DNA of 64,000 nt from Pseudomonas sp. (GTDB lineage Bacteria > Pseudomonadota > Gammaproteobacteria > Pseudomonadales > Pseudomonadaceae): assembly GCF_028293835.1 (NCBI RefSeq), contig NZ_JAQGNX010000179.1:49169-113168 (forward strand), in the 5' to 3' direction. Both the position numbers and the translations under genes were made by a program. A model generated the notes under the pieces. The model saw only the letters and a list, made by a program, of their open reading frames with translations. It did not search any database and was not told the DNA's origin. Positions 1 through 64,000 of this stretch are shown piece by piece. Positions within the stretch are counted from its first letter, which is position 1, and each line of letters starts with the position of its first letter.

Positions 1-267
1 GAAGTTGACCGGCGCCAGGATGTAGCCGGCCCACTGGGTCGCCGCCATGATTTCGCCGAATTCGAGGGAGTTCATCGACAGGATCCCAACGCGATCCTGA
101 TGCTTCAGTCCCGCCCCGTGCAGCGCCGAGCCGATCTTTTTGGCGCTGTCGAGCAGTTGGCCATGGCTGATGCTGTTGTCGCCCAGGATGTAAGCGGGGT
201 CATCGTGATAGAACCGGGCACGTTGCTCCAGGTCGTCGGCGAAGGACAGTGGCAAATAATCACGCAT
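1..267 (-). CDS. Acyl-CoA synthetase / AMP-binding enzyme, N-terminal 89 codons (continues off the left edge)
   Basis: Manual translation from ATG 267: MRDYLPLSFADDLEQRARFYHDDPAYILGD...GLKHQDRVGILSMNSLEF...AGYILAPVNF, a typical FadD-like N-terminus; start overlaps the stop of the upstream dehydrogenase gene. Not in the ORF track. Confidence 0.8.
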   Translation of the reverse strand, partial: MRDYLPLSFADDLEQRARFYHDDPAYILGDNSISHGQLLDSAKKIGSALHGAGLKHQDRVGILSMNSLEFGEIMAATQWAGYILAPVNF

Positions 268-1429
268 GCAAGGCACCCCCAAGAGGCAATTCAAGGCTGG
301 CACCGATCCAGCTTTCACTGGCGCGGCTCAAATGGAAGTCGCTGTCGCCAAAGCGTTGCTCGAAGTACACGGCGGATTTGTAGTGATGACCCACTGCATA
401 TTCATCGGTGGTGCCAATACCGCCGTGTAACTGTATGCCTTGGCTGGCTACAAAGTAATGGGCGCGGGCAATGAACACTTTTGCTCCGGAAATAGCCACG
501 CGACGGCGTGCCGGGTCTGTTCCTTCGAAGGCGTTGATGGCGCTGAACAGCATGGCGCGGGCTTGATCCGTCTCGACGAACATCTCGGCCATTCGATGTT
601 GTAACGCCTGAAACTGAGCCAGTGATTTGCCGTATTGAACGCGGGTCTTGAGGTAATCGGCGGTCATGCTCATAACCGCTTCCATGGAACCGACACTGCC
701 GGCACACAAGGCAAGAATGGCGCGATCCAGCGCGGTTTCCAGGGCGTTCGCCACAGCCGCTCCGTGCATCAGCAGTGCCGTGTCGTCCAGCCGGACGTTG
801 TTTAGATGCAGATCGGCGGCCCGGCTACCATCGATCAACTCGTAGCCGTCCAGCGAAACCCCAATAGCAGTTCGCTCCACGAGAAAGAGGGCGGGTTCGC
901 GACTGCCTTCGAGTAACGCACTCACGAGCCACTGGTCTGCCCCGGCGCCATGGAACACTCGGTGTTTACGGCCATCAAGGATCCAGCCATCGGTGACCTT
1001 GTGGGCGAGGGTGCAAACGTCAACCTGGTATTCGTTGCGCGAGTGCTGTTCCTGATGAGCCAATGCCATCACGCTTTCGCCGCTGGCAATCAGTTCCAGC
1101 AGGCGCAAGCGTTTTTGCGTTTGGCCGACGCCGCTCAGGATACTGGCGCACAGCACAGCGGTATCGACCAAGGGTTCAACCACTAAACCATGACCCAGCG
1201 GCTCCATTAACAAGGCAAGATCGAGGCTGCTTCCACTCAATCCTCCGTTCTCTTCGGCAATATCCAGGGCCAACCAGCCCATTTCGGCGAATTGGCGCCA
1301 CTGTTTGCGCGAGAAACCATCGGCCCTTGCGGTGGCTTGCCGACGTTCCTCGAACGGGTAGCGTTCGCGGATATACCGCTCGGCGCTGTCCGCCAATTGT
1401 TTCTGTTCATCGGTGAGGTCGAAATTCAT
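260..1429 (-). CDS. Acyl-CoA dehydrogenase, PimD-like non-catalytic (beta) subunit
   Basis: MNFDLTDEQKQL start at ATG 1429; RVQYGKSLAQFQALQHRMAEM and GIQLHGGIGTTDEY motifs; lacks the FSEPxAGSD motif. Confidence 0.88.
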   Translation of the reverse strand: MNFDLTDEQKQLADSAERYIRERYPFEERRQATARADGFSRKQWRQFAEMGWLALDIAEENGGLSGSSLDLALLMEPLGHGLVVEPLVDTAVLCASILSGVGQTQKRLRLLELIASGESVMALAHQEQHSRNEYQVDVCTLAHKVTDGWILDGRKHRVFHGAGADQWLVSALLEGSREPALFLVERTAIGVSLDGYELIDGSRAADLHLNNVRLDDTALLMHGAAVANALETALDRAILALCAGSVGSMEAVMSMTADYLKTRVQYGKSLAQFQALQHRMAEMFVETDQARAMLFSAINAFEGTDPARRRVAISGAKVFIARAHYFVASQGIQLHGGIGTTDEYAVGHHYKSAVYFEQRFGDSDFHLSRASESWIGASLELPLGGALHA

Positions 1430-1431
1430 GG

Positions 1432-2634
1432 TCAAAACCCGAATGCCAGTTTGGCGATGATGTTCTTTTGCACTTCCATGGCACCGCCAAATATGGTGCA
1501 AGCACGCAAGTACATGAGGTCGGCGGTGACACCCGGCACATGGGCAGGCCAGAGCGGGTCATCGCTGGATGCGGCGTAGGCTTCGTCCCGGCTATAAACC
1601 CGCAGGCTGCGCTGGCCCATGGTGCTGACCATCAGTTCGGTGAGTTTTTGTTGCAGGCTTGAGCCGCGTACTTTCAATACCGAAGCGCAGGCCGCAATCG
1701 GGTGACGGCTGGGGGCTTCGTGAAGCACGCGCAACACTGACCATTCAAGCGCCTCCACTTCTAGCCGCAGCCCGGTGAAACGGCAAATGAAGGCCGGGTC
1801 ATCCAGCAGCGGTTTGCCGTGTTTGTATTCTTTGCTGGCGATGAGGCGGATACGCTCCAGATCGGCGCGGGCTTTATGAATGTCGGCGCTAGACGTGCGC
1901 TCGTTGGAGAGTAGGAATTTGGCCTGGGACCAAGCATTCCCGACTTCCCCTAAAATGTTGTCGCAAGGCACCCGAACGTTGTCGAGAAATACCTCGCAGG
2001 TCGAGCCGTCGCCATTGATCATCGGAATCTGGCGCACGGTAATGCCCGGCGACTTCATGTCGATGATCATCATCGAGATGCCTTTCTGCGGTCGATCACA
2101 ATTTTCGGTGCGCACCAGAAAGAAGCCTTGTTCGCAATATTGGCCTTCCGTGGTCCAGAGCTTCTGGCCATTGACCACGTAGTGATCGCCGTCCAGCACG
2201 GCCTTTGTTTTAAGCGCCGCCAAATCAGACCCAGCCCCAGGCTCAGAGAAGCCCTGTGCCCACATTTCATCGCCGCGCAGAATCGCCGGCAGATAGCGTT
2301 CCTTCTGTTGCGCGCTGCCATAGGTGTAGAGCACAGGCGCCAGCAGACGCAGCCCCTGCCAACGCAACTCGGGTGCGCCCGCCAGCTTGCATTCGTACTC
2401 GAAAATGTGGGTGTGTAAGTGACTCCATCCGGTGCCGCCGTACTCAATCGGCCAATGAGGCGCCGACCATCCTTTGTCAGCCAATACCCGGTTCCACCAG
2501 CGACGATCGTCTTCGTTCGGTGGGTGCATGCCAGTAAGGCTGCGGCGAATGACCTCAGCGTGCAGCGAACTTTTGAGAAATGCGCGGACCTCCTCGCGAA
2601 AGGCCAGGTCCGAAGGGGACAGGGTCAGGTGCAT
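1432..2634 (-). CDS. Acyl-CoA dehydrogenase, PimC-like catalytic (alpha) subunit
   Basis: ATG 2634 with AAGGA RBS; [28 protein letters not shown] (putative catalytic Glu), IFGGAMEVQKNII. Confidence 0.9.
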   Translation of the reverse strand: MHLTLSPSDLAFREEVRAFLKSSLHAEVIRRSLTGMHPPNEDDRRWWNRVLADKGWSAPHWPIEYGGTGWSHLHTHIFEYECKLAGAPELRWQGLRLLAPVLYTYGSAQQKERYLPAILRGDEMWAQGFSEPGAGSDLAALKTKAVLDGDHYVVNGQKLWTTEGQYCEQGFFLVRTENCDRPQKGISMMIIDMKSPGITVRQIPMINGDGSTCEVFLDNVRVPCDNILGEVGNAWSQAKFLLSNERTSSADIHKARADLERIRLIASKEYKHGKPLLDDPAFICRFTGLRLEVEALEWSVLRVLHEAPSRHPIAACASVLKVRGSSLQQKLTELMVSTMGQRSLRVYSRDEAYAASSDDPLWPAHVPGVTADLMYLRACTIFGGAMEVQKNIIAKLAFGF

Positions 2635-2684
2635 GATGTTTTCCTTTAGCAAATCCTGTTCAGTTAAAGCCGGTGTTGGCGTTA

Positions 2685-4703
2685 TCAGCACGCCAGCGGC
2701 TGTAAAGGCGTCTCGGTTGCACACAGCCCGAGCACCGCATGGTAAGCGTCATGCACCGCGTCGCCAATTCGACCACCCCGGCGCGCATCGCCAATAGTCG
2801 TGACCGGCAGGTGTGCCTCCAGCAGCTGGTTCAACAAGGTTTCGTCCGGACTTCTGCCTTGGGCAATCAGCACGCCCAGGGTCTGGAGTTCGGTACGTTC
2901 GCCGGCGGTGTGCTGAAGCTCCACTCGGCCATCTTCGTGAATTCGCACGATGCTGCTGTTATCCAGAATGCGGATAGACGTGTTGCTGAACAGGCGTTGC
3001 TTCAGCACTCCGCGATAAATCATTTCGGCGGAGCGGGCCAGTTGCGACCGGGGCGAGCGGCTGACCAGCACCACTAAGTAACCTAGGTCACTTAACAGCT
3101 CTGCGGTTTCGCAACCGGTTTCGCCGCCGCCGTACACCAGTATTGGCAAGTTCGGGTCGGGCGCCGGAAGGCTAGCGATGTCCCCCATCAATAGTTCGTA
3201 CGCATCCAGCACTGGTCGGGTATCGATGCCGTCAATGGCAAGGCGCAACGCCCGACCGCCGATGGCAAGCAAGACAATCGCTGGCTGAGCCGGTCCGCCC
3301 AGCGTTGCCAGATCGATATGACTATTGAGGTAGACCTCAACCGCACTCTTGTCGAGTTGACGTATCAGATAACTGAGGTACCAATTCAGTTTGTCTTTGA
3401 AAGGCGGCGCTGCTGAAGCAATCAAACCTCCACCGAGGTCGCTGCGACTTTCGTGCAACTCAGTGGCAAAACCGGCCTGCTGCAACATCAACGCTGCGGC
3501 CATACCGCCAGGGCCACCTCCCACGACCACTGCGCGCTGACCACGACGAGCACCCGCGTCCGGGAGGCGGTCCAGTTCATGACCACTGCGTGGATTCTCG
3601 GCACAGCCGATGGTGCCGTGGGGGCCGGAGCTGATGGCGACACAATAGTTACAGGACGTGCAGGGTCTGATGTCCAGTGCCGCGCCGCGTCGTGCCTTGT
3701 TTGCCCATTCGGGATCGGCCAGCAACGGCCTGCCCAGCGCGATCATGTCGGCATCACCTTCACGAATGGCGCGTTCGGCGGTTTCTGGCCAGCGAATCTG
3801 TCCGACACTGATCACCGGCACGTCCACCGCTTCACGGATCCGCCGCGAGTAGGGCAGGCGCCAGCCTTCAGGTGCAGACATAGGCTCGATGACTTTGTCA
3901 AAGCTGGTCCAGCCCAGTCCGATAGACACATGCAACGCGTCTACGCCCGCAGACACTAGTTTCGGTGCGATGCGTACCATGTCGTCAATGCTCAGCCCCT
4001 GAGGGGTAAATTCGTCGGCCGAGAGCCGGTAGATCAGCGGGCGATCACCGATACTTTGGCGCACCCGCTCAATGACCCGGCGCGGGAAGTTCAGGCGTTT
4101 TTCCTCGTCTCCTCCCCACGCGTCGTTACGATGATTGCTGTAGGGAGACAGGAAAGCGGTCAACAGATAGCCATGGGCGCCATGTAACTCGAATGCCTGA
4201 TAACCGGCCAGTACGCCCAGCTCTGCGCTTGCGCCAAAACATTCAATCAGGTACTCGATTTGCTCTGGCGTCATGGCGCTCGCCACCAGGCGGTCGGGGG
4301 AAGAGCGTGAACTGACATCGCTGGGTGCCCAAGGCATTCCATCCACAACCAGTTCGCGCTTGGCGCCCTGGCCGCCGTGCTGCAATTGCAGGCAGGCCAC
4401 GGCGCCCGTCGAGGTTATGGCTTCGACCAAACGCTGATGGCCAGCGATATGGGAGGGGGACTCAAGGGTCAGCTGGCGATGTTCGGACCGGCCGCTGGCA
4501 GAGTCAACGCAACAGAACTCCACGACAATCATGCCGGTTCCACCTTTGGCACGCTCTCTATAGAAGGCGATTTGTTCCGGTGTCACGCGTCCATCCAGTC
4601 CACCCAGATTTGTCGACATCGGCGCCATGACTGTCCGGTTAGGGATAATCAGATTACGCAATCGAATGGGTTCAAAGAGACGCGGGTAGGGGTTGTTAGG
4701 CAT
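2685..4703 (-). CDS. Old yellow enzyme family NADH:flavin oxidoreductase with Fe-S and FAD domains (FadH/BaiH/TMADH-like)
   Basis: NRTVMAPM, ELHGAHGYLL, CTSCNYC...C Fe-S cysteines, VVVGGGPGGMAAA Rossmann motif, second GGGETG motif. Confidence 0.88.
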   Translation of the reverse strand: MPNNPYPRLFEPIRLRNLIIPNRTVMAPMSTNLGGLDGRVTPEQIAFYRERAKGGTGMIVVEFCCVDSASGRSEHRQLTLESPSHIAGHQRLVEAITSTGAVACLQLQHGGQGAKRELVVDGMPWAPSDVSSRSSPDRLVASAMTPEQIEYLIECFGASAELGVLAGYQAFELHGAHGYLLTAFLSPYSNHRNDAWGGDEEKRLNFPRRVIERVRQSIGDRPLIYRLSADEFTPQGLSIDDMVRIAPKLVSAGVDALHVSIGLGWTSFDKVIEPMSAPEGWRLPYSRRIREAVDVPVISVGQIRWPETAERAIREGDADMIALGRPLLADPEWANKARRGAALDIRPCTSCNYCVAISSGPHGTIGCAENPRSGHELDRLPDAGARRGQRAVVVGGGPGGMAAALMLQQAGFATELHESRSDLGGGLIASAAPPFKDKLNWYLSYLIRQLDKSAVEVYLNSHIDLATLGGPAQPAIVLLAIGGRALRLAIDGIDTRPVLDAYELLMGDIASLPAPDPNLPILVYGGGETGCETAELLSDLGYLVVLVSRSPRSQLARSAEMIYRGVLKQRLFSNTSIRILDNSSIVRIHEDGRVELQHTAGERTELQTLGVLIAQGRSPDETLLNQLLEAHLPVTTIGDARRGGRIGDAVHDAYHAVLGLCATETPLQPLAC

Positions 4704-4797
4704 GGAGTGACTCCTGATTGTTCGCCCTCGTTGAGCACTGACCCGGCACTGAAGTACGGGGCAAAAACGGCAGCGTTGGATTTGTTGTGATGTTCTA

Positions 4798-4818
4798 TAG
4801 CTGACGATATATCAGTTA
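4798..4818. promoter_or_regulatory. Palindromic operator candidate TAGCTGAC-GATAT-ATCAGTTA
   Basis: Imperfect inverted repeat 95 nt upstream of the OYE start, in the divergent intergenic region; same motif recurs at 17435, 26299, 26423, 28049. Confidence 0.7.
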
Positions 4819-5275
4819 TTTAGGCATTGCCAGTGAAGAATGTGAATCTGCCTGACTGGGCCGGGGCTGACAGGCGTTTAGCCAGAAGGTTAGAGTGGCC
4901 TGTCGACGCATCGGCTAGCTTGAAAAGCATTGGTGGTTTGCGGCGCCATAGCTGGTCAAGGTTTAGCTGCTGGTTTTTGATACCTGAGGACGTAGTCCAA
5001 ATATTATTCTTAAGGACCGCATAACGTCTTGAATAGAAAGAAAATATGTACCCGACAAGAAAAACTTTTCAGAAAGCCTATTGCGAATAGCTGACGGTAT
5101 GTTAGCTTGGCGTCGGAGGTTCTGAAGGGCTGCTATCAACGGCTGAATGATCTGATGTTGTGGTTTAGGATCTTCCTTGCGATAGTGTTTTCTGTTCTTC
5201 ATGCCCAGCGTCTAGCCCCTGTTTTCAGGGGTGAGCCGAAAATAACAAACCGATTTGAATCGGAGAGGCAGGCCA

Positions 5276-6994
5276 GTGAAAACAACAACAATAAGTAACG
5301 CTAGCAGTCGATACGTCAGTTTTAAAAAGCCGTTATGTATGCCGTGCTCTGTTGCATTCCTACTGGGCGTGGTCGGCAGCAATTGTGTGCAGGCAATAGA
5401 AGTCGATACCGGTATTCCCGATGTCAGCGTGCGTTGGGACAACACCTTTCGCTACAACCTCGGAATGCGAATGGAAGGGCAGAACAGCGACTTTTCCAAA
5501 TCGCCGTTTTATGACGATACCGAGCATAAATTCGGGCGTGGCGATGTTGTCACCAACCGGGTCGATATCATCAGTGAGCTCGATGTGGCCTGGAAGCAAG
5601 CGAATGGCTTTCGATTGAGCGCGGCGGGATGGTATGACGACGCCTACAAAGGCAGCGACTCGCCGAATCCAGACCTGACCGGTAGCAGCAACTACATCAA
5701 TAACCACTACAACAGTTACGCCAGCCGTTACATCGCCGGTCCGTCGGGTGAGATTCTCGATGCGTTCGTTTTTACCGGCTTCCAACTGGGTAATGTGGGC
5801 GTCAATATCAAAGCGGGTCAGCACAATGTCTATTGGGGTGAATCGCTTTACTCCATCGGCAACAGTATCGCCTACTCCCAAGGTCCGGTTGACACCATCA
5901 AGGCAGCAACCAGTCCGGGCGCGGAGGCCAAGGAACTGTTCTTGCCGCTGAAGCAGATCTCGACAACGGTTCAGCTCACTGATGAATTGTCATTCGCTGC
6001 GCAATATCTGTTGGACTGGAAACCTTTCCGCCTGGTGCCTGGCGGTACGTACTTCTCGTCGGCCGATGGGGCCCGTTCGGATCTGGGCGCACCGGCAGAT
6101 ATTTTCCAGATTCCAAACGGTCGTGATATCGAACCGGATAGCCATGGTGACTATGGCTTGAACCTACGGTGGAGCCCTTGGTGGCTGGGCGGCACGGCGG
6201 GTGTCTATTACCGCAAGTTTGCTGAAAAACTGCCGTGGAGCTTTACCCAGGTCGGTGTTCAGCAAGTGGCGCCGGGTGTATTTGCCGGGATTCCAAACGC
6301 GATTCGCTTCAACTATGCCCGTGATACCGAGCTGTACGGCTTGAGCCTGACTAAAACCCTGGGCACCGTGAGCGTTGCGAGCGAAGTGTCTTATCGGCGT
6401 AATACAGCGCTGAACTCGGTGGCGGGCTTTACCGTGATCTCAAGCGGCGATGCCGGATATGCGCAAGCCGAAGGTGCCCGAGGTGACAGCCTTCATGCGC
6501 TGGTCAACGGTATCTATCTGTTGCCCAAAACGCCCATCTGGGACGGTGGTACATTTCAGGCGGAGTTGGCTTACAACAAGCTGGAAAACATTACTGAGAA
6601 CGCTGATCGATTCAATGGTCGCGGTCACGGTTGCGTGACGGCGTATAGCAAGAACTGTGCAGATGACCATTCATTAGGCATGCAGATGGGCTTCACTCCG
6701 CAGTGGCCGCAGGCCTTTCCGGGTTGGGACATGTCGATGCCGTTCTCTCTGGCATACGGTATAGATGGCAACAGCCCTACGTTGGGTGGTACTAACGAAG
6801 GCGCGTACAACTATTCGGTGGGCATCAATGGTGTCTGGAAGAACCAACACAACTTTACGTTGGCCTGGATAGACTCGCACGCCGATTATAAAGTCAACCC
6901 GGCCAGCGGCTATGTCACCAGCGATTATACAAATGGCTCGGCTGTACAGAATAACCATGGCTGGCTGTCGTTTACCTACAAGACCACTTATTAA
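5276..6994 (+). CDS. DUF1302 family outer-membrane beta-barrel protein
   Basis: Signal-like N-terminus then VSVRWDNTFRYNLGMR, EILDAFV, GQHNVYWGES, C-terminal WLSFTYKTTY; start GTG 5276 after GGAGAGG is my best guess. Confidence 0.8.
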   Translation: MKTTTISNASSRYVSFKKPLCMPCSVAFLLGVVGSNCVQAIEVDTGIPDVSVRWDNTFRYNLGMRMEGQNSDFSKSPFYDDTEHKFGRGDVVTNRVDIISELDVAWKQANGFRLSAAGWYDDAYKGSDSPNPDLTGSSNYINNHYNSYASRYIAGPSGEILDAFVFTGFQLGNVGVNIKAGQHNVYWGESLYSIGNSIAYSQGPVDTIKAATSPGAEAKELFLPLKQISTTVQLTDELSFAAQYLLDWKPFRLVPGGTYFSSADGARSDLGAPADIFQIPNGRDIEPDSHGDYGLNLRWSPWWLGGTAGVYYRKFAEKLPWSFTQVGVQQVAPGVFAGIPNAIRFNYARDTELYGLSLTKTLGTVSVASEVSYRRNTALNSVAGFTVISSGDAGYAQAEGARGDSLHALVNGIYLLPKTPIWDGGTFQAELAYNKLENITENADRFNGRGHGCVTAYSKNCADDHSLGMQMGFTPQWPQAFPGWDMSMPFSLAYGIDGNSPTLGGTNEGAYNYSVGINGVWKNQHNFTLAWIDSHADYKVNPASGYVTSDYTNGSAVQNNHGWLSFTYKTTY

Positions 6995-7033
6995 AGCTGC
7001 ACCCGTTAGCCTGCCAAACGTGAGGGTTAGTCC

Positions 7034-8413
7034 ATGAATAATAAAAACATCGTAATGTGGGGCGCTGTCAGCCTGCTGTTCGCAAGCCAGGTCATGGCGG
7101 CGCCTACGGACGAAGAGATTAAACAGCTAGGCACTACACTGACACCGCTGGGTGCCGTTAAAGCTGGTAACGCAGACGGCTCGATCCCGCCGTGGACCGG
7201 GGGCATGTGCACCATTCCGCCAGGCTACAAACCCATCATGGGCGACAAAGGTGGTTCGCCTTATGTCGATCCATTTGCCAATGAAAAACCCTTGTTTAGC
7301 ATCACAGCGGCCAACATGGCGCAGTACAAGGACAAGATCGACGATGGCACGCAAGAATTATTCAAGCGTTACCCTGAAAGCTTTCGCGTTGATGTTTACC
7401 CCTCCCATCGGACGGCTTGCTTCCCGCAGTGGGTCTATGACAATACGATTAGTCGAGTGAAAAACCCACAAGTGGTTGGTGCTGCGCCAAGTTTGGCCAA
7501 TGCCCACGCACAATATCCCTTCCCGATTCCCAAAACCGGGTATGAGGCGATGTGGAACTCGAACGTCAAGTATGAGCTGCCCTATAGCGAAGGCACTCAG
7601 GCAGCCTATTTGATTGATACCTCGGGCGGCGTCACGCTGACCGGTGTGCAGAAAATCGAAAACCGAAACTTGTTCTGGGATAACTCCATGGACAAAATCC
7701 CGGACAACCAACCGTATTGGGCATTGATTGCCAGTACCACTGCGCCTGCACAAGCTGTGGGCGTCAAGCAACTGCGCCATTCGTTTCTGGAAGCTCAGGA
7801 TCGCGAGAACATGGCATGGTCCTATATCCCGGGACAGCGCCGGGTCCGACTGGCGCCTGAGTTCAAATACGACACCGTCAGTACCACCAGCGGTGGTGTA
7901 TTACTGTTCGACGAGATCAACGGTTTTGACGGCAAGATGGACAAGTTCGACTTCAAACTCGTCGGTCGGCGCGAAATGTATGTGCCTTACAACGACTATA
8001 AGACCTGGGATGCCGATCCGGTCGCAATCAACACGCCCAAGCACCTGAACCCGGACTACCTCCGTTGGGAATTGCACCGGGTGTGGGTGGTGGAAGCGAC
8101 GCTCAAGCCAGGTGAACGGCATGTACAGAAGGTCAAGCGTTTCTATCTGGACGAGGACAGCTGGAGCATCCTGACCTACGTTTCGTTTGATCAGGCTGGC
8201 AAGGTCCACCATTTGATGTACCAGCCTTCGATCCAACAGTATGAAAAACCGGCTTACCGCAATGGGCAGTACGTGCTCTATGACTTGACCAAGGGTGTTT
8301 ACTCCAATGGCTCGCTCATGGCTGCGCCGAAAATGACCGGCTTCTACAAGGTCGATGCCTACCCGGGCAGCTACTTCTCGCCGGGCTCGCTGGCCGGTTC
8401 CGGAGTACGTTGA
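7034..8413 (+). CDS. DUF1329 family periplasmic protein
   Basis: Signal peptide; LGTTLTPLGAVKAGNADGSIPPWTGG, PFPIPKTGYEAMWN, YIPGQRRVRLAP, WELHRVWVVEATLKPGERH. Confidence 0.88.
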   Translation: MNNKNIVMWGAVSLLFASQVMAAPTDEEIKQLGTTLTPLGAVKAGNADGSIPPWTGGMCTIPPGYKPIMGDKGGSPYVDPFANEKPLFSITAANMAQYKDKIDDGTQELFKRYPESFRVDVYPSHRTACFPQWVYDNTISRVKNPQVVGAAPSLANAHAQYPFPIPKTGYEAMWNSNVKYELPYSEGTQAAYLIDTSGGVTLTGVQKIENRNLFWDNSMDKIPDNQPYWALIASTTAPAQAVGVKQLRHSFLEAQDRENMAWSYIPGQRRVRLAPEFKYDTVSTTSGGVLLFDEINGFDGKMDKFDFKLVGRREMYVPYNDYKTWDADPVAINTPKHLNPDYLRWELHRVWVVEATLKPGERHVQKVKRFYLDEDSWSILTYVSFDQAGKVHHLMYQPSIQQYEKPAYRNGQYVLYDLTKGVYSNGSLMAAPKMTGFYKVDAYPGSYFSPGSLAGSGVR

Positions 8414-8506
8414 CCCCTAAGTCATTGAGCATTTGGGGGGTGTGATGCCCCCTGTTTCACGCTCACTGCGTCGAACTCCCATGAACCGTACTGCTGAGAG
8501 GATGAA

Positions 8507-9574
8507 ATGACGACTGTGGGTTGTAGGTTACTGTTGGCCGCGCTCTGTGCCATGGCCCTGTCGGCTCGGGCTGATGCGCAAACGGGTTTCATGGACCCTC
8601 TGGATCGCCCCGCATCGTCTATCAGTCAGTTGACGAGGGCGCACCTGAACAGTGTGACCACGGCAGGCAAGCGGCTGGTCGCAGTGGGTGCCAGAGGCTT
8701 GATCATGTTCTCCGATGATGCGGGGGCCAACTGGTCCCAGGCGCCTTCTCCCGTTTCGTCGGACTTGCTCGGCGTAAATTTTCCGACACCGGAACAAGGT
8801 TGGGCTGTGGGTCACGAAGGCGTGATCCTGCACACCGCCGATGGCGGCCTAAGCTGGAGCAAACAACTGGATGGTCACGCCGCGAGCGCGTTGCTGACCG
8901 AACATTTTGACGCATTGGCGGCGGCCGGTGATCCCACCGCCGCAGTGTTCCAGGAGGCGGTCAAGCTCAATTATCAAGACGGCCCTGAACAAGCCCTGAT
9001 GGATGTCTGGTTCTCCGATGAGAACAATGGGGTGGCGGTGGGCACCTTCGGTACGCTGTTCGCGACCCACGATGGCGGCCGGCATTGGGAGTCCTGGATG
9101 GAGCGGGCGGACAACCCGGATCTTCTGCATTACATGGCAATTTCCGGCAGCGGCAGTGAGATGTACATCGCCGCAGAGCGCGGTGTGGTGTTCAAACTTG
9201 ATCCCCGCACCCAGCGCTTCATACGACTGGAAACTGGCTACCTGGGTAGTTTTTTCAGCATCAAGGCCACTTCACGGATGATTGTTGCCGCTGGCTTGCG
9301 GGGCAGCGCCTACAAATCCTCGGATGGGGGCGTCACTTGGCAAACCTTGCCTACCGGCATCAACGTCGCGATCAGTGATGTCCAGAGCTTGCCCGATGGT
9401 CGGTTTTTACTGGCGGGCGTCGATGGCAAGGTGGTGATCAGCGATGCCGCTGTACGCGGCTTCTCCCCCATGGCGGTTTCTCGCTTTGGACGATTTACCA
9501 GTCTGGTATGGCTCAATGACGGCAAAGCCGTCAGCGTCGGATTCTCCGGGGTGCGAGAAGTCTCTGCGCAATAG
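8507..9574 (+). CDS. YCF48/BNR-repeat beta-propeller protein
   Basis: Signal peptide; repeated S/T-x-D-x-G-x-x-W boxes (SDDAGANW, TADGGLSW, THDGGRHW, SSDGGVTW). Confidence 0.85.
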   Translation: MTTVGCRLLLAALCAMALSARADAQTGFMDPLDRPASSISQLTRAHLNSVTTAGKRLVAVGARGLIMFSDDAGANWSQAPSPVSSDLLGVNFPTPEQGWAVGHEGVILHTADGGLSWSKQLDGHAASALLTEHFDALAAAGDPTAAVFQEAVKLNYQDGPEQALMDVWFSDENNGVAVGTFGTLFATHDGGRHWESWMERADNPDLLHYMAISGSGSEMYIAAERGVVFKLDPRTQRFIRLETGYLGSFFSIKATSRMIVAAGLRGSAYKSSDGGVTWQTLPTGINVAISDVQSLPDGRFLLAGVDGKVVISDAAVRGFSPMAVSRFGRFTSLVWLNDGKAVSVGFSGVREVSAQ

Positions 9575-9608
9575 CTACCGGACGCTCCCGTCATTTTCAG
9601 AGGCAACT

Positions 9609-12110
9609 ATGGTTTTATTGAAAGCGCTCGACATGCCGGTCATTGCGGACCCTGCCGACTTTGACAAAAACAGCGGCAACTGGCTCGAAAGGCTAGTGTT
9701 CAATCACCGCATCAGTGTGATCTTGCTCTGTGGGGTGTTGACGTTATTCTTCGGCTGGAACGCACTGAAGTTACCGGTCAATACCAGCTTCGAGAAAATG
9801 ATTCCGCAGTCCCATCCCTATATAAAAAATTACCTCGAACACCGTGATGCGCTCCGTGGCATGGGTAACGCAACGCGAGTCGTGGTGGAAAATACTAAGG
9901 GTGACATCTTCGATAAAGACTATTTGCTGACGCTGCAAAAGGTCAACGACGCCGTTTACCTGCTACCCGGCATAGACCAGGGTTGGATGCGCGGGCTGTG
10001 GACCAGCAGCTTGCGTTGGACCGAAGTCACCGAGGAAGGTTATCGGGGCGGCCCCGTCATCCCGGATCGCTGGGACGGTAGCCCAACCTCCATGGACCGC
10101 CTGCGTGAAAACATCAATCGAGCAGGCATCGTTGGCAGTTACGTGGCCAACAATCTGAAGTCGTCGATGATTTTTGTGCCATTGCTCGATCTTAATCCTG
10201 AGACCAGGAAGCCACTGGATTACGCGGTTTTTTCGAGGCAATTAGAGGACAAGGTGCGGTCGCTGGAGACCGACACCATCAAGATCCACATCATTGGGTT
10301 TGCCAAGATCGTTGGCGATTTGATTGATGGCATGTATTCGGTGATGGCGTATTTCGGTTTCTCGGTGCTAATCGCCACTGCGCTGGTGCTGGCCTACACC
10401 CGCTGCCTGCGCAGTACGCTATTGCTGGTGTTCTGCGCCTTACTCGGCGTGGTCTGGTTGCTGGGCTTGCTCAGTGTGCTCGGCTACGTGCTTGATCCGT
10501 ATTCAATCCTGGTACCTTTTCTGATTTTCGCCATCGGTCTGTCCCACGGTGCGCAGAAGATGAACGGGATCATGCAAGACGTGGGGCGAGGCACCCATAA
10601 ATACGTGGCTGCTCGCTACACCTTCCGCCGATTGTTCATGGCGGGGCTGACTGCGCTGCTGGTGAATATCGTTGGTTTTGCAGTGCTGATGATCATTGAT
10701 ATCCCTGTGATTCGCGACATGGCCCTGACCACCAGCCTGGGCGTCGCTATCCTGATTTTCACCAAGCTGTTTTTGATACCGGTGCTGCTGTCCTATTTCG
10801 GCGTGAGCGCTGACGCGGCGCGGCGCAGTGTGCAAACGACGAATCAGATAACGGCCGGACGGAGTCCGATGCAGGCCATCCGCAGTGGCCTGATCCGACT
10901 TACTGAACGGCGTCGTGCCACGATTACCGTTGCGCTCGCCGCCGTGCTGGCCTGCGCAGGGCTTCTGATCGGTCACCACGTGCAGTTTGGGGACCTTAAT
11001 CCGGGCGCGCCGGAGTTGCGGCCGGAATCGCGCTATAACCGCGACGTAGCCTTCGTGACCCAGAATTACGGGCTGTCAACGGACCAGTTTGTGGTCATGC
11101 TCAAAACACCGGCTGGGGAATGCACCCAGTTCTCATCGCTGACCGAAGCGGACCGTTTGAGTGCCCGCCTGCGCGAATTGCCCGGTGTACAGACCACCTT
11201 TTCGCCCGCGGACGGCATTCGTCTAGCCACATCGGGGATGTTTGAGGGCAACCCCAAATGGATGACAATCCCGGTCAATACCAGCACCCGCACCCAAGCC
11301 TTCAACATGTTCGCCACGGACCGGCCGGAACTGGTCGATAGGTTCTGCGTCATCACACCGGTGATTGCTTATCTGGCAGACCACAAGGCGGCGACGCTGG
11401 ACCGCGTAGTGAAAGAGGTCGAAGCCTATGGTGCGGAGTTCAACACCGAATCACGCACGTTCCTGTTGGCCGCCGGCAGCGCTGGTATTGAAGCGACCAC
11501 CAATATTGTGGTCAAACGCAGCTTCTGGACCTTGCATCTGGTGCTCTATGGCGCAGTGGCGTTGCTGTGTTTCATTACCTTCCGCAGCTGGCGTGCGGTG
11601 GTGGTAGCGATTATTCCGTTAATCATCACCTCGATCCTGTGTGAGGCGCTAATGGTGATGCTGAACATCGGGATTAAGGTCGCCACGTTGCCAGTCATCG
11701 CGGTGGGTGTTGGTGTCGGTGTCGATTACGCGCTGTATTTGCTCAGCGTGCAGTTAGGCATGCAGCGGCACGGCATGACCCTGGCCAAGTCTTATGAAGG
11801 CTCGCTTGATTTTGTCGGCCGAATCGTCGGTCTGGTCGGATTGACCATGGCCGCAGGGGTTATTCCGTGGATATGGTCACCCATCAAATTCCAGGCGGAC
11901 ATGGGCATTCTGCTGAGCTTCATGTTCCTGTGGAACATGGTCGGTGCGTTGGTACTAATCCCTGCGCTGTCTTACTTTCTGCTGCGTACACCGGCCGATG
12001 ATGCACCGCCTGAGCAGCGGGACATGGACGCAACCTCAGCGACGAGCCCATCTGAGGAGCCGTTGGGCGAACCTGGCAAAGAAACCATCAAGCAACGAAT
12101 TACTGCCTGA
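9609..12110 (+). CDS. RND superfamily (MMPL-like) transporter
   Basis: Two repeats of TM plus large loop plus TM bundle; GVGVGVDYALY motif; ATG 9609 with GAGG RBS. Confidence 0.88.
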   Translation: MVLLKALDMPVIADPADFDKNSGNWLERLVFNHRISVILLCGVLTLFFGWNALKLPVNTSFEKMIPQSHPYIKNYLEHRDALRGMGNATRVVVENTKGDIFDKDYLLTLQKVNDAVYLLPGIDQGWMRGLWTSSLRWTEVTEEGYRGGPVIPDRWDGSPTSMDRLRENINRAGIVGSYVANNLKSSMIFVPLLDLNPETRKPLDYAVFSRQLEDKVRSLETDTIKIHIIGFAKIVGDLIDGMYSVMAYFGFSVLIATALVLAYTRCLRSTLLLVFCALLGVVWLLGLLSVLGYVLDPYSILVPFLIFAIGLSHGAQKMNGIMQDVGRGTHKYVAARYTFRRLFMAGLTALLVNIVGFAVLMIIDIPVIRDMALTTSLGVAILIFTKLFLIPVLLSYFGVSADAARRSVQTTNQITAGRSPMQAIRSGLIRLTERRRATITVALAAVLACAGLLIGHHVQFGDLNPGAPELRPESRYNRDVAFVTQNYGLSTDQFVVMLKTPAGECTQFSSLTEADRLSARLRELPGVQTTFSPADGIRLATSGMFEGNPKWMTIPVNTSTRTQAFNMFATDRPELVDRFCVITPVIAYLADHKAATLDRVVKEVEAYGAEFNTESRTFLLAAGSAGIEATTNIVVKRSFWTLHLVLYGAVALLCFITFRSWRAVVVAIIPLIITSILCEALMVMLNIGIKVATLPVIAVGVGVGVDYALYLLSVQLGMQRHGMTLAKSYEGSLDFVGRIVGLVGLTMAAGVIPWIWSPIKFQADMGILLSFMFLWNMVGALVLIPALSYFLLRTPADDAPPEQRDMDATSATSPSEEPLGEPGKETIKQRITA

Positions 12111-12189
12111 GGTCCTTGACGCCCGAGACAGAGAATTCTGTCTTGTGGCTTTCTGCACTCGTTTATTAACCTGACGCCGGAGACATCGT

Positions 12190-14409
12190 GTGGATAAGCG
12201 TGGAATTCTGGACGGACTGACGATCATTGACTTGGGCACCGGACACGCCGGTTGCGTAGCCGCACTGCTGCTTGCTGAGGCCGGTGCCGATGTGCTGCGT
12301 ATTCAACCTCGGCAATGGCAGTGCCCTTTACAACCCGGCCAAGCGGCGCTGTGGAATCGTTCGAAGCGTTTGCTGGAATTGGATCTGGACCAGATTGAAG
12401 GGCGCGATCAGCTGAATAAACAGCTGGACAATGCACACCTGCTGATCAGCGATCTGTTACCCCTTCAAGCCAGCCAGCTTGGCCTGAGCAACGAATACCT
12501 GCGTCGGGGCCGCGAGCAGTTGGTGCTAGTAAACATCTGCGGAGCACCCGGATCGGACCTGCCGGTGGATGATCTTTTAGTGATGGCCCACGCCGGCATC
12601 CTTGATGAGCAAGCGGCCGTGGGCCGCGAGGGGCCGGTGTATTTACGTTTCCCACTGGGCAGTTGGCACGCGGCATTTCTCGCCGCCATAGGTGGGTTGT
12701 TGCGCCTGCGCCAGGGTCACGGCGGGGTGGTCCAGACCAGCTTGTTACAGGGGGCGTTGATCCCGCTGATGATGCATTGGCACGAGACTGAAAACACCTC
12801 GCCTGCCTTGCAACTGGGGATGCCAAAATCCGTGCCTCCAACCTTGTTTCAATGCGCTGACGGAAAATGGCTGCACGTCATGCCTGACCCTAATCGGGCT
12901 CCGGAAGTTCGCCAGGCACTGGATGCCCTTGACCCCCAACAGCGCAGTGCTGCAAACGCTGAATTTGCCCATCAGCCCATTACCTGGTTTAAGGATCGCG
13001 GCGCGATGGCGCTGGTATTTCGCACACGGCCACGGGATGAATGGTTGGCGTTGTTGCAAGTCGCCGACGTACCGGCGGACAAAGTGGCGGCCATGGGTGA
13101 GTTGTACCTGGATGAACAGGCCTGTGCCAATGGCTACGTAAAGGAAATCGATACTGCCCATGGTTTGACCTTGCAGCCAGCGATTCCGTTAGTGGCTGAA
13201 GCGTTGGACGCCATCTCGCGGTGGCATCCGCCAGCGAGGAGTGCACACCAGGACTTCTCGAAGCCGTTGCTCGGATTGAACGTGGTGGATTTAGGGGCGT
13301 TTGTTGCCGGACCACTGGCGCCAATGTTGCTGGCTGATCTTGGCGCTGAGGTCATTAAGGTTGAACCGCTCAATGGCGATCCGATGCGAGTGGCGGAGTG
13401 GCCGTTTAATGCCTGCCAGCGCGGTAAGCGCTCATTGGCATTGAACCTCAAGTCTCCCTCTGCACAGGTCATCACGCAGCGTTTGGTGGAATGGGCAGAT
13501 GTCATTCATCACAATCAACGCATGCCGGCTATAGAACGCCTGGGCTTGGGGGGCGAGGCACTTCTGGCCTGCAAGCCGGACCTGATTTACTGCCATGTCA
13601 GTGCGTACGGCGCCAAAGGGCCACGGCGTGATTGGCCAGGTTACGATCAGCTGTTCCAGGCCGCCTCCGGTTGGGAAAGCGAGAGCGCAGGGCAGGGCAA
13701 CGAACCGACCTGGCTGCGTTTTGGCATGATGGATCACCTGGCGGGGCTCGCTTCTGTTCTCGCAGTGACGCTGGCGCTGTTTGAACGCGACCGTTGCGGC
13801 AAGGGCCAAGCCGTGTCCAGCTCACTGCTTGCGGCCAGTCTGTTTACCATGGAAAGTCCCGCCGACCCCGAGGGGCGTTTGCAGGACTTCGCTCATCTGG
13901 ACTCGGGTCAGTTAGGTGTGGCGCCCTTGCGTCGACTCTACCCGTGTCGGCACGGTTGGATTGCGGTGGCCCAGCGGCCTGGCGATGAACACGGATTGGC
14001 AAGGGTATTGACCCTCGCGGGTGTGAGCAACGTCCAGCAATTGACCGCCACAATGGCCGGCTTATCAGTACCTGAGGCCCTGTTGCTGTTCGACGATGCC
14101 GACGTTCCAGCGGTAGAAGCGCGGACCGATCAGAAGCAAGCGTTTCTCGATAATCCGGGCAATCGCCGAAGCGGTCTGGTGGTGGACTTCCCACACTCAC
14201 GCTATGGCCGACTGACCCTGCCAGGGGGCTTCTGGCATTTCGATGACCAACCGTCGACCGTCGGGCCATTGCCACCGCCTCTTTTGGGGGAGCACTCACG
14301 GATTATTTTGGAAGAACTAGGGTTTGACGAATTGCAGATAAATCAGTGGGTCGCGCAAGCGTTAGTTTACGACCCCGGCTCGTTAGGTTCAGCGGAGTTA
14401 AACCGATGA
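12190..14409 (+). CDS. Family III (CaiB/BaiF) CoA-transferase with two fused domains
   Basis: N-domain LDGLTIIDLG...AEAGADVLRI...NRSKR; C-domain LLGLNVVDLGAFVAGP...ADLGAEVIKVEP...QRGKRS...GYDQLFQA; 739 aa. Confidence 0.85.
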   Translation: MDKRGILDGLTIIDLGTGHAGCVAALLLAEAGADVLRIQPRQWQCPLQPGQAALWNRSKRLLELDLDQIEGRDQLNKQLDNAHLLISDLLPLQASQLGLSNEYLRRGREQLVLVNICGAPGSDLPVDDLLVMAHAGILDEQAAVGREGPVYLRFPLGSWHAAFLAAIGGLLRLRQGHGGVVQTSLLQGALIPLMMHWHETENTSPALQLGMPKSVPPTLFQCADGKWLHVMPDPNRAPEVRQALDALDPQQRSAANAEFAHQPITWFKDRGAMALVFRTRPRDEWLALLQVADVPADKVAAMGELYLDEQACANGYVKEIDTAHGLTLQPAIPLVAEALDAISRWHPPARSAHQDFSKPLLGLNVVDLGAFVAGPLAPMLLADLGAEVIKVEPLNGDPMRVAEWPFNACQRGKRSLALNLKSPSAQVITQRLVEWADVIHHNQRMPAIERLGLGGEALLACKPDLIYCHVSAYGAKGPRRDWPGYDQLFQAASGWESESAGQGNEPTWLRFGMMDHLAGLASVLAVTLALFERDRCGKGQAVSSSLLAASLFTMESPADPEGRLQDFAHLDSGQLGVAPLRRLYPCRHGWIAVAQRPGDEHGLARVLTLAGVSNVQQLTATMAGLSVPEALLLFDDADVPAVEARTDQKQAFLDNPGNRRSGLVVDFPHSRYGRLTLPGGFWHFDDQPSTVGPLPPPLLGEHSRIILEELGFDELQINQWVAQALVYDPGSLGSAELNR

Positions 14410-15200
14410 ATCTGGGATTGACTGGCAAAGTCGCCTTGGTCTCAGGTGGCAGTAAAGGTATCGGTCGTAGCTGTTGCGAATTACTGGCCGATGAAGGCTG
14501 CAAGGTCATGGTAGTTGCGCGCGGGGCCGATGCCGTAGAGCAGACCGTGGCCGAGCTGCGTGCGGCGGGCGGCATTGCCAGCGGTGTGTGTGCCGACCTG
14601 ACTCAGCCTGCCGAGGTGCAACGCGCCGTTTCAGCGACCTGCCAGCTTTATGGATCGCCCGACATCGTGATCACCAATGTCCACGGCGGTGAGCCCAGTG
14701 ACTTTTTCACAGGCGATACCGACGTGTTTTTACATGCATTCCAGGCGCAGGTGATGAGTGTGGTGCACTTGGCCAGAGCGACGGTGCCGCACATGCGCGA
14801 ACGGCGTTGGGGGCGCCTGCTGACCATCGGCACTGCGGCGGCGAAGGAGCCAGTTTCTGGCCTGAAGTTGATGGCCGCAACCACCGCCCGCGCGGCAGTG
14901 GTGACCTTGAACAAGTCACTGGCGGATGAGTTTGCCAGCGACGGAATCACCGTCAACACCTTGGCGACGGGCTGGATAGCCACGGCAACCATGCTTGAAG
15001 AAGTAGCGCGCATGGGCGCTGCCCGTGGCCTGTCTGCTGAGGCAATGATGCAGCGATTGACTAAGGCAATTCCCGTGGGACATGCGGGCGATCCGCAGCA
15101 AATCGCATCAATGGCGGTCTACCTATGCTCTGATTTAGCCGGGTATATCACGGGCTGCTTGATTCCGGTCGATGGCGGCGCCCATCGCAGTGCCTGGTAA
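14406..15200 (+). CDS. Short-chain dehydrogenase/reductase, atypical active site
   Basis: ATGA overlap with upstream gene; GGSKGIG cofactor motif; no YxxxK (LMAATTARAA at that position). Confidence 0.82.
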   Translation: MNLGLTGKVALVSGGSKGIGRSCCELLADEGCKVMVVARGADAVEQTVAELRAAGGIASGVCADLTQPAEVQRAVSATCQLYGSPDIVITNVHGGEPSDFFTGDTDVFLHAFQAQVMSVVHLARATVPHMRERRWGRLLTIGTAAAKEPVSGLKLMAATTARAAVVTLNKSLADEFASDGITVNTLATGWIATATMLEEVARMGAARGLSAEAMMQRLTKAIPVGHAGDPQQIASMAVYLCSDLAGYITGCLIPVDGGAHRSAW

Positions 15201-15215
15201 TCGCCTGGGGTGGAA

Positions 15216-16757
15216 ATGACGCACGCACTGATAAAAGCGACGACGCTCTGGCAACTGTTGTTACGTCGGGCTCTCCTGACGCCGACCGCGATCATGGTGA
15301 TAGAAGGCCGAACACAGATGCGGATAACCTTTGCCCAGGCGCTGGACATCGCCGAACGCTTGGCTGCCGGATTCTACGAGCGTGGTATCAGGTCCGGAAC
15401 GACGGTGACCTGGATGTTGCCCACCGGCTTGCGGGCTGTCATTACGTCGCTGGCCCTGGCGCGCCTCGGCGCACTGCAGAATCCGATTATCTCCTTGTAT
15501 GGCGAGCGTGAAGTTCGGGCCATTCTGGAACGCAACCGGTCTGCTTATCTATTGATCGCCGACAATGACGGCCGTGATTATTCGGGCATGGCGAGGCTTC
15601 TCTGTGAGCAGTTGGCGCATCCCCCCCACGTGATCGTCATGGGCGAGGACCTGCCTCAGGGTCGGCCTTCCAGCTTGCCGCCGCCGCCCGTTGAAGGACA
15701 ATCAGTGCGTTGGGTCTATTACACCTCCGGCACTACCTCGGAACCCAAGGGCGCGTGTCATACCGATGAAACCTTAATGATCGGTGGACGTAATCTCGCA
15801 CGGGCCATGGGCGGCTGCGCTGCAGATATTGGCAGCATCGCGTTCCCTATCGCGCACATTGGCGGGGCCATGTACACCTGCATGGTGTTGGCCTCTGGCA
15901 TGAGTATGGTCTTGCTTGATCGTTTTCAAGCCCAGGAGGCTGCCACGGTCTTTCGCCGTTATAACGTCACTTTGACCGGCGGAAGCACTGCGCACTATCA
16001 GGCACTGTTGGCCGAGCAACGCCGTTGCCCGCATAAGTCTCTGTTGCCAGCGCTACGCCTGCTTAGCGGCGGGGGGGCGCCAAAACCCCCAGAGCTCTAT
16101 TACCAGATCCGTCGCGAAATGGGCTGCAGCCTGACCCACAATTACGGGATGACCGAGGTGCCGCTGATTTGTGCCGGGGTAGTTACTGACACCGACGAGC
16201 AGTTAGCGAACACCGAAGGCGTCCCCGTCGATGACGTCGAGTTGCGTATTGTGGGCGCTGATGGCCGTCTGGCCGGGGACGACGAATCGGGTGAGGTGCG
16301 CCTACGTGGCAAGGGCGTCTTCAAGGGCTATACCGACCCGGCCCTGACGACCGCCGCGTTCGATAACGAAGGATTTTTTCGCACCGGGGATTTGGCGTTG
16401 CGTCGCCCGGATGGCCGCATCGTGATCACCGGACGGCTCAAAGATGTGATTATTCGCAAAGGAGAGAATATTTCTGCAAAGGAAATAGAAGACCTGCTGT
16501 TCACCCATCCCAAAGTGGCCGGTGTTGCGGTCATCGGCTTGCCCGATGAGTTTCGCGGCGAACGCGTCTGTGCGGTGATTGAACTCAAGCGCGGGGTGTC
16601 TGCATTGCCGTTCGAAGAAATGGTTGCCTTCTTCGAGACAGCGCAGGTCATGCGACAAAAAATTCCGGAGCAACTGGAGATTGTCGAACAACTGCCGCGT
16701 AACGACACCCTGAACAAAGTTCTCAAACATGTGCTGCGTGAACGTTTCAGTCGTTGA
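15216..16757 (+). CDS. Acyl-CoA ligase (AMP-binding; resembles cyclohexanecarboxylate-CoA ligase type)
   Basis: YYTSGTTSEPKG, YGMTE, FRTGDL, GRLKDVIIRKGENIS, NKVLK. Confidence 0.85.
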   Translation: MTHALIKATTLWQLLLRRALLTPTAIMVIEGRTQMRITFAQALDIAERLAAGFYERGIRSGTTVTWMLPTGLRAVITSLALARLGALQNPIISLYGEREVRAILERNRSAYLLIADNDGRDYSGMARLLCEQLAHPPHVIVMGEDLPQGRPSSLPPPPVEGQSVRWVYYTSGTTSEPKGACHTDETLMIGGRNLARAMGGCAADIGSIAFPIAHIGGAMYTCMVLASGMSMVLLDRFQAQEAATVFRRYNVTLTGGSTAHYQALLAEQRRCPHKSLLPALRLLSGGGAPKPPELYYQIRREMGCSLTHNYGMTEVPLICAGVVTDTDEQLANTEGVPVDDVELRIVGADGRLAGDDESGEVRLRGKGVFKGYTDPALTTAAFDNEGFFRTGDLALRRPDGRIVITGRLKDVIIRKGENISAKEIEDLLFTHPKVAGVAVIGLPDEFRGERVCAVIELKRGVSALPFEEMVAFFETAQVMRQKIPEQLEIVEQLPRNDTLNKVLKHVLRERFSR

Positions 16758-17361
16758 GTGCTGCGATCACTGAGTCGCTGTCGCTCAACGTGCTGTAGAG
16801 CGGCAGCAGGTTAGTCACGATGAAGTCATGACTTTGCGCGGTAGCGCCAGCGATGCAGTCTTCGGGCACCACCACCTGATAGCCAAGGTCGGAGCCGCAC
16901 AACGCCAGACCAGAAATTGCCACGTTGGTCGAGACGCCGACGGGCACGAGCGTATGGACGCCCATATGACGCAATAGCGTATCCAGGTCAGTGCCATGAA
17001 AACCCACCAGACTAAAGGTGCGGGCATGCACGATGTCCTGGCCCTGTGGCGCTACTTCAGGCACCGACAGAACCTCGTCAGAACCGGCAATCATTCGGTT
17101 TTCTTTGGTCGAGCGGGCAATGATTACGCTGGTCCGAGGCAGGTCGACATAACCGGGTCTATGTGCGACGTGCAGGTGCAACACCGGCAATCCAGCCTGG
17201 CGAAAGGCCGTTGCCAGACGGGCAATGCGTACCAGGATGTCCCGTCGGCCCACCTGCTCCGCGAGACCTGGAAAGCCCGATAACTCGGGATCGATCACGC
17301 CCCGTTGGCACTCACTGATCAGCAGTGCCGGACGTTGTCCCTTTTCGAATCCTCTCAGCAT
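16747..17361 (-). CDS. Isochorismatase-like (cysteine hydrolase fold) protein
   Basis: ALLISECQRGVI, LLRHMGVHTLVPVGVSTNVAI, YQVVVPEDCIAG; converges on and overlaps the ligase by 11 nt. Confidence 0.82.
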   Translation of the reverse strand: MLRGFEKGQRPALLISECQRGVIDPELSGFPGLAEQVGRRDILVRIARLATAFRQAGLPVLHLHVAHRPGYVDLPRTSVIIARSTKENRMIAGSDEVLSVPEVAPQGQDIVHARTFSLVGFHGTDLDTLLRHMGVHTLVPVGVSTNVAISGLALCGSDLGYQVVVPEDCIAGATAQSHDFIVTNLLPLYSTLSDSDSVIAALND

Positions 17362-17434
17362 AAATCCTCCCGCATAGGTTCGCCGTGATACGGCATCGTT
17401 TAAATAGAGGTTGACGGGCGGCAGTATAAATTGA

Positions 17435-17455
17435 AAACTGACATATAGTTAGTTA
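17435..17455. promoter_or_regulatory. Palindromic operator candidate AAACTGAC-ATATA-GTTAGTTA
   Basis: In AT-rich divergent region, 28 nt before the fused dehydrogenase ATG. Confidence 0.72.
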
Positions 17456-17483
17456 ATTTAATAAAAACTGCCTGGAGGGTTCG

Positions 17484-19811
17484 ATGGGGGAAAATGCTGA
17501 TGAGTCGCTATCGGTCATGCTTCGCAAGTCAGTCAATGATTTTCTGACAGGAACACACAGTCCCTCTCGATTGCGCGGTTGGATCGGTCAACCCCGTCCA
17601 GTGGATGCCTCTTTGTGGCGCGATATTGCTGCGCTGGGCTGGACAGGGTTGCTGCTCCCCGAGTCATTGGGAGGCAGCGGGCTGACGTTGGGCGAGGCCA
17701 CGGTAATCTGCGAGGTTATGGGCGAACGTTTGTTTAGCGAACCCTTTGTGGCGTGTTGTGTCATGCCCTCCGTGTTGCTGGCCGCCGCTGAAAATAGCCC
17801 TGCCGTCGAACAGTTGGCCAACTGGCTCAGCAGCGGTGAGCGGCTACTGGCCGTGGCTTCTCAGGAACACGCAGGACAGTTGGAGCCGGGCATATACGGT
17901 TGCACCGTGGTGAATGGTCGGCTCAGCGGGCGCAAGGTCTTCGTGGTCGGTTGCGAAAGCCGTTCAGTGTTGCTGGTGTCAGCACTGGAGCATGGTCAGC
18001 CGGTTATTGTAGCCGTTGAGGCAACTGCCCGGGGTGTACACGTTGAGTCGTTCAGCGCTGGCAATGGTGCTCAATACCATGTCGATTTTGACCAGGCACC
18101 GTTGCTGTTTGCCGAACCCATCCTGAGGGGCTCAGCCGCGCTGGACGCCCTGCATCGAAGCGTGGCGGCTGGCCGTATTGCCTTGGCGGCCGAGTTGGCA
18201 GGCCAGGCTGCCGGTTGCTTGCAACAGACCCTCGACTTTGTGACCCAGCGCATTCAGTTCGAACGGCCACTGGGTTCATTTCAAACTGTCCAGCATCGCT
18301 GTGTCGACCTCAGTATCGAGCAAACGCTGGCCCAGGCGAGTTGGCAACACGCCTTGGCCTGCTACGAGCAGCAACCGCTGGCGCAAGTCAGTCTGGCTGC
18401 GATCAGTGCGTCCAAAGCCCGGTGCGCCCAAGCAGCAGTCACTACAGCAAGGCAGGCGGTGCAGTTGCATGGGGCGATGGGTTTCGCCGAGGAAGTCGAC
18501 ATTGGGCTGTATTTGCGTGCGGCGATGTTTGGTGCTGCCTGGCTCGGATCGATCTGGGACCATCGTCGGCACTTCGCTGCGCTCGACACTGGCGATCGAG
18601 ACAGCCGAGTAAGTGTGGCTATCGAAGGACTGGAATCGAGCGATCCGCGTGACTGGACGGATGAAGTCTTCAGAACACGTTTGCGCGAATGGTTGACCGA
18701 GCATTATCCCGCCGAGCTTCGCCAGAATGACCGGCGGCCATTTCTGAGGCTGCGCGGCAGTGATCTGACCCATTGGCTTAGATTGCTTAATGACCATGGT
18801 TGGCGAGCGCCTGCCTGGCCCCGCGAACACGGGGGCATGGGCGTATCGTTTCGCAAGCAATTGATCTACCAGGAGGAGATGGAGCGCGCCGGCGTAGGCC
18901 GAATCATTGATAACGGCGAAACCCAACTGGGCCCGACCCTGATCAAGTGGGGCAGTGACGAGCAACGCGCTCGATATCTCCCGAGAATACTTTCCTGTGA
19001 GGACCTGTGGTGTCAGGGCTATTCCGAGCCCGGCGCCGGTTCCGACCTTGCCAGCCTGCGTACCCGCGCCGATCTGGACGCAGATGTGTTTATCGTCAAC
19101 GGTCAAAAAATATGGACCACCCATGCCGCCGAATGCACGCATATCTACGCACTGGTGCGCACCGGAAAATTTGACAAAAAACAGCAGGGCATCAGTTTTT
19201 TGCTCATTGACCTGAGCTTGCCGGGCGTAAGCATCCGCCCCATTGCCAACATCGCGGGGGAGGACGAGTTCTGCGAAGTGTTTTTTGAGAACGTGCGGGT
19301 GCCTGTCGAGAATCTGCTCGGCGAGCTGCATCAGGGCTGGACCCTGGCCAAGGCGTTGTTGGGGCATGAGCGTATCTGGCTCGGCAACGCAGCCATGGCT
19401 GGCAGCGCATTGGCGTTGGCCAAAAAACTGGTCGCTGAGCTGGAATTGACTGATGACCGTGGCGTGCTGGATCGGCTGGCGGTCCTGCAAGCGGACCTGC
19501 ACGACTATCGATTGTTCTATGCGCAGATTTGCGACCGGATTGCTAAAGGCGATGGAGAGCCCGGTCCGCAGGTATCGATGCTGAAAGTCTACGTTTCTGA
19601 GTTGCTGCAACGGATCACTGAGTTCTGTACCGACATCGCGGGCGATCATGCCGGAGTGGTGGGCGATGTGCGTATTGGCGAGCTGCTTACCGACTTGCAT
19701 TGGCCTTTGATGATGGCGCGGCCGGTGTCGATTTATGCCGGTGCCAACGAAGTTCAGCGCGACATCCTGGCGAAAGCTGTCCTGAAACTTCCCGGTGCAC
19801 CACGCACCTGA
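17484..19811 (+). CDS. Two-domain fused acyl-CoA dehydrogenase (beta-type plus alpha-type domain)
   Basis: 775 aa without internal stop; N-half [17 protein letters not shown]...[10 protein letters not shown]; C-half [33 protein letters not shown]. Confidence 0.88.
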
Positions 19812-19846
19812 CGAGTGAACAAGTCTATGAACATCCGGAGAATCCT

Positions 19847-21034
19847 ATGAGAGAAGCGGTCATCGTTTCCACCGCTCGCACCCCGATCGGGAAAGCCCAT
19901 CGCGGCGCTCTGAACGCGATCAAGTCACCCACGCTCACCGCTCATGCGCTGTTGCATAGTGTGTTGCGCGCCGGCATTGAACCGGCCGAGGTCGAAGACG
20001 TGATTATTGGCGCCGCGATGGGCGCCGGAACTGCAGGACGAAACCTTGCGCGGGCAGCCGCCTTGCGAGCGGGCTTTGGCGTTGGGGTGGCGGGCTCTAC
20101 CGTAGATCGACAATGTGCTTCCGGCCTGATGGCGATTTCTATTGCGGCCAAACAAATCATTGTCGACGGCATGGACATTGTGATTGGCGGTGGGTCGGAA
20201 AACGTCAGTGCGTTGGCACCCGGTTATCTTGAATGGGCGGTCCGTGACAAGGACCCGGCGCTGGTCGAGCGCGTACCTGGCGCTTATATGCCGATGATCG
20301 AAACGGCGGAGTACGTCGCCAGGCACTACGGGATCTCTCGCCAGGCTCAGGATGACTACGCATTGTTGGCCATGCAGCGAGCGGTCGCGGCGCAGTCTCG
20401 AGGCGTGTTCGCTGAGGAAATAGCGCCGTTGGATGTGTCACAGAAAATCGTCGACAAACACACTGACAAGATCAGTTACAAGAACTACCTGTTTTCTGAA
20501 GACGAATGTTTGCGCGCCGGCACCACCGCCGAGGGGTTGGCTGCGCTCAAGCCCGTTATGGAGGGCGGTAGTATTACGGCGGGTAACGCCAGCCAGTTAT
20601 CCGACGGAGCTTCGGCGTGCGTACTGATGGAGGCCAGGGCTGCAGAGCGACGCGGATTACAACCCTTGGGCGTATACCGGGGGTTTATTACCACGGGATG
20701 TGCCCCTGAGGAGATGGGCATAGGTCCGCTGTCAGCCGTACCGAAATTACTCGGTAAACACGGGCTGACCATTGATGATGTTGGCCTCTGGGAGCTGAAT
20801 GAAGCCTTTGCCTGTCAGGCATTGTATTGTCGCGATCAGTTGGGCATTGACCCTGATCGATTCAACGTCAACGGTGGCGGCATTGGACTTGGCCACCCTT
20901 TTGGAATGACCGGCTCACGACTGGTAGGCAGTGCCTTGCTGGAAGGGAAGAGGCGCGGTGTACGGTACGTCGTGGTCACCATGTGTATTGGTGGCGGGAT
21001 GGGCGCGGCGGGGTTGTTCGAGGTTTACGTGTGA
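19847..21034 (+). CDS. Acetyl-CoA C-acyltransferase (thiolase, PimB-like)
   Basis: [17 protein letters not shown]; [28 protein letters not shown] catalytic motifs intact; GGAG RBS. Confidence 0.92.
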
Positions 21035-21050
21035 AACTTCTTTGAGCAGC

Positions 21051-21072
21051 GAGCCCGGCAAAGACCGGGCTC
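21051..21072. terminator. Hairpin between convergent operons
   Basis: GAGCCCGG-CAAAGA-CCGGGCTC, 8-bp perfect stem; U-tracts weak. Confidence 0.5.
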
Positions 21073-21091
21073 AATCCTTTAACGCTGGCGG

Positions 21092-22228
21092 TTATGCAGC
21101 TCTTTCCGCGGCCGCCAGTTGTTCGTAGTGATGCATGCTGCTGCCTAATGCGACGTTGATCAATGTCATGCGTTTGAAGTAATGACCTATAACGTACTCC
21201 TCAGTGACGCCAATCCCGCCGTGCAACTGAATGGCTTGCCCGCAGACAAACTGTCCGCTTCTGCCGATATGCGCTTTGACCGCAGACAGCGCATGGTCAC
21301 GCTCAGCCTCTCCCAGTTCAAGACTGGCCAGCCCCAGATGCAACAGGCTGCGGGACAGTTCCAGTTCAATCAACATTTCGCTCATGCGGTGTTGCAAACT
21401 CTGAAAGCTGCCCAGAACCTGACCAAATTGTTTACGAATCTTGAGGTAGTCCCGGGTAATCCACAGTGATTGCTCCATGATGCCGACCGCCTCTGCCACC
21501 AATCCCACAAGCGCGTGGGCATTGCCTTGGCTAAGGGCTGCAAACCCGTTGCCTACCACGCCCAAAACGTGCGTTGCGGTCACTTCAACATTGCACAGGG
21601 TCAAGTGGCTGCCCCAACGATTGTCGATCAGACGAACGTTACGCTTGCCGACTCCGTGGGTCTTGGCGTCGATAAGAAACAGCGTAATACCTTCGCGATC
21701 ACTGGCCTCGCCAGAGGTACGTGCCGAAACGATGAATAACTCGGCGACGTTGCCGCCGACCACGGCGATTTTTTCCCCATTCAACCGCCAGCGGTTTTCT
21801 CCTGTCGACACGGCTGAAGTGCGGACCGACGCCAGATCTCCTCGGGCAGTGGCTTCGTCGTGGGCGAGTATGGGCAGTAACAAGCCTTCACCCAGCGATT
21901 GCAAAACCGTGCGCGCTTTGGGGTCATTGATAGCCAGTAGCGTTTGTGCTGCCAGCACCGCAACGGCCCAGTACGGCTCGACGCACAACACGCGGCCTAT
22001 CTCTTCCATCACCAAAGCGCTCTCGACAGCCGAGCAATTCATTCCGCCCAGTTCTTCGGGTAACCCCAAGGCGAGCAACCCCAGTTCTGCCATGTGTTGC
22101 CAGTGGCCTGTGTCGAACGCGCCGTTATCAACGGTGGCGCCGCGCCGCTCGAAGGGACAGGTCTCTTGCATAAACCGACGGACACTGTCTTTGAGCATGG
22201 TTTGCTCTTCGTTTAATTGAAAATCCAT
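21092..22228 (-). CDS. Acyl-CoA dehydrogenase, PimD-like beta subunit
   Basis: MDFQLNEEQTML; RKQFGQVLGSFQSLQHRMSEM; AIQLHGGIGVTEEY. Confidence 0.88.
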   Translation of the reverse strand: MDFQLNEEQTMLKDSVRRFMQETCPFERRGATVDNGAFDTGHWQHMAELGLLALGLPEELGGMNCSAVESALVMEEIGRVLCVEPYWAVAVLAAQTLLAINDPKARTVLQSLGEGLLLPILAHDEATARGDLASVRTSAVSTGENRWRLNGEKIAVVGGNVAELFIVSARTSGEASDREGITLFLIDAKTHGVGKRNVRLIDNRWGSHLTLCNVEVTATHVLGVVGNGFAALSQGNAHALVGLVAEAVGIMEQSLWITRDYLKIRKQFGQVLGSFQSLQHRMSEMLIELELSRSLLHLGLASLELGEAERDHALSAVKAHIGRSGQFVCGQAIQLHGGIGVTEEYVIGHYFKRMTLINVALGSSMHHYEQLAAAERAA

Positions 22229-22230
22229 GC

Positions 22231-23430
22231 TCAAAGCTCCAGAAACGAACGGGCAATAATGGTGCGTTGTACTTCGTTGGCTCCGCCGTAAATTGTCGTG
22301 GCCCGACGGTAGAAATAATCGGCCATGATCCCAGGTGCGGTGGCGGGGCCTGGCGGCCAATCCTGTTGCCGCCGAACGTTTCCCAGGGGATCGGTGAAGA
22401 CGTAACAGGCATGGCTGCCAAGTGCTTCGACTTGTAATTCGCCTATTTTTTGTAATAACTCGGAACCACGGATCTTCAGCACGGACCCCACCGGCAGGCG
22501 CGATTGGCCGCCGGCTTTTTCATGCAAAGCGCGCAGGCTTAGCCAGCGCAAGGCCAGTAAATCGGTATCCAGTGTCGCGAGGCGGCTCGCAAAACCCGGT
22601 TGGTCAATCAGTCGTCGGCCATCGCTCTGCACTTTATTGAGCAATGTGCGCAGACGTGAAAGATGAGCGTTGTTACGCGGCCATTCGGCACTGAAGGCGC
22701 GCTCGTTTTCCAACAAGAATTTAGCGTAGGTCCAGCCCATGCCTTCCTCGCCAACCAGGTTAGAGACCGGCACCCGTACATTGTCGAAAAACACCTCATT
22801 GAGGCTGTGGCTTTCGCCAATGTCATAAATCGGGCGGATGGTGACGCCTGGTGCCTGACGGTCCACCAGAATCATCGATATACCGCGCTGGCGCGCTTGT
22901 GGGTCGGTTTTGGCGAGGATAAAAATCATGTCCGCGGTTTCGACGAATGAGGTCCATATCTTCTGCCCGTTGATTACATAGTCATCACCGTCGCGCTCGG
23001 CACGGGTGCTCAGTGAACCCAGGTCCGAGCCCGCATTTGGTTCGGAAAAACCCTGCCCCCAGAAAACGTCACCGCTGAGAATCCGCGGGCCGTACTGACG
23101 CTTCATGGTTTCACTGGCGAACGTCATGATCACCGGGCCGATCATCTTGAAACCCGCCGTGTCCACTGCTGGAGCACCCGCCAGAAATGTCTCTTCGTCG
23201 AAAATAAACTGGCGCACCGGCGACCATCCAGTACCGCCCCAGGACGCAGGCCAATTGGCGCCCGACCAGCCTTGGCTGTGAAGTATTTTGGTCCATTGAC
23301 GGGTGTCTTCGCGCAAGGGATGGTAGCCGCGCCGGTTACGCTCAGCCAAGTCTTGTGGAAGTTTCGCCTTGAGAAAAGCACGGACTTCCTCACGGAAGTG
23401 CTCGTCCTCCTGATCGGGTTTGAAATGCAT
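22231..23430 (-). CDS. Acyl-CoA dehydrogenase, PimC-like alpha subunit
   Basis: WGQGFSEPNAGSDL, LLENER, IYGGANEVQRTII. Confidence 0.9.
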   Translation of the reverse strand: MHFKPDQEDEHFREEVRAFLKAKLPQDLAERNRRGYHPLREDTRQWTKILHSQGWSGANWPASWGGTGWSPVRQFIFDEETFLAGAPAVDTAGFKMIGPVIMTFASETMKRQYGPRILSGDVFWGQGFSEPNAGSDLGSLSTRAERDGDDYVINGQKIWTSFVETADMIFILAKTDPQARQRGISMILVDRQAPGVTIRPIYDIGESHSLNEVFFDNVRVPVSNLVGEEGMGWTYAKFLLENERAFSAEWPRNNAHLSRLRTLLNKVQSDGRRLIDQPGFASRLATLDTDLLALRWLSLRALHEKAGGQSRLPVGSVLKIRGSELLQKIGELQVEALGSHACYVFTDPLGNVRRQQDWPPGPATAPGIMADYFYRRATTIYGGANEVQRTIIARSFLEL

Positions 23431-23480
23431 GAACGAGGTCCTTCGGTGATAAGTGGAGTCGGGCAGGGCCGCAGGGTTGA

Positions 23481-24683
23481 TTAATTAGGTGGCGTATTGA
23501 AAGGTTGGCCCTTGTCCGGTCGATAGTCCTGAGGCAGCCCCAACACCCTCTCAGCCAGTGTGTTGAGAAGTAGCTCATCGGTGCCCCCCGCAATGCGCAA
23601 ACTGGGGTCCAGCCACGCGCTGGCGAAGTCGCTTCTGGGGTGGGCGTCCGGCCCCAGGATTGCACCGCTGGCCCCCAACAAATTCAGAGCAGTCCGACTC
23701 AAGGACTGGCGCGTCCGGCCCAATAACAGTTTCCGAATCGCGCCCTCCGGGCCTGGCGCCTGGCCGTTGGCAAAGGCATCCAGCGCACGACGGTGTATCG
23801 CCCGAAGGCCTTGGCGTTCCACGAAAATATCGGCGATGGTGGCGCGAATTTCGCCGTCCTCCAGGGCCGAATGACCGTTAATGTTGGTGTGGGCTGCCAG
23901 CTCGACGAAACGCTCCAGCGTGGGTCCATAGCCTGATTCATCGGTTACCGCGTAACGCTCGATCATCAGCGTCTCAACGGCAACCTTGAAACCGCCGTTG
24001 ACTTGCCCAAGGCGCTGGTCATCGGGGACAAAGACATCATCAAAAAAGACTTCATTGAGGTCTTTTTCCCCACCCAGTCGGCGGATCGGCACGACCGAAA
24101 CGCCCGGCGACTTCATGTCGAGGAAGAAATAGGTCAAGCCGGCATGCTTGGGCAGGTTGGGATCGGTTCGCGCGACAATCACGCCCCAGTCGGCAATTTG
24201 CGCCCAACTGGTCCAGACTTTTTGTCCGCTCAGGCGCCAGCCGCCTTCAGTCGGAACAGCCTTTAGGCGCAACGACGCCAGGTCAGAACCCGCCGACGGC
24301 TCCGAGAACAATTGGCACCAGATCAACTCACCGCGAACGGTGGGACGGGCCAGACGCTCTGTCCAAAGCGGCGAGGCGTAGCGCAGAAAAATTGGCAATG
24401 GGTTGTTCAGGCTGATACTGAAATAGGCCAGCGGCAGGTCGTAGTGCATCTCCTCTTCACTGAAGACCACTTTTTCCAATTCACTGCCTCCGGCGCCTCC
24501 GACTTCGGTGGGCAAAGTAATGCAGGCATAGCCGTGATCGGCCTTAAGGGCTTGCCAGGCGCGGCCAAGGGCCAAATCGGCTTCCAAGCTCAACTGCTGC
24601 CGTGCTGTACCCGAGTACGGCGGTGCGTTTTCAGCCAGCCAGCATCTGGCGCACTCACGGTATTCTTTGAGAGCGTCGTTCAT
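23481..24683 (-). CDS. Acyl-CoA dehydrogenase, alpha-type subunit
   Basis: WCQLFSEPSAGSDL, GQKVWTS, LMIER, IAGGTDELLLN. Confidence 0.88.
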   Translation of the reverse strand: MNDALKEYRECARCWLAENAPPYSGTARQQLSLEADLALGRAWQALKADHGYACITLPTEVGGAGGSELEKVVFSEEEMHYDLPLAYFSISLNNPLPIFLRYASPLWTERLARPTVRGELIWCQLFSEPSAGSDLASLRLKAVPTEGGWRLSGQKVWTSWAQIADWGVIVARTDPNLPKHAGLTYFFLDMKSPGVSVVPIRRLGGEKDLNEVFFDDVFVPDDQRLGQVNGGFKVAVETLMIERYAVTDESGYGPTLERFVELAAHTNINGHSALEDGEIRATIADIFVERQGLRAIHRRALDAFANGQAPGPEGAIRKLLLGRTRQSLSRTALNLLGASGAILGPDAHPRSDFASAWLDPSLRIAGGTDELLLNTLAERVLGLPQDYRPDKGQPFNTPPN

Positions 24684-24696
24684 TATTGATCCGCCA

Positions 24697-25797
24697 TTAT
24701 TGTGAGTGTGCCGTTTTCAATCCGATGTCGCTTAACAGGCGCTCGCGCCAATAGGGAAGGCTGCCCAATTCCAGGGCCAGCGTCCGCGAGCGACGGTAAT
24801 GGTGGTGAGGCATGGCCTCCCAGGTCACACCCATCCCGCCATGGATGTGCAGGCATTCTTGTGCGGCGTAGTCATAGGCTTTGGTTGCCGCGATCCGCGC
24901 TGCGGATGCCAGTTGTCGTTTTTCCGGCAGGTCTTGGTCCCAGGCATCCAAGGCATCGCTGACGCAACCTCGGGCAACCTCAAGCAGGCAATAGATCTCC
25001 GCGAGTTTGTGCTTGATCCCCTGGAAGCTGCCGATCAACTGGCCGAACGCGCGGCGTTCGCGAGCGTATTTGCACGCCAGATCAAGACTGGCCTGGGCGC
25101 CGCCGACCTGTTCGCAGGCGCATGCCAGGGCGGCGAGGCTGGTGACATTCAAGACCTCATTGACGCTGCCAAGCAGCCTCCCGGGGACGTGTTTAAAGCA
25201 CAGCACTGCTGCCGCCCGGGCGTTATCGAAACTGTTGTGCGGCATACGCTGAACCCCCGGTTGGTGCAGATCGACCAGAAAGAGGGCAATACCCTGTTCG
25301 CTGTGAGCTTGAACCAGTGCCACATCAGCAACGTCGGCAAACGCCGCCAATGCTTTTTCGCCGTCTAGAAACCCGTGGGTACTGACCAGCGATGGGCTGG
25401 TGGACAGGCCTGAGTCAGTAGGGTCAGCAAGCGCCAGGCAGGCAATCTTGCTGCCAAGGGTGAGCGCTTCTATCAGCGGCAGCCATTGTTCTGTGGCGCT
25501 CTGTTGCAACGCATCCGCGACCACCGCGTTAGCCATCAGCGGCAAGGAAGCGGTGACACGCCCGGTTTCTTCGCAGAGCACCCCGAGGCCGCTCCACCCC
25601 AGACCCAAACCGCCGGCCTGTTCAGTCATGCCCACGCTGGGCCAGCCCTGCTCGACGGCATGTCCCCATAAAACATGATCAAAGCTGGCGGGCGCTTCAA
25701 GCAACGACTTCAGGTGCTCAGGCGTGGCTTGATCGTTAAGCAGGCGTTTGGCCTGATCACGAATCGAAGCAAGGATTTCGGCATGCTCTTCTTGCAT
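24697..25797 (-). CDS. Acyl-CoA dehydrogenase, beta-type subunit
   Basis: RRAFGQLIGSFQGIKHKLAE, LHIHGGMGVTWE, HHHYRR. Confidence 0.86.
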   Translation of the reverse strand: MQEEHAEILASIRDQAKRLLNDQATPEHLKSLLEAPASFDHVLWGHAVEQGWPSVGMTEQAGGLGLGWSGLGVLCEETGRVTASLPLMANAVVADALQQSATEQWLPLIEALTLGSKIACLALADPTDSGLSTSPSLVSTHGFLDGEKALAAFADVADVALVQAHSEQGIALFLVDLHQPGVQRMPHNSFDNARAAAVLCFKHVPGRLLGSVNEVLNVTSLAALACACEQVGGAQASLDLACKYARERRAFGQLIGSFQGIKHKLAEIYCLLEVARGCVSDALDAWDQDLPEKRQLASAARIAATKAYDYAAQECLHIHGGMGVTWEAMPHHHYRRSRTLALELGSLPYWRERLLSDIGLKTAHSQ

Positions 25798-25807
25798 TCA
25801 GGAGTTC

Positions 25808-26215
25808 TCAGGCAGGCGTGAATAGGGGGAGGTAGATCTCTTCAATCGCTTCGAACACCACACGAACTCGCTGTCCGATGTGAGTTGAATCGATCGGACA
25901 ACCAACGATATTGGTGGTCAGGTGTAGGCCTTGTTGTTCATCGAGCGACACGACGGCAATGGCGTAAGGCACGGGCTGACCTGGCGCCCATGGCTGGTGA
26001 TTAATGGTCAGTGCTTCGATGGTGCCCCGGCCCGAAACCACCTGTGGTGCAATATTTCGGCTCAGGCATTTCGGGCAAATGATCCCCGGCGGATGCAACC
26101 AGTGCTGGCAATCGGAGCACTGCAAAATCCGCAGTTGTCCGTCATGGCCACTGGTCCAGAAAAATGTGTTGAGGTCGTCCAGTGCAGGTAAAGCGCGTTG
26201 AAAATCGGTGCTCAT
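25808..26215 (-). CDS. DUF35 Zn-ribbon/OB-fold acyl-CoA-binding protein
   Basis: CSDC...HPP...CPKC Zn ribbon; PYAIAVVSLDEQ, LTTNIV, IGQRVRVVF. Confidence 0.88.
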   Translation of the reverse strand: MSTDFQRALPALDDLNTFFWTSGHDGQLRILQCSDCQHWLHPPGIICPKCLSRNIAPQVVSGRGTIEALTINHQPWAPGQPVPYAIAVVSLDEQQGLHLTTNIVGCPIDSTHIGQRVRVVFEAIEEIYLPLFTPA

Positions 26216-26298
26216 AGGGGTCTCCAGCGATGACGGGCGTAACGAGCATGATGCTTCAGCTCATGAAGTGTGTTCCATCATTGTTCGTGCTCGGCAAA

Positions 26299-26319
26299 TA
26301 ACTAACATGTTGTTATTTT
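26299..26319. promoter_or_regulatory. Weaker operator candidate TAACTAAC-ATGTT-GTTATTTT
   Basis: One strong half-site; 84 nt upstream of the DUF35 start on the minus strand. Confidence 0.5.
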
Positions 26320-26422
26320 TAGAGCATCCTTGAGCAAGATGCAATACCCCTGTGTCGAGTTGACGTGAGGATTAACTTCAGCCAGTCATGGACGGTTGTC
26401 GATGTAGGTCATTTTGCTGTAT

Positions 26423-26443
26423 AAGCTGACACAAGGTCAGTTA
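26423..26443. promoter_or_regulatory. Palindromic operator candidate AAGCTGAC-ACAAG-GTCAGTTA
   Basis: 19 nt before the SDR ATG. Confidence 0.72.
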
Positions 26444-26462
26444 TTAACCGCTATACAGGAGA

Positions 26463-27167
26463 ATGTCGATGTCGAACTCACTGGTCGTTGTCACGGGGGC
26501 CGCTGGCGCGCTGGGTCGTGTCGTTGCTCAGGCTTTCTTGCAGCAGGGGCGCCCGGTTTTGTTAATCGATTGCAGTGAGCAGGCCCTGCATTCGGTTTAT
26601 GAGGGGATTGCAGGCGATACGCATTTTCTGGCTGTCGATTTGACGGACGCGGCGGCGACGCAGGCTTCGCTGGCCAACGTATTTCAGGTTAAAGGGCCGG
26701 CAGGTGTGCTGTGCAACATCGCCGGTGGCTTTGCCATGGGCAGCGAGGTGCACGACCCCGATGGTTCGGTCTGGCAGCAAATGATGGACCTGAACGTGGC
26801 GACGGTCCTAAACACCTGCCGCGCCACGGTGCCGGGGATGTTGGCTGCGGGCACCGGTAAAATTATCAATGTTTCGGCCGCCTCGGCTATCAGTGGCAAG
26901 GGGACCATGGGCGCCTATTGCGCTTCGAAAAGTGCTGTGGCGCGACTCACTGAATCCATGGCTCAGGAGTTGCGAGGCCGCGGCATCAATGTCAATGCAG
27001 TAGCCCCTAGCATTATCGACAGCCCGGCAAATCGGGCAGCCATGCCTGAGGTGGATCCGGCACTCTGGGTCTCGCCTCAGCAACTGGCCGACGTCATCGG
27101 CTTCCTGGCCAGCGATGCGGCCAGCGCGTTGCAGGGTGCAGTTATTCCGGTGGTGGGGTTGTCCTGA
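26463..27167 (+). CDS. Classical short-chain dehydrogenase/reductase
   Basis: TGAAGALG, NIAG, YCASK, NAVAPSII; ACAGGAG RBS. Confidence 0.9.
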   Translation: MSMSNSLVVVTGAAGALGRVVAQAFLQQGRPVLLIDCSEQALHSVYEGIAGDTHFLAVDLTDAAATQASLANVFQVKGPAGVLCNIAGGFAMGSEVHDPDGSVWQQMMDLNVATVLNTCRATVPGMLAAGTGKIINVSAASAISGKGTMGAYCASKSAVARLTESMAQELRGRGINVNAVAPSIIDSPANRAAMPEVDPALWVSPQQLADVIGFLASDAASALQGAVIPVVGLS

Positions 27168-27182
27168 CATAGGTCCAGTCCC

Positions 27183-27210
27183 GTCAGGGCGCTTGGTAAA
27201 GCGCCCTGAC
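27183..27210. terminator. Hairpin between convergent SDR and crotonase genes
   Basis: GTCAGGGCGCTT-GGTA-AAGCGCCCTGAC, 12-bp perfect stem. Confidence 0.6.
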
Positions 27211-27245
27211 CTCGGCGTTGAGCTTTCAATGTGGACCTGGAGCGA

Positions 27246-28022
27246 TTATCGTCCTTTCCACTCCGGGGTACGCTTTTCTTGAAAGGCCCGTAGCCCAATG
27301 ATTATGTCTTCTGAGGTCGCAAGGCGCTGACAGGCGACGTCTGTGGCCATGCGTAAATCATCCTCTCCCAACGCCAATGCCTGGCGGGCGATCAACAGGG
27401 TTTCCTGGACGGCAAGCGGTGCGTTAGCGGCGATCTGTCTGGCCAGTTGCAGCGCTGACGCCAGCACTTCGTCATCCTCTACTTGCCGATTGATCAGCCC
27501 CAGCGCCGCTGCACGTTCCGCATCTAGTCCGTTGCCAGTCAACAACAACTCCATGGCCAGGGCCGGAGATATCCGGCGCATCAGCCGATAGACACCGCCT
27601 GCACCGGCGATCAGCCCCCGCTTCACCTCGGGCAAGGTGAAGCGGGCGTTCTTCCCTGCGATGATCATGTCGCAGGCGAGCGCCAATTCGGTACCCCCTC
27701 CATGCGCAGCTCCACGTACCGCTGCGATCCAGGGTTTACGACGGCGGGCATGGATCAGCCCACCCATGCCAGCGCCATTGACCATGAGTTGTTCGCCGGC
27801 ACCGGCCGCGATGTCATCCAAATCAGCCCCGGCACAGAAGGCTACCGGGCCTTCCCCCGTCAAAATCACGACGCGTATGTCGCGAGTCGCCTCGGTGCGT
27901 TCGACCAGCATGGCCAGCGTTCGTGACGCGCTCACATTGATGGCATTGCGTTTATCCGGCCGGTTCAAGGTAATCACGGCGATGCCGGGCTCTGGTTCCT
28001 GGTAAAGCACATCCTCGGTCAT
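27246..28022 (-). CDS. Enoyl-CoA hydratase/isomerase (crotonase)
   Basis: ITLNRPDKRNA, FCAGADL, AHGGGTELALACD, LPEVKRG (both catalytic Glu present). Confidence 0.9.
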   Translation of the reverse strand: MTEDVLYQEPEPGIAVITLNRPDKRNAINVSASRTLAMLVERTEATRDIRVVILTGEGPVAFCAGADLDDIAAGAGEQLMVNGAGMGGLIHARRRKPWIAAVRGAAHGGGTELALACDMIIAGKNARFTLPEVKRGLIAGAGGVYRLMRRISPALAMELLLTGNGLDAERAAALGLINRQVEDDEVLASALQLARQIAANAPLAVQETLLIARQALALGEDDLRMATDVACQRLATSEDIIIGLRAFQEKRTPEWKGR

Positions 28023-28048
28023 ATCTACCTTCCGCGTTCAAGTCTGAA

Positions 28049-28069
28049 TAACTGATGCTATGACAGTTA
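28049..28069. promoter_or_regulatory. Palindromic operator candidate TAACTGAT-GCTAT-GACAGTTA
   Basis: 26 nt upstream of the crotonase ATG, between it and a divergent pseudogene. Confidence 0.68.
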
Positions 28070-28115
28070 CTGCATCCTTGGACAGCGATAGCTCGCCCGC
28101 TCCGACAGAGTAACA

Positions 28116-28488
28116 ATGAATTTCAGGAAGGCTCTGCTCTGTAAAGCTTTGGCATCACCGACAGTCGGGTATTGGCGGACGTCACGAGCCCGTTGTTAAA
28201 AAGCGACGAGGTTTTGCTGGATGTACATGCGGCAGGCGCAGGCATGTCAGAAAGGGTAATTGGGTCATGGTCCTGACGGACTGGGGCGGTTTGCCGGCCG
28301 GGACTCTCAACGCGCTGAGAGTTGATGGTGCTCAAACCATCAGCAGAAGTTTGCCCGTGGTCGCCCGACTCTCCAAATCCGAATGCATGGAGCATTTGCC
28401 GATCCGATTTCCGGTGGTCGCGGACGTGTTCGCGAATGAAGCGATGCGGTACCCAGACAAACCGCAAATGAGTGGCAAAGAAGGTTGA
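28116..28488 (+). pseudogene. Eroded MDR-family NADPH:quinone oxidoreductase remnant
   Basis: Successive frames give KALLCK / FGITDSRVLADVTSPLLKSDEVLLDVHAAG / KGNWVMVLTDWGG / EAMRYPDKPQMSGK, colinear with the MDR pattern MKAxLCKxFG...DEVLLDVHAAG...GDRVMALTGWG...GK; frameshifts and large deletions. Confidence 0.7.
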
Positions 28489-28552
28489 GTCGTAGTTCTT
28501 AAACGCTACTGTTGACTCGCTCGGTCGCGACACGCTCTGGATGTTTTGCAAG

Positions 28553-29710
28553 TCACCTTTTCGGCGTCAGCCGAATAAGCCGTGCCTTACCCGCGTCTTC
28601 AATGAGCCAAAGGGCTCCATCCGGCGCGAGAGCGACATCGCGGATACGCTGCCCCATGTCCCAGCGATCTGCTTCACGTGCGTTTCCATTGGCGTCGATA
28701 ACCACACGCACAAGTGCTTGTGATCGTAAGCTGCCGATAAACGCTGAACCTTTCCAGTCGGGAAAGAGTTTCCCGGTATAAAAGGTCAAACCTGCAGGTG
28801 CTATCACAGGTGTCCAATAAAGGACCGGAGGTTCAAATTCAGGGTGCGTGTCGTGGCGTGGGATTGGCGTGCCGTCATAGTTGTCGCCATTTGATACGAC
28901 TGGCCAACCATAATTACGGCCAGGCTTCAGAAGATTGAGTTCATCTCCTCCCATTGGTCCCATTTCATCCAACCAAAGCTTTCCGTCCGGGGCGAACGCC
29001 AGTCCATAGGGATTGCGGTGTCCTGTCGTCCATGTTTGGGCTCTTACTCCGCCTTGACTCGCCATCGGATTGTCGTTGGGCGTCGTGCCATCGAGATTAA
29101 GCCGAAGTACCTTGCCGAGAGCCTGATCAGGATCCTGTGCGGTCTCGGGGCGCATTCTGTCTCCTGAGGTGAGAAACAGATGCTTACCGTCTGGCGAAAA
29201 AGCAACAATGCCCCCCGGTTGGCCACCGTGGCCTTTGGGCATCTGCCGCCAAATGACGTGCAGATTGCCAAGCGTCAGGTGGTTTTCAGTTCCGCTCAGT
29301 TGAGCGCGTGCCAATGCCAGACTGCTGCCGTTTGGACCGGGTTCGGAGTAGGTCAGGTAGATCGAATGATCACGGTCAAAGTGAGGCGAGATGGCGACGT
29401 CAAGCAAACCGTTTTGTCCGCTGTATTCGACTTTAGGCACACCGCCGATCTGCTGTTTGTTGCCGTCCTGAGTCACCAGAAACAGGCGGCCGGCCTTTTC
29501 GGTAACCAGCATTCTGCCGTCCTGGAAAAAAGCGAGCGCCCACGGAACGTCGAACGTGGTTACTGTGGTTTCCTGAAATGGCTTTGAGGGATTTGGTGTA
29601 TTTAAACCTGCATTCACCTGCGCAGTTGCAGGCAGCACGATGCCGAGGCTCAGGAAAACGGCTAGAGCCAGTGCAGATATTCGGCGACTAAGAAAAAAGG
29701 GCGAACGCAT
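28553..29710 (-). CDS. PQQ-dependent sugar dehydrogenase (YliI/sorbosone dehydrogenase-like)
   Basis: Signal peptide; PWALAF, GLLDVAISPHF, GKVLRLNLDG, TGHRNPYGLAF, GDELN, NYGWP. Confidence 0.88.
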   Translation of the reverse strand: MRSPFFLSRRISALALAVFLSLGIVLPATAQVNAGLNTPNPSKPFQETTVTTFDVPWALAFFQDGRMLVTEKAGRLFLVTQDGNKQQIGGVPKVEYSGQNGLLDVAISPHFDRDHSIYLTYSEPGPNGSSLALARAQLSGTENHLTLGNLHVIWRQMPKGHGGQPGGIVAFSPDGKHLFLTSGDRMRPETAQDPDQALGKVLRLNLDGTTPNDNPMASQGGVRAQTWTTGHRNPYGLAFAPDGKLWLDEMGPMGGDELNLLKPGRNYGWPVVSNGDNYDGTPIPRHDTHPEFEPPVLYWTPVIAPAGLTFYTGKLFPDWKGSAFIGSLRSQALVRVVIDANGNAREADRWDMGQRIRDVALAPDGALWLIEDAGKARLIRLTPKR

Positions 29711-29975
29711 GGTAATCCCCACGCTATTTAGGTTTTCCTATCATGCTGTCCATGCCCTTACATTGGCCAGCGCAAAATTACTGTACAGCCCGTACGTCAT
29801 AAATCCTGTAGCACTCCAGCCAGGTGTTCCGATTCTCACTCCTGAAATTGCTCCGGGTAAGGAATACCTCGGTTTTTTTATCGACGTGGAGTTGCGGGAT
29901 ACGTCACCTCGGGAGCCTATTGCCCCTCCGGTAGTGCTGCATCGCAACCAGCCACTTGAGGGAGAAAATTCGAAC

Positions 29976-31112
29976 TCAAGGGATTTTCATTGACCTGCTC
30001 ATCCAGGGCTTGCTCCTGCCGCAGCTTGAGTCAGCCGTATGCTGGCCCAGTTCTGGCGTGGTGAAGTCAGGCCGGCTGGGGTCACGCAGGAAGCGGATCG
30101 GGCTGTGCAGGTGCTTGCCGCCTTCGGTATCGGTGCCAATCAGGCCGCGACTGGCAGTATGTGGATGGGCCAGGGCTTCAGCGTAGTTGAGCACGGGGGC
30201 GACGCCGCCTGCCAGTCCCAACCGATGCATCCAATCGGCCAGCGACGCCTCGGCAAAAATCGACGTCAGCGTGGCGGATAACGCAGCCTGTGCTGGTGGA
30301 TCGGCGTCGAGCGCGCCAGGTAGCAGGTCCGGCCGCGACAAGGCTTCCAGTAATGTTGTGGCGGCGCGACGGTCGCGAGCATCCACACGCAGCCAGCGAC
30401 CTTCAGCGGTACGGTAGCTGGCGTTCAATGCATAAACGGCTGGGCCGGCGAAGTGGCTCGGCGTTTCCAGCGTGGCCAGCGCCGCTGCGGTAGCGCCGCC
30501 GCGCACGGCCAGTGCGGCATCATGCATGGAGATGTCGATATGATCGCCGCCCTGGCCGGCGCGTGCCGCGAGCAGCGCCATAAGGGTCGCCGACAGCGCG
30601 AAGTGTGCGGCAGCAACGCCGGCCAGGGACACGGTTGGTTCCACCGGCCGCCCATCGGCGTCGATCGCGAGCGCGCCGGCCAGTGCTTGCACCATCGTGT
30701 CGTGGGCGGCGACGTCTTTCAGCAGGCCGATTTGCCCGAATGCCGAAATCGAGCAGTAGACAATGTTCGGGTTGAGGGCGTTGGCATCGGCGTAGCCAAT
30801 GCCCAGCCGGTCGGCCACGCCGGGACGGAAGGATTCAAGCACCACATCGGCATCGCGGATCAAGGCGCGTGCGGTTTCTAGATGGGTGGGTTCTTTGAGA
30901 TCGAGGACGAGGCTGTGCTTGCCTCGATTGAGCACGCGAAAAGTGTCACCGTCGTTTTGGCCGGCAAGGCTACGTGGGCCCTGTCGAGTGGGGTCGCCTT
31001 GGGGGGGCTCGACTTTGATGACGTTGGCGCCGTGGTCGGCCATGATCGCCGAGACCATCGGTCCGGTCATGAACTGAGTAAAATCCAGGACAGTGATGCC
31101 GGTGAGTTTCAT
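29976..31112 (-). CDS. Family III (CaiB/BaiF) CoA-transferase
   Basis: VLDFTQFMTGP, VIKVEPPQGD, NRGKHSLVLDLK, SFRPGV, AHD (putative catalytic Asp). Confidence 0.85.
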   Translation of the reverse strand: MKLTGITVLDFTQFMTGPMVSAIMADHGANVIKVEPPQGDPTRQGPRSLAGQNDGDTFRVLNRGKHSLVLDLKEPTHLETARALIRDADVVLESFRPGVADRLGIGYADANALNPNIVYCSISAFGQIGLLKDVAAHDTMVQALAGALAIDADGRPVEPTVSLAGVAAAHFALSATLMALLAARAGQGGDHIDISMHDAALAVRGGATAAALATLETPSHFAGPAVYALNASYRTAEGRWLRVDARDRRAATTLLEALSRPDLLPGALDADPPAQAALSATLTSIFAEASLADWMHRLGLAGGVAPVLNYAEALAHPHTASRGLIGTDTEGGKHLHSPIRFLRDPSRPDFTTPELGQHTADSSCGRSKPWMSRSMKIP

Positions 31113-31211
31113 GGGGAAGACCTGCGAATAAGAAATCTGGAATTAGAAAGAAGAAAGGAGAGCTTAGAAACAAGAGCGGCGGGCCGCTGAAGCCTGAGAC
31201 GTGGCGCTCAT

Positions 31212-31247
31212 AAAAAAAGCCTCCCTGACAGGTCTGTCGGGGAGGGC
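31212..31247 (-). terminator. Intrinsic terminator-like hairpin after the crotonase gene
   Basis: Minus strand GCCCTCCCCGACAGACCTGTCAGGGAGGC followed by T7. Confidence 0.65.
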
Positions 31248-31258
31248 GTCGGTCGGTA

Positions 31259-32107
31259 TTAATGCCCGGTGAAGTTTGGCTTGCGCTTCTCTAAAAACGA
31301 TTTCACACCTTCGGTAGAATCGCTTGAGCCAACGAGCGAGGACTGAGCCAGACGCTCGAACACGCGTCCGGTTTCGGTGTCCATGTTCTGGCAGGCATTG
31401 GTGACGTGCTTGCCGATACCCACTGCCAGCGGCGCTCCCTTCATCAGCAGGCGCGCGTAGTCCATTACGTCGTTCATCAACTGGTCAGGCTCGCTGACTT
31501 TGCGCACGAAGCGCATGTCGCGGATTTCCTGGGCATCGACGGTGCGCCCGGTCATTACTAGATCCTTGACGTTCTCGATGCCGATCATCTGAATCATGCG
31601 CGAGCAGGCACCGGATGCCGGGATTACGCCGATGAAGATTTCCGGCAGCAGGAAGGTGGCGGTGCTAGAGGCGAAGCGGAAGTCGCAGGACGCTGCCAGC
31701 TCGATGCCACCGCCAGCGCAGATCCCGTTGACCGCAGCGATGACCGGCTTTTCGATGGACTCCAAGTCATTGAGCATGTCGTGGTTGGCGCGCACATAAG
31801 CGCGGTACTGTGGCAGCGGCATGCCGCGCTCGCCACGCAGTTCCTCGACGTCGCGACCGGCACAGAAGCCACGGCCAGTACCGGTGATCACGATCACTCG
31901 CACGCTGTCGTCGAAGCTCATTCGCCACATCGCGGCACGGATCTCACCGATCATTTCGGTGTTGAACGCGTTGAGCTTCTGTGGCCGATTCAGCGTAATG
32001 AGCGCCACGCCGTCTTCGGGCATGGTGATGTCCAGGGTCTTGAATCCATCAGGCTCAACCATGTATCCACGTGGCCCTTTCTTGTTATCGGGTATCCACT
32101 GCTGCAT
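31259..32107 (-). CDS. Enoyl-CoA hydratase/isomerase
   Basis: ITLNRPQKLNA, FCAGRD, CAGGGIELAASCD, LPEIFIG. Confidence 0.9.
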   Translation of the reverse strand: MQQWIPDNKKGPRGYMVEPDGFKTLDITMPEDGVALITLNRPQKLNAFNTEMIGEIRAAMWRMSFDDSVRVIVITGTGRGFCAGRDVEELRGERGMPLPQYRAYVRANHDMLNDLESIEKPVIAAVNGICAGGGIELAASCDFRFASSTATFLLPEIFIGVIPASGACSRMIQMIGIENVKDLVMTGRTVDAQEIRDMRFVRKVSEPDQLMNDVMDYARLLMKGAPLAVGIGKHVTNACQNMDTETGRVFERLAQSSLVGSSDSTEGVKSFLEKRKPNFTGH

Positions 32108-32173
32108 AAGTAACCTCTTTCCTGGCGTTTTTATCGAATGCTTCGTTTTATTCGAGCAATAAGGCGACAGCGA

Positions 32174-33760
32174 TCAGGCCGTAGCCGGGGCGAAGCGTTT
32201 GCGCAGTTCGCGCTTGAGAATCTTGCCTGCGGCGTTCATCGGGAAGCTGTCGATGAACTTGATCGCTTTAGGTGTTTTGTAGCTGGCCAGGCGTAGGCGT
32301 GCGAAGCCGATCAGTTCAGCCTCGGCGACGGTGGCGCCGTCGCGCAGGACCACGGCGGCGGTAACCGCTTCACCCCAATCGTCGTCGGGCAGGCCGAAGA
32401 CAGCGGCGAACTCAACTGCGGGGTGTTCTATCAGCACTGATTCCACTTCAGCGGAGGAGACGTTCATTCCCCCCGTGATCACCATGTCCTTGACCCGGTC
32501 GATCACGTGCAACAGGCCTTCCTCATCGATAAAACCGACGTCGCCGGTGTAGACCCACTCCCCGCGCAAGGTGTGTGCGGTTTCTTCTGGCAGGTTGTGA
32601 TAACCGGCAAAATTGCTGGGCGAACGCACGCTGATTTCACCCGCCTCGCCGGTCGGTAGCGGGGTGCCGTCTTGCAGGCTACGGATGACCAGTTCGGCGT
32701 ACTTGGCCGGTCGACCTGCAGTGCGCAGCCGTTCGTCAAGGCCATCGCCGGCGGTACTGCCACGGGGATGGTCTTCGGGTTTCAGATACGACACCAACCC
32801 GCCCATCTCGCCGCCGCCGAAGCCCTGATAGAAATCCCACGGCAGCAATGCCAACGCTTTGCGGATCATCGCTGCCGGCATTGGCGAGCCGGTGTAACCG
32901 AACAGCTTCAGCGAACTTATGTCGTATTTGGCTGGATCGTATTCCTCGCACATCCTGCTGAGCATGGTCGGCACGCCACACGCATGACCCACACCGTGTT
33001 CTGCAATAGCCTGCAAGGCATCGGCGGGCTTGAACGTTTCCGGTACGACATTGGCCACGCCATGATAGGCGGCGGCAAACGCCATCCAGATGCCAGCACC
33101 GGAAAAGAGCGGCAGCAGTTGCAGAAACGGAGCGTCAGTGGGTACGTCGAGTTCGCGGAAAAAGTTCTCGATACTCGACAGAATCTGTCGATGTGTTCCC
33201 AGGCAGCCTTTCGGTGCGGCGGTGGTGCCGCTGGTGTAGCGGATGGTGCGGATATCGTCGGGCGAGACTGCTGCCTCATCGAACGCTACGGCGGCAGTCT
33301 TGATTGCATCGTAATCATGCCAGCCGCTGTTCAACGTCGCGCCGCCATGCACGACAACGATGGCACCGGCCTGTTCGATCTGGGCACGGAAGGGCTCGAC
33401 GAAATCGGCATCGGTCAGGATTGCCTTCGGTTCGGAGTCCTGAAAGATCACCTCAACCTCTGCAGCGGTCAGGCCGTAGTTGATTGGCACGCCTACAAAC
33501 CCCGCACGGGCAAGGGCAAACAGCGCTTCGATTGCGTCTGGGCCGTTGCGCACGATGGTTGCGATGCGGTCGCCTCGTGTCAGGCCAAGGCTGGTCAATC
33601 CACCGGCCAGCGCGAGGGTGTGGGTGTCCAGTTCAGCCCAGGTATGGGTGAGTCCCTGTGGTCCGATCAAGGCCGGTGCAAGCGGTCTGGAGGCGACGTT
33701 GTGGGCCAACAGGTCACCTATCCGCAGCCTGCGGTTGTTATTGCTGGGATCAATAGACAT
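32174..33760 (-). CDS. Acyl-CoA synthetase (AMP-binding)
   Basis: YTSGTTAAPKG, GFGGGE, YTGDVG, DRVKDMVITGGMNV, AGKILKR. Confidence 0.9.
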   Translation of the reverse strand: MSIDPSNNNRRLRIGDLLAHNVASRPLAPALIGPQGLTHTWAELDTHTLALAGGLTSLGLTRGDRIATIVRNGPDAIEALFALARAGFVGVPINYGLTAAEVEVIFQDSEPKAILTDADFVEPFRAQIEQAGAIVVVHGGATLNSGWHDYDAIKTAAVAFDEAAVSPDDIRTIRYTSGTTAAPKGCLGTHRQILSSIENFFRELDVPTDAPFLQLLPLFSGAGIWMAFAAAYHGVANVVPETFKPADALQAIAEHGVGHACGVPTMLSRMCEEYDPAKYDISSLKLFGYTGSPMPAAMIRKALALLPWDFYQGFGGGEMGGLVSYLKPEDHPRGSTAGDGLDERLRTAGRPAKYAELVIRSLQDGTPLPTGEAGEISVRSPSNFAGYHNLPEETAHTLRGEWVYTGDVGFIDEEGLLHVIDRVKDMVITGGMNVSSAEVESVLIEHPAVEFAAVFGLPDDDWGEAVTAAVVLRDGATVAEAELIGFARLRLASYKTPKAIKFIDSFPMNAAGKILKRELRKRFAPATA

Positions 33761-33908
33761 CTGCGCTCTCTCCTGTTTTCTTGTTGTTGGGCGGTGCCGG
33801 AGCGGCAGACCGCATTGATTTCTCTTGCATCATGACGTAGATGCCTGGAGGCAGACCCTTGCCGGCGCGGTTCGGTTATGGGATCCGAACACGCTGGCAA
33901 GAGGATCA

Positions 33909-35108
33909 TCAGTCCAGTAGCAGTCCCTTGCGGCGACTCCAGTCGATCACGGTGTCGATACAACGCGCCAGCAGTTCCGGCTGGCCCAAATAGTAATGGG
34001 TGGCGCCATGCAGGCTGACGAATTCCTTATCCGGCGTGGCCAATGCGGCATGGATCAACGGATTGTGCGTAGCCGGTACGGCATCGTCGGCCTGGTTTTC
34101 GATTTGCAGCACCGGTGTGGTGTGGATGCGCGCGGCGTTGGCCGGACCCTTGGCGTTGGACAGGTCATAGGACCATTGCGACAGCCACGAGCGCAGCGTA
34201 GAGAAGCGCGCGAGTCCTACTGGACCGACGTTTACCGTGCGCGGATTCCCCATGTAACACCAGTCCGGCTTACGTCCGCTCGGGTCGATACTCGGGTCCA
34301 GCCAACGTACATCGCACATGGTGCGGTGGGTGACGAAAGCCCGCTCGACTTCACCGTCGCTGCGGGTGCGCAGTTTTTCCAGCAGTTCCTGGGCCCATGC
34401 GGTGATACGACGGTTGCGCGCGCGCTGTTCCTCACGGAAGGCCAGCACGAAGTCGGCGGAGAACGGCGCCTGGTTGGGGCAGCGCGGATCGTAAATATCA
34501 AATTCGCGGTTGCGCTGGTCCGGGTCCAGTTCGTTGACGACTGATGGGTCCAGCCATTCAGTCAACGTTTCGGCGCGGCTTAGGTGAGCGGCAATGAACA
34601 CCACGCCATCGGCGCGACTGAGTTTGGCTGCGGTCAGGTCGTAAGGGTCGCCGGCCGGAGTATGGGTGATCGTCGGGTTCTCGGCCTGAGCCTGATAGAA
34701 GAGCGACAGCGAACCACCGCCGGACCATCCCACCAGAACCACCTTTTCATAACCCAGCACTTCACGGGCGTGACGGATATAGGCACCCAGGTCGTAGACG
34801 ACCTTCTCCATGATCAGCGCGCTGTCGTTACGCGCATAACGGCTGCCGGCGCATAACACGTGCATGCCGGCTTCGGCCATTGCCGCAGGCATTGGCAGCA
34901 GTTGCAGCGTCGAGGTCGGGTGCATGAACAGGAACACCGTGTTCGACGGTCGCCCGCGAGGCACCAGGCGTTGGCCTTCCAGGGACGTGATGCCCTGGCT
35001 GCCGTTGAAGCCATAGGTTTCGGTCAGCGCCAGGGATTCGGAAAACTGCAGCACGACCGGGATACGGTCCCATTCGGCTTTGGTAAAAGTAGTCAATGTG
35101 GTTTCCAT
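33909..35108 (-). CDS. Alpha/beta hydrolase of an uncharacterised family
   Basis: GWSGGG nucleophile elbow, ADDAV and ATHYY candidate Asp/His; ATG 35108 overlaps the VOC stop. Confidence 0.8.
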   Translation of the reverse strand: METTLTTFTKAEWDRIPVVLQFSESLALTETYGFNGSQGITSLEGQRLVPRGRPSNTVFLFMHPTSTLQLLPMPAAMAEAGMHVLCAGSRYARNDSALIMEKVVYDLGAYIRHAREVLGYEKVVLVGWSGGGSLSLFYQAQAENPTITHTPAGDPYDLTAAKLSRADGVVFIAAHLSRAETLTEWLDPSVVNELDPDQRNREFDIYDPRCPNQAPFSADFVLAFREEQRARNRRITAWAQELLEKLRTRSDGEVERAFVTHRTMCDVRWLDPSIDPSGRKPDWCYMGNPRTVNVGPVGLARFSTLRSWLSQWSYDLSNAKGPANAARIHTTPVLQIENQADDAVPATHNPLIHAALATPDKEFVSLHGATHYYLGQPELLARCIDTVIDWSRRKGLLLD

Positions 35109-35632
35109 CAAACGGTGACTCCGGTCAGTTGGTGCTTGCGCCGCGTCCACTCGGCCAAGGCGGCGTGCGCCTCGCGTTCGGCCTCCTCAATGAAACCGGG
35201 CGCTTCGGTGCGTGTGGTGATCTCCAGGCGCAGGCCGTTGGGATCGAAAAAATAAATTGATTTGATGAAGTCATGGTCGACGATACCGCGCACTTCCACG
35301 CCAGCGGCCTCCAGGCGCGCTTTGTGTGCAAGGACCTGGTCGATACTCCCCACCTCCATTGCGAAGTGCTGGACCCAGTCGGGGGTGTTGGGCGAGGGCA
35401 ATGGTGCTTCGTTATTACCCAAATCGAAAAAGGCGATGTAGGAGTTGTCGCCCATGCGAAAGAACACATGGGCATACGGGCCTTTGCTGCCAGAGCTGGG
35501 CACCGCGTCGGCGGTCATGCAATGCACCAGCGGCAGACCCAGCAGATCTTCGTAAAACGCGCGAGTTTGCTCGGCGTCCCGGCAGGGGAAGGCGAAATGG
35601 TAGAGACCATTCACAGCGGATGGAACGGGCAT
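35108..35632 (-). CDS. VOC/glyoxalase superfamily protein
   Basis: LYHFAFPCRD...FYEDLLGL, QHFAMEV, SIYFFDPNGLRLEI. Confidence 0.88.
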   Translation of the reverse strand: MPVPSAVNGLYHFAFPCRDAEQTRAFYEDLLGLPLVHCMTADAVPSSGSKGPYAHVFFRMGDNSYIAFFDLGNNEAPLPSPNTPDWVQHFAMEVGSIDQVLAHKARLEAAGVEVRGIVDHDFIKSIYFFDPNGLRLEITTRTEAPGFIEEAEREAHAALAEWTRRKHQLTGVTV

Positions 35633-35718
35633 CTTTGCGCTCCTTCAGGTGAGGGATAACACGGGAAGTGACGGTGCGACAGGCGCCCGACTGTTTGAGA
35701 ATTCAATAAGGCAACGGT

Positions 35719-36933
35719 TCATGTCAGCTCTGCCTCTAGCGGAACGCGTGTGGCGTCGTAGCGGAACAACCAGTCGTAGCGCTCTTCGACACGACGCTCC
35801 TGCCACTCGGTCGTTACGTAGATTTCAGCTTCTTCGGCGTTGGAAAGCACGTTGCTGTGGAAGCGTCGGCCGTTCTCCGCCGAGCCATGCACTACGCGGC
35901 TGGTGCGTTCTATGCGGGCGGCTTCATAGCGTCTGAGCGCGGTGGGCACGTTATCGGCGTAGGTTTCCAGGCAGCGCGCAAGCACGTAGCCGTCCTCGAT
36001 TGCCATGCCCGCCCCCTGAGCCAGGAACGGCAGGGTCGGATGGCAGGCGTCGCCCAATAGAGTGGCGCGTCCGATCGACCAACGCTGCATGGGTTCACGG
36101 CCCAGCAGTGCCCATTTGTATGGCGAATCCAGTTTGCTGATCATGCTTTGCACGTCTTCGTGCCAGCCAGCGAAGTCAGCGGCGCATTCTTTTGCCGAAC
36201 CGCGCTCGGTCCACGATTCCACTTTCCAGTCACTGCGCTCGACGACTGCCACAAAGTTAAAAATCTCTCCGCGACGCAGGAAATAGTGAACGATATGGCC
36301 ACCGGGGCCGACCCAGTTAGTCCCGACCGGATTGAGCAGATGCTCGGGCAGCTCTCGTGCCGGAACCAGTCCACGCCACGCCACGCAGCCGGTAAAGACC
36401 GGGACACTGGCGCCAAATAGGGCCTGACGCAATGCTGAATGCACGCCATCCGCGCCGACCAGCGCATCGCCCTGGGCGCTACTGCCGTCGGCGAAGCGCA
36501 GCGTCGCGCAATGCTCGTCCTGTTCGCAGCCTACCGCGCGTTTGCCCAAATGGATTGCATCGGGCTTCAGCGCGCGTATTGCGTCAACCAGAATCTGATG
36601 GATGTCGGCGCGATGGATCATGAAATAAGGAAAGCCGTAGCGCTCGACTGAGGTTTCGCCCAAGTCAAACAGTTTCCAGGTCTGTCCGGTGTTCCACAGC
36701 CGTACTTCCTTACCCGACGGAATCGAGTAGACCTCACGCAGTTTTGGCTCCAGGCCCAACGCGAACAATACCCGCGCACCATTGGCGCCGATCTGGAAGC
36801 CTGCGCCGATCTCGCCCAGTTCGGTGGATTGTTCGTAAACGTCCACATCAATTCCGCGCTGGAGAAGGCTGAGCGCAGCAGTCAGGCCGCCGATGCCGCC
36901 GCCGGCGATGAGTACGTGCAAGGGTTTCGCCAT
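35719..36933 (-). CDS. Group A FAD-dependent monooxygenase (salicylate / 3-hydroxybenzoate hydroxylase-like)
   Basis: IAGGGIGG, EIGAGFQ, VGADGVHS, LLGDACHPTLPFLAQGAGMAIEDG. Confidence 0.9.
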   Translation of the reverse strand: MAKPLHVLIAGGGIGGLTAALSLLQRGIDVDVYEQSTELGEIGAGFQIGANGARVLFALGLEPKLREVYSIPSGKEVRLWNTGQTWKLFDLGETSVERYGFPYFMIHRADIHQILVDAIRALKPDAIHLGKRAVGCEQDEHCATLRFADGSSAQGDALVGADGVHSALRQALFGASVPVFTGCVAWRGLVPARELPEHLLNPVGTNWVGPGGHIVHYFLRRGEIFNFVAVVERSDWKVESWTERGSAKECAADFAGWHEDVQSMISKLDSPYKWALLGREPMQRWSIGRATLLGDACHPTLPFLAQGAGMAIEDGYVLARCLETYADNVPTALRRYEAARIERTSRVVHGSAENGRRFHSNVLSNAEEAEIYVTTEWQERRVEERYDWLFRYDATRVPLEAELT

Positions 36934-37016
36934 GAGTTGGTCGCTCCTCTGGGGTGATGCTTATGGTCGTACGTCTTGCCCGTGGCAACCGTCGGCCGTT
37001 TGTGTTTATGGTGTTA

Positions 37017-37045
37017 TTTCTAAATAGTTGACTTAAGTTTGTCAA
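37017..37045 (-). promoter_or_regulatory. Sigma70-like promoter for the monooxygenase operon
   Basis: Minus strand TTGACA (37045-37040), 17 nt, TAGAAA (37022-37017); overlaps a TTGAC-N8-GTCAA inverted repeat at 37028-37045. Confidence 0.5.
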
Positions 37046-37169
37046 TAACGAATTTGATTTTACGAAAATAAGACGGTTTTAGCGTCTGCTTGTTGTGTTG
37101 GATTTGCTTATTTCCGCTGACGAGGTATAGGTTTCGCTATTCAGAGCGCATCACCGGAAAGGAAAAACC

Positions 37170-38003
37170 ATGGCAAGAAAAATAAGTGCCCAGGACATTG
37201 TTCAGGAAGAAGAGGGCACACCGGCACGCGAGGATTCGCAACGGTCGATACAATCAGTGGAACTCGGCTTTCGTCTGATCCGTTGCCTGGAAGAGGCGTC
37301 GGGCCCGTTAACGCTGAAGGAGCTCTCGGCGCGCGCGAGCATGACTGCGAGCAAGGCGCACCTCTATCTGGTCAGTTTTCGTCGCGTCGGGCTGGTGCAG
37401 CAGGAGGCTGACTCTGGCCGCTACACGCTAGGGACGTATGCGTTACTCCTGGGTCTGTCGGCTCTGCGCAAGCTTGACGTAGCGCGACTGGCCCGCGAGC
37501 CGCTGCGGCAGTTGAGCGAGGAGACCGGTGAGAGTGCGTACCTGGCGGTCTGGGGCAATCGCGGCCCGTGCATTGTTTTGTGCGTCAACGGTCCACGACC
37601 GATGCCGATGTCGCTGCAGGTCGGTTACGTCCTACCGACGATCACCTCGGCAACCGGGCGTATCTTTTTTTCCTACCTGCCCCGCGCGGATACCGCCGAG
37701 ATCGTCAAGCTGGAGCAAGTCGAGTACCTGGCACGAGATGCCGATTACGGCGAGCCGGCACTGTTGCGTATTGCGGAGGAAACTCGCGCACGTTCGCTGT
37801 CGCGTACCGATAGTCTGCTCAACATTGGCTTCACTGCATTGTCGGCGCCGGTGTTCGCTTACGACGGCTCGCTGGCGGCCGCAATCACGGTGATCGGTCC
37901 AAGCTCAGGTATCGACGCTTCGCTGAGCGGGCGCGCGGCCAAGCGCCTGCTGGCCATTGCCCGGGGACTCAGCACGCAGATGGGTTGGAGTACCCCGGAG
38001 TGA
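37170..38003 (+). CDS. IclR family transcriptional regulator
   Basis: IQSVELGFRLI...TLKELS...SKAHLYL HTH; C-terminal SAPVFAYDGSLAAAITVIGP. Confidence 0.92.
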   Translation: MARKISAQDIVQEEEGTPAREDSQRSIQSVELGFRLIRCLEEASGPLTLKELSARASMTASKAHLYLVSFRRVGLVQQEADSGRYTLGTYALLLGLSALRKLDVARLAREPLRQLSEETGESAYLAVWGNRGPCIVLCVNGPRPMPMSLQVGYVLPTITSATGRIFFSYLPRADTAEIVKLEQVEYLARDADYGEPALLRIAEETRARSLSRTDSLLNIGFTALSAPVFAYDGSLAAAITVIGPSSGIDASLSGRAAKRLLAIARGLSTQMGWSTPE

Positions 38004-38021
38004 ATGTCAGCCCTAAGTCCA

Positions 38022-38065
38022 TTGACAAGGTTAAAAAATGAGGCTAAAAATTAAATCGAATTTAA
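38022..38065 (+). promoter_or_regulatory. Sigma70-like promoter with adjoining palindrome
   Basis: TTGACA (38022-27), 17 nt, TAAAAA (38045-50), then TTAAATCGAATTTAA (38051-65). Confidence 0.6.
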
Positions 38066-38112
38066 CAATAACAAAATAAGGCCGCCAAGCGGCCAGTTCC
38101 CTGGAGGAAGTA

Positions 38113-39654
38113 ATGGTCGCAGTTAGTGCTGCCCATGCGTGCAATGTCGAAGCCTACCGGCTTGGGCATTTCATTGATTCATTGGGTCCGGATGAGGTTG
38201 AAATCGTCGAGGAGCCGGTTGACCTGGCCGATATCGCGGCACGTCTGGAGGGTAATCCACGGGCCGTGCTGTTTCGCCAGGTCGGACCTGAGCGTGTGCC
38301 TCTGGTGGGTAACCTCACTGGCAGTCGGGCACGTCTGGCACGGGCATTCGATGTAGACCCGGCGCAGTTGCTGCCTGAGCTACTGAAGCGGCTGTCACGG
38401 CCGCCGCGGAGTGTCGAGCTGAGCCGCGAGGCAGCGCCCGTACAACAAGTGGTGCTGACAGGTGAAGACGCAGACTTCACTGCACTGCCAGTGCATTTGC
38501 AACACGGTCTGGATGGCGGTCCCTATCTTTCAGCTTCTATCGATTATGTACGGGATGCGCGTACCGGCCATACCAACGTGGGTGTGCGCCGGTTGATGCT
38601 GCGTGGTCGTCGCGAGGCGGGGATCGACCTGATTTCGCCCAGTGACCTGCGGGCCATTTATGAAGGTGCGTTGGCGCGCGGCGAACGCTTGCCGGTGAGT
38701 TTCGTGGTCGGTTGCCATCCGCTTGATCATGTTGCTGCGACGATGAGGCTGCCGGTCGATGAGCTTGGTCTGGTCGCTTCGCTGCGTAACGAGCCGCTGC
38801 CAGTTGTCAAGTGCATCACCAATGACATCATGGTGCCGGCCGACGCCGAATACGTGCTTGAAGGCTATCTGGACGAGCGTGGTTACAGCGAGGCAGAAGG
38901 TCCATACGGCGAGTTTCTTGGCTATTACGGCGGGGTCAAGCGCAACCCGGTATTTCATTTGACGGCCGTCACCCATCGCCGCGACCCGATATTCCAGACC
39001 ATGACTATCAGTGGTCCGACAATGGGCTACACGGACAGCTCGCCGCTGATCGCGTTGCGTACCGAGGCGATGCTGTGGCGCGCGCTGCAAGGGGCGGTGC
39101 GTGAGCCGGTCGCGGTCTATGCGACGGGGGCCAGCGGCGGCATGTTCAACGTGCGTATCGCGATTCGTCAGCGTGTGCCGGGCGAGGCACGCAATGCAAT
39201 TGCTGCGGCCTTCGCCAGCCTGGCCAACGTGAAGAACGTGTTCGTTGTCGATCCGGATGTGGATATCTTCTCCGATCAACAGATGGACTGGGCGCTGGCA
39301 ACGCGCTTCCAGGCCGCGCGTGATCTGGTGATTGCCGAGGGGATGCGCGCATTGCCGCTGGATCCTTCGTTGGGGCCGGATCGACTGGGATCCAAGGCAG
39401 GTTTCGACTTGACCTGGCCATTTGGTACCGGCAACGCATTTGATCGTCAGGTGCCGGCACCGCCGCGACATGACGGCGCGCGCTTCGATTCGGTCGAGGC
39501 GGCGCTTGAGCATGGGCCGAAATACTTCGTTGAGCTGATGGATGCTGTCGGTAGCCGCGACGGCCGGGAAATTGTCCGCACGCTTGAAGCGCTGCGCGCT
39601 AACCCGGGGCTGGAACGCGATAACGACGGTCGCTATCTGTTTTCAGATCGCTGA
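38113..39654 (+). CDS. UbiD family prFMN-dependent (de)carboxylase
   Basis: VLFRQV...LVGNL, DGGPYLS, NVGVRRLM, EGPYGEFLGYY, VFVVDPDVDIF, WALATRFQ; about 55-aa C-terminal extension; GGAGG RBS. Confidence 0.92.
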   Translation: MVAVSAAHACNVEAYRLGHFIDSLGPDEVEIVEEPVDLADIAARLEGNPRAVLFRQVGPERVPLVGNLTGSRARLARAFDVDPAQLLPELLKRLSRPPRSVELSREAAPVQQVVLTGEDADFTALPVHLQHGLDGGPYLSASIDYVRDARTGHTNVGVRRLMLRGRREAGIDLISPSDLRAIYEGALARGERLPVSFVVGCHPLDHVAATMRLPVDELGLVASLRNEPLPVVKCITNDIMVPADAEYVLEGYLDERGYSEAEGPYGEFLGYYGGVKRNPVFHLTAVTHRRDPIFQTMTISGPTMGYTDSSPLIALRTEAMLWRALQGAVREPVAVYATGASGGMFNVRIAIRQRVPGEARNAIAAAFASLANVKNVFVVDPDVDIFSDQQMDWALATRFQAARDLVIAEGMRALPLDPSLGPDRLGSKAGFDLTWPFGTGNAFDRQVPAPPRHDGARFDSVEAALEHGPKYFVELMDAVGSRDGREIVRTLEALRANPGLERDNDGRYLFSDR

Positions 39655-39793
39655 CGCCAGCCAGCAATGCCCGCCCAACAGCCATAGGCGCCTGTTGCAG
39701 GTTTTTAAAGGTGATCGAGCGACGGAATGAGTCCGTCTGTTCGTTCGTCCGCGGCGCGGTGCGCCGCTTTCAGTTAAACGGGATACTCATTTC

Positions 39794-40525
39794 ATGAAAG
39801 GTGAATTCATCGATCTGACCATGATCGACGGGCAAACCCTCCACGCCTATCGCGCGTTGCCCCCGTCGGGCCACGGTCCTGCGGTTGTGGTGTTGCAGGA
39901 GATTTTCGGGGTCAACGAGGCGATGCGCTCGGTGGCGGATGATCTGGCCGAGCAGGGCTATGTTGCGCTGGTACCGGATGTGTTCTGGCGTTTGCAACCA
40001 GGCGTGGAGCTTGGTTACGGCGAAGAAGACAGTCGCACGGCGTTCGGGTTGTGGCAGCGTTTCGACCTGGCCCAGGGTGTGGATGATGTGGTGAAAGTGA
40101 TTCAAGCCGTGCGCGCACGCGATGAGGTCCAAGGTGGGGTCGGGCTGCTCGGCTTTTGTTTGGGGGGCCAACTGACGGTCAAAGTCGCAGCGAAGGTCAA
40201 GGTGGACGCCGCGGTTTGTTTCTACGGCACCCGACTTGGGGATTCGCTGGAGGAGATTGCCGCCATTGATGCGCCGACGCTGTTCCATTTCGGCAGTGCC
40301 GATCCTCACGTACCGGCAGAAGTGCGTGAAGCTGTCTCCCGTGTCGCGCAGACACAGCCGCATATGCGGGTAAACGTATACCCGCAAGCGGTGCATGGTT
40401 TCTTCAATGCGTTCCGCGAATCTTCGTTCCATGTGGAAGCGCACCGGCAGGCATGGCTGGATAGTTTGAACTTGCTGCGCGAAGCGCTGTTCGATTTTCC
40501 GCAGACATCTGCTGTCGGCCACTAG
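39794..40525 (+). CDS. Dienelactone hydrolase family protein
   Basis: VLQEIFGVN, GFCLGG (Cys nucleophile), YPQAVHGF. Confidence 0.9.
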   Translation: MKGEFIDLTMIDGQTLHAYRALPPSGHGPAVVVLQEIFGVNEAMRSVADDLAEQGYVALVPDVFWRLQPGVELGYGEEDSRTAFGLWQRFDLAQGVDDVVKVIQAVRARDEVQGGVGLLGFCLGGQLTVKVAAKVKVDAAVCFYGTRLGDSLEEIAAIDAPTLFHFGSADPHVPAEVREAVSRVAQTQPHMRVNVYPQAVHGFFNAFRESSFHVEAHRQAWLDSLNLLREALFDFPQTSAVGH

Positions 40526-40590
40526 CCGGCTCCGTTTTCGCATACCTGACGACGAGCCTGTAAGGGCTGAATCAACAAAGGGTGAACGTC

Positions 40591-42030
40591 ATGCATACCA
40601 AGAACAAGAAAGTGCTGGATGTGACGAAATTGATTGAAGATCCGCGCATGGGAGCAAGGCGCTGGGGGTTGGTTGTTTTGTGTCTGATTGTCGTCATCTT
40701 TGACGGCTTTGATGCACAAGTCATCGGCTATGCCGCACCAGCGTTGATCCGTAGCTGGCATGTGGGCCGTGACGTGCTTGGGCCGGTTATCAGTGCCGGG
40801 CTGTTTGGCTTGATGCTGGGTGCGCTGGTATTGGGGACGTTAGGTGATCGCATCGGGCGCAAGTCGATCATATTGATTTCGGTAACGGTGTTTGGGATTG
40901 GCTCGTTGCTGACCGTGTTCGCCGAGAACGCCCAACAGATGATGATACTGCGCTTCCTTACAGGCATTGGCCTGGGTGGAGCAATGCCAGGTGCAATTGC
41001 GCTGGTGTCCGAATACGTACCCACTCGGCTACGTGTCAGCCTGGTGACAATAACCGTGTGTGGCTTTGCCATCGGCCCGGCGCTCGGCGGATTCGTTGCC
41101 GGGCCTCTGATTAATCTCTACGGGTGGCCGTCGCTCTTCGTGCTGGGCAGTGTCCTGCCATTGCTGCTGTTGCCGGTCTTGTGGCGGATGCTGCCGGAAT
41201 CCTCGCGTTTTCTGATTGCTCGTGGGGATTCGCCGGAAAAGATTACTCGTAACCTCCAGCGGCTGTTCCCGGAGCATCGGTTGTCTGCAGACGAGGAATA
41301 TGGACAGCCCGAAGGACGAGTGCCAAGGGCGTCGGTGCGTGAGGTTTTTGCCGAGGGCAGGGGGTTGGGCACGGTACTTCTTTGGAGCGCTATTTTCTTC
41401 AATCTGATTGGCATCAACCTGCAAACCAGCTGGCTGCCGACGATGATCAGTGAGCTTGGCTATCCCATCGAGCAGGCCGTCACCGCGACCGCAATGCTGC
41501 ATGTCGGCGGTGCGCTCGGTGGGCTGGTATTGAGTCGACTGCTTGACCGCGTCGATCCTTTGCGTGCGGTGGCAGTCATTGGCATGATTTCGGGCCTGTT
41601 TGTGATATTGATTGGCTTCAGCGGCGGGTCATTAATGATGCTGCGCTTTTCGATATTCTTCGCCGGCTTGTTCGTGGTGGGGGGGCAGTCGGCACTGAAT
41701 GCAATGAGCGGCATGTTCTACCCGAGCCACATTCGTTCGACCGGTGCCGGCTGGGCGCTGGGTATAGGGCGTCTGGGAGCCGCGGCAGGACCTATAGTCG
41801 GCTCTGCGCTTGCCGCCTTGCACATGGATATCCGCATGCTCTATTACGTGGAAGCTGTGCCGTTCTTTCTGATGGGCGCTGCGGTCTTCGGTATCGGCCT
41901 TACCCGTCGTCGGGGTCTGCGTTCCCAGGCCGTTGACACTGAAGAGGTCGGGTCAGCGTTACCGATGACGGCAATGGGAGGCTTTGCCGGGCGACCCGAT
42001 GCCGGCAGCGCAGCGGAAGAGCAGCGATGA
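40591..42030 (+). CDS. MFS aromatic acid:H+ symporter family transporter
   Basis: DGFDAQVIGYAAPAL, LGDRIGRK, RFLTGIGLGG, LPES, GRLGAAAGP. Confidence 0.9.
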   Translation: MHTKNKKVLDVTKLIEDPRMGARRWGLVVLCLIVVIFDGFDAQVIGYAAPALIRSWHVGRDVLGPVISAGLFGLMLGALVLGTLGDRIGRKSIILISVTVFGIGSLLTVFAENAQQMMILRFLTGIGLGGAMPGAIALVSEYVPTRLRVSLVTITVCGFAIGPALGGFVAGPLINLYGWPSLFVLGSVLPLLLLPVLWRMLPESSRFLIARGDSPEKITRNLQRLFPEHRLSADEEYGQPEGRVPRASVREVFAEGRGLGTVLLWSAIFFNLIGINLQTSWLPTMISELGYPIEQAVTATAMLHVGGALGGLVLSRLLDRVDPLRAVAVIGMISGLFVILIGFSGGSLMMLRFSIFFAGLFVVGGQSALNAMSGMFYPSHIRSTGAGWALGIGRLGAAAGPIVGSALAALHMDIRMLYYVEAVPFFLMGAAVFGIGLTRRRGLRSQAVDTEEVGSALPMTAMGGFAGRPDAGSAAEEQR

Positions 42031-42599
42031 GCGTTGCGCGACGTATGGTGGTCGGCATCTCCGGTGCCTCCGGGGCCATATACGGTGTGCGGGCACTGAT
42101 ATTGCTGCGCTATGCGGGGGTGGAAACACATCTGGTGATGAGTCGGGCTGCCAAGCTTACCCTGACCTATGAGACTGACATGAAGGTTGCCGAGGTGGAG
42201 GCGCTTGCTGATGTTGTGCATCGCGCCGACAACATCGGCGCTTCAATCTCCAGCGGCTCGTTCTCTAATCTGGGCATGCTGATTGCGCCTTGTTCGATCC
42301 GTACCTTGTCCGAGATCGCCAGTGGTGTAACCAGCAGCTTGATGTCGCGTGCCGCCGACGTCGCACTGAAGGAGCGTCGACGTGTGGTGCTGATGGTGCG
42401 TGAGGCGCCATTACATGCCGGACATCTGCGCAGCATGCTGGCGGTCACCGAGATGGGGGCGATAGTTTCGCCGCCGGTCCCGGCATTCTATGCACGTCCG
42501 ACTTCCATCGAAGCGTTGGTCGATCACAGCGTCGGGCGGGCACTGGACCTGTTTGGCCTGGACGTAGGTGTCGAGCAGCGTTGGGACGGGATCGGCTGA
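42027..42599 (+). CDS. ubiX: Flavin prenyltransferase UbiX
   Basis: VVGISGASG, APCSIRTL, RAADVALKERR, RE, PPVPAFY. Confidence 0.93.
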   Translation: MSVARRMVVGISGASGAIYGVRALILLRYAGVETHLVMSRAAKLTLTYETDMKVAEVEALADVVHRADNIGASISSGSFSNLGMLIAPCSIRTLSEIASGVTSSLMSRAADVALKERRRVVLMVREAPLHAGHLRSMLAVTEMGAIVSPPVPAFYARPTSIEALVDHSVGRALDLFGLDVGVEQRWDGIG

Positions 42600-42650
42600 T
42601 ACGGTCTTCGTCTTGCCGATCCCTCATGTTCTGCGCGCTCAGAAGACGAG

Positions 42651-42685
42651 AACACCAAACCCGCCTCCGAGGCGGGTTTGGTGTT
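42651..42685. terminator. Strong terminator hairpin after ubiX
   Basis: AACACCAAACCCGCC-TCCGA-GGCGGGTTTGGTGTT, 15-bp perfect stem. Confidence 0.8.
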
Positions 42686-42776
42686 TGTTAACGCGCGGTG
42701 ATGATTGCCGGAATTTGCCGGACGCGGGGCTAAAACAACACCCCGTAGCGCGACATGCGTACCACGGGGTGGTTGC

Positions 42777-44126
42777 TTAGTTACGTCCCGGTAGTTCGGA
42801 CGGCAATCCGAACATGTCGCCCAGATTGAGCGACAGGCGTAAGCCAACTATCCATGAGTCATCCGGAGCGAAAGTGGCATCGGGGCGCTGGCTGGTATCA
42901 GGATGAATGATGTATTCAATATTCGGTGAGAGCGTGACGCCCGGCCACAATTGATAACCATAGTTTGCCTCGATCATGTCGCTGCGGTTGTCTACAAAGG
43001 AGGTACTGCCATTCTTGGCCAGTAACTGATTCATGTAACTGGTTTGTTTCTGACTGAACACTGCGTGGGTCTCCATCAGGCCAACGCTGTCGTTCGGCCG
43101 ACTGGCAAACGGGCCGCTGAAGACTACGCCCAGCGTGCTCTGGGAATCGAAAATCTGGTTGTCGTCGTGCGGCGCTGCCCAGGACGCAAACACGGCGAGA
43201 TTGCGCTTTGTCTCATCGGGCCGATACACCACTTGGTCGAATAGGGCGTAGACACCGGTGTGGTTGCCGTCATGGCTCAGTGGAGGGCCTGGAACCAGCG
43301 CGCGTGACTGACCGTTGGCATTGAGTTGAGGATCAATTTGGGGGGCGTCGTTGCGCCACCAGCCGATTTTATAGTGTCTCGGATATTTGTCATTGCTGAA
43401 GTTGGTTTCATATCCTGCTTCGACGGGGACCACATTGCCGGTACTTTCATGGAAGCTCATATTGAGGCCGTGGTTCAAACGCCGGTTTGGGTCGACCTGA
43501 TAGATACCTGCTTGCATATAGAGTTTTGGGGTGGGATTGACCTTGATACGGCCTCCCCAGGTGACGTACGGGAAACCGCTGAAGCCGCCAGTAAACAGGG
43601 GCAGATAGTACGGACACTGCGAGCCGCTGATGAACTTGCAACCATAGGTCGGTCTTGCAAATGCCGCCGTTGCGTTGGTGCGTCCGGCGTAGATATTGAC
43701 CTTGCCGTCAGCCAGCACCTGCTCCCAGGCAAATTGCGCCAGCTGGGTGGTCTGGTAAGGGTAGTACCAGCCCTGTGACTTGATGTAGTTACCAACCTTG
43801 TTCTGCACCGTTTCGCCATAGTTCTTGGCAAACAGTACATGCAGCTGTCCGCCTGGTACCCCGAGTAGCTTTTCGAAATTGAAATCGGCTCCCAGCGTCG
43901 TGGTGCCAGCATTTGCGCTGCCCCGTTCGAGGCCGCCGCTGACATTGCTTTGAAAGTCATTGTTCAGCGTTGCCCGTACCAGAACCCCCTCGTCATATAG
44001 CTGTTGAAGCACATTTTTCAATGCAGGGTCTACGGTTTGCTCCGCCTTGGCTGAGTTCAGCCAAGACATGCCGGTCAGCAAGGTCAATCCGGCTACGATC
44101 GTCGCACTCGAATAGAGTCGTGCCAT
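42777..44126 (-). CDS. OprB family porin
   Basis: Signal peptide; QLAQFAWEQ, FPYVTWGGR, YPRHYKIGWW, YALFDQVV, IEANYGYQ, SPNIEYIIHP. Confidence 0.85.
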   Translation of the reverse strand: MARLYSSATIVAGLTLLTGMSWLNSAKAEQTVDPALKNVLQQLYDEGVLVRATLNNDFQSNVSGGLERGSANAGTTTLGADFNFEKLLGVPGGQLHVLFAKNYGETVQNKVGNYIKSQGWYYPYQTTQLAQFAWEQVLADGKVNIYAGRTNATAAFARPTYGCKFISGSQCPYYLPLFTGGFSGFPYVTWGGRIKVNPTPKLYMQAGIYQVDPNRRLNHGLNMSFHESTGNVVPVEAGYETNFSNDKYPRHYKIGWWRNDAPQIDPQLNANGQSRALVPGPPLSHDGNHTGVYALFDQVVYRPDETKRNLAVFASWAAPHDDNQIFDSQSTLGVVFSGPFASRPNDSVGLMETHAVFSQKQTSYMNQLLAKNGSTSFVDNRSDMIEANYGYQLWPGVTLSPNIEYIIHPDTSQRPDATFAPDDSWIVGLRLSLNLGDMFGLPSELPGRN

Positions 44127-44372
44127 ATCCTTCTCCTCTCTTATTGTTGACGGCAACAGATGCGCCATCTTTATTGTTTGACACTATACAATAGCATTTT
44201 ACATTGATGGTCAATCCCAAGGTTCGAATCTATAGCAACATTCATGAAATCGTTCTTGGCGAGAGGGGACGGGGCAGGGCAGGACCGGACCGGAACACCG
44301 CAATGGGCGCCAGCGATGGGGTTGTCTTGGAGACGTGTCTGGGTTGCGTCGATATGGTTTTTACAGTGGAAG

Positions 44373-44468
44373 CCGCTGCTATTCGCCCTGACCGGCGGGG
44401 TATGGTTCCTCTGGCTGCCGGGATTCAACCTCTCGGTCGCTACCGGAGTAGGCTTTATGGCACTGGCT
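44373..44468 (+). pseudogene. Fragment of a CusA/CzcA heavy-metal RND pump gene
   Basis: PLLFALTGGVWFLWLPGFNLSVATGVGFMALA matches the remembered CusA segment PFALxGGIWxL...G(Y/F)NLSVATGVGFIALA; no start or remainder of gene. Confidence 0.7.
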
Positions 44469-44496
44469 GACCCTACCAACCGTAAAGGAAAGTCGT

Positions 44497-44628
44497 ATGA
44501 AAATGACCTCTATTGCAGTTGCTCCCACCGCTCCTGCGTTGGGCCTTTCTGTCCGCGCAAAGGCGGGCGCAGCAGCAATGGTAGAGTGCAACCCTTCAGG
44601 TTTTGAGGAATACCCATGCCCCTTATAA
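44497..44628 (+). pseudogene. Short ORF with eroded signal peptide, possibly a CusF-like remnant
   Basis: AAAGGAAA RBS then MKMTSIAVAPTAPALGLSVRAKA; 43 codons; position just after the cusA fragment. Confidence 0.4.
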
Positions 44629-45632
44629 AACTACCGTGTCTGGCGCTTGCCTTTGCCCTACCGTTTATGGCCTTGGTCGCGCCTTTCGCGCAGGCCGCGA
44701 GTTATGGCCAAGAGCTTCAAGGCTTCCGATACCCTTACCCCGTGCAGCTGTTCGAACTCGAATCCCAAGGGCAGACCTTGAAGATGGGCTATATGGACGT
44801 CGCACCCACAGGTGTCGCCAACGGTCGCACCGCCGTGCTGATGCACGGCAAGAATTTTTGCGGCGCGACGTGGGAGGACAGTATCAAGGCCCTCAGCGCT
44901 TCCGGTTATCGGGTTGTAGTACCGGACCAGATCGGTTTTTGCACCTCGACCAAGCCTGAGCACTACCAATACAGCTTTCAGCAATTATCGGCCAACACCC
45001 ACGCACTGTTGGCCAGTCTCGATGTAACCAAAGCCACCGTCATTGGCCACTCCACGGGCGGCATGCTGGGTACTCGGTATGCTTTGTTGTATCCGGAGCA
45101 AACCGAGCAGTTGGTGCTGGTCAATCCGATTGGCCTGGAAGACTGGAAAGCCTTGGGCGTGCCGTGGCGCAGTGTCGATCAATGGTATGAACGAGAGCTT
45201 AAGCTAAGCGCGGAAGGCACTCGCCAGTACGAGCAAAGCACTTATTACGCTGGGCACTGGAAGCCCGAGTACGATCGTTGGGTGGACATGTTGGCCGGCC
45301 TGAACAGCGGACCAGGGCACAAGGTGGTGGCTTGGAACTCAGCATTGATTTACGACATGATTTTCACCCAGCCGGTATTTTACGAACTACCGAATCTCAA
45401 GGTGCCGACCTTGTTGATGATCGGTGACGCCGACACCACGGCCATCGGCAGTGACATTGCATCGCCGCAGGTGAAGGCCAGGATCGGCCATTACGATGTC
45501 CTCGGCAAGCAGGCCGCCAAGCTGATTCCGGGGGCCAGGCTGATCGAATTTCCCGGCAAAGGCCATGCGCCGCAGATGGAAGACCCTGCCGGGTTCAATA
45601 AGATACTGGTTGAAGCGTTGAGCCGGGGCTGA
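44616..45632 (+). CDS. Exported alpha/beta hydrolase
   Basis: Signal peptide; LMHGKNF, PDQIGF, GHSTGG, GHAPQ. Confidence 0.85.
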   Translation: MPLIKLPCLALAFALPFMALVAPFAQAASYGQELQGFRYPYPVQLFELESQGQTLKMGYMDVAPTGVANGRTAVLMHGKNFCGATWEDSIKALSASGYRVVVPDQIGFCTSTKPEHYQYSFQQLSANTHALLASLDVTKATVIGHSTGGMLGTRYALLYPEQTEQLVLVNPIGLEDWKALGVPWRSVDQWYERELKLSAEGTRQYEQSTYYAGHWKPEYDRWVDMLAGLNSGPGHKVVAWNSALIYDMIFTQPVFYELPNLKVPTLLMIGDADTTAIGSDIASPQVKARIGHYDVLGKQAAKLIPGARLIEFPGKGHAPQMEDPAGFNKILVEALSRG

Positions 45633-45645
45633 ACGACCTGGCCAT

Positions 45646-46473
45646 TTAATCGCCGTCTTTGGCAACGCCAGCACCAATGATGTGATGGCGTGCCAGAGAT
45701 GCCGCGACGAACCCCGAGGTTTTCATCTCTTCCACAAAGCTCGACAGGTAGGCCGCAACCGCCTCGCCTTTGGCCTTCGGAACGCCCATTGCTTGGCGGA
45801 TAACCATGAAGTGCGGCTCCACAATCCTCAGGCCGCCGACCCTTGTGGCGTCTTTTTCAAGTTGCTGGCGGATTCCGGAAGCCACGTCCAGGTGCTGATC
45901 CAGAAAGCCCTGAACGACCCCCTGAGAGGTGGCCACGCGCACGATCGTCGCGTTGTGCAGTTCACGGGTCAGGAACAAATCATAAGCACTGCCTTTGCTT
46001 GTTGCCACGGTAATGCCGGGCTGGTCGACCTGTTCCAGGGTGTTGATCGGTGAATCGGCCCGTACCGCATAAACACCTTCAATCAACACGTAGGGTTTGG
46101 TGAACTGGATGGCCTGTCCACGTTTGGGGTCGATAGCAAAAAACCCGACGTCGGCCTTGTCCTGCTCAACATTTTCGACTGATAGATTGGCAGAGGGGAC
46201 CACCACCAGTTGTAAACCAACGCCGAGCCGTTTTGCCAATTCTGTCGCAAGGTCAATGGAGACACCCACTGGCTTGCCGGTTTCCGGGTCCTGATTGGCC
46301 AGAATAGCGTTACCCAGATTGATTGATACGCGGAGCGTCCCGCTCGGGGCGAAGGTTGATGCGAGGGCGGGCGACAGCTGATTAGACGCCGAGCCAGCCC
46401 CATGACTGGCATCGGCTGCAATGAACGTTGCGGCAGTGAGGAACACGCGGAGTAACCGGTTGCGGTTGAGCAT
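45646..46473 (-). CDS. Orphan periplasmic substrate-binding protein (polar amino-acid type)
   Basis: MLNRNRLL signal peptide; GTLRVSINLGN, DVGFFAIDPKR, KGSAYDLFL; no permease or ATPase next to it. Confidence 0.8.
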   Translation of the reverse strand: MLNRNRLLRVFLTAATFIAADASHGAGSASNQLSPALASTFAPSGTLRVSINLGNAILANQDPETGKPVGVSIDLATELAKRLGVGLQLVVVPSANLSVENVEQDKADVGFFAIDPKRGQAIQFTKPYVLIEGVYAVRADSPINTLEQVDQPGITVATSKGSAYDLFLTRELHNATIVRVATSQGVVQGFLDQHLDVASGIRQQLEKDATRVGGLRIVEPHFMVIRQAMGVPKAKGEAVAAYLSSFVEEMKTSGFVAASLARHHIIGAGVAKDGD

Positions 46474-46630
46474 GTGATGGGCCTTTTGCTGGGACGTAGA
46501 CGGGGTTTCGCAGCATAACCGCGAAACACCGCGTTGCGGCACCGGATCGATTCCGTAAATCGCACAACCCACTGCGTAGAGCCGGCCCCAAGCGTGACTG
46601 ATTATGCCAGACATATCTTGAGGCATTTCA

Positions 46631-46692
46631 TCACATGTGAGCGATTGCGTCGTCCAGCACTCAAGCGTAGGGTGCTGACTTGTCACATGTGA
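46631..46692. promoter_or_regulatory. Two perfect TCACATGTGA palindromes upstream of yjfI
   Basis: Sites at 46631-46640 and 46683-46692, 52 bp apart, enclosing CAGCAC-N11-GTGCTG. Confidence 0.7.
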
Positions 46693-46710
46693 TGTCTCGG
46701 AGGGCACTCA

Positions 46711-47331
46711 ATGGCTCGCAAAACTTCAACCGACTATATGCGTGAAATGCGCGCACGGCTGACGGCTGCGGGGTACGTCAAAAGGGAGCTTTACGTGCTT
46801 CCTGAAAACGCTGAGGCCTTGAGAAGTATCGAAAAATGTTTACGCCAGCCCTACTTGGGTAACCGAATAAAACTGGAGGAATTCATGACCGAAAATATCA
46901 ATTGGACGATCGATTCGCTGCACTCGGCGTTGGTGGAACTGGACGCGGTGAAAAGCAGTGAAATCGAGTTGAGCCTTGTCCAGGGTACCGAGCAGAGCTT
47001 GAGTCTGGTGATGAATAACTTCGGCGGCTTGCCGATCATCATCGCTATTGCCGGTGACCAGATTTTGGTGGATTCCGTGCTGGTCTATGCGTCTCAGGTA
47101 AAGGACGTCGCAGGGTTCAACGATACGGTTCTGCGCAGCCGGGACATTTTCCCGCTGTCATCGATCGGTATCGAAACGTTGCCTAACGGCGAAACCGTTT
47201 ACAACATGTTCGGCGCACTGAGCGCTGCCTCTTCGCTGACGGTCATCGTCCATGAAGTATTGACCTTGGCAGATAACGTGATTCGCGCCGCTGATGCCTA
47301 CGAAGACTTTCTAACCGCTGATCCACAGTAA
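46711..47331 (+). CDS. yjfI: YjfI/DUF2170 family protein with N-terminal basic extension
   Basis: C-terminal 148 aa with LPIIIAI, IFPLSSIGI, YNMFGALS; N-terminal MARKTSTDYMREMRARLTAAGYVKRELYV; position directly before pspA. Confidence 0.75.
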   Translation: MARKTSTDYMREMRARLTAAGYVKRELYVLPENAEALRSIEKCLRQPYLGNRIKLEEFMTENINWTIDSLHSALVELDAVKSSEIELSLVQGTEQSLSLVMNNFGGLPIIIAIAGDQILVDSVLVYASQVKDVAGFNDTVLRSRDIFPLSSIGIETLPNGETVYNMFGALSAASSLTVIVHEVLTLADNVIRAADAYEDFLTADPQ

Positions 47332-47346
47332 CCGGGAGACACATTA

Positions 47347-48054
47347 ATGAGCCTTTGGAAGAAAATGGTGACCGCTCTACGTGGTGGTGCCTCCGAGGTT
47401 GGCGAAGCAATCGTCGACGCTCAAGCATTACGAATTCTGGATCAGGAAATCCGTGACGCCGATGCCTCGATGCTCGCCGCGCGTAACCAGCTGATACAAA
47501 TCAAGGCCAAGCACAAGTTGTCCGTTCAGCGTGTGGACGAGCACAACAAGAACATCGCCAACTGGGAACAAAAAGCAGTCGCCGCGATGAATAAAGGTGA
47601 GGAAGGCCTTGCGCTGGAATGTGCTGAAAAGGTTTCAGAACTCACAGCGTTGCGCGATCAGGAGAAGGCCGCTGCGGACCAGTTCGGCGCTCAGGTCACC
47701 AAGTTGACGGCTCAGGTTACTAAAGCCGAAAGTCAGATCAAAGGCCTGCGCCAGCAAGCGGACATGGCCAAAGCCCGTGACAGCGTGCAGCGAGCGCAGA
47801 TCAACGCTGCTGCAGCGACTGGCGGCGCCAATGGTCGTCTGGAAACCGCTGTGGGTTCATTGGCGCGTATCAAGCAGCGTCAGGATGAGCAGGACGCCAA
47901 GCTTGAAGCCGCCGAAGAATTAGCCGATGCAGCCAACGGCGGCGATCTTGAACGTCGCCTGCAAGACGCGGGCATTGGTGCTAAAACCGGCGGGGCCGCT
48001 GACGTTCTTGCCAGATTGAAAGCGCAAAGCCAAGCGGGCAACTCGGGTCAATAA
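47347..48054 (+). CDS. yjfJ: PspA/IM30 (bacterial ESCRT-III) family protein, YjfJ-like
   Basis: MSLWKKMVTALRG, ILDQEIRDA, long coiled coil, LERRLQDAGI. Confidence 0.88.
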   Translation: MSLWKKMVTALRGGASEVGEAIVDAQALRILDQEIRDADASMLAARNQLIQIKAKHKLSVQRVDEHNKNIANWEQKAVAAMNKGEEGLALECAEKVSELTALRDQEKAAADQFGAQVTKLTAQVTKAESQIKGLRQQADMAKARDSVQRAQINAAAATGGANGRLETAVGSLARIKQRQDEQDAKLEAAEELADAANGGDLERRLQDAGIGAKTGGAADVLARLKAQSQAGNSGQ

Positions 48055-48064
48055 GCTGCGTCAG

Positions 48065-48101
48065 AAAGCGGCAGACGAGTTGCTCGTTCGCCGCTTTTTT
48101 T
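48065..48101 (+). terminator. Intrinsic terminator between pspA-like gene and rhomboid gene
   Basis: AAAGCGGC-AG-ACGAG-TTG-CTCGT-TC-GCCGCTTT followed by further T residues (T7 run). Confidence 0.75.
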
Positions 48102-48123
48102 GCCCGGCTTCGATGGTGCAGAC

Positions 48124-48684
48124 ATGATCGCCGGAAATGGACTACGAATAATCCTTGGGCTGGCTGGGTTGATGGTCGTGGCACAGGTAATTAACTCGCT
48201 GACTGCCAACAGCCTGCTGCACTTGGGGTTGGTCCCCAGGACGTTGTACGGGCTGCAAGGCATTGTGTTTGCACCCTTCCTGCACGGCTCTGTCCGGCAT
48301 TTGTTGGCCAACCTGCTGCCTTTTATCGTGTTGAGCTGGTTAGTGGCAACCGAAGGTGTTCAGCGTTACGCCCGGGTTGCGACGTTGGTGGCTTTGCTGG
48401 GTGGGCTGATGGTCTGGGTCATCGGTCGGCCTGTGATACACGTGGGAGCGAGCGGGGTAATCTTTGGTCTGTGGGCTTATCTTCTGGCCCGCGCCTGGTA
48501 TCAACGCAGTCTGCCAAGTTTTGCAATCGCCTTGATCACGTTGCTGGGCTACAGCGGATTGATCTTCGGTTTCATTCCGGTGCCCGGGGTCTCGATTGAG
48601 TCACACCTCAGTGGCGCGCTTGCCGGTATCGTTGTGGCCTGGCTGATGCACTCCAGGCGGCTGGTGGAAAAAAGCAGTGGTTAG
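48124..48684 (+). CDS. Rhomboid family intramembrane serine protease
   Basis: PFLHGSVRHLLAN, GASGVIFG (Ser), SHLSGALAG (His). Confidence 0.9.
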   Translation: MIAGNGLRIILGLAGLMVVAQVINSLTANSLLHLGLVPRTLYGLQGIVFAPFLHGSVRHLLANLLPFIVLSWLVATEGVQRYARVATLVALLGGLMVWVIGRPVIHVGASGVIFGLWAYLLARAWYQRSLPSFAIALITLLGYSGLIFGFIPVPGVSIESHLSGALAGIVVAWLMHSRRLVEKSSG

Positions 48685-48689
48685 GCATT

Positions 48690-49003
48690 TGTCAGCGCAG
48701 CCTTTTCGAAAGGTTCGGCTGGAGAGGTATCGGCATGTTGTTGTGCGTACACTTTGCCCTGTCGTACGCAATGCTTGAGCTGGTAAAGGCGCCACGCAAT
48801 ACCGACATACCCTGCATCACGATTTAAATACAACCTGCGGCGAGCTGTATGTACGGTTACGACAAGCGTTCAGCGCAACCCTCATTGGATATTGCATTCC
48901 AGGTGCCGTCGGTTTTGAAATAAATCTGGCTAACACCACGCCGGTGAAGGGCGGCGATATTTTCTACATTGCTTCGGCACGGCTTGAAGGAACAGCATTA
49001 TGA
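48690..49003 (+). pseudogene. Internally deleted ion (K+, RCK-type) channel gene
   Basis: One frame gives QRSLFERFGWRGIGMLLCVHFALSYAMLELV (TM1-like); another, from 48788, gives GATQY...TCGELYVRLRQAFSATLIGY...PVKGGDIFYIASARL-stop, whose TGA overlaps the yjfK ATG (ATGA). Confidence 0.62.
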
Positions 49004-49668
49004 GTTGGATCAAACGGGCTTTAGGCCTGGCGCCGCCGAAGCCAGCGCCAGGGTCAACAGCGATCAATGCAGCGGGGTTGCCGGGGCCTTTTGGTTTAGC
49101 AACCGGCCGAATGATGGACCTTGATGACTCGCTCACGCTGTTGCTGGAGGGTCATTCTGAATTGATCGTCCCCAACGAAGAGGTGGTGTGGTCAGTGGGC
49201 CGGATCGACCTGGGGCAATCCATGCGGCTGGTGCGTTTTTACTTCGAAGACGAAGACTACTGGATGCAGGCCACCATGAACGGCCCGGCGGCGGAAGATG
49301 TTCAGGACATCATTCTGTTCGGCTACAGCAGTGTGGTGACCATTAACAGTGAAGCGGAATTGAAGCGCTTGGTGGGTCCCGACTCGAAAATCGGTTTGCC
49401 GGTGTTCGAACATGACGGCTGGGAATATGAGCGTCAATGGGGTACGGAACAAGGCCAGACCGAGCTGACGCCGATGACCGAACAGATCGCTAATCCCGAC
49501 GGGGCCTACCGCATCGAGCACTTGAGCATGTTATACGCCCGGGATACCGGCTTGATAGACCGCCGCGAATTCCTGCTTCTTTCCGTCGAGGAAGACGAGC
49601 AGGGCGTTGTTTCCCTGAGTACCTCTCTCGGCGTAACGCTGCAATCCACTGACTTCACGGTCATCTAA
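49000..49668 (+). CDS. yjfK: YjfK/DUF2491 family protein
   Basis: PGPFGLATG, VGRIDLGQSMRLVRFY, YERQWG, EFLLLSVEE, SLGVTL; synteny. Confidence 0.78.
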   Translation: MSWIKRALGLAPPKPAPGSTAINAAGLPGPFGLATGRMMDLDDSLTLLLEGHSELIVPNEEVVWSVGRIDLGQSMRLVRFYFEDEDYWMQATMNGPAAEDVQDIILFGYSSVVTINSEAELKRLVGPDSKIGLPVFEHDGWEYERQWGTEQGQTELTPMTEQIANPDGAYRIEHLSMLYARDTGLIDRREFLLLSVEEDEQGVVSLSTSLGVTLQSTDFTVI

Positions 49669-49679
49669 AAGGAATTAAA

Positions 49680-50105
49680 ATGCTCGACGCCCTAAGCACG
49701 TCCCTCAACGGTCAGTCGGTACTGGGTTTTCTGATCTACATCGCGGTGGCCGCAATCTTGTTCGGCCTGTTTCAGTTGGCCTACACGCGTCTGACGCCGC
49801 ATAAGGAGTTTGCCCTCATCCGCGACGGTAACGTCGCCGCTGCTGTCGCACTGGGCGGTGCACTGATCGGTTTTGCATTGCCTGCCAGTAACGTCATCGC
49901 CTACAGCGTGAACGTGCTGGATGCCGTGGTCTGGGCCGTGATCGCCGCAGCCGTGCAATTGCTCGCGTTTACCGTGACCAGTCTGGTCTTGAAAGATTTG
50001 TCCGCACGCATCAGCCGAGGCGAGCTCGCCGCTGCCATCTACGCCGCCAGTGTCTCCATCAGTGTCGGTTTTCTTAACTCGGCCTGCATGACGCCCTCGA
50101 CCTGA
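49680..50105 (+). CDS. yjfL: YjfL/DUF350 family membrane protein
   Basis: YTRLTPHKEFALIRDGNVAAA, GELAAAI, GFLNSACMT. Confidence 0.88.
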   Translation: MLDALSTSLNGQSVLGFLIYIAVAAILFGLFQLAYTRLTPHKEFALIRDGNVAAAVALGGALIGFALPASNVIAYSVNVLDAVVWAVIAAAVQLLAFTVTSLVLKDLSARISRGELAAAIYAASVSISVGFLNSACMTPST

Positions 50106-50131
50106 TTGGCCTGTCTCGAAAGGAGTATTCG

Positions 50132-50854
50132 ATGAGACGTAGTTCCCTGAAACTGGTCCTGGCCAGCACGCTTCCTCTTGCCATCAGCGCGTGCAGCAAA
50201 ACCGAGGAAGTCACGGCGCGGCAGACTTACCCTACGGTCCAGGCCTGTGTCGATCAAAAGGTCCCGGTAGATGTTTGCTCGGACGCCTACATCAAAGCGT
50301 TGGCTGATTATCGCCGGACCGCGCCTACCTACGATAATGCGGCTGCTTGCGAAGCGGATTTCGTGCCCGATTATTGCCAGCAGAATTCCGATGGCAAGTT
50401 CATGCCCAAGCTGGGCGGTTTCGAACTAGCGCTTTCAGGTAACGTGCCCACGTCTCAGCTCGAGGCTGCCAAAGCCCAGGCGACTCAGTCTGGCGGCGAT
50501 AGTGCCGGAGGCTTTAATGGCAGTGGGCTGCTCATGGGGATGCTGATCGGCAATATGCTGAGCGGCAACGGTGGGGGCGGTCGCTATTATTCGCAGCCGG
50601 TTTACCAGTCCCGTGATTCCCGTGGTGCTTATCAAACCTCGACGCTGTCCAGGCAAATTGAGCAGGGCAAGACCTTCGGTAATTCTACCCAGGCCCGTTC
50701 CAGTTCCACCGGCAGCTACACCCAAAGTACGTTGGGCCGCAGCCTGGGTAATTCCTCAGTCTCGTCTTCTGTGTCCCGTGGTGGTTTTGGTAGCCAGGCG
50801 ACCGCGCGAAGCGGTTGGGGTGGGAAAAGCAGCGGTTCGAGCTTTGGCGGTTAA
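50132..50854 (+). CDS. yjfM: YjfM/YgiB (DUF1190) family lipoprotein
   Basis: Lipobox ISAC; two Cys pairs; CEADF motif; Ser/Gly-rich tail with SRGGFG. Confidence 0.8.
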   Translation: MRRSSLKLVLASTLPLAISACSKTEEVTARQTYPTVQACVDQKVPVDVCSDAYIKALADYRRTAPTYDNAAACEADFVPDYCQQNSDGKFMPKLGGFELALSGNVPTSQLEAAKAQATQSGGDSAGGFNGSGLLMGMLIGNMLSGNGGGGRYYSQPVYQSRDSRGAYQTSTLSRQIEQGKTFGNSTQARSSSTGSYTQSTLGRSLGNSSVSSSVSRGGFGSQATARSGWGGKSSGSSFGG

Positions 50855-50868
50855 CCGGGACGGTATCC

Positions 50869-52026
50869 ATGAAAAAAATCAGTATCGACGAACGTCCTGA
50901 TTGGCGCCAAACGGCCGAGCGCGAGGGTTTCGACTTTCACACCATTGACGGCGAGCGCTACTGGGACGAGCGCGCCTACTACCAATTCACCGAAGAACAG
51001 ATCACCCGCGACATCGAAGCGCCGACCCAGGAGCTTCATGCAATGTGTCTGGATGTTGTGGAGCGGGTCGTGGAAAGCGAAGAACTGTTGACCCGGCTCG
51101 CCATCCCTCCACCATTTTTTGATCTGGTCCGCACCTCTTGGAAAGAAGGCCATCCGCATCTGTATGGACGCTTTGACTTCAGCTACGACGGCGTCAATCC
51201 GGCTAAATTGCTGGAAGGCAACATGGACACGCCGACCTCGGCTTACGAGGCTGGCGCTTTTCAACTGATCTGGCTGGAAGAGCAAGTCGCCTGCGGCGTC
51301 CTGCCAAGGCAGGCCAGCCAGTTCAATTCCCTGGCCGAGGACCTGGTTCGAGCGTTTACCGCCATCAAGCAAGGCGGGCCGTTTTACTTCTCCGCCATGT
51401 CGGGCTCCAGCGAAGACCGCGGTACCACCGACTTCCTCCGAAAAATGGCCGAGCACGCCGGCATCGAAACCCGGCACATCGACATCGAAGACATTGGACT
51501 TGATTCTCACGGAAGATTCGTCGACCTGGAGGGACGCTGGATTGAACGAATTTTCAAGCTGCATGCCTGGGAACATGTATTCCATGAGCCCCACGGGCAG
51601 GCGATTCCGGCGTGCGATACCCAGTTCATCGAACCGGCCTGGAAATCGATTATCTCCAACAAAGGTATTCTGCCGCTGTTATGGGAATACCACCAAGGCC
51701 ACCCAAACCTACTGCCATCCTTCGTCGATCAAGACCCGCGAGCGCCGGTGCCCAAGGGCTGGGTGCGCAAACCCTACTTCTCCCGGGAAGGCGCCAACAT
51801 AGAAATTCGGACCCCTGGCGATCAAGTCATTTTCGAAGATGGCCCCTACAACGACGCCCCCTACATCCTGCAAAAGTTCGCCCCACTGCCTCGATTTGGT
51901 GACAGCTACACCCTGATTGGTTCATGGGTAGTGGGGGACACCGCCTCAGGCATTGGCATTCGTGAAGATGACAGTTTGATCACCAAGGACAGCAGCCGGT
52001 TTTTGCCGCATGTGGTGATCGATTAA
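50869..52026 (+). CDS. yjfC: Glutathionylspermidine synthase-like ATP-grasp protein (YjfC/YgiC)
   Basis: YWDERAYY, LYGRFDF, LLEGNMDTPTS, SNKGILPLLW, KPYFSREGANI, IGIRED; no amidase domain. Confidence 0.9.
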   Translation: MKKISIDERPDWRQTAEREGFDFHTIDGERYWDERAYYQFTEEQITRDIEAPTQELHAMCLDVVERVVESEELLTRLAIPPPFFDLVRTSWKEGHPHLYGRFDFSYDGVNPAKLLEGNMDTPTSAYEAGAFQLIWLEEQVACGVLPRQASQFNSLAEDLVRAFTAIKQGGPFYFSAMSGSSEDRGTTDFLRKMAEHAGIETRHIDIEDIGLDSHGRFVDLEGRWIERIFKLHAWEHVFHEPHGQAIPACDTQFIEPAWKSIISNKGILPLLWEYHQGHPNLLPSFVDQDPRAPVPKGWVRKPYFSREGANIEIRTPGDQVIFEDGPYNDAPYILQKFAPLPRFGDSYTLIGSWVVGDTASGIGIREDDSLITKDSSRFLPHVVID

Positions 52027-52291
52027 GGTTTACCCACACATGCCCATCGGGGGCAAAAAACCATTTGATAACAGCGCGATCAGTCCGCTAAAAGTTAGAT
52101 GTATCAAGAAGTTACGATGCGGGACATTACAATCTACCTCGTTTATTCTCAGCGCCCGATAATTTCACCCGATAAGTGTCACCCAAGCAGCTGAAGCCAA
52201 TGACTAACAAAAAGTCAGCGCAGGAGGGACATACATGTGAGGCCGATGACGTTAGTTGGCTTTGTATGGCATCTACCCAGGTATTAACTGC

Positions 52292-53941
52292 ATGTTGAAG
52301 AAAGCAAATACGGCCCTGTTGGGCCTGGCCCTGTCCTTGGGGCTTATGACTGTCCAGACGGCTGAAGCAAAAACGGTTGATGTGCTGCTCATCGGTGGCG
52401 GCATCATGAGTGCAACCTTGGGCGTTTGGCTCAACGAACTTGAACCCGACTGGTCCATGGAGATGGTCGAGCGCCTTGACGGTGTCGCCGAAGAAAGCTC
52501 AAACGGCTGGAATAACGCCGGTACCGGTCACTCGGCTTTGGCGGAGTTGAACTACACGCCAGAAGACAAATATGGCAAGGTCGAGATCCCCAAGGCCATC
52601 GAGATCAATGAGGCGTTCCAGATCTCGCGTCAGTTCTGGTCGTGGCAGGTCAAAAATGGTGTCTTGAACAATCCTCGCTCCTTTATCAACTCCACGCCGC
52701 ACATGAGTTTTGTGTGGGGCGATGACAACATCAAGTTCTTGAAGAAGCGCTACGAAGCGCTGCAGGCAAGCCCGCTGTTCAGTGGCATGCAGTACTCGGA
52801 AGACCCGGTACAGATCAAGAAATGGGTTCCATTGATGATGGAAGGACGTGATCCGAATCAAAAGATCGCGGCCACTTGGACGCCACTGGGTACCGACGTC
52901 AACTTTGGCGAGATCACCCGCCAGTTCGTCAGCAATCTACAAACCAAGCCCAATTTCGACCTGAAGCTGTCGAGCGAAGTGCGGGACATCGCGCGCAATG
53001 CGGATGGCACGTGGCGTGTTTCTTACAAGAATTTGAAAGACGGCACTGAAACTCAGACCGACGCCAAGTTCGTATTTATCGGCGCGGGCGGTGGTGCTTT
53101 ACGCCTGCTACAGAAGTCCGGTATTCCAGAAGCCAAGGAATATGCAGGCTTCCCGGTGGGTGGCTCGTTCCTGGTGACCGAAAACCCGGCGATCACCGAA
53201 CAGCATCTGGCCAAGGCCTATGGCAAAGCATCGGTCGGCGCACCACCGATGTCGGTTCCGCACCTGGATACCCGTGTGCTGGATGGCAAGCGCGTAATCC
53301 TGTTCGGTCCGTTCGCGACCTTCTCGACGAAGTTCCTGAAGCAAGGTTCTTACTTCGACCTGCTCAGCAGCACCACCACACACAACGTCTGGCCGATGGC
53401 CAAAGTCGGTGTCGAGCAGTACCCGCTGGTTGAATACCTGGCTGGTCAGTTGATGCTGTCAGACGATGACCGCATGAATGCGCTGAAAGAATACTTTCCT
53501 AACGCCAGGAAAGAAGACTGGCGCCTGTGGCAAGCCGGTCAGCGAGTACAAATCATCAAGCGCGATGACGAGAAGGGCGGCGTTCTGAAATTGGGCACCG
53601 AAGTCGTCAGCTCCAAAGACAACAGCATTGCCGGGCTGCTCGGCGCATCGCCTGGCGCCTCCACTGCCGCGCCGATCATGCTCAGCGTGCTTGAGAAGGT
53701 TTTCAAAGACAAAGTCGCGACCCCGGCCTGGCAAAAAAAGCTGCACCAGATTGTTCCGAGCTACGGCACCAAACTCAACGATGACCCGGCGCGGGCGTAT
53801 CAAGAATGGACGTATACCGCGGGCGTGCTTCAGCTGGATACGCCGCCAGTGATTGACCAGGCCGTAACTCCACAAAGCACGGCTCCGACGCAAGCAAAGC
53901 CAGGGAAAAAGAGCAATCCTGAGGCCGATATAGCGCTGTAG
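52292..53941 (+). CDS. mqo: Malate:quinone oxidoreductase
   Basis: [52 protein letters not shown]. Confidence 0.95.
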
Positions 53942-54309
53942 AGCGACACAGCTTTCGCCAGGCAGTGGGTTCAGATTTGGGCCTGACCCTGACCCGGCCC
54001 TGGCTATGTGGCAATCGGGAATTCAGCAGGAACGAAGTTAATCCCGAAGAAAGCAGGCGCGGTGTTCCAGTAGACCGCGCCGACCGCTCCTTGAACACGT
54101 TCGCTTCCACAAGACCCTCGGCAAAGCGTCGAATTTGAATCAGCACAGCGGATTTCTATCCACGCCCGTCGCCCCCCAAGCTTTTTTGCAGGTTTCTCGT
54201 CGATCCCCCGTGCCGCTATCAAACGGCGCAGGCGCACGGCCAGCGGGTTGGTGCAAGGGTAAAAGCGCTTTATGATGGCGAACTTCGCGGTCTGGATTTA
54301 GGCAACTAC

Positions 54310-55209
54310 ATGAAGTGCGTGGTAACCGTTTTATCCGTACTCGCTATGGCAGTCGGGCTCAGTGGCTGTATCAGCGCTCCGATCGAAATGACCCCACAAA
54401 CCGCACAGCGCTTGCAATCGCTGCCTCCGATTCGTTTTCTGCTGACCTTTGACGACGGCCCAAACGCCTCGAGCTTTTTTAACCCATCGCTGCAGGTCCT
54501 TGACGCTCTTGCCGTCAACCCGATTGAACCGGGCATCAAGGCAGTATTTTTCGTACAAACCCGCGCTCCGCGGGCGGGGGGCAGTGAGGTTGGCAAAACG
54601 GTGATGCGCCGTGAACATGCCGAAGGCCATATTTTGGGGTTCCATACCGCGACGCCTTGGCATAGCAACCATCGTTCGCTGAACGCGCAGGAATTGGAGC
54701 AGACGCTCGCCAACGGCAGTGCGGACATCGCTGCGATCACCGGAACCCCGCCGAATCTGGTTCGTCCGCCGTTCTGGAATTACGACAAGCGCACCTTCGC
54801 CGCGTATCAGCAGCACGGCATGCATGTAGTGCTGACCGACCTCAGCGCCAATGACGGCAAGATCTGGGGCTACAACCTCAGCCTGCGTCGACGTTCGCAT
54901 ATGGTCAGGGAATTATCAGTGCTGCGCGAGAAGATCGCCGCCGGTGAACTGCCAGCCGTTGAGGGCGCGATTCCGGTGGTGGTGACCTTTCATGACATCA
55001 ACCGTTACACCGCTCGGCATGCTCAGGAATACCTGCAGATCCTGATCGACAGCGCACGCGAGACGGGCATGACCACTGCCGCCAAGCCGTTTTACGACGA
55101 TCAGGCCGAGTTGCAGCGCGCGGTAATGGCTCGCACCGTCACCACTAGTTCGGAACCGGTGAATTTGCCAGGCTTCTGGAATTGGTGGTGGGACGGAGAT
55201 TCACATTGA
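54310..55209 (+). CDS. Polysaccharide deacetylase (CE4) lipoprotein
   Basis: Lipobox LSGC; LTFDDGP, VRPPFW, TFHD motifs. Confidence 0.85.
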   Translation: MKCVVTVLSVLAMAVGLSGCISAPIEMTPQTAQRLQSLPPIRFLLTFDDGPNASSFFNPSLQVLDALAVNPIEPGIKAVFFVQTRAPRAGGSEVGKTVMRREHAEGHILGFHTATPWHSNHRSLNAQELEQTLANGSADIAAITGTPPNLVRPPFWNYDKRTFAAYQQHGMHVVLTDLSANDGKIWGYNLSLRRRSHMVRELSVLREKIAAGELPAVEGAIPVVVTFHDINRYTARHAQEYLQILIDSARETGMTTAAKPFYDDQAELQRAVMARTVTTSSEPVNLPGFWNWWWDGDSH

Positions 55210-55288
55210 TCTGGTGCGGCTACCGACAACCCGCTCCTGCTCTGATAAGCAATTTCAAGTGAGCGCCATACCAACGCAGTAGCACCAC

Positions 55289-56359
55289 TCACTTGCCCAT
55301 CACCGCCAAATGAATCTCCTGCAATGGCAGAATCCGCTTGGCGGCGCCGAGCTTGATCGCCTCCTTGGGCATGCCAAACACCACGCAGCTGGCTTCGTCC
55401 TGAGCCACGGTGGCAGCACCCGCGTCGAGCATCTCCTTCAGGCCACGGGCGCCATCGTCGCCCATGCCGGTCATGATAATCCCGCTGGCGTTCTTGCCAG
55501 CGAACTTGGCCACCGAGCGGAACAACACGTCCACCGACGGTCGATGCCGGTTGACCTGCGGTCCATCGACCACCTGAACGTGGTAATACGCACCGCTGCG
55601 GGTCAATAACATGTGCCTGCCGCCGGGGGCAATCAGCGCAAGGCCTGGCAATACGCGGTCGTTGTGGCGGGCTTCACGTACTTCAATCTGCGAGATGCTG
55701 TTGAGGCGCTCGGCAAATGCCGCGGTGAACTTTTCCGGCATGTGCTGGACGATGACAATGCCGGGGCAGACACGGGGCAAGGCGGTCAGAACGGCTTCCA
55801 GCGCTTGAGTGCCGCCGGTGGAGGTGCCTATTGCAACGATGCGCTCGGTGGTCTGCGGCATAGCGTGACCGTTGGCGGCAGGCAGGATCGCGTCGGCGTT
55901 TAGTTTGCCGGGCGGCTCAATACGTGGCGCAGCGACGCGTTTGCCAAGGTTCTTCACGTTAGCATTGGCCGCAGCGCGAATCGCTCCAATCAATTCAGCG
56001 GAGGACTCAAGCAAAAAGTTCTTTAGCCCGATTTTCGGTTTGGTGATGATCTCAACCGCGCCTGCCGCAAGGGCCTGCAAGGTGGTTTCGGCGCCTTTTT
56101 CGGTCAGCGATGAACAGATAACTACCGGCGTAGGCCGTTCAGCCATTATTTTTTTCAGAAACGTGATGCCGTCCATACGTGGCATTTCCACGTCCAGCAC
56201 GATGACGTCGGGCCATTCCCGGGCGAGCTTGTCCATGGCAAAAATCGGGTCCGAAGCAGCGGCCATCAGTTGAATGTCTGGCGTGCTCTCAAGAATGGCC
56301 TGCAACACCTGCCGCACCACGGCAGAGTCATCAACGACCAGTACCCTTATCTTTCTCAT
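55289..56359 (-). CDS. cheB: Chemotaxis methylesterase
   Basis: Receiver VVDDS...LDVEMP; GTSTGG, VQHMP, GMGDDG. Confidence 0.95.
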
Positions 56360-56858
56360 CGTTGGTTTCAGCCGTTTTCAAAGAAGTGTGCCTAACCCAG
56401 ACGTGACCGCTCCAGGTGTCGAAAATGATGTTGCGATGGCCGCTGCCGCCCACGTCCTGGCCGCTGACGACTAACCGCGACTGCACGGCAAATTGTTGCG
56501 CGGCGACGACGTTCATGCGCGCTACGTTGCCTCCCATGAGGTCGCGGCGTTGCTCGGTAAACATCGAACCACCGCCGAACAGTTTGAGCTGATACCCGTC
56601 AATGGAGCTATGGCGAGCCGATGCTTGCTGTTTGAACAGCGCCAACGCCTCGTCGATGTATCGACCGTCGGGCGCGGTGCCTCGGCGCTCCCTAGTTGGC
56701 AGCATGCAATGACACATGCCGCCCATCTTGCGCGTAGGGTGCCACAGCACAATCGCAATGCAGGAACCGAGCAACGTGCGCATCCGCGTTGGCTGGTCGC
56801 TGAAGTGAAATTCGCCTGGGGCCAGATACAGGTCAACGGCGTTGGCTGGCGCTTTCAT
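56331..56858 (-). CDS. cheD: Chemoreceptor glutamine deamidase
   Basis: [33 protein letters not shown]. Confidence 0.9.
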
Positions 56859-57664
56859 GGTTTCCGATAAATAGACGGTGCGACCATCTTCAACGCATCG
56901 CTGACACCGTTGAGGCTTTCCGAGTGACTGATAATGAAATGCCCGCCGGGTTTAAGCAGTGGCAGCAGTCGGGCGACCACTTTGCGCTTAGTCTCTTGAT
57001 CAAAATAAATCATTACGTTGCGCAAGAAGATCACATCGAACTCGCCCAGCGGCGGCAACGTGTCGTTGAGATTGACCTGAATGAAAGTAACCCGGCTGCG
57101 CAGGGCTTTTTCGATCAGGAACGTACCGGCCTGATTGCCGGTGCCTTTCAGGCAATATTTCACCAGCAGTGGCTGGGGCAGGGTGCGGGCACGCTCCATT
57201 GGATAGTGGCCGGTACGCGCCTTGGTCAATACCTGAGTGCTGATGTCAGAGCCAATGATTTCCCACGGTGTGGTACTTAGACCTTCGGCCAGGACCATGG
57301 CCAAGCTGTACGGTTCTTCGCCGGATGAACTGGCGGCGCTCCACACCCGAAAAAGTTTTCCGGGCAGTGCCTGGGGCAGCACCTGTTGCCGCAGAAAATC
57401 GAAATGCTTGGGCTCACGAAAGAAATACGTTTCGTTGGTGGTCAACAAGTCCAGAGCGAGTTGCAGTTCTCCAGCGCTTTCGTGGCCCATGATCAGCTTG
57501 AAATATTCGCCGTAGCTGTCCAGTTGGTAATGCTTGAGACGTTTGAACAACCGGCCCGCCACCAGCGCTTTTTTTGCCGGCGACAGGTTGATGCCCGCCG
57601 TGCGGTAGAGCCAGGATTGAAACTGATCGAACTCGCGATCATTCAGGTTAGCGGTGGTCAGCAT
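56855..57664 (-). CDS. cheR: Chemotaxis methyltransferase
   Basis: TTNETYFFRE, WSAASSSGEEPYS, IFLRNVMIYF. Confidence 0.95.
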   Translation of the reverse strand: MLTTANLNDREFDQFQSWLYRTAGINLSPAKKALVAGRLFKRLKHYQLDSYGEYFKLIMGHESAGELQLALDLLTTNETYFFREPKHFDFLRQQVLPQALPGKLFRVWSAASSSGEEPYSLAMVLAEGLSTTPWEIIGSDISTQVLTKARTGHYPMERARTLPQPLLVKYCLKGTGNQAGTFLIEKALRSRVTFIQVNLNDTLPPLGEFDVIFLRNVMIYFDQETKRKVVARLLPLLKPGGHFIISHSESLNGVSDALKMVAPSIYRKP

Positions 57665-57683
57665 GACAATCCTTGTCGGGCGC

Positions 57684-58217
57684 TCATTGGACGTCGCTGT
57701 ACAGGCCGGTGCCTTCACCCGCGAGCCTGGACATCTCGTCGATGGACAGCACGTTATCCACCTCAAGCACGATCACAAACTTGCCCTCAACCTTGGCCAT
57801 GCCGCTAATGAAGTCCGCACGTACTCGCGCGCCGAAGTCCGGTGGCGGTTCGATCTCAGACGCAGGAATCTCCAGCACTGCGCATACCGTGTCCACCAGC
57901 AGGCCGATATCCTGGGCATGGCCGTCGTCGGTGTTCGCTTCAATAATTACCACGCAACTGCGCCGAGTGGTGCCTGAGTTCTGCCGTCCGAAACGCGCCG
58001 AGAGATCGACCACCGGCACCACCGCGCCGCGCAGATTGATCACCCCGCGTACAAAGGCTGGCATCATCGGCACGACGGTGAGGTTGCCGTATTCGATGAT
58101 TTCCTTGATGCCGAGAATGCCGATGGCAAACATCTCACCACCGAGCATGAAGGTCAGATACTGCGCCTCCTCTGCAAGGACAGCGGAGGATTGCCGAGTG
58201 GTTACGATTGAGCCCAT
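57684..58217 (-). CDS. cheW: Chemotaxis coupling protein
   Basis: QYLTFML, GVINLRGAVVPVVDL, GLLVD. Confidence 0.95.
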   Translation of the reverse strand: MGSIVTTRQSSAVLAEEAQYLTFMLGGEMFAIGILGIKEIIEYGNLTVVPMMPAFVRGVINLRGAVVPVVDLSARFGRQNSGTTRRSCVVIIEANTDDGHAQDIGLLVDTVCAVLEIPASEIEPPPDFGARVRADFISGMAKVEGKFVIVLEVDNVLSIDEMSRLAGEGTGLYSDVQ

Positions 58218-58243
58218 GCCTTATCTCCAAAAAATCGAACCCG

Positions 58244-59902
58244 TCAGAACCGGGTGAATTCGGTTTCGTCAGGGCCGGCGGTTTGCTGGGCAAACGAGCG
58301 GCTGAGCTGGGCGGGACGAGGCTGTTTGCGGCTCGCGTTGGGATTGTTGTGGGCGGGCTTGCTGATCCCGTGAACCGGTTTGGCTGCATGGGTTGCGGCA
58401 TCAAGAGTGAAAAAACTCATCGCTTGTTGCAGTTGCTCGGCCTGACTACTCATTTCTTCGGCGGTGGCCGCCAATTCTTCACTGCTTGAGGCATTTTGCT
58501 GGGTGACTTGATTGAGTTGAGTCATGGCAGTATTGATCTGCGCCACACCAGCAGCCTGTTCTTCTGAAGCCGCACTGATCTCTTGAACCAGGTCCGAAGT
58601 CTTGTTGATCGACGGGACCATTTCGTCCAACAGCTTGCCCGCGCGCTCCGCCAACTCGACACTGCTGCCGGATAACTCGCCAATTTCCTGTGCCGCCACT
58701 TGGCTACGCTCGGCCAGTTTTCGCACTTCTGCCGCCACTACCGCGAAGCCTTTGCCATGCTCGCCAGCCCGTGCCGCTTCGATAGCAGCGTTCAGCGCCA
58801 ACAAGTTGGTTTGATAGGCAATGTCATCAATAATGCTGATGCGCTGAGCGATTTTTTTCATCGCTACAACGGTCTGTTGAACCGATTGCCCGCCGTCCGT
58901 AGCTTCCTTGGCCGCCTTGCTGGCCATGCCGTCAGTGACCTTGGCGTTTTCGGTGTTCTGATTGATGCTCGCGCTCATCTGTTCGATGGATGCACTGGTT
59001 TCTTCGACACTGGCGGCTTGTTCGCTGGTGGCCTGGCTCATGGATTGGGCCGTTGCGCTGACCTGCTCCGACGCGCTGGCCAGATTGTCGGCGGCGTTGC
59101 GTACTTCGCCGATAATGTGCGACAGCTTGCCAACCATGGTGTGCATGGCATTGAGCACCATGCCGGTTTCATCTTTCGAGCCGGGCTCAATGTGCACGCT
59201 GAGATTGCCGTCGGCCAATTGGTTGGCAATGGTAGCGGCCAGTTTCAATGGGCGGGAGATGATGCGTGAGATGAGCAGGGCGAGCAACAAGCCAACCACC
59301 AGCGCGGCAATCAATGCGGCGATGATGGACAGCCTCGAGCTGATATACAGATCACCGCCGCGCTGGCTGGCAGCCGCCGCGCCGGTATCATTCAAGGCCA
59401 CCAGCTTTTCGAGGTCAACTATGACTTGGTCGAAAGCACGTTTGGACTCGCCGTTGAATAATGCTTTTGCATCGCCATCGACCGTTTCCCGTGAGGCGTG
59501 CAGCAGTTTTTTACTGATTTCGAGATAAGTCGCCCAGTCCGCAACAAATACGTCGAACAAACCACGCTCTTCCGGGTTTGAAATCAGCGGCTCATAGCTG
59601 GATTTGCGCGATTCCACCTCTTTTCTTGAATCCGCAGCTTCTTGCTCCAACTGAGCTTTCTCGGCGGCAGAATCGGCCAGAATGTATCGCGTCTCCTTGA
59701 TCCGGTGGTTGGCAACGAAGAAACTCATGCTCGAGGCCGCTCGGATTGACGGCATCCAGTCATCACGCATCTCGACCGAGCTGCTGTTGACCTCGCCCAG
59801 CTGGAGGATTGAAAACACACCGATCAATGCAGTAAGCGCGAGCACTACGAGGAACGAGGCGATTAATTTGGTCGCTATCCTGAGATCGTAAAACCATGTC
59901 AT
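58244..59902 (-). CDS. Methyl-accepting chemotaxis protein with four-helix periplasmic sensor
   Basis: TM-sensor-TM-HAMP; [27 protein letters not shown]; C-terminal EFTRF. Confidence 0.95.
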
Positions 59903-61995
59903 TGGATGATTCCTCCATGCGCAGTGCGGGTGCCTGCTTGGCGAGTAAGGGCAAGATGTTGTGGGGGTGTTGAGGTCTGTCGGGTTTCAAGCTGGACGAT
60001 GTGCGCCAGCAGCGCGGGCACGTCTAGAATCAATGCGACGGCTCCGCTGCCGAGAATGGTCGAGCCGCTGATACCCCGCAGTGCGCTGAAGAGTTTGCCG
60101 AGGGGCTTGATGACCGTCTGGAATTCACCCAGCAAGTCATCCACTACCAGTCCAGCCTTGTGTTCGGCACAGCGGACCACCACGACGTTTTCGCGGCGCA
60201 CCGGTTGGCCGTCGTGGTTGAAATGATCGCGCAAATAAACCAGCGGCAGCACTTCACCGCGCAGGTCCAGGTAACTGCTTTCTCGGGCCTGCTGGCGTTT
60301 GTCTTCGCTGAGTTCTATGCATTCCTGGACCATGTCCAGCGGGATCACATAGCTTGCCGGACCGATACCGACCAAAAAGCCGTTGATGATTGCCAGGGTC
60401 AACGGCAGGCGAATTCTGATCAGCGTGCCTTGACCCGGCTGGCTGTCCAGGTCAACCGTGCCCCGCAGCAGGGTGATGTTACGCTTGACCACGTCCATGC
60501 CAACGCCGCGCCCCGACAGGTTGGTCACGGCCTCTGCGGTGGAAAATCCCGGCTCGAAAATCAGGTTGTAGATTTCATTATCTGTAGGCGTTGCCGAGGC
60601 CGCTACCAGGCCCCGCTCCTGAGCCTTTTGTAAGATCCGGTCGCGATTAAGCCCGGCGCCGTCGTCGGCAATTTCCAAAACAATGCTGCCCGAGTCGTGA
60701 TAAGCATTCAGGTGCAGACGACCCTTGGCCGGCTTGCCCGCTGTCAGCCGCACCTCAGGTGATTCTATGCCGTGGTCCATGGCGTTACGCAGCAAGTGCA
60801 TCAACGGGTCGCCGATTTTCTCAACCACGGTTTTATCCAATTCAGTGTCCGCACCGCTGATAACCAGATCGATGTCCTTGCCTAATTCCTGGCTGACATC
60901 ACGTACCACCCGTCGAAACCGGTTGAAGGTGTCACCGATGGGAATCATCCGCAGGCGTAGCGCGCCATCGAGAATTTCTTCGACCAGTCCCGAGACCACC
61001 GAAGTGGATTCCTGCAACGGACTGCTATGGCTGCTGCGCGCAAGCAGGCTCGCCCCGGCGCTGGCAATGACCAGCTCACCGACCAGATTGATCAGTTCGT
61101 CGAGCTTGTCGGCGTTGACCCGGACGAAGTTACCTTCCTTGCCCTTGGTCTCTTGCAGCGCCGTTTGTTTGTCCGCAGGTGGCTGCACGATGACGGGCTC
61201 GACCGCGCAAGGTTCGCTGGAAATCTCAGATGGCGGCAACACGGTGTCGTGGGGGTGCGGGGCAAGGATATGGATCACACAATCGTCACGCACGAAGTCG
61301 AAAGCTTCGGTAATGGTGGTCAGGGTGGCGTCGGAGCGGAAGTCAATTTCGAAGCCCAGGTAGCAGCTCTCGGGGTCGAACGCTTCCAGGCTGGGAAACG
61401 TGTCAGTCAGGGTGCTGATGTAGACGATTTCACCCAAAGTATTGAGGTAGCGCAGGAACGACAGCGGGTCCATGCCGTTACGGAAAACGTCGTTGCCGAA
61501 GCGCAGGGAAATGTGCCAGAGCGCTGACCCGCCCGTGGCTTGGGTTTGGTCAGCCGATGTATCGACCGCAACTGCGCTCGATGCGCTGATTTGCGGGGAT
61601 GCCTGGTACGCCTGCAGGCCCCCGCGTAGGAGGGCTTCACGGTCATTTGCAGCCTGGCTTAACGTGCCGCCTTGTCCTGCGACCACCTCAACCAACTCCA
61701 GCATATGGTCGGCACTTTTCAACATCAGAGCGATTAGCGTTGCGTCGGCAGTCACCGCGCCATCGCGCAGGCGGTCCAGCACGTCTTCGACGATATGGGT
61801 AAACCCGACAATTGGCATCAGGCCGAATAAACCGGCCGAGCCCTTAATGGTATGCGCCGCGCGGAAAATCGCGCCCAGGGTGTCGCTGTCGTCAGGCTGG
61901 TTTTCAAGACGCAGTAATGACGTTTCCATGTCCTGAAGCAGTTCGCGGGCTTCAACGATGAACGTTTGCTGCGCTTGATCGAGGTTAATCGTCAC
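59899..61995 (-). CDS. cheA: Chemotaxis histidine kinase
   Basis: GTG 61995 with AAGGA RBS; [29 protein letters not shown]-terminal CheW-like domain. Confidence 0.95.
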
Positions 61996-62050
61996 GATGA
62001 AGTCCTTTTTACTCCGAGCTTTCGGATTTACTGCTGAGGTGCCAAGCCGT

Positions 62051-62374
62051 TCAGTGACTGGTGGTAGACCGCACCGGTAGATCACCGAAATAACCTGATA
62101 GGTCACACAACTCAAAGGTTTCAAGCACGGCCTGACTGTGCTCGACCAAGCGCATGGGGCAGCCCGACTGCTGGGCTTCGCGCTTGGCGAGCATCAGCAG
62201 TTGCACGCCAGAACTGTCTATTTCAGTCACTTGCGACAGGTCGATTTCCAACTCGCTGGACGGTGCCAGGAACGGCATTAATTGGGTGGCCAGTTCGGCG
62301 GCGGTGTAGATGGTCATCTCACCTTCAATACGCAAATGCGCAATGCCAGCGTAGATGTCGCAAATGATCGGCAT
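62051..62374 (-). CDS. STAS domain protein
   Basis: IEGEMTIYTA, LEIDLSQVTEIDSSGVQLL. Confidence 0.88.
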   Translation of the reverse strand: MPIICDIYAGIAHLRIEGEMTIYTAAELATQLMPFLAPSSELEIDLSQVTEIDSSGVQLLMLAKREAQQSGCPMRLVEHSQAVLETFELCDLSGYFGDLPVRSTTSH

Positions 62375-62386
62375 GGCCACTATTCC

Positions 62387-62755
62387 TTAGGGCATGATCA
62401 GTTTGGCGACAGCCGCCAGCATCTGCGCGGGCTGGAAAGGCTTGACCACCCAGGCACGTGCACCAGCGGCCTGGCCTTCGGCTTTCTTAGATTCCTGGGA
62501 TTCGGTAGTCAGCATGATGATCGGCGTAAATTTATAGTGGGCCAGCTTCTTCACTTCTTTGACGAAGGTGATGCCGTCCATGTTTGGCATGTTCACGTCG
62601 CTGATAATCAAGTGAACTTTTTGTCCGGTGAGTTTGCTCAATGCATCCTTACCGTCGCTGGCCTCAGTCACGTCGTAGCCCGCGCTTTTCAACGTGATGC
62701 TGACGACTTGGCGGACGCTGCTGGAGTCGTCCACGACCATTATGTTTTTAGCCAC
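62387..62755 (-). CDS. cheY: Chemotaxis response regulator
   Basis: GTG 62755; VVDDS, ISDVNMP, LTTES, VVKPF. Confidence 0.92.
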   Translation of the reverse strand: MAKNIMVVDDSSSVRQVVSITLKSAGYDVTEASDGKDALSKLTGQKVHLIISDVNMPNMDGITFVKEVKKLAHYKFTPIIMLTTESQESKKAEGQAAGARAWVVKPFQPAQMLAAVAKLIMP

Positions 62756-62765
62756 GATTGAGTTC

Positions 62766-64000
62766 CTAGAAAAAAGTGATTTCAGCGCTCGCCGAAGCGT
62801 GCGTACCGATCGACGTATTACTGCCACGGTGGTTCTGGCGCTGTTCGTCGGTAGCGTAAGTGAGTTCCATCTCGGCCAACCAGGCGTCGGCGTCGATCTC
62901 CATCGGTTGGCCGGGATTCCTGCGTGAAGCCTGGAGCCGACCGTGCAGCGCCTGCATGTTATTGCGCACATGAGCCAGGATCTGACTGACCCGGTCCTGG
63001 AATTGCAAGCTGACCAGAACCTCAGTCACCTCGTTGTGGATACCGACGCTTTCCTGCTGGAGCAAAGCTGCCGAGTCTGACAGGCGCCCGGTGATGTTTT
63101 TGAAGCGTTCAAGCACCCGCTGGATGCTGACTTGGGAACTGGCGACAGAGTCGTTGTCATCGTCAGAGCTGCTGGAGGCGGCCTGCACCAGTTGGGTAAT
63201 CGCGCCATTGATGATGTCGACCTTGGCCGACATTTTTTGCCCGGTCTCGCTGGACTGGCTCGACAGCGTACGGACCGCATCAGCTACCACCGCGAAGCCA
63301 CGTCCCGCTTCCCCGGCACGCGCCGCCTCGATGGCGGCGTTCAGTGCCAGCAAGTTGGTTTGTTGCGCGATTGCCGCAACTTCAGCGGCCATGGTCCGCA
63401 ATTCGCCAGTGTAGGCGGTGAGGTTGTGGACCTGAGCCAGCATTTGATCGCGGCTATATTGGCTGGCTTTCAGGGAATCGATAACCTTCACCAGTTCGCT
63501 GTCGCTCTGCGCCAACACTTCAAGGGCGCTGCCCTCGGATTTGCCAGACAAATTACCGGCCGCCGACTGCGAGGCGTTGACGGTTTCCTGCAACCGATTG
63601 GAAATAGCGTAGAAGCGGCTGCTTAACTCGACAATCGCGGTCTCGGTTTGCTGGCGTGAGCTTTCAACTTGCTTGGCCCAGATCGGCACCGCTTCCAGGC
63701 ATACCGCTTCAAGGCCGCCGACCGCAGCAGTGGAATGCTGCAACTGCAAGGCGGCATGGTCAGCCCTCAATGCGTGAGCCACCGCTCGGGAAAGAAGCAG
63801 GCTTTGGCGATTGGCGCTCCAGAAACCTGCGATGATTCCAACCAGTAGCAGTCCAGCAGTCCATAGCAATGCCGACATCTGCAGGCCCGCCAGGGTTAAC
63901 AGTCCCCCGCAGCCGATAATCGAGATCACTGAAGGCAGCCAGAAAAAGGCCGCGGAGCGGGGAGGGGTGGAATCGGACTCGCCGTACGATGGATGAGTGG
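62766..64000 (-). CDS. MCP-like chemoreceptor with short N-terminal membrane segment (5' end beyond window)
   Basis: [39 protein letters not shown]; frame stays open from 63929 to the right edge. Confidence 0.88.

Follow-up and report, generated by a model that had tools for sequence, protein, structure and literature searches.

A gene for a VOC protein and a gene for an alpha/beta hydrolase overlap immediately downstream of a flavin monooxygenase gene in the window, the 64,000-nucleotide stretch of Pseudomonas sp. DNA analysed as a whole. The sequence-only reading had taken them for a conserved two-enzyme unit of unknown function, placed after the hydroxylase at the point where a ring-cleavage step is expected. 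This raises the question of what the two enzymes do, and whether they do it together.

The VOC and hydrolase genes overlap

Both genes lie on the minus strand. The VOC gene (35108..35632) runs from an ATG start to a TGA stop and encodes a single-domain protein of 174 aa, which we predict to be a metal-dependent dioxygenase cleaving the rings of para-diols. The hydrolase gene (33909..35108, 399 aa) starts at the ATG at 35108-35106, with its stop codon ending at 33909. Direct reading of the junction (35106..35110) gives GTT-TGA-TGG, in which one A belongs to both the stop TGA and the start ATG, so the TGATG overlap is as had been described; GGAG stands 10 nt 5' of the hydrolase ATG. A longer, GTG-started ORF of the hydrolase also exists (35150, 413 aa), and in the alignment the homologues start at or after the ATG.

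The VOC protein carries the residue set of an extradiol dioxygenase

The VOC protein matched Pfam PF00903 Glyoxalase (Glyoxalase/bleomycin resistance/dioxygenase) at 3.9e-15, with 56.7 bits against a cut-off of 20.6, and its AF2 model (pLDDT 94.1) consists of two beta-alpha-beta-beta-beta modules and a C-terminal helix; the Pfam score and the paired modules place it in the VOC superfamily. In an alignment of 26 relatives, His12, His55, His89, His120, Tyr127 and Glu137 were each at least 90% conserved. The extradiol-dioxygenase set of type I enzymes, comprising a metal His/His/Glu and a second-shell His, His and Tyr, is complete in the protein, and all four ligand motifs picked out earlier from the sequence, YHF (His12), AHV (His55), QHF (His89) and RLE (Glu137), fall on these conserved positions. 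The stretch V118-D-H120-DFIKS-I-Y127-FF-D-P-N-G-LRL-E137 matches the extradiol motif, which we take to be the PROSITE-type pattern [GNTIV]-x-H-x(5,7)-[LIVMF]-Y-x(2)-[DENTA]-P-x-[GP]-x(2,3)-E. The VOC stretch also aligns with residues 141-260 of BphC (1han), presumably those that span the BphC metal-ligand and second-shell residues.

The closest solved relative, both by sequence (E=5e-33) and by fold (TM 0.82), is PDB 9U42, the VOC-type homogentisate 1,2-dioxygenase of Acinetobacter (Seo et al. 2025, Proteins 93:2150, as cited in PMC13572102). The citing article refers to it as a true homogentisate dioxygenase, and the title of the cited paper speaks of a dioxygenase without glyoxalase I function. 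Both are single-domain VOC proteins of about 175-180 aa whose fold includes a C-terminal helix, and the His/His/Glu and second-shell His/His/Tyr positions of 9U42 are conserved across the relatives of the window VOC. The metal in the 9U42 crystal is Zn, which we counted against the main reading as it bears on the choice of the working metal.

Could the VOC protein instead be a non-oxygenase, that is, a glyoxalase I-like isomerase, a CoA-ester epimerase or a thiol transferase, with the pair serving detoxification? A weak NCBIfam likeness to FosA/FosK and YaeR-type proteins points that way (E 1e-5 to 1e-9, far below the cut-offs); the nearest glyoxalase-like model, that of the SMU1112c/YaeR family, gave 34 bits against a cut-off of 140. 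This reading is opposed by the reported lack of glyoxalase I function in 9U42, by the conserved His/His/His/His/Tyr/Glu extradiol set, and by operons in which HPPD, VOC and FAH genes stand together in genomes without HgmA. The neighbours of the VOC gene, by their Pfam matches, form a catabolic context. We regard a detoxifying non-oxygenase as very improbable; judged by its motifs and relatives, the VOC protein is not a glyoxalase, and the plain glyoxalase I that the sequence-only reading had named as its possible undoing gives way to a protein that groups with VOC-type homogentisate dioxygenases.

A branch beside the homogentisate dioxygenases

Related VOC genes that lie away from the hydrolase have a characteristic neighbourhood. 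Among 45 such loci, HPPD was next door in 17 and fumarylacetoacetase directly followed the VOC gene in 7 (L150, L161, L163, L180, L188 and L189 have it directly 3'), and cupin-type HgmA was absent from all five genomes of this HPPD/FAH-linked type that we examined. In a quick IQ-TREE search, a clade of 35 rows (99% SH-aLRT) contained 17 of the 19 HPPD/FAH-linked rows and no hydrolase-linked VOC. The window VOC fell outside it, in a clade of 13 rows of which 12 were hydrolase-linked. Its identity to the HPPD/FAH-linked clade is about 36-42%, and HPPD was absent from the window locus and from all 80 related hydrolase loci. The 9U42-type and window VOC genes are alike in following an oxygenase that makes a para-diol, HPPD in one case and, as predicted, a flavin hydroxylase in the other, and in preceding a hydrolase gene, but the partner is fumarylacetoacetase for the former and the alpha/beta hydrolase for the latter. 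Because of the clade placement, the identity, the lack of HPPD and the different partner, the substrate of the window VOC is probably not homogentisate itself. By the tree, the protein is a paralogue of the VOC-type homogentisate 1,2-dioxygenase and not a member of the 9U42 clade, and its own clade appears as a sister to the 9U42 type, with the hydrolase, and not HPPD or fumarylacetoacetase, as its linked partner.

The hydrolase belongs to a large family with an unusual lid

The hydrolase is an alpha/beta-fold serine hydrolase of an uncharacterised family, with a triad of Ser129, Asp341 and His371 and a lid insertion at about residues 145-320. The motif GWSGGGSL...YQAQA that had been noticed is present and contains the nucleophile, in the elbow G127-W-S129-G-G; across 35 diverse relatives, Asp341 and His371 are invariant. 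The G-x-S-x-G, the Asp and the His follow in canonical order, and fold matches of Z up to 23.5 over 245-267 residues confirm the alpha/beta hydrolase fold (AF2 model, pLDDT 93.7). The description of the hydrolase as an orphan held in one sense, as no Pfam or NCBIfam model reached its cut-off (Abhydrolase_1 gave 19 bits against 25.8) and the protein atlas offered 'putative alpha/beta hydrolase' clusters only. It failed in another, the family being large, with 7483 scored matches and 224 clusters (50% identity, E<=1e-30); the hydrolase is not rare.

Foldseek and VIA-align matched the core alone, no solved structure matching the lid. The best matches of the core were feruloyl esterases, PET46, chlorogenate esterase and related enzymes (Z 21-23.5), with the DcsB thioesterase and dienelactone hydrolases also among them. 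Classical C-C (meta-cleavage product) hydrolases were absent from the top matches of both programs; HsaD came at rank 41 in Foldseek and was not among the best 50 matches of VIA-align.

These folds, together with a second hydrolase (DLH), a porin and a transporter in the same module, speak for an upstream esterase that frees a phenolic acid from an ester, depside or polyester. The freed acid would then be degraded by the monooxygenase and the VOC protein, and the gene overlap would reflect operon packing only. Yet the hydrolase has, by eye, no obvious N-terminal signal sequence, and a bulky ester would fit less well than a small anionic substrate with the many conserved Arg and polar residues of the lid (Arg90, Arg178, Arg225, Arg231, Arg279 and Gln228). 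Asn293 is conserved in the lid as well. A first-step esterase would not be expected to occur fused to a dioxygenase, as described below, and the linkage is kept down to 36% identity in Mycobacterium. We consider the upstream-esterase reading improbable.

VOC and hydrolase travel together across genomes

We scanned related loci with a 10-row hydrolase alignment and counted neighbours by tblastn over 80 hydrolase-related loci, 25 of which were flanked by less than 4 kb on one side or both; GC-frame gene calls were noisy in the high-GC loci. A VOC gene was found within 8 kb of the hydrolase in 37 of the 80, and 21 loci have it as the next gene upstream in the same orientation. A VOC or a monooxygenase gene was present in 50; the remaining 30, with neither within 8 kb, were counted against the main reading. 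Short FAH-family genes occurred in 8 of the 80 loci, so the hydrolase need not replace FAH everywhere.

Genome co-occurrence gave the same picture. In Pseudomonadota, 8 of the 9 hydrolase-positive genomes were VOC-positive, as against 47 of 391 others (12%; Fisher p=6.5e-7, uncorrected for relatedness), the exception being one genome (G716) without a VOC match at E<=1e-25. With 55 of 400 genomes positive for the VOC and 9 for the hydrolase, the VOC is by far the more frequent of the two, and any dependence is therefore one-way only. Five sphingomonad genomes have an IclR-monooxygenase-hydrolase arrangement, and all five carry the VOC gene elsewhere; in three of them both genes could be assigned to a single contig, at a distance of about 10-26 kb. 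The hydrolase family occurs in about 2% of the sampled Pseudomonadota genomes and 7% of the sampled Actinomycetota genomes. The co-occurrence counts take in one unpublished genome (G731) and the Actinomycetota tally another (G125), and the conclusions are unchanged without both. Finally, natural hydrolase-VOC fusion proteins form at least 13 clusters. The pairing of VOC and hydrolase is real, and neighbourhood, co-occurrence and fusions thus bear out the conserved two-enzyme unit proposed from the sequence.

The sequence-only reading had also likened the pair to Rv0272c and Rv0274 of Mycobacterium tuberculosis, the layout there being, as we presume, Rv0274/Rv0273c/Rv0272c/fadE6/fadD2. The link to the Rv0272c-like family was made through Mycobacterium lacus: its 376-aa alpha/beta hydrolase WP_085159066.1, a putative counterpart of Rv0272c, aligns with the window hydrolase over 318 residues at 36% identity (E=2e-57), including the regions of the nucleophile Ser and of the acid Asp. 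At a distance of about 0.8-1 kb there is a VOC gene that keeps the conserved residues. The M. lacus order, with neighbours named by Pfam, is VOC(-), TetR(+), hydrolase(+), a fused 748-aa acyl-CoA dehydrogenase(+) and FadD(-), which mirrors the presumed layout and likewise sets CoA-metabolism genes alongside the pair. However, the M. lacus VOC and hydrolase genes are divergent with the TetR gene between them, whereas those of the window overlap; the M. lacus VOC is only 26-34% identical to the window VOC and has two insertions; and no flavin monooxygenase was found within the stretch examined. The mycobacterial hydrolase is of a paralogous lineage, and the same Actinomycetota genomes often hold a second copy (48% identity) that adjoins a CoA-transferase gene. 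The likeness is thus one of family and layout, the window pair being a paralogue and not an orthologue of the mycobacterial one. The titles and abstracts of papers mentioning Rv0272c or Rv0274 gave no function for either; the one paper on Rv0274 presumes membership of the aldehyde dehydrogenase family.

Since the pair travels together from Pseudomonas to Mycobacterium and is sometimes fused, the two enzymes probably catalyse consecutive steps on a hydroquinone-type aromatic.

The neighbouring genes suggest an aromatic catabolic module

The first gene of the operon encodes a class A FAD monooxygenase of 404 aa (35719..36933, minus strand; Pfam FAD_binding_3, 2.9e-21). It scored 318 bits with the NCBIfam model of 3-hydroxybenzoate 6-monooxygenase, below the cut-off of 459, and its best solved relatives are TrlE (8RQH, 1.9e-79), NicC, decarboxylative vanillate 1-hydroxylase, 4-hydroxybenzoate 1-hydroxylase and 3HB6H; for the chemistry of TrlE we relied on PMC11110157. 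In 23 of the 80 loci the hydrolase has an orthologue of this monooxygenase (52-62% identity) no more than 3 kb away. As its relatives suggest, the monooxygenase probably makes the para-diol that the VOC protein cleaves.

Directly after the hydrolase gene, and also on the minus strand, comes a gene for an acyl-CoA ligase of 528 aa (32174..33760; Pfam AMP-binding, 2.8e-72), nearest in NCBIfam to a long-chain-fatty-acid--CoA ligase subfamily but below its cut-off; it probably activates an acid product. It is followed by genes for a protein of the enoyl-CoA hydratase (crotonase) family (31259..32107, 282 aa; ECH_1, 2.5e-56), an orthologue of which (55% identity) adjoins the hydrolase and UbiD in one related locus (L016), and for a family III CoA-transferase (29976..31112, 378 aa; CoA_transf_3, 8.6e-84). 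On the plus strand, a divergent IclR-type gene (37170..38003; IclR_C, HTH_IclR) probably encodes the regulator of the module, and 18 of the 80 loci have an IclR homologue close to the hydrolase. Beyond it is an operon (38113..42599, plus strand) whose products are, by Pfam, a UbiD decarboxylase, a dienelactone hydrolase nearest ClcD (1din, 3e-40), an MFS transporter and UbiX. This operon is probably part of the same pathway; UbiD stands beside the hydrolase in L016 and L043, and in Mesorhizobium-type loci (L034, L050-L052) DLH lies between IclR and the hydrolase. A porin also occurs in the module. A link to hydroquinone chemistry is suggested by two neighbours in other genomes, an F420H2 quinone reductase next to the hydrolase paralogue of a member of the Actinomycetota (G182) and a Zn-ADH-fold protein that comes after VOC-hydrolase in G539. 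We looked for an operator common to both promoter regions; the one candidate, a 24-nt direct repeat with 18 identical positions, was rejected as its alignment was unconvincing.

In a rival reading, the hydrolase would serve a CoA-dependent 'hybrid' aerobic route as its thioesterase or lactonase. There, an aromatic acid would be converted to its CoA ester by a ligase or transferase, possibly decarboxylated by UbiD and hydroxylated as the CoA ester, and the hydrolase would free the diol acid or open a lactone, for or after cleavage by the VOC protein. A CoA ligase gene does come directly 3' of the hydrolase in the window, in L080 and, after a gap of 3 nt, in L081; a family III CoA-transferase adjoins it in L054 and, directly 3' of the 48%-identical paralogue, in Actinomycetota. 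The ligase and transferase genes directly 3' of the hydrolase also count in favour of the main reading. DcsB and dienelactone hydrolases are among its best fold matches, and UbiD, UbiX and a family III CoA-transferase co-occur in the anaerobic phthalate route. On the other hand, the hydrolase is fused to VOC domains and not to ligases or transferases, the window UbiD is nearest HmfF (6h6v, 9e-65) and not phthaloyl-CoA decarboxylase (4e-21), and the nearest relatives of the monooxygenase all use free acids. We find the hybrid route unlikely.

A proposed para-cleavage pathway

Ring cleavage after the hydroxylase, as anticipated from the sequence, is the best-supported reading, and none of the three outcomes that the sequence-only reading had named as refuting it was obtained. 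We favour, tentatively and as something a little short of an even chance, a route from a para-diol, the product of the monooxygenase, through ring opening by the VOC protein and cleavage of the ring-fission product by the hydrolase, to acids that the CoA enzymes take up. Going by the homologies, residue sets, linkage and fusions observed, the chemistry of each step, the metal and the order, VOC before hydrolase, would be as follows. Under the control of the IclR regulator, the module would break down aromatics aerobically, with VOC and hydrolase acting one after the other. The class A monooxygenase, of the para-/ipso-hydroxylase group, would convert a hydroxy-aromatic acid to a para-diol of the gentisate, homogentisate or substituted-hydroquinone type. 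The VOC protein, probably a homodimer with one metal on His12/His89/Glu137, would open the ring of this para-diol with O2. The hydrolase, made from the same message through the TGATG overlap, would hydrolyse the reactive maleyl-type 1,3-dicarbonyl ring-fission product, filling the role that fumarylacetoacetase has after homogentisate dioxygenase. The released acids would be activated by the CoA ligase or the CoA-transferase and passed to the crotonase.

The arrangement recalls the classical trios. HsaAB-HsaC-HsaD, MhpA-MhpB-MhpC and BphC-BphD likewise lead from an oxygenase through ring cleavage by a VOC enzyme and a Ser-His-Asp alpha/beta hydrolase to CoA or central metabolism. Their dioxygenases, however, are two-domain enzymes acting on catechols, whereas the window VOC is single-domain and predicted to be of the para-diol type. 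Their hydrolases are Abhydrolase_1 proteins of about 280 aa, whereas that of the window has 399 aa with an unmatched lid of about 130 aa and a core nearer to esterases and dienelactone hydrolases than to the HsaD type. The fumarylacetoacetase/maleylpyruvate hydrolase step offers a second comparison, with the same operon position directly after a VOC-type dioxygenase and the same proposed job, hydrolysis of a 1,3-dicarbonyl ring-fission product, and by analogy the window hydrolase may be its functional equivalent. The FAH fold is metal-dependent and unrelated in fold and mechanism to the window protein, a serine hydrolase; the literature searched for the maleylpyruvate hydrolase HbzF gave no fold. 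HcdABC of Pseudomonas mandelii (7-hydroxycoumarin) was rejected as a model, since its hydroxylase is a 62-kDa protein and neither its dioxygenase nor its hydrolase agrees in type and size with those of the window.

A broader proposal, which we put forward as a possibility although we rate it as somewhat doubtful, is that the whole hydrolase family, including the Rv0272c type, may be a new class of serine C-C hydrolases for para-diol ring-fission products, complexed with or fused to a single-domain VOC protein: a widespread and unrecognised 'para-cleavage' counterpart of the meta-cleavage pair. If para-cleavage is correct, a fatty-acid-like side chain would be freed for beta-oxidation and maleyl-fumaryl isomerisation would be bypassed. 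The recently recognised VOC-type homogentisate dioxygenases would gain a second, hydrolase-coupled branch, and the fusion proteins offer a one-polypeptide system for both steps together. A large unnamed hydrolase family, including the M. lacus protein that resembles the counterpart of Rv0272c, would acquire a testable function. Far less of hydroquinone-type ring cleavage has been mapped than of catechol cleavage; a dedicated dioxygenase/hydrolase unit would close a gap that this leaves in how aromatic catabolism is annotated.

Genetic organisation of the VOC/hydrolase region

The VOC gene (174 aa, 35632 to 35108, minus strand) runs into that of the alpha/beta hydrolase (399 aa, ATG at 35108 to 33909, minus strand). 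The TGATG stop/start overlap claimed for the pair was borne out: the minus-strand junction is GTT-TGA-TGG, with one base common to stop and start, and a GGAG lies 10 nt 5' of the hydrolase ATG. Pfam assigned a FAD monooxygenase (404 aa, 35719-36933, minus strand) upstream of the VOC gene in the same direction, and an acyl-CoA ligase, a crotonase and a family III CoA-transferase, in that order and also on the minus strand, downstream of the hydrolase. An IclR regulator is divergent from this operon; the operon past it encodes UbiD, a dienelactone hydrolase, an MFS transporter and UbiX, with an OprB porin at its end (all by Pfam). The intergenic regions either side of the IclR gene carry a 14-nt inverted match around TTGACA (37033-37046 versus 38021-38034) and a 24-nt direct repeat (37049-37072 versus 38057-38080) matching at 18 of 24 positions; the repeat alignment is unconvincing, and these may be candidate operator or promoter elements common to both regions, tying the two operons together.

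A PQQ-type soluble glucose/sorbosone dehydrogenase gene (GSDH, 28553-29722; Pfam 4.7e-123) and a 142-aa ORF without a family match (28123-28551) separate the CoA-transferase from the next crotonase. Because neither turned up at any of 80 related loci (Alpha-, Beta- and Gammaproteobacteria, Eremiobacterota and Actinomycetota, all from named genomes), they probably do not belong to the module.

VOC and hydrolase are each single-copy in the Pseudomonas sp. genome. Among 24 genomes of the genus just one other had the hydrolase, at 40% identity, and its nearest relatives, some of them in named records of Luteibacter and Caulobacter, are 82-96% identical, so the module looks laterally acquired.

The VOC protein and the homogentisate dioxygenases

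The VOC protein falls in the Pfam Glyoxalase/dioxygenase superfamily, and no specific NCBIfam model came anywhere near its cut-off. The sole close solved structure by sequence was 9u42 of Acinetobacter (E=5e-33), to which the predicted VOC structure (pLDDT 94.1) aligned with a TM of 0.82; this 'glyoxalase' is a homogentisate dioxygenase according to Seo et al. (2025, Proteins 93:2150), as that work is cited in PMC13572102. His12, His55, His89, His120, Tyr127 and Glu137, each at least 90% conserved, are kept in the window protein, a stretch of which aligns with the BphC region bearing the corresponding residues. It also matches the extradiol signature motif. Ring cleavage after the hydroxylase, as the sequence-only reading had proposed, is the reading with most support; that the VOC is a non-oxygenase used for detoxification is very improbable.

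The homogentisate assignment of the family was tested by gene context, independently of Seo et al. 2025. The VOC subfamily occurs in 55 of 400 sampled Pseudomonadota genomes. At 45 VOC loci not adjoining the hydrolase, 4-hydroxyphenylpyruvate dioxygenase (HPPD) lies beside the VOC in 17, fumarylacetoacetase (FAH) directly 3' of it in 7, and a 535-aa flavin monooxygenase (MO535) is present in 10. The cupin-type HgmA domain was absent from all five complete genomes with HPPD-VOC-FAH operons, in a search whose control detected HgmA in Caulobacter. This context and the missing HgmA argue that the VOC family is one of real para-diol ring-cleaving dioxygenases.

In a quick maximum-likelihood tree, the HPPD-, FAH- and MO535-linked VOCs grouped in a single 35-row clade (99% support) without any hydrolase-linked row, and the window VOC fell in another clade (96% support), 12 of whose 13 rows were hydrolase-linked. 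HPPD was found at none of the 80 hydrolase loci. The window VOC is thus paralogous to the homogentisate enzyme and probably acts on another substrate.

In many Pseudomonadota genomes a VOC of ~180 aa replaces homogentisate dioxygenase between hppD and fahA (L148:4971-6619; also loci L161, L163, L180, L188 and L189). These operons agree with the published Acinetobacter enzyme, and the displacement is widespread.

VOC and hydrolase form a conserved unit

That the two genes form a conserved two-enzyme unit was supported along four lines: neighbourhood, genome co-occurrence, fusions and persistence in Actinomycetota. At 37 of the 80 loci a VOC of 38% identity or more is found no further than 8 kb from the hydrolase, and at 21 it directly precedes the hydrolase on the same strand; 23 loci have an orthologue of the monooxygenase within 3 kb, and 50 have a VOC, a monooxygenase or both. 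All five sphingomonad genomes with IclR, monooxygenase and hydrolase and no adjacent VOC have a strong orthologue of the VOC at another place; for the three with both genes assigned to one contig, its distance from the hydrolase is ~10-26 kb. The co-occurrence check called for by the earlier reading pointed the same way: among 9 hydrolase-positive genomes of the 400 Pseudomonadota, 8 carry the VOC subfamily, versus 47 of the other 391 (Fisher p=6.5e-7, not corrected for relatedness; the unpublished G731 is among the genomes counted).

Natural fusions, 527-659 aa long, have the hydrolase N-terminal and a VOC domain C-terminal (Pfam); clustering at 90% identity gave at least 13 groups of this kind, drawn from ENA, JGI, NCBI and Logan. 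The fusion proteins P0130, P0138, P0152, P0185, P0396-P0407 and P0411 are from metagenomes of several sources. One, P0397 (646 aa, on 11 contigs), shares 45% identity with the window hydrolase over 388 residues.

Six sphingomonad loci (L017, L031, L035, L038, L041 and L045) have genes for a GMC oxidoreductase, an aldehyde dehydrogenase, a LuxR-type regulator and a PQQ/cytochrome c alcohol dehydrogenase on the flanks of the monooxygenase-hydrolase pair, a hint at an aromatic alcohol or aldehyde feeding the route there.

The unit in Actinomycetota

The hydrolase family occurs in 22 of 301 sampled Actinomycetota genomes (including the unpublished G125), large genomes often having two paralogues. 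One (47-51% identity to the window hydrolase) has a family III CoA-transferase directly 3' of it, and the second (35-37%) lies near a VOC and a FadD. One locus of the latter kind has the order VOC(-), TetR(+), hydrolase(+, 376 aa), fused 748-aa acyl-CoA dehydrogenase(+), FadD(-). Its hydrolase, WP_085159066.1 of Mycobacterium lacus, is 36% identical to that of the window (E=2e-57). The locus mirrors the Rv0274/Rv0273c/Rv0272c/fadE6/fadD2 layout of M. tuberculosis, which supports the resemblance to Rv0272c proposed in the earlier reading. The VOC domain of the fusions is of mycobacterial type, 47% identical to the M. lacus VOC, which ties the two lineages of pairs together.

An operon of Actinomycetota genome G182 (L121:3539-10405) encodes an ACAD-fold (group D-like) flavin monooxygenase, a 481-aa and a 367-aa protein without Pfam match, an F420H2-dependent quinone reductase, a hydrolase paralogue (48% identity) and a family III CoA-transferase; it may represent a hydroquinone-type route with other oxygenases.

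A proposed role for the hydrolase

No Pfam or NCBIfam model matched the hydrolase at cut-off, and matches to PDB sequences were insignificant. Its family is large (7483 matches among scored candidates; 224 clusters at 50% identity with E<=1e-30). Asp341 and His371 do not vary across 35 diverse members, Ser129 of G-W-S-G-G hardly does, and Arg90, Arg178, Arg225, Gln228, Arg231, Arg279 and Asn293 are also conserved. Solved structures matched only the alpha/beta core of the AF2 model (pLDDT 93.7), over 245-267 of 399 residues, the best being feruloyl- and PET-type esterases, GrgF, the DcsB thioesterase and dienelactone hydrolases (Z 21-23.5); none of the matches covered the lid insertion. The predicted fold therefore does not tell the reaction.

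The nearest solved relatives of the monooxygenase, TrlE (for its chemistry, see PMC11110157), NicC, vanillate 1-hydroxylase, 4-hydroxybenzoate 1-hydroxylase and 3HB6H, are ipso- or para-hydroxylases yielding para-diols or analogues. In homogentisate operons the gene directly 3' of the VOC encodes the hydrolase of the ring-fission product, the position that the window hydrolase occupies, coupled in translation to the VOC and fused to it in other organisms. Other family members lie beside quinone/hydroquinone-related genes (F420H2 quinone reductase, Zn-ADH-fold protein), and a CoA ligase or CoA-transferase is repeatedly found 3' of the hydrolase. From these features and the para-diol-cleaving relatives of the VOC we tentatively propose, as a reading with slightly less than an even chance, that the monooxygenase would hydroxylate the substrate, the VOC open the para-diol ring, the hydrolase cleave the maleyl-type 1,3-dicarbonyl product, and the resulting acids be activated with CoA.

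The esterase-like core, and the 30 of 80 loci with neither VOC nor monooxygenase nearby, keep two other roles alive: a thioesterase or lactonase in a CoA-dependent hybrid route, which we consider rather unlikely, and an upstream esterase, which is more doubtful still. The fusions and the deeply conserved pairing argue against both and for consecutive steps, as in the four-step route.

The operon logic of hydroxylase, VOC dioxygenase and serine hydrolase is classical, and a VOC-type homogentisate dioxygenase has been published; we found no description of the hydrolase family itself, of its systematic pairing or fusion with single-domain VOC dioxygenases that form a branch of their own, or of the link to the mycobacterial Rv0272c-type locus.

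The UbiD of the neighbouring operon (38113-39654 and 42027-42599) is nearest to HmfF, the 2,5-furandicarboxylate decarboxylase (6h6v, 9e-65), and only distantly similar to phthaloyl-CoA decarboxylase (4e-21). UbiD orthologues (57-67% identity) adjoin the hydrolase in Eremiobacterota (L016) and Hyphomicrobiales (L043), and the ClcD-like dienelactone hydrolase co-occurs with the module in several loci. The HmfF-like UbiD and the ClcD-like enzyme suggest that the pathway would act on a carboxylated, perhaps lactone-forming, substrate.

Follow-up and report, generated by a model that had tools for sequence, protein, structure and literature searches.

A BacA/YjfI protein of Pseudomonas with a putative DNA-binding head, paired candidate operators and a probable headless isoform

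The yjfI-yjfJ (bac) operon represents a widespread membrane system of the PspA/ESCRT-III type; in Pseudomonas aeruginosa it has been associated with biofilm formation and with virulence traits, and in Escherichia coli with heat tolerance. The P. aeruginosa protein BacA (PA3732 / PA14_16140) has been treated and crystallised as a short form, which forms dimers and has the fold of T3SS chaperones (Wallart et al. 2024, PMC10948618). In the same study a sigma54 site was proposed upstream of the short bacA, and a bacA transposon mutant was seen to accumulate the other Bac proteins, for which negative control was put forward with no mechanism given (PMC10948618). The transposon in that mutant carries a resistance cassette and we note that read-through from the cassette could likewise raise the level of downstream proteins. 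A complex of BacA with the PspA-like BacB has been modelled with AlphaFold2 with a probability of 0.981 (PMC13092808, 2026), and a survey of Psp systems describes YjfI as a protein of the CesT/Tir superfamily, the head discussed below not being mentioned (PMC11237479). In our search of the literature no description of the head, operators or isoforms considered here came to light.

The DNA under study is a 64-kb stretch of a Pseudomonas genome, hereafter the window, and yjfI, yjfJ, the predicted promoter and the Shine-Dalgarno (SD) sequences all lie on its + strand. The long yjfI/bacA reading frame (46711..47331) encodes 206 residues. The NCBIfam model NF050185, ‘biofilm formation regulator BacA’ (206 positions), aligns with residues 1-203 of the 206 and scores 235.1 bits against a cut-off of 300; on that alignment the window protein is a BacA homologue of the same architecture that falls outside the equivalog threshold. 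The crystal structure of P. aeruginosa BacA (PDB code 8Q8O) aligns with residues 63-203 only (E = 2e-34). The DUF2170 family (PF09938) is matched over its full model, positions 1-137, with 160.4 bits against a cut-off of 27, and this match is confined to residues 64-201 so that the first 58-63 residues are a true extension.

The gene following yjfI is yjfJ/bacB (47347..48054), which encodes a PspA/IM30 protein (PF04012, E = 2e-42) and is the sole PspA-family gene in the genome. Downstream are genes for a rhomboid protein, DUF2491 (yjfK), DUF350 (yjfL), DUF1190 (yjfM) and yjfC, the product of which resembles a glutathionylspermidine-synthase-like ligase. As in the P. aeruginosa bac operon, yjfI is first in the operon and precedes a PspA-like gene (PF04012); the differences are that the published BacA is short with a proposed sigma54 promoter, and that head, operators and isoforms are undescribed there. 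The E. coli yjfIJKLMC operon likewise begins with a DUF2170/CesT-like gene, then YjfJ (PspA-like), YjfK, YjfL, YjfM and YjfC. However, E. coli YjfI has 133 residues with neither head nor boxes, and in the window a rhomboid gene comes after yjfJ.

The elements that the original prediction had read from the DNA are all present. ATG 46711 is preceded by GGAGGG (46699..46704), 6 nt 5′ of the start codon. A second in-frame ATG at 46885 has its own GGAGG (46875..46879), 5 nt ahead, and opens a frame of 148 codons (46885..47331, starting at M59) that specifies the DUF2170/CesT-like domain alone, a candidate short isoform. Upstream lie two perfect copies of the 10-bp palindrome TCACATGTGA, to which no strand is assigned: candidate operator box 1 (46631..46640, within a 12-bp extended palindrome-like site, 46630-46641) and candidate operator box 2 (46683..46692). 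Their starts are 52 bp apart, and 18 nt separate the end of box 2 from ATG 46711. The extra residues comprise a head (aa 1-47, 46711..46851) and a variable, disordered linker (aa 48-58, 46852..46884) that contains the internal SD. The calculated pI of the 58 residues is 9.6, as opposed to 4.05 for the remainder of the protein.

Structure prediction for the head, one of the checks suggested with the original prediction, was carried out with AlphaFold2. The head alone, with a 52-sequence alignment, gave a pLDDT of 88.5 with a basic helix (6-19), a short extended strand (23-29) and a second helix (31-45). In the model of the full protein (pLDDT 80.6) the head helices span 6-19 and 31-44, the pLDDT drops below 50 at residues 52-62, and the body (aa 67-196, pLDDT about 90) displays a chaperone-like order of helices and strands, consistent with a CesT/T3SS-chaperone-like fold. 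The early description of the 58 residues as basic with two helices about a strand is thus borne out, but the suggestion of a ribbon-helix-helix fold is not; that fold has the order strand-helix-helix, and no ribbon-helix-helix family in Pfam was matched at E values up to 10.

The head has few relatives. Scans of Pfam, NCBIfam and PHROGs with the head alone returned nothing above threshold, a head profile against PDB sequences gave coiled-coil noise only, and Foldseek with the head model found no match in the PDB and none of significance in BFVD. When 1.84 billion representative proteins were searched exhaustively with a head profile, only 161 clusters were matched. Among the matches listed many are of approximately 200 residues, as expected for DUF2170 fusions, and others are standalone proteins of 42-75 residues with the same pattern; hhalign assigns a 99.6% probability of homology between heads and standalone proteins. 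Two of the latter were looked up and both occur among small ORFs in phage-like DNA. Boxes of similar type were looked for near the standalone head-like genes and were not found. PHROGs family phrog_536, ‘transcriptional regulator’, is matched by 14 of 33 standalone relatives (best E 2.9e-6), and the MazE-like antitoxin family PF11455 weakly by 16 of the 33 (best E 3e-4), with none seen at or above the 22-bit cut-off. The window head has no match to PF11455, the E value for another head being 0.077. A distant kinship with PF11455 is possible. The annotations and sub-threshold matches make a DNA-binding role for the head plausible. The head belongs to a small, unnamed family of helix-strand-helix proteins of 45-60 residues, which are likely DNA binders.

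The long form was assessed at 101 loci: 17 from relatives of the genome, 80 from a search of one genome per species (544 matches in total), and four from other gammaproteobacterial families, found in an even sample of 400 genomes. In that class-wide sample DUF2170 is present in 18 genomes and the long form in five of them, the window's own genome included. At all 101 loci head and DUF2170 share one reading frame uninterrupted by a stop codon, the linker varying in length and sequence. Head and DUF2170 as separate genes were considered and discarded, since small matches of that kind were mostly frameshifted or truncated gene calls. Eleven head residues are invariant (K4, Y9, R14, G21, K24, E26, P31, L37, E41, L44 and R45), and pairwise dN/dS over 44 head codons ranges from 0.01 to 0.12, which is strong purifying selection and indicates translation of the head with constraint at the protein level. 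A tree built from the DUF2170 part places every long form to one side of a split with strong support, so that fusion of the head was probably a single, old event and the long-form clade probably arose once. It follows that the co-occurrence of head and boxes represents very few independent events.

The boxes are specific to this locus. Within the window the only matches to TCACATGTGA are the two yjfI boxes, even when one mismatch is allowed. The 5.7-Mb genome has three exact copies where its composition predicts about 3.7, and the yjfI pair accounts for two of the three; among the 33 sites with up to one mismatch the yjfI boxes are the sole pair spaced 12-80 bp apart. The pairing in the window is not due to chance. 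A second paired site of this kind (up to one mismatch, 12-80 bp) being absent from the genome, a wider regulon was rejected. In each of ten other genomes the box variant found there occurs one to eight times, numbers near those of a reversed-pattern control. In two genomes (G013 and G383) the yjfI pair, and in a third (G008) a single yjfI box, are the only copies genome-wide.

Across the long-form loci the symmetric 10-mer T(C/T)AC(A/G)(C/T)GT(G/A)A occurs as 154 perfect boxes in the 30.2 kb upstream of the 101 genes, and once in the remaining 477 kb. The dominant symmetric variants are TCACATGTGA, TCACGCGTGA and TTACATGTAA. Conservation extends over 12 bp with A/T-rich flanks, following the palindromic pattern (C/A)T(C/T)AC(A/G)(C/T)GT(G/A)A(G/T). 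A change in one half-site is always mirrored in the other, and usually across both boxes, as expected if a symmetric dimer reads the site. At least one box is present at 96 of the 101 loci and at least two at 56, with none at five; in the syringae/viridiflava/cichorii group one perfect box, the distal one, is kept. The original prediction would have been refuted had the boxes been equally frequent before yjfI genes that lack the extension. They are not: boxes of the long-form type were found at none of 17 short-form loci, nor upstream of yjfI in E. coli K-12, nor at two head-less genes placed on the long-form side of the tree. Short-form operons have twin palindromes of another type and no fused head. 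Box type and head residues sort almost perfectly, YM with TCAC, YV or YQ with TTAC and SFYMK...KHE with a central GC, but a phylogenetic test attributes this association to between one and four independent changes, too few for statistics, and head-box coevolution was dropped as evidence.

The boxes frame a predicted sigma70-type core promoter (46645..46673) with -35 TTGCGT (46645-46650), a 17-bp spacer and -10 TAGGGT (46668-46673). Box 1 ends 4 bp 5′ of the predicted -35. Box 2 begins 9 bp past the predicted -10 and so lies over the start of the transcript, predicted near 46680. Each hexamer has three of six consensus matches, making this a weak predicted promoter. A scan of 46400-47000 with strict sigma70 consensus and terminator patterns gave no sites, and the promoter is therefore drawn from cross-species geometry only: 50 of 54 two-box loci have the order box 1, 3-4 bp, TTGnnn, 16-17 bp, TAnnnT, 2-9 bp, box 2. 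Conserved palindromes thus overlap the gene's own core promoter, as in an autoregulated gene. At aeruginosa-type loci box 2 is found within the spacer rather than over the transcript start. A sigma54 promoter of the kind proposed for P. aeruginosa was also sought; there is no such motif in 46450-46900, the best site agreeing at 5 of 11 positions.

The internal start is likewise conserved. All 101 long-form loci have an ATG where head and body join, within linker sequence that varies in other respects and is predicted to be disordered. Duplex energies with the anti-SD sequence were computed over the 15 nt upstream of each codon; pairing at or below -9 kcal/mol is observed for 75% of the internal ATGs compared with 2.5% of other codon positions in the same genes, and at or below -6.4 kcal/mol for 97% compared with 8% of other codons. 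The glutamate at M-3 is encoded by GAG in 90 of 90 cases, as opposed to 45% elsewhere in the same genes, and in 93 of 95 cases the codon at M-4 has G as its third base. In the four other families the linkers are unrelated (SKGGLIS, NQGEIKN, GTGGTN and RRRAG), yet AAGGAGG, AAGGAGA or AGGAGG precedes the ATG by 6-9 nt. A ribosome-binding site under selection should look like this, and a decaying relic should not. An ATG at every locus, together with an SD kept by selection at synonymous sites, makes it very likely that the headless isoform is made, and in some cases gene callers have called the 148-aa form.

A P. aeruginosa-like contig has the head in frame, a pair of TTACATGTGA boxes spaced by 22 bp, the promoter-like TTGAAA-17-TAGTGT and an internal GGAGAAGGAGGAAGAC-ATG. 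No fewer than five loci of the aeruginosa type have no SD for the long ATG and a -10-like hexamer whose end lies 6-7 nt upstream of it. A leaderless mRNA would there be the template for the long form, with the short form initiated at a strong internal site, whereas in the window both long and short starts have an SD. These observations indicate that the likely DNA-binding part has been missing from BacA as annotated, expressed and crystallised to date, which could explain why the regulatory mechanism of BacA has been obscure.

The comparative tests run here favour the original prediction, and a circuit can be proposed on this basis. YjfI would consist of the basic head of about 47 residues, the disordered linker and an acidic, dimeric CesT/T3SS-chaperone-like DUF2170 domain. 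Because the short form solved from P. aeruginosa is a dimer, dimerisation through DUF2170 should pair two heads, and one such pair could occupy each 10-12-bp palindrome. With box 1 abutting the -35 and box 2 covering the transcript start, occupancy of both would block the promoter and the yjfI-yjfJ operon would be autorepressed, long YjfI taking the place of PspF. The expectation in the original prediction that no PspF is present agrees with the genome, in which the best TIGR02974 match is 281 bits and none exceeds the cut-off of 443; a classical PspF-dependent Psp system is not indicated. The GGAGG-N5-ATG at 46875-46887 would direct synthesis of a 148-aa isoform incapable of binding DNA and probably a chaperone-like partner of the PspA-like protein; more speculatively, one-headed heterodimers with this isoform may weaken repression. 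The input would most naturally be supplied by the PspA-like protein itself when it binds YjfI. This signal, the sign of regulation, initiation at both starts and contact of the head with DNA are what we infer. We hold the combined core to be somewhat probable, namely that the head recognises the boxes, that control of its own operon is chiefly negative and that both isoforms are produced. An extended version, a one-protein membrane-stress switch in which free YjfJ, on binding the CesT-like domain, sets occupancy of the operators by the head, is put forward tentatively and is less likely than not. It would have the headless isoform tune the response through one-headed heterodimers and buffering of YjfJ, and the head represent a new small DNA-binding fold family shared with phage regulators.

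Four rival readings were weighed against this proposal, namely that the short frame is the gene, that no second product is made, that some protein other than YjfI reads the boxes, and that the outcome is activation. If the true gene were the short one, as PA3732 is annotated, the upstream 174 nt would be a 5′ leader that is not translated, or else a small ORF of its own. The annotation and crystal structure of the P. aeruginosa protein use that form and a sigma54 site has been proposed upstream of it, but the low dN/dS of the head, the lack of any stop codon between head and DUF2170 at 101 loci despite changes in linker length, the span of the NCBIfam BacA model across the head and our failure to find a sigma54 motif in 46450-46900 of the window leave this scarcely credible. 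Conversely only the long protein might be made. SD-like sequences within genes have been proposed to slow ribosomes; the internal GGAGG-ATG could then be such a pause site, aiding separate folding of the two domains, or a relic of an ancestral start, with the methionine retained as the first residue of the DUF2170 domain. We consider this unlikely. An ATG conserved at every locus inside a variable, disordered linker, an SD held by synonymous choice (the GAG preference at M-3), its re-encoding with unrelated residues in other families at 5-9-nt spacing, and the aeruginosa-type genes, where the long start has no SD and the internal one is strong, all argue for initiation and hence for the two-isoform arrangement.

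With regard to the boxes, they might be operators of an unlinked, clade-specific factor while the head serves to bind RNA, membrane or a protein partner. The head belongs to no curated DNA-binding family above threshold, the probable single origin of the long-form clade means that head and boxes co-occur through few events, and the twin palindromes of short-form operons, which have no fused head, show that a trans-acting regulator is possible for an operon of this type. Set against these points, the boxes are confined to the yjfI locus in every genome tested and alter symmetrically alongside the head lineages, the relatives of the head are small regulator-like or antitoxin-like proteins and a dimeric carrier domain suits a palindromic site. 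Nor is there a conserved adjacent regulator, a candidate we rejected because the upstream neighbour genes vary among species. An unlinked factor is in our view distinctly unlikely. The head might also bind the boxes with net activation, or as a dual switch, box 1 (centre near -44.5) recruiting RNA polymerase. Class II-type activators such as those of the CRP type bind at a position like that of box 1, a site that would suit activation just as well, the predicted promoter is weak with 3/6 matches in each hexamer, and it is the distal box alone that the syringae group retains. Box 2, however, is over the transcript start or within the spacer, a typical position for a repressor, and the P. aeruginosa bacA mutant has more, not less, operon protein (PMC10948618). 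Activation is accordingly quite improbable, and autorepression by the long form is the reading that we carry into the comparisons below.

The proposal names concrete parts for the circuit, from the operator sequence and promoter to a candidate domain for repression and a second isoform, and these can be set against better characterised systems. As with PspA-PspF, negative feedback on a PspA-family operon would run through a presumed binding partner of the effector. Unlike that system, there is no PspF above the cut-off in the genome and no sigma54 motif in 46450-46900; the regulator would be an operon-encoded repressor with its own putative DNA-binding head, and not an enhancer-binding ATPase as is PspF. 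There is a resemblance to type II antitoxin autorepressors, such as MazE-like (PF11455) and ribbon-helix-helix antitoxins, in which a flexible linker connects a small basic N-terminal DNA-binding module with the region that contacts the partner, the DNA binding being putative in YjfI. Those proteins bind as dimers to short palindromes overlapping their own promoter and we propose the same for long YjfI. The differences are that yjfI of the window has no accompanying toxin, that the role of partner-binding part falls to a folded chaperone domain of the CesT-like kind, and that the head has the helix-strand-helix order.

Production of an N-terminally truncated partner from an in-frame internal start with its own SD is familiar from the Tn5 transposase and its inhibitor, and from the long and short forms of CheA. 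In those pairs, as would be the case for YjfI, the truncated form loses the DNA-binding or functional head and keeps the part responsible for dimerisation, though the yjfI pair is a predicted one, deduced from conservation. Finally, in the ExsC-ExsD-ExsA cascade of P. aeruginosa type III secretion a CesT-like chaperone fold also couples occupancy by a partner to transcription. ExsC acts through a separate anti-activator and activator, whereas in YjfI the chaperone-like domain is fused covalently to the putative DNA-binding module.

Directly before the annotated start of BacA (PA3732), the P. aeruginosa homologue of long-form YjfI, the conserved head continues in frame (locus L147, from a P. 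aeruginosa-like contig, 1501-2120), occupying a stretch for which a sigma54 promoter had been proposed. The version of BacA that has been annotated, expressed and crystallised (PDB code 8Q8O) is the short form. In the aeruginosa-type long-form loci (L014, L016, L104, L105 and L147) the long-form ATG has no Shine-Dalgarno sequence and a -10-like hexamer ends 6-7 nt 5' of it, so that the long isoform would be translated from a leaderless mRNA. The internal start of these same genes has a strong Shine-Dalgarno sequence.

Standalone relatives of the head, 48-52 aa in length, sit amid many small ORFs (L138 3001-3159 and L140 225-371), with HTH_3 and GP88-like neighbours; these surroundings look like phage or mobile-element early regions. 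In the DUF2170 tree two head-less yjfI genes, L018 and L124, sit on long branches on the same side as the long forms, and the paired 10-bp palindromic boxes are absent at both loci. The head may have been lost secondarily in these two cases, together with the operator.

Directly 5' of short-form yjfI are 13-bp palindromes, GACATAATATGTC or GCCATAATATGGC, two or three per locus (L019-L021, L125, L126, L129 and L131-L133), a putative operator for a regulator and unlike the long-form boxes. Besides the window pair, TCACATGTGA has only one other exact copy in the genome, at contig C101:31538, where it stands alone, without a second box, in what looks like intergenic DNA. Upstream of the window operon lies a divergent gene for a periplasmic solute-binding protein (45646-46470, minus strand), of which the listed 353-aa ORF is an overextended version. 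The protein likely starts, with a signal peptide, at the Met of MLNRNRLLRVF..., in which case the boxes would lie in an intergenic region some 240 bp long.

In E. coli K-12 the 126 bp upstream of yjfI (L148 6008-6133) are A/T-rich and carry neither the long-form nor the short-form type of box. [quoted passage not shown] The window operon differs from the E. coli gene order in having a rhomboid-family gene (48100-48684), placed between the PspA-like gene and yjfK, which the latter order lacks.

Follow-up and report, generated by a model that had tools for sequence, protein, structure and literature searches.

A Pseudomonas form of the conserved yjfIJ-yjfKLMC operon carrying a rhomboid protease gene and a dead potassium channel gene

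In Escherichia coli K-12, the genes yjfI-yjfC (b4181-b4186) form a cluster in which the yjfI promoter drives joint expression of yjfIJKL, four genes that were up-regulated in heat-adapted strains (PMC12492005). E. coli YjfC and YgiC have peptide-spermidine ligase activity (Pederick 2023, as cited in PMC11762307 and PMC10948618), an activity known for the E. coli proteins only, and peptide-spermidine ligase is also the RefSeq product name of E. coli YjfC. The pairing of a DUF1190 lipoprotein gene with a directly following YjfC-type ligase gene, found in the locus described here, also occurs in E. coli tolC-ygiB-ygiC (PMC11762307), but the latter locus has no PspA, YjfI, YjfK or YjfL and is linked to an outer-membrane channel. 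At the level of operon classes, Ravi 2024 published “CesT/Tir-PspA + ATP-grasp” operons with a K+ channel in exactly the slot that holds a channel remnant in our locus; this channel, between PspA and DUF2491, is present in Alteromonas-type operons and absent in E. coli. The Pseudomonas aeruginosa bac operon represents a different class (CesT/Tir-PspA + YqiJ + flotillin + giant AAA+ (+ PLD)), in which, as in the present locus, a DUF2170 protein with an N-terminal head and a PspA homologue come first, whereas the remainder, comprising an NfeD/YqiJ-like membrane protein, an SPFH/flotillin protein, the DUF3686 AAA+ giant and PLD, is unlike it and includes no ligase arm. In a bacA mutant, the Bac proteins over-accumulate (PMC10948618).

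The window analyzed is a 64,000-nucleotide stretch of DNA from Pseudomonas sp., in which ORF calling, Pfam and NCBIfam delineate a yjf stretch at positions 46711-52026 of the + strand, the strand of all features given below. It comprises, in order, yjfI, a PspA/IM30 gene, a hairpin with seven T, a rhomboid gene, a K+ channel remnant, yjfK, yjfL, yjfM and yjfC; seven genes are intact and the channel gene is dead. The order is collinear with E. coli K-12 yjfIJKLMC, which has the same six families on one strand at 24-49% identity, and the arrangement is therefore not due to chance; unlike the window, the E. coli cluster has neither rhomboid nor channel. Checked against the architecture strings in the Ravi 2024 supplement, the locus contains the DUF2170, PspA, DUF2491, DUF350, DUF1190 and ATP-grasp genes of the third group, on one strand and in the same order, but between PspA and DUF2491 the ligand-gated K+ channel is reduced to a non-functional, frameshifted remnant that lacks the TVGYG pore. 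It differs from third-group operons such as that of Alteromonas addita (AVL56_13815) in this pseudogene and in the rhomboid gene before it. The locus is thus the Pseudomonas form of the conserved yjfIJ-yjfKLMC, or “CesT/Tir-PspA + ATP-grasp ligase”, PSP operon class. The original prediction, which had listed the gene set, its order and E. coli counterpart, a terminator after pspA, an intact Ser/His pair in the rhomboid, a channel remnant and a ligase without an amidase domain, and had regarded the cluster as such as not new, agrees with the results on all of these points. No family among the PADLOC anti-phage defence models was matched by any of the seven cluster proteins. The best explanation of the locus as a whole, which we judge to lie just on the probable side, is an operon of this class with a dead channel and a separable rhomboid, serving as a stress-inducible unit of inner-membrane maintenance that would consist of three separable parts: YjfI with YjfJ, the rhomboid, and YjfKLMC.

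The first part begins with yjfI (46711-47331; Pfam 160 bits), encoding a DUF2170 protein of CesT/Tir-like chaperone fold. Residues 63-203 match PDB 8Q8O (“DUF2170 family protein”) with E = 2e-34, and an alignment of the N-terminal heads reveals a conserved, basic region of ~60 aa that is missing from the 133-aa YjfI of E. coli. Structure prediction for the head is of low confidence (pLDDT 67) and establishes no fold; its match to the Pfam MazE-like family is weak (E = 0.033, 2 of 16 members). The protein is a head-bearing YjfI paralogue and not BacA itself, scoring 235.1 bits against the cut-off of 300 of the BacA equivalog NF050185, on which the bac-type homologue of one relative scores 351. 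Two exact 10-bp palindromes, TCACATGTGA, are located 80 and 28 bp before the yjfI start (46631-46640 and 46683-46692), and the same or variant palindromes (TYACRYGTRA, usually in two copies) precede yjfI in loci of both the yjf and the bac type. They are candidate operators of the cluster promoter, probably bound by the head of YjfI, which would amount to autorepression, while its CesT-like body would chaperone or restrain the ESCRT-III-like polymer until membrane damage occurs.

The polymer-forming protein would be the product of the second gene (47347-48054), a PspA/IM30 (ESCRT-III-like) protein of the YjfJ type, with 145.6 bits on Pfam PF04012 (cut-off 33.9), residues 2-227 covering profile positions 1-217 of 220. 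It is 33% identical to E. coli YjfJ and 45-50% identical to the bac-type PspA homologue. It is a YjfJ-type paralogue; the canonical phage-shock PspA model, TIGR02977, gives 23.8 bits against a cut-off of 242.95. Immediately downstream lies an intrinsic-terminator-like hairpin (GCGGC.GACGAG/CTCGTT.GCCGC, 48068-48094) followed by seven T (48095-48101). The folding energy calculated for the 76-nt stretch is -30.2 kcal/mol (z = -2.85), and the core hairpin accounts for ~-20 kcal/mol, with 11 pairs and one bulge on each strand ahead of seven U, the structure expected of an intrinsic terminator, although a simple consensus terminator scanner missed it. Comparable hairpins with a T run follow pspA in ~15 of ~30 yjf-type loci, two of them from other families. 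Because the rhomboid ATG is only 22 nt downstream of the T run, with no room for a promoter between them, the hairpin is probably a leaky attenuator, which would leave YjfI and YjfJ in excess over the products of the downstream genes; we infer read-through solely from the missing promoter space and the selection on the rhomboid gene described below.

The slot between the rhomboid gene and yjfK is filled by a newly described pseudogene, the 311-bp remnant of a channel family whose intact members in relatives carry two transmembrane segments, a TVGYG filter and an RCK/TrkA tail. A tblastn search of the whole window places it at 48699-48988 (E = 1e-12), and an independent genome search recovered it as well (E = 2.6e-11). 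The relatives’ channels match 48699-48785 (~aa 27-57) and, in another frame, 48782-48988 (~aa 283-359); the gene has lost its start codon and, through an internal deletion that also changes the frame, ~227 codons, among them those for the pore and the greater part of the RCK domain. The ATGA stop/start overlap with yjfK is retained. Further decaying channels are found in four other genomes, and the nearest relative (L030) has lost the channel cleanly, without a remnant.

The rhomboid gene itself (48124-48684; Pfam 78 bits) encodes a short intramembrane serine protease of 186 aa, its start at 48124 being supported by homologue alignment. It scores 78.2 bits against a threshold of 22.6 for the S54 family and has the GxSG serine, the TM6 histidine and the TM2 HxxxN motif: H54/H59-x3-N63, G-A-S110-G and H161 do not vary among six homologues and align to the GLSG serine and AAH histidine of Haemophilus influenzae GlpG (PDB 2NR9). 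It falls outside both named subfamilies, GlpG and rhombosortase, with 17.9 versus 250 bits and 30 versus 84 bits, respectively, on the NCBIfam equivalogs. Compared with its counterpart in L030, the gene has a dN/dS of 0.089, and neither genome has a channel; it is therefore under purifying selection in a lineage without the channel.

This bears on the possibility that the rhomboid is a dedicated regulator or quality-control protease of the K+ channel, in the present genome a leftover that has outlived its partner. Bacillus subtilis YqgP (GluP), a rhomboid with additional cytosolic and extracellular domains, acts on the MgtE channel and provides a functional analogy, although homology of the partners is not claimed and the window rhomboid is a bare 186-aa core by Pfam scan. 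The two genes are adjacent, 7 bp apart or with a 4-bp overlap, and co-occur among 124 Pseudomonas clusters (37 with both, 24 with the rhomboid only, 12 with the channel only and 51 with neither; odds ratio 6.6, Fisher p = 3e-6, without correction for phylogeny). However, the same counts include rhomboids without a channel (24 of 61) and a dozen channels without a rhomboid, bac-type operons have the rhomboid and no channel, and the selection just described persists between two channel-less genomes. We consider such a role very unlikely, and in the explanation we favor the channel would not be an obligate rhomboid target.

What the rhomboid does accompany became apparent from a survey of 301 Pseudomonas species genomes, in which the cluster, counted by yjfK, is present in 124. 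The rhomboid is found in 86 genomes, always as a single copy: 61 copies lie between pspA and yjfK, 18 directly after the DUF3686 giant AAA+ gene in bac-type operons and 7 elsewhere, so that 79 of the 86 are in an operon headed by the YjfI-PspA pair. Of the 124 clusters, 63 lack it, as do 6 of the 28 genomes that carry the giant gene, and at least four losses have occurred; it is found neither in the E. coli K-12 cluster nor in the two example operons of the Ravi 2024 supplement. In the four genomes with both operon types, it resides in the yjf cluster only. The window’s genome has no DUF3686 gene. The bac-type rhomboid overlaps the giant gene by 4 nt, is ~42% identical to that of the window and belongs to the same gammaproteobacterial clade of the rhomboid tree (97% support); the operator palindromes of the two operon types are likewise of one kind. 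Outside Pseudomonas, the rhomboid adjoins yjfI-pspA or the DUF3686 gene in L017, L063, Hahella and one Alteromonadaceae genome, and in L017 and Methylomarinum it adjoins yjfI-pspA in other orientations, whereas 15 of 55 clade members outside the genus have no such neighbors within 8 kb. Since the rhomboid is optional in yjf clusters and also present in bac-type operons devoid of YjfK, YjfL, YjfM and YjfC, the comparative evidence associates it with the YjfI-PspA pair, and it is not specific to the channel, YjfM or the ligase arm. We found no mention of a rhomboid at the yjfI-pspA position in the literature searched, and the word is absent from the text and one supplement of Ravi 2024. Apart from the channel pseudogene, the novel elements are thus the distribution of the rhomboid over two YjfI-PspA operon types and its purifying selection without the channel.

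Part of the linkage seen within a single genus reflects common ancestry, and the rhomboid could simply be a housekeeping protein whose gene has inherited its position without functional coupling to its neighbors. Its repeated loss would fit, as would the cyanobacterial, Gemmatimonadota, Actinomycetota, Proteus and Photorhabdus homologues, which have no such neighbors within 8 kb. Nevertheless, we regard this as quite unlikely given the recurrence of the gene in two architectures whose sole common part is YjfI-PspA, the overlap with the giant gene, the other orientations in L017 and Methylomarinum, and the retention of the single copy in the yjf cluster where both operon types exist. Within the maintenance unit, the rhomboid would serve the PspA pair as an accessory intramembrane protease, most likely cleaving a membrane-anchored partner or client, whereby the response would be tuned or reset. 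YjfI and PspA both lack transmembrane segments, and no membrane protein is shared between the two operon types. A bolder proposal, tentative and rather doubtful at this point, is that bacterial YjfI-PspA (ESCRT-III-like) membrane-repair systems have their own dedicated intramembrane protease in this clade of short rhomboids, which moves between flotillin/giant-AAA+ and polyamine-ligase operons and cuts a membrane anchor or client to switch or reset the PspA assembly. In mitochondria, the PARL-SLP2-YME1L assembly combines a rhomboid with an SPFH scaffold and an AAA+ protease in membrane protein quality control, again a functional analogy with no claim to homology of the partners. If the proposal were true, the clade would be a bacterial counterpart of this rhomboid-SPFH-AAA+ arrangement, and bacterial rhomboids would gain a defined physiological job.

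The remaining genes would form the membrane-associated arm of the unit. yjfK (49000-49668; Pfam 161 bits) encodes a soluble, beta-rich DUF2491 protein, whose AlphaFold2 model (mean pLDDT 83.6) has no match among PDB folds (best E = 6.6e-3, TM 0.2-0.3), and yjfL (49680-50105; 120 bits) a DUF350 inner-membrane protein 33% identical to E. coli YjfL. The product of yjfC (50869-52026; GSP_synth, 477 bits) is a stand-alone ATP-grasp acid-amine ligase of 385 aa, the sole copy of its type in the source genome. Residues 1-384 match the structures of YjfC (PDB 7UK6, 412 bits) and YgiC (7UK8, 396 bits), identity to E. coli YjfC is 49%, and GSP_synth is the only domain, so that with full-length homology and ATP-grasp alone it belongs to the YjfC/YgiC class. 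A bifunctional GspSA was rejected: NF007801 yields 138.6 versus 882 bits, over profile positions 242-450 of 619 only, and the amidase domain is absent. The protein is an orthologue of the E. coli peptide-spermidine ligases, with the same activity predicted, and would spend ATP joining spermidine to a peptide carboxylate. The original prediction had called the function of the cluster unresolved, which is partly outdated with regard to YjfC and YgiC (Pederick 2023, as cited in the above sources; RefSeq product name).

The best candidate substrate, provided that it is cytoplasmic, would be the tail of the DUF1190 lipoprotein YjfM (50132-50854; Pfam 101 bits). In YjfM, a lipobox (L-A-I-S-A-C, with MRRSSLKLVLASTLPLAISAC conforming to [LVI][ASTVI][GAS]C) is followed by an acidic domain with four Cys, a weakly hydrophobic, Gly-rich segment (GSGLLMGMLIGNMLSG) and a tail that is basic (net charge +8), rich in Gly, Ser and Thr, and terminates in SRGGFGSQATARSGWGGKSSGSSFGG. 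Modification of this tail by YjfC is plausible: DUF1190 and ligase genes are paired again in ygiB-ygiC, and conservation extends to the tail motif. Both observations would also suit a linear pathway, in which the rhomboid cuts YjfM at the Gly-rich segment and the freed cytoplasmic tail is modified with spermidine by YjfC while PspA stabilizes the membrane; YjfM indeed resembles a type-I-like rhomboid substrate, its acidic N-domain, Gly-rich stretch and basic tail fitting an N-out/C-in topology, and E. coli and Pseudomonas share the tail motif. Yet hydrophobicity is low and confined to a short segment (Kyte-Doolittle 1.25 over 15 residues, with a core of ~11), YjfM and YjfC are kept where the rhomboid is absent (half of the Pseudomonas clusters and E. 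coli K-12), and the same rhomboid clade occurs in bac-type operons lacking both proteins, making this pathway unlikely. By the same comparisons, the single module coupling PspA, rhomboid cleavage and ligation that had originally been envisaged is unsupported as one obligate pathway. Cysteine occupies the lipobox position in the 20 YjfM homologues inspected of 120, and given the lipoprotein signal, the tail may be periplasmic and beyond the reach of YjfC. Modification of the tail is further weakened by the 23 of 120 homologues that end in SS instead of GG; among the Pseudomonas homologues sampled, the tail motif does not vary, and GG is the terminus in 96 of the 120, as it is in E. coli YjfM (...ARGHWGG), which lacks the extra Ser/Gly extension of the window’s protein.

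Seven intact genes occupy the + strand of the window between 46711 and 52026, as delimited by open reading frames and family profiles. Pfam and NCBIfam models assign their products, in gene order, to YjfI/DUF2170 (206 aa), a 235-aa PspA/IM30 protein, a 186-aa rhomboid (start codon ATG at 48124), YjfK/DUF2491 (49000-49668), YjfL/DUF350, YjfM/DUF1190, which carries a lipobox, and YjfC, a GSP_synth ATP-grasp protein of 385 aa that lacks the amidase domain. PspA/IM30 proteins are bacterial relatives of ESCRT-III involved in membrane repair. We know of no mechanism described for the YjfJ branch of this family and its polyamine-ligase partners. The original prediction had recognized this gene set and its common strand, a hairpin after pspA, the rhomboid Ser and His residues, the amidase-less ligase and a channel remnant, all of which are borne out by open reading frames, profiles and alignments. 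It had also regarded the cluster itself as not new, and rightly so: its six core genes follow the order of yjfIJKLMC in E. coli K-12 (24-49% identity), and a published operon class combines CesT/Tir(DUF2170)-PspA with an ATP-grasp ligase, a ligand-gated K+ channel, DUF350, the lipoprotein DUF1190 and DUF2491 (Ravi 2024). The cluster is a variant of this known class, and the interpretation first placed on it is partly supported. None of its proteins matched models of defence systems.

Over its full length, YjfC of the window matches the solved structures of E. coli YjfC (412 bits) and YgiC (396 bits). According to the papers citing the work (Pederick 2023, cited in PMC11762307 and PMC10948618), both E. 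coli enzymes display peptide-spermidine ligase activity and make no glutathionylspermidine, in agreement with the earlier statement on the latter point; the RefSeq product name of YjfC is now peptide-spermidine ligase. On these accounts, the view that the function is unresolved is partly out of date. Moreover, yjfIJKL of E. coli are expressed together, as one unit, from the yjfI promoter and are upregulated in heat-adapted strains (PMC12492005), so that for E. coli the question of co-expression, on which the proposed refutation partly depended, is already answered positively.

Relatives carry, in the slot ahead of yjfK, an intact channel of 350-370 aa whose filter reads TVGYG and whose tail is of the RCK type, and the channel of the Alteromonas operon in the Ravi 2024 supplement occupies the same position. 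The 315-bp spacer ahead of yjfK in the window holds a remnant of this gene: counterparts of channel residues ~27-57 and, in a different reading frame, ~283-359 are recognizable at 48699-48785 and 48782-48988, respectively (E = 1e-12 when the whole window was searched; 2.6e-11 in an independent search of the genome). It lacks the start codon, the pore and most of the RCK domain, and it retains the ATGA overlap with yjfK. In the nearest relative (L030), which has the same genes at 86% DNA identity, only 16 bp separate the rhomboid gene from yjfK and the remnant is absent. Frameshifted or fragmentary channels in other Pseudomonas species (G210:C33:24072-25117, G079:C5:10616-10753, G301:C8:304052-304162 and L032 8594-8812) indicate that channel decay has been recurrent and independent. 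The strain studied here retains the rhomboid and the ligase arm without the K+ channel.

A survey of 301 Pseudomonas species genomes revealed the cluster in 124. Ignoring kinship, 37 of these clusters have both the rhomboid and an intact channel, 24 the rhomboid only, 12 the channel only and 51 neither; a tree of the cluster proteins points to repeated loss of both accessory genes. Of the 301 genomes, 86 encode a member of the rhomboid subfamily itself, each in one copy, which lies between pspA and yjfK in 61 genomes, directly after the gene for a giant DUF3686/AAA+ protein (~1750 aa) in 18 and elsewhere in seven. Reading of six of the 18 giant-adjacent loci, plus one named record, gave the order DUF2170 protein with the conserved basic N-terminal head, PspA, NfeD/YqiJ-like membrane protein, SPFH/coiled-coil protein, DUF3686 giant, rhomboid and PLD, the rhomboid gene overlapping that of the giant by 4 nt. 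This order identifies the operon as the bac type known from P. aeruginosa, which is the first class of Ravi 2024, and its DUF2170 protein passes the NCBI BacA equivalog cut-off. Four genomes possess both operon types, and in these the single rhomboid stays in the yjf cluster. Since the two architectures have only YjfI-PspA in common, it is to this pair that the rhomboid appears to be tied.

The rhomboid is not a stray neighbour. Its H-x3-N, G-A-S110-G and H161 motifs are invariant among six homologues and align with their counterparts in H. influenzae GlpG, an alignment for which a profile was needed, as the single sequence had no match in the PDB. Between the window and L030, both channel-less, dN/dS of the rhomboid is 0.089, a constraint equal to that on the rest of the cluster. 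Outside Pseudomonas, the gene for the giant lies directly 5' of the rhomboid in Providencia, Xenorhabdus, Limnobaculum, Hahella and an Alteromonadaceae genome, and Hahella and the Alteromonadaceae genome have DUF2170 ~9.5 kb upstream. In phylogenetic analysis, one gammaproteobacterial clade of 55 sequences (97% support) takes in the rhomboids of both operon types, together with those of the four genera and the Alteromonadaceae genome just named, and leaves out the cyanobacterial, Gemmatimonadota and Actinomycetota homologues; no conserved neighbours were found for rhomboids outside Gammaproteobacteria. Two homologues, adjoining pspA-yjfI in Methylomarinum (L063) and, in a different family (L017), located upstream of yjfI and divergent from it, are long-branched and fall outside firm placement. 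The word "rhomboid" appears neither in Ravi 2024 (text and one supplement) nor in the BacA paper (PMC10948618), and no paper in the literature searched joins a rhomboid with DUF2170, YjfI or DUF3686. The PspA-linked rhomboid clade is the most interesting element of the cluster.

Several minor features of these loci deserve mention. In one bac-type operon, a 79-aa soluble ORF (L118 4429-4668) lies between the flotillin-like and giant genes, which makes the published count of six genes (bacA-F) ambiguous, P. aeruginosa bacF being either the giant AAA+ gene or the rhomboid; the BacA paper (PMC10948618) describes neither gene. In L017, a 95-aa small-regulator-like ORF overlaps the start of the rhomboid homologue (4871-5684, - strand). 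A contig of Phytomonospora sp. NPDC050363 (L054) encodes a DUF3686 giant and a rhomboid that the tree of rhomboids nests within Providencia (98% support), a placement that suggests assembly contamination or recent transfer into an actinobacterium.

The two operon types also share a sequence signature ahead of yjfI. Two exact copies of the 10-bp palindrome TCACATGTGA are located at 46631-46640 and 46683-46692 of the window, 80 and 28 bp before yjfI. Palindromes of this TYACRYGTRA family (TCACATGTGA, TCACGCGTGA, TTACATGTGA and TTACATGTAA), usually in two copies, are found ahead of yjfI in the majority of yjf-type loci as well as in bac-type loci and in a further family (loci L018-L046, L110, L114, L116 and L118). 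Among the loci examined, they are confined to those whose YjfI protein has the conserved basic head, a part that E. coli YjfI lacks. The palindromes are probably the operator of the head. Given that a bacA mutant over-accumulates Bac proteins (PMC10948618), autorepression by YjfI is a reasonable inference. The model of the head (pLDDT 66.9, pTM 0.31) was too poor for a fold search, and a profile search of the PDB with the head found nothing; Pfam MazE-like matched weakly in two of 16 heads, the window's own not being among them. The sigma-54 -24/-12 pattern reported for bacA was absent within 260 nt upstream of yjfI in the window and in nearly all relatives, and a consensus scan of the whole window yielded 333 matches against 353 expected, no better than chance. 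A consensus promoter/terminator scan likewise performed at chance level and missed the real hairpin after pspA (48068-48094, followed by seven T). The rhomboid ATG lies only 22 nt beyond, leaving no room for a promoter. A hairpin with a T run recurs after pspA in roughly half the yjf-type loci, distant ones included, and fits an attenuator that would keep YjfI and PspA in excess.

In the working model we propose, YjfI and YjfJ would constitute an auto-repressed chaperone and an ESCRT-III-like polymer, the rhomboid would be an accessory protease of this pair, and YjfKLMC would form a membrane-bound arm for peptide-spermidine ligation. To our knowledge, physiological substrates have been established for very few bacterial rhomboids. 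The K+ channel is not an obligate one. Neither can YjfM be a general target, as bac-type operons lack it; within the yjf cluster it is nevertheless a substrate candidate, with an acidic four-Cys domain, a weakly hydrophobic Gly-rich segment and a tail that is basic and of low complexity. The tail motif RGG(F/Y)G...AR..WGG is conserved, the protein ending in ...ARSGWGGKSSGSSFGG in the window and in ...ARGHWGG in E. coli. This conservation, together with the recurrence of the DUF1190-ligase gene pair as ygiB-ygiC (PMC11762307), points to the tail as a candidate YjfC substrate, provided that it is cytoplasmic. Of 120 Pseudomonas homologues, 96 share the Gly-Gly end of the E. coli protein and 23 end in SS, which rules out the terminal Gly-Gly as a strict ligase handle. 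A single-copy rhomboid clade in two otherwise unrelated PspA-pair operons offers a concrete experiment to both the PspA and the rhomboid fields. Because the related bac operon has effects on both biofilm formation and virulence in P. aeruginosa (PMC10948618), the shared protease and the putative shared operator would be relevant beyond this soil-type Pseudomonas.

The AlphaFold2 model of YjfK is beta-rich (pLDDT 83.6) and retrieved no meaningful match from the PDB with Foldseek (best E = 6.6e-3, TM 0.2-0.3); as modelled, the protein has a fold without a PDB representative, with weak resemblance to the Bet v 1, YceI or lipocalin ligand-binding folds. The cluster is flanked upstream by genes for an alpha/beta hydrolase and a periplasmic binding protein (from 44616-46473), an arrangement common to L030 only among the loci compared, and downstream by a malate:quinone oxidoreductase-like gene (52256-53941), seen in no compared locus, the L030 contig stopping within yjfM. 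In other species, the cluster resides in differing neighbourhoods, which, together with its presence in only 124 of 301 genomes, argues for patchy inheritance. In Pseudomonas silvicola T1-3-2 (CP093280.1; L025/L051), a tandem duplication within the cluster (L025 9123-12380) has produced a chimeric ORF joining the N-terminal half of yjfC to the C-terminal portion of yjfK, with a second set of yjfL, yjfM and yjfC behind it.
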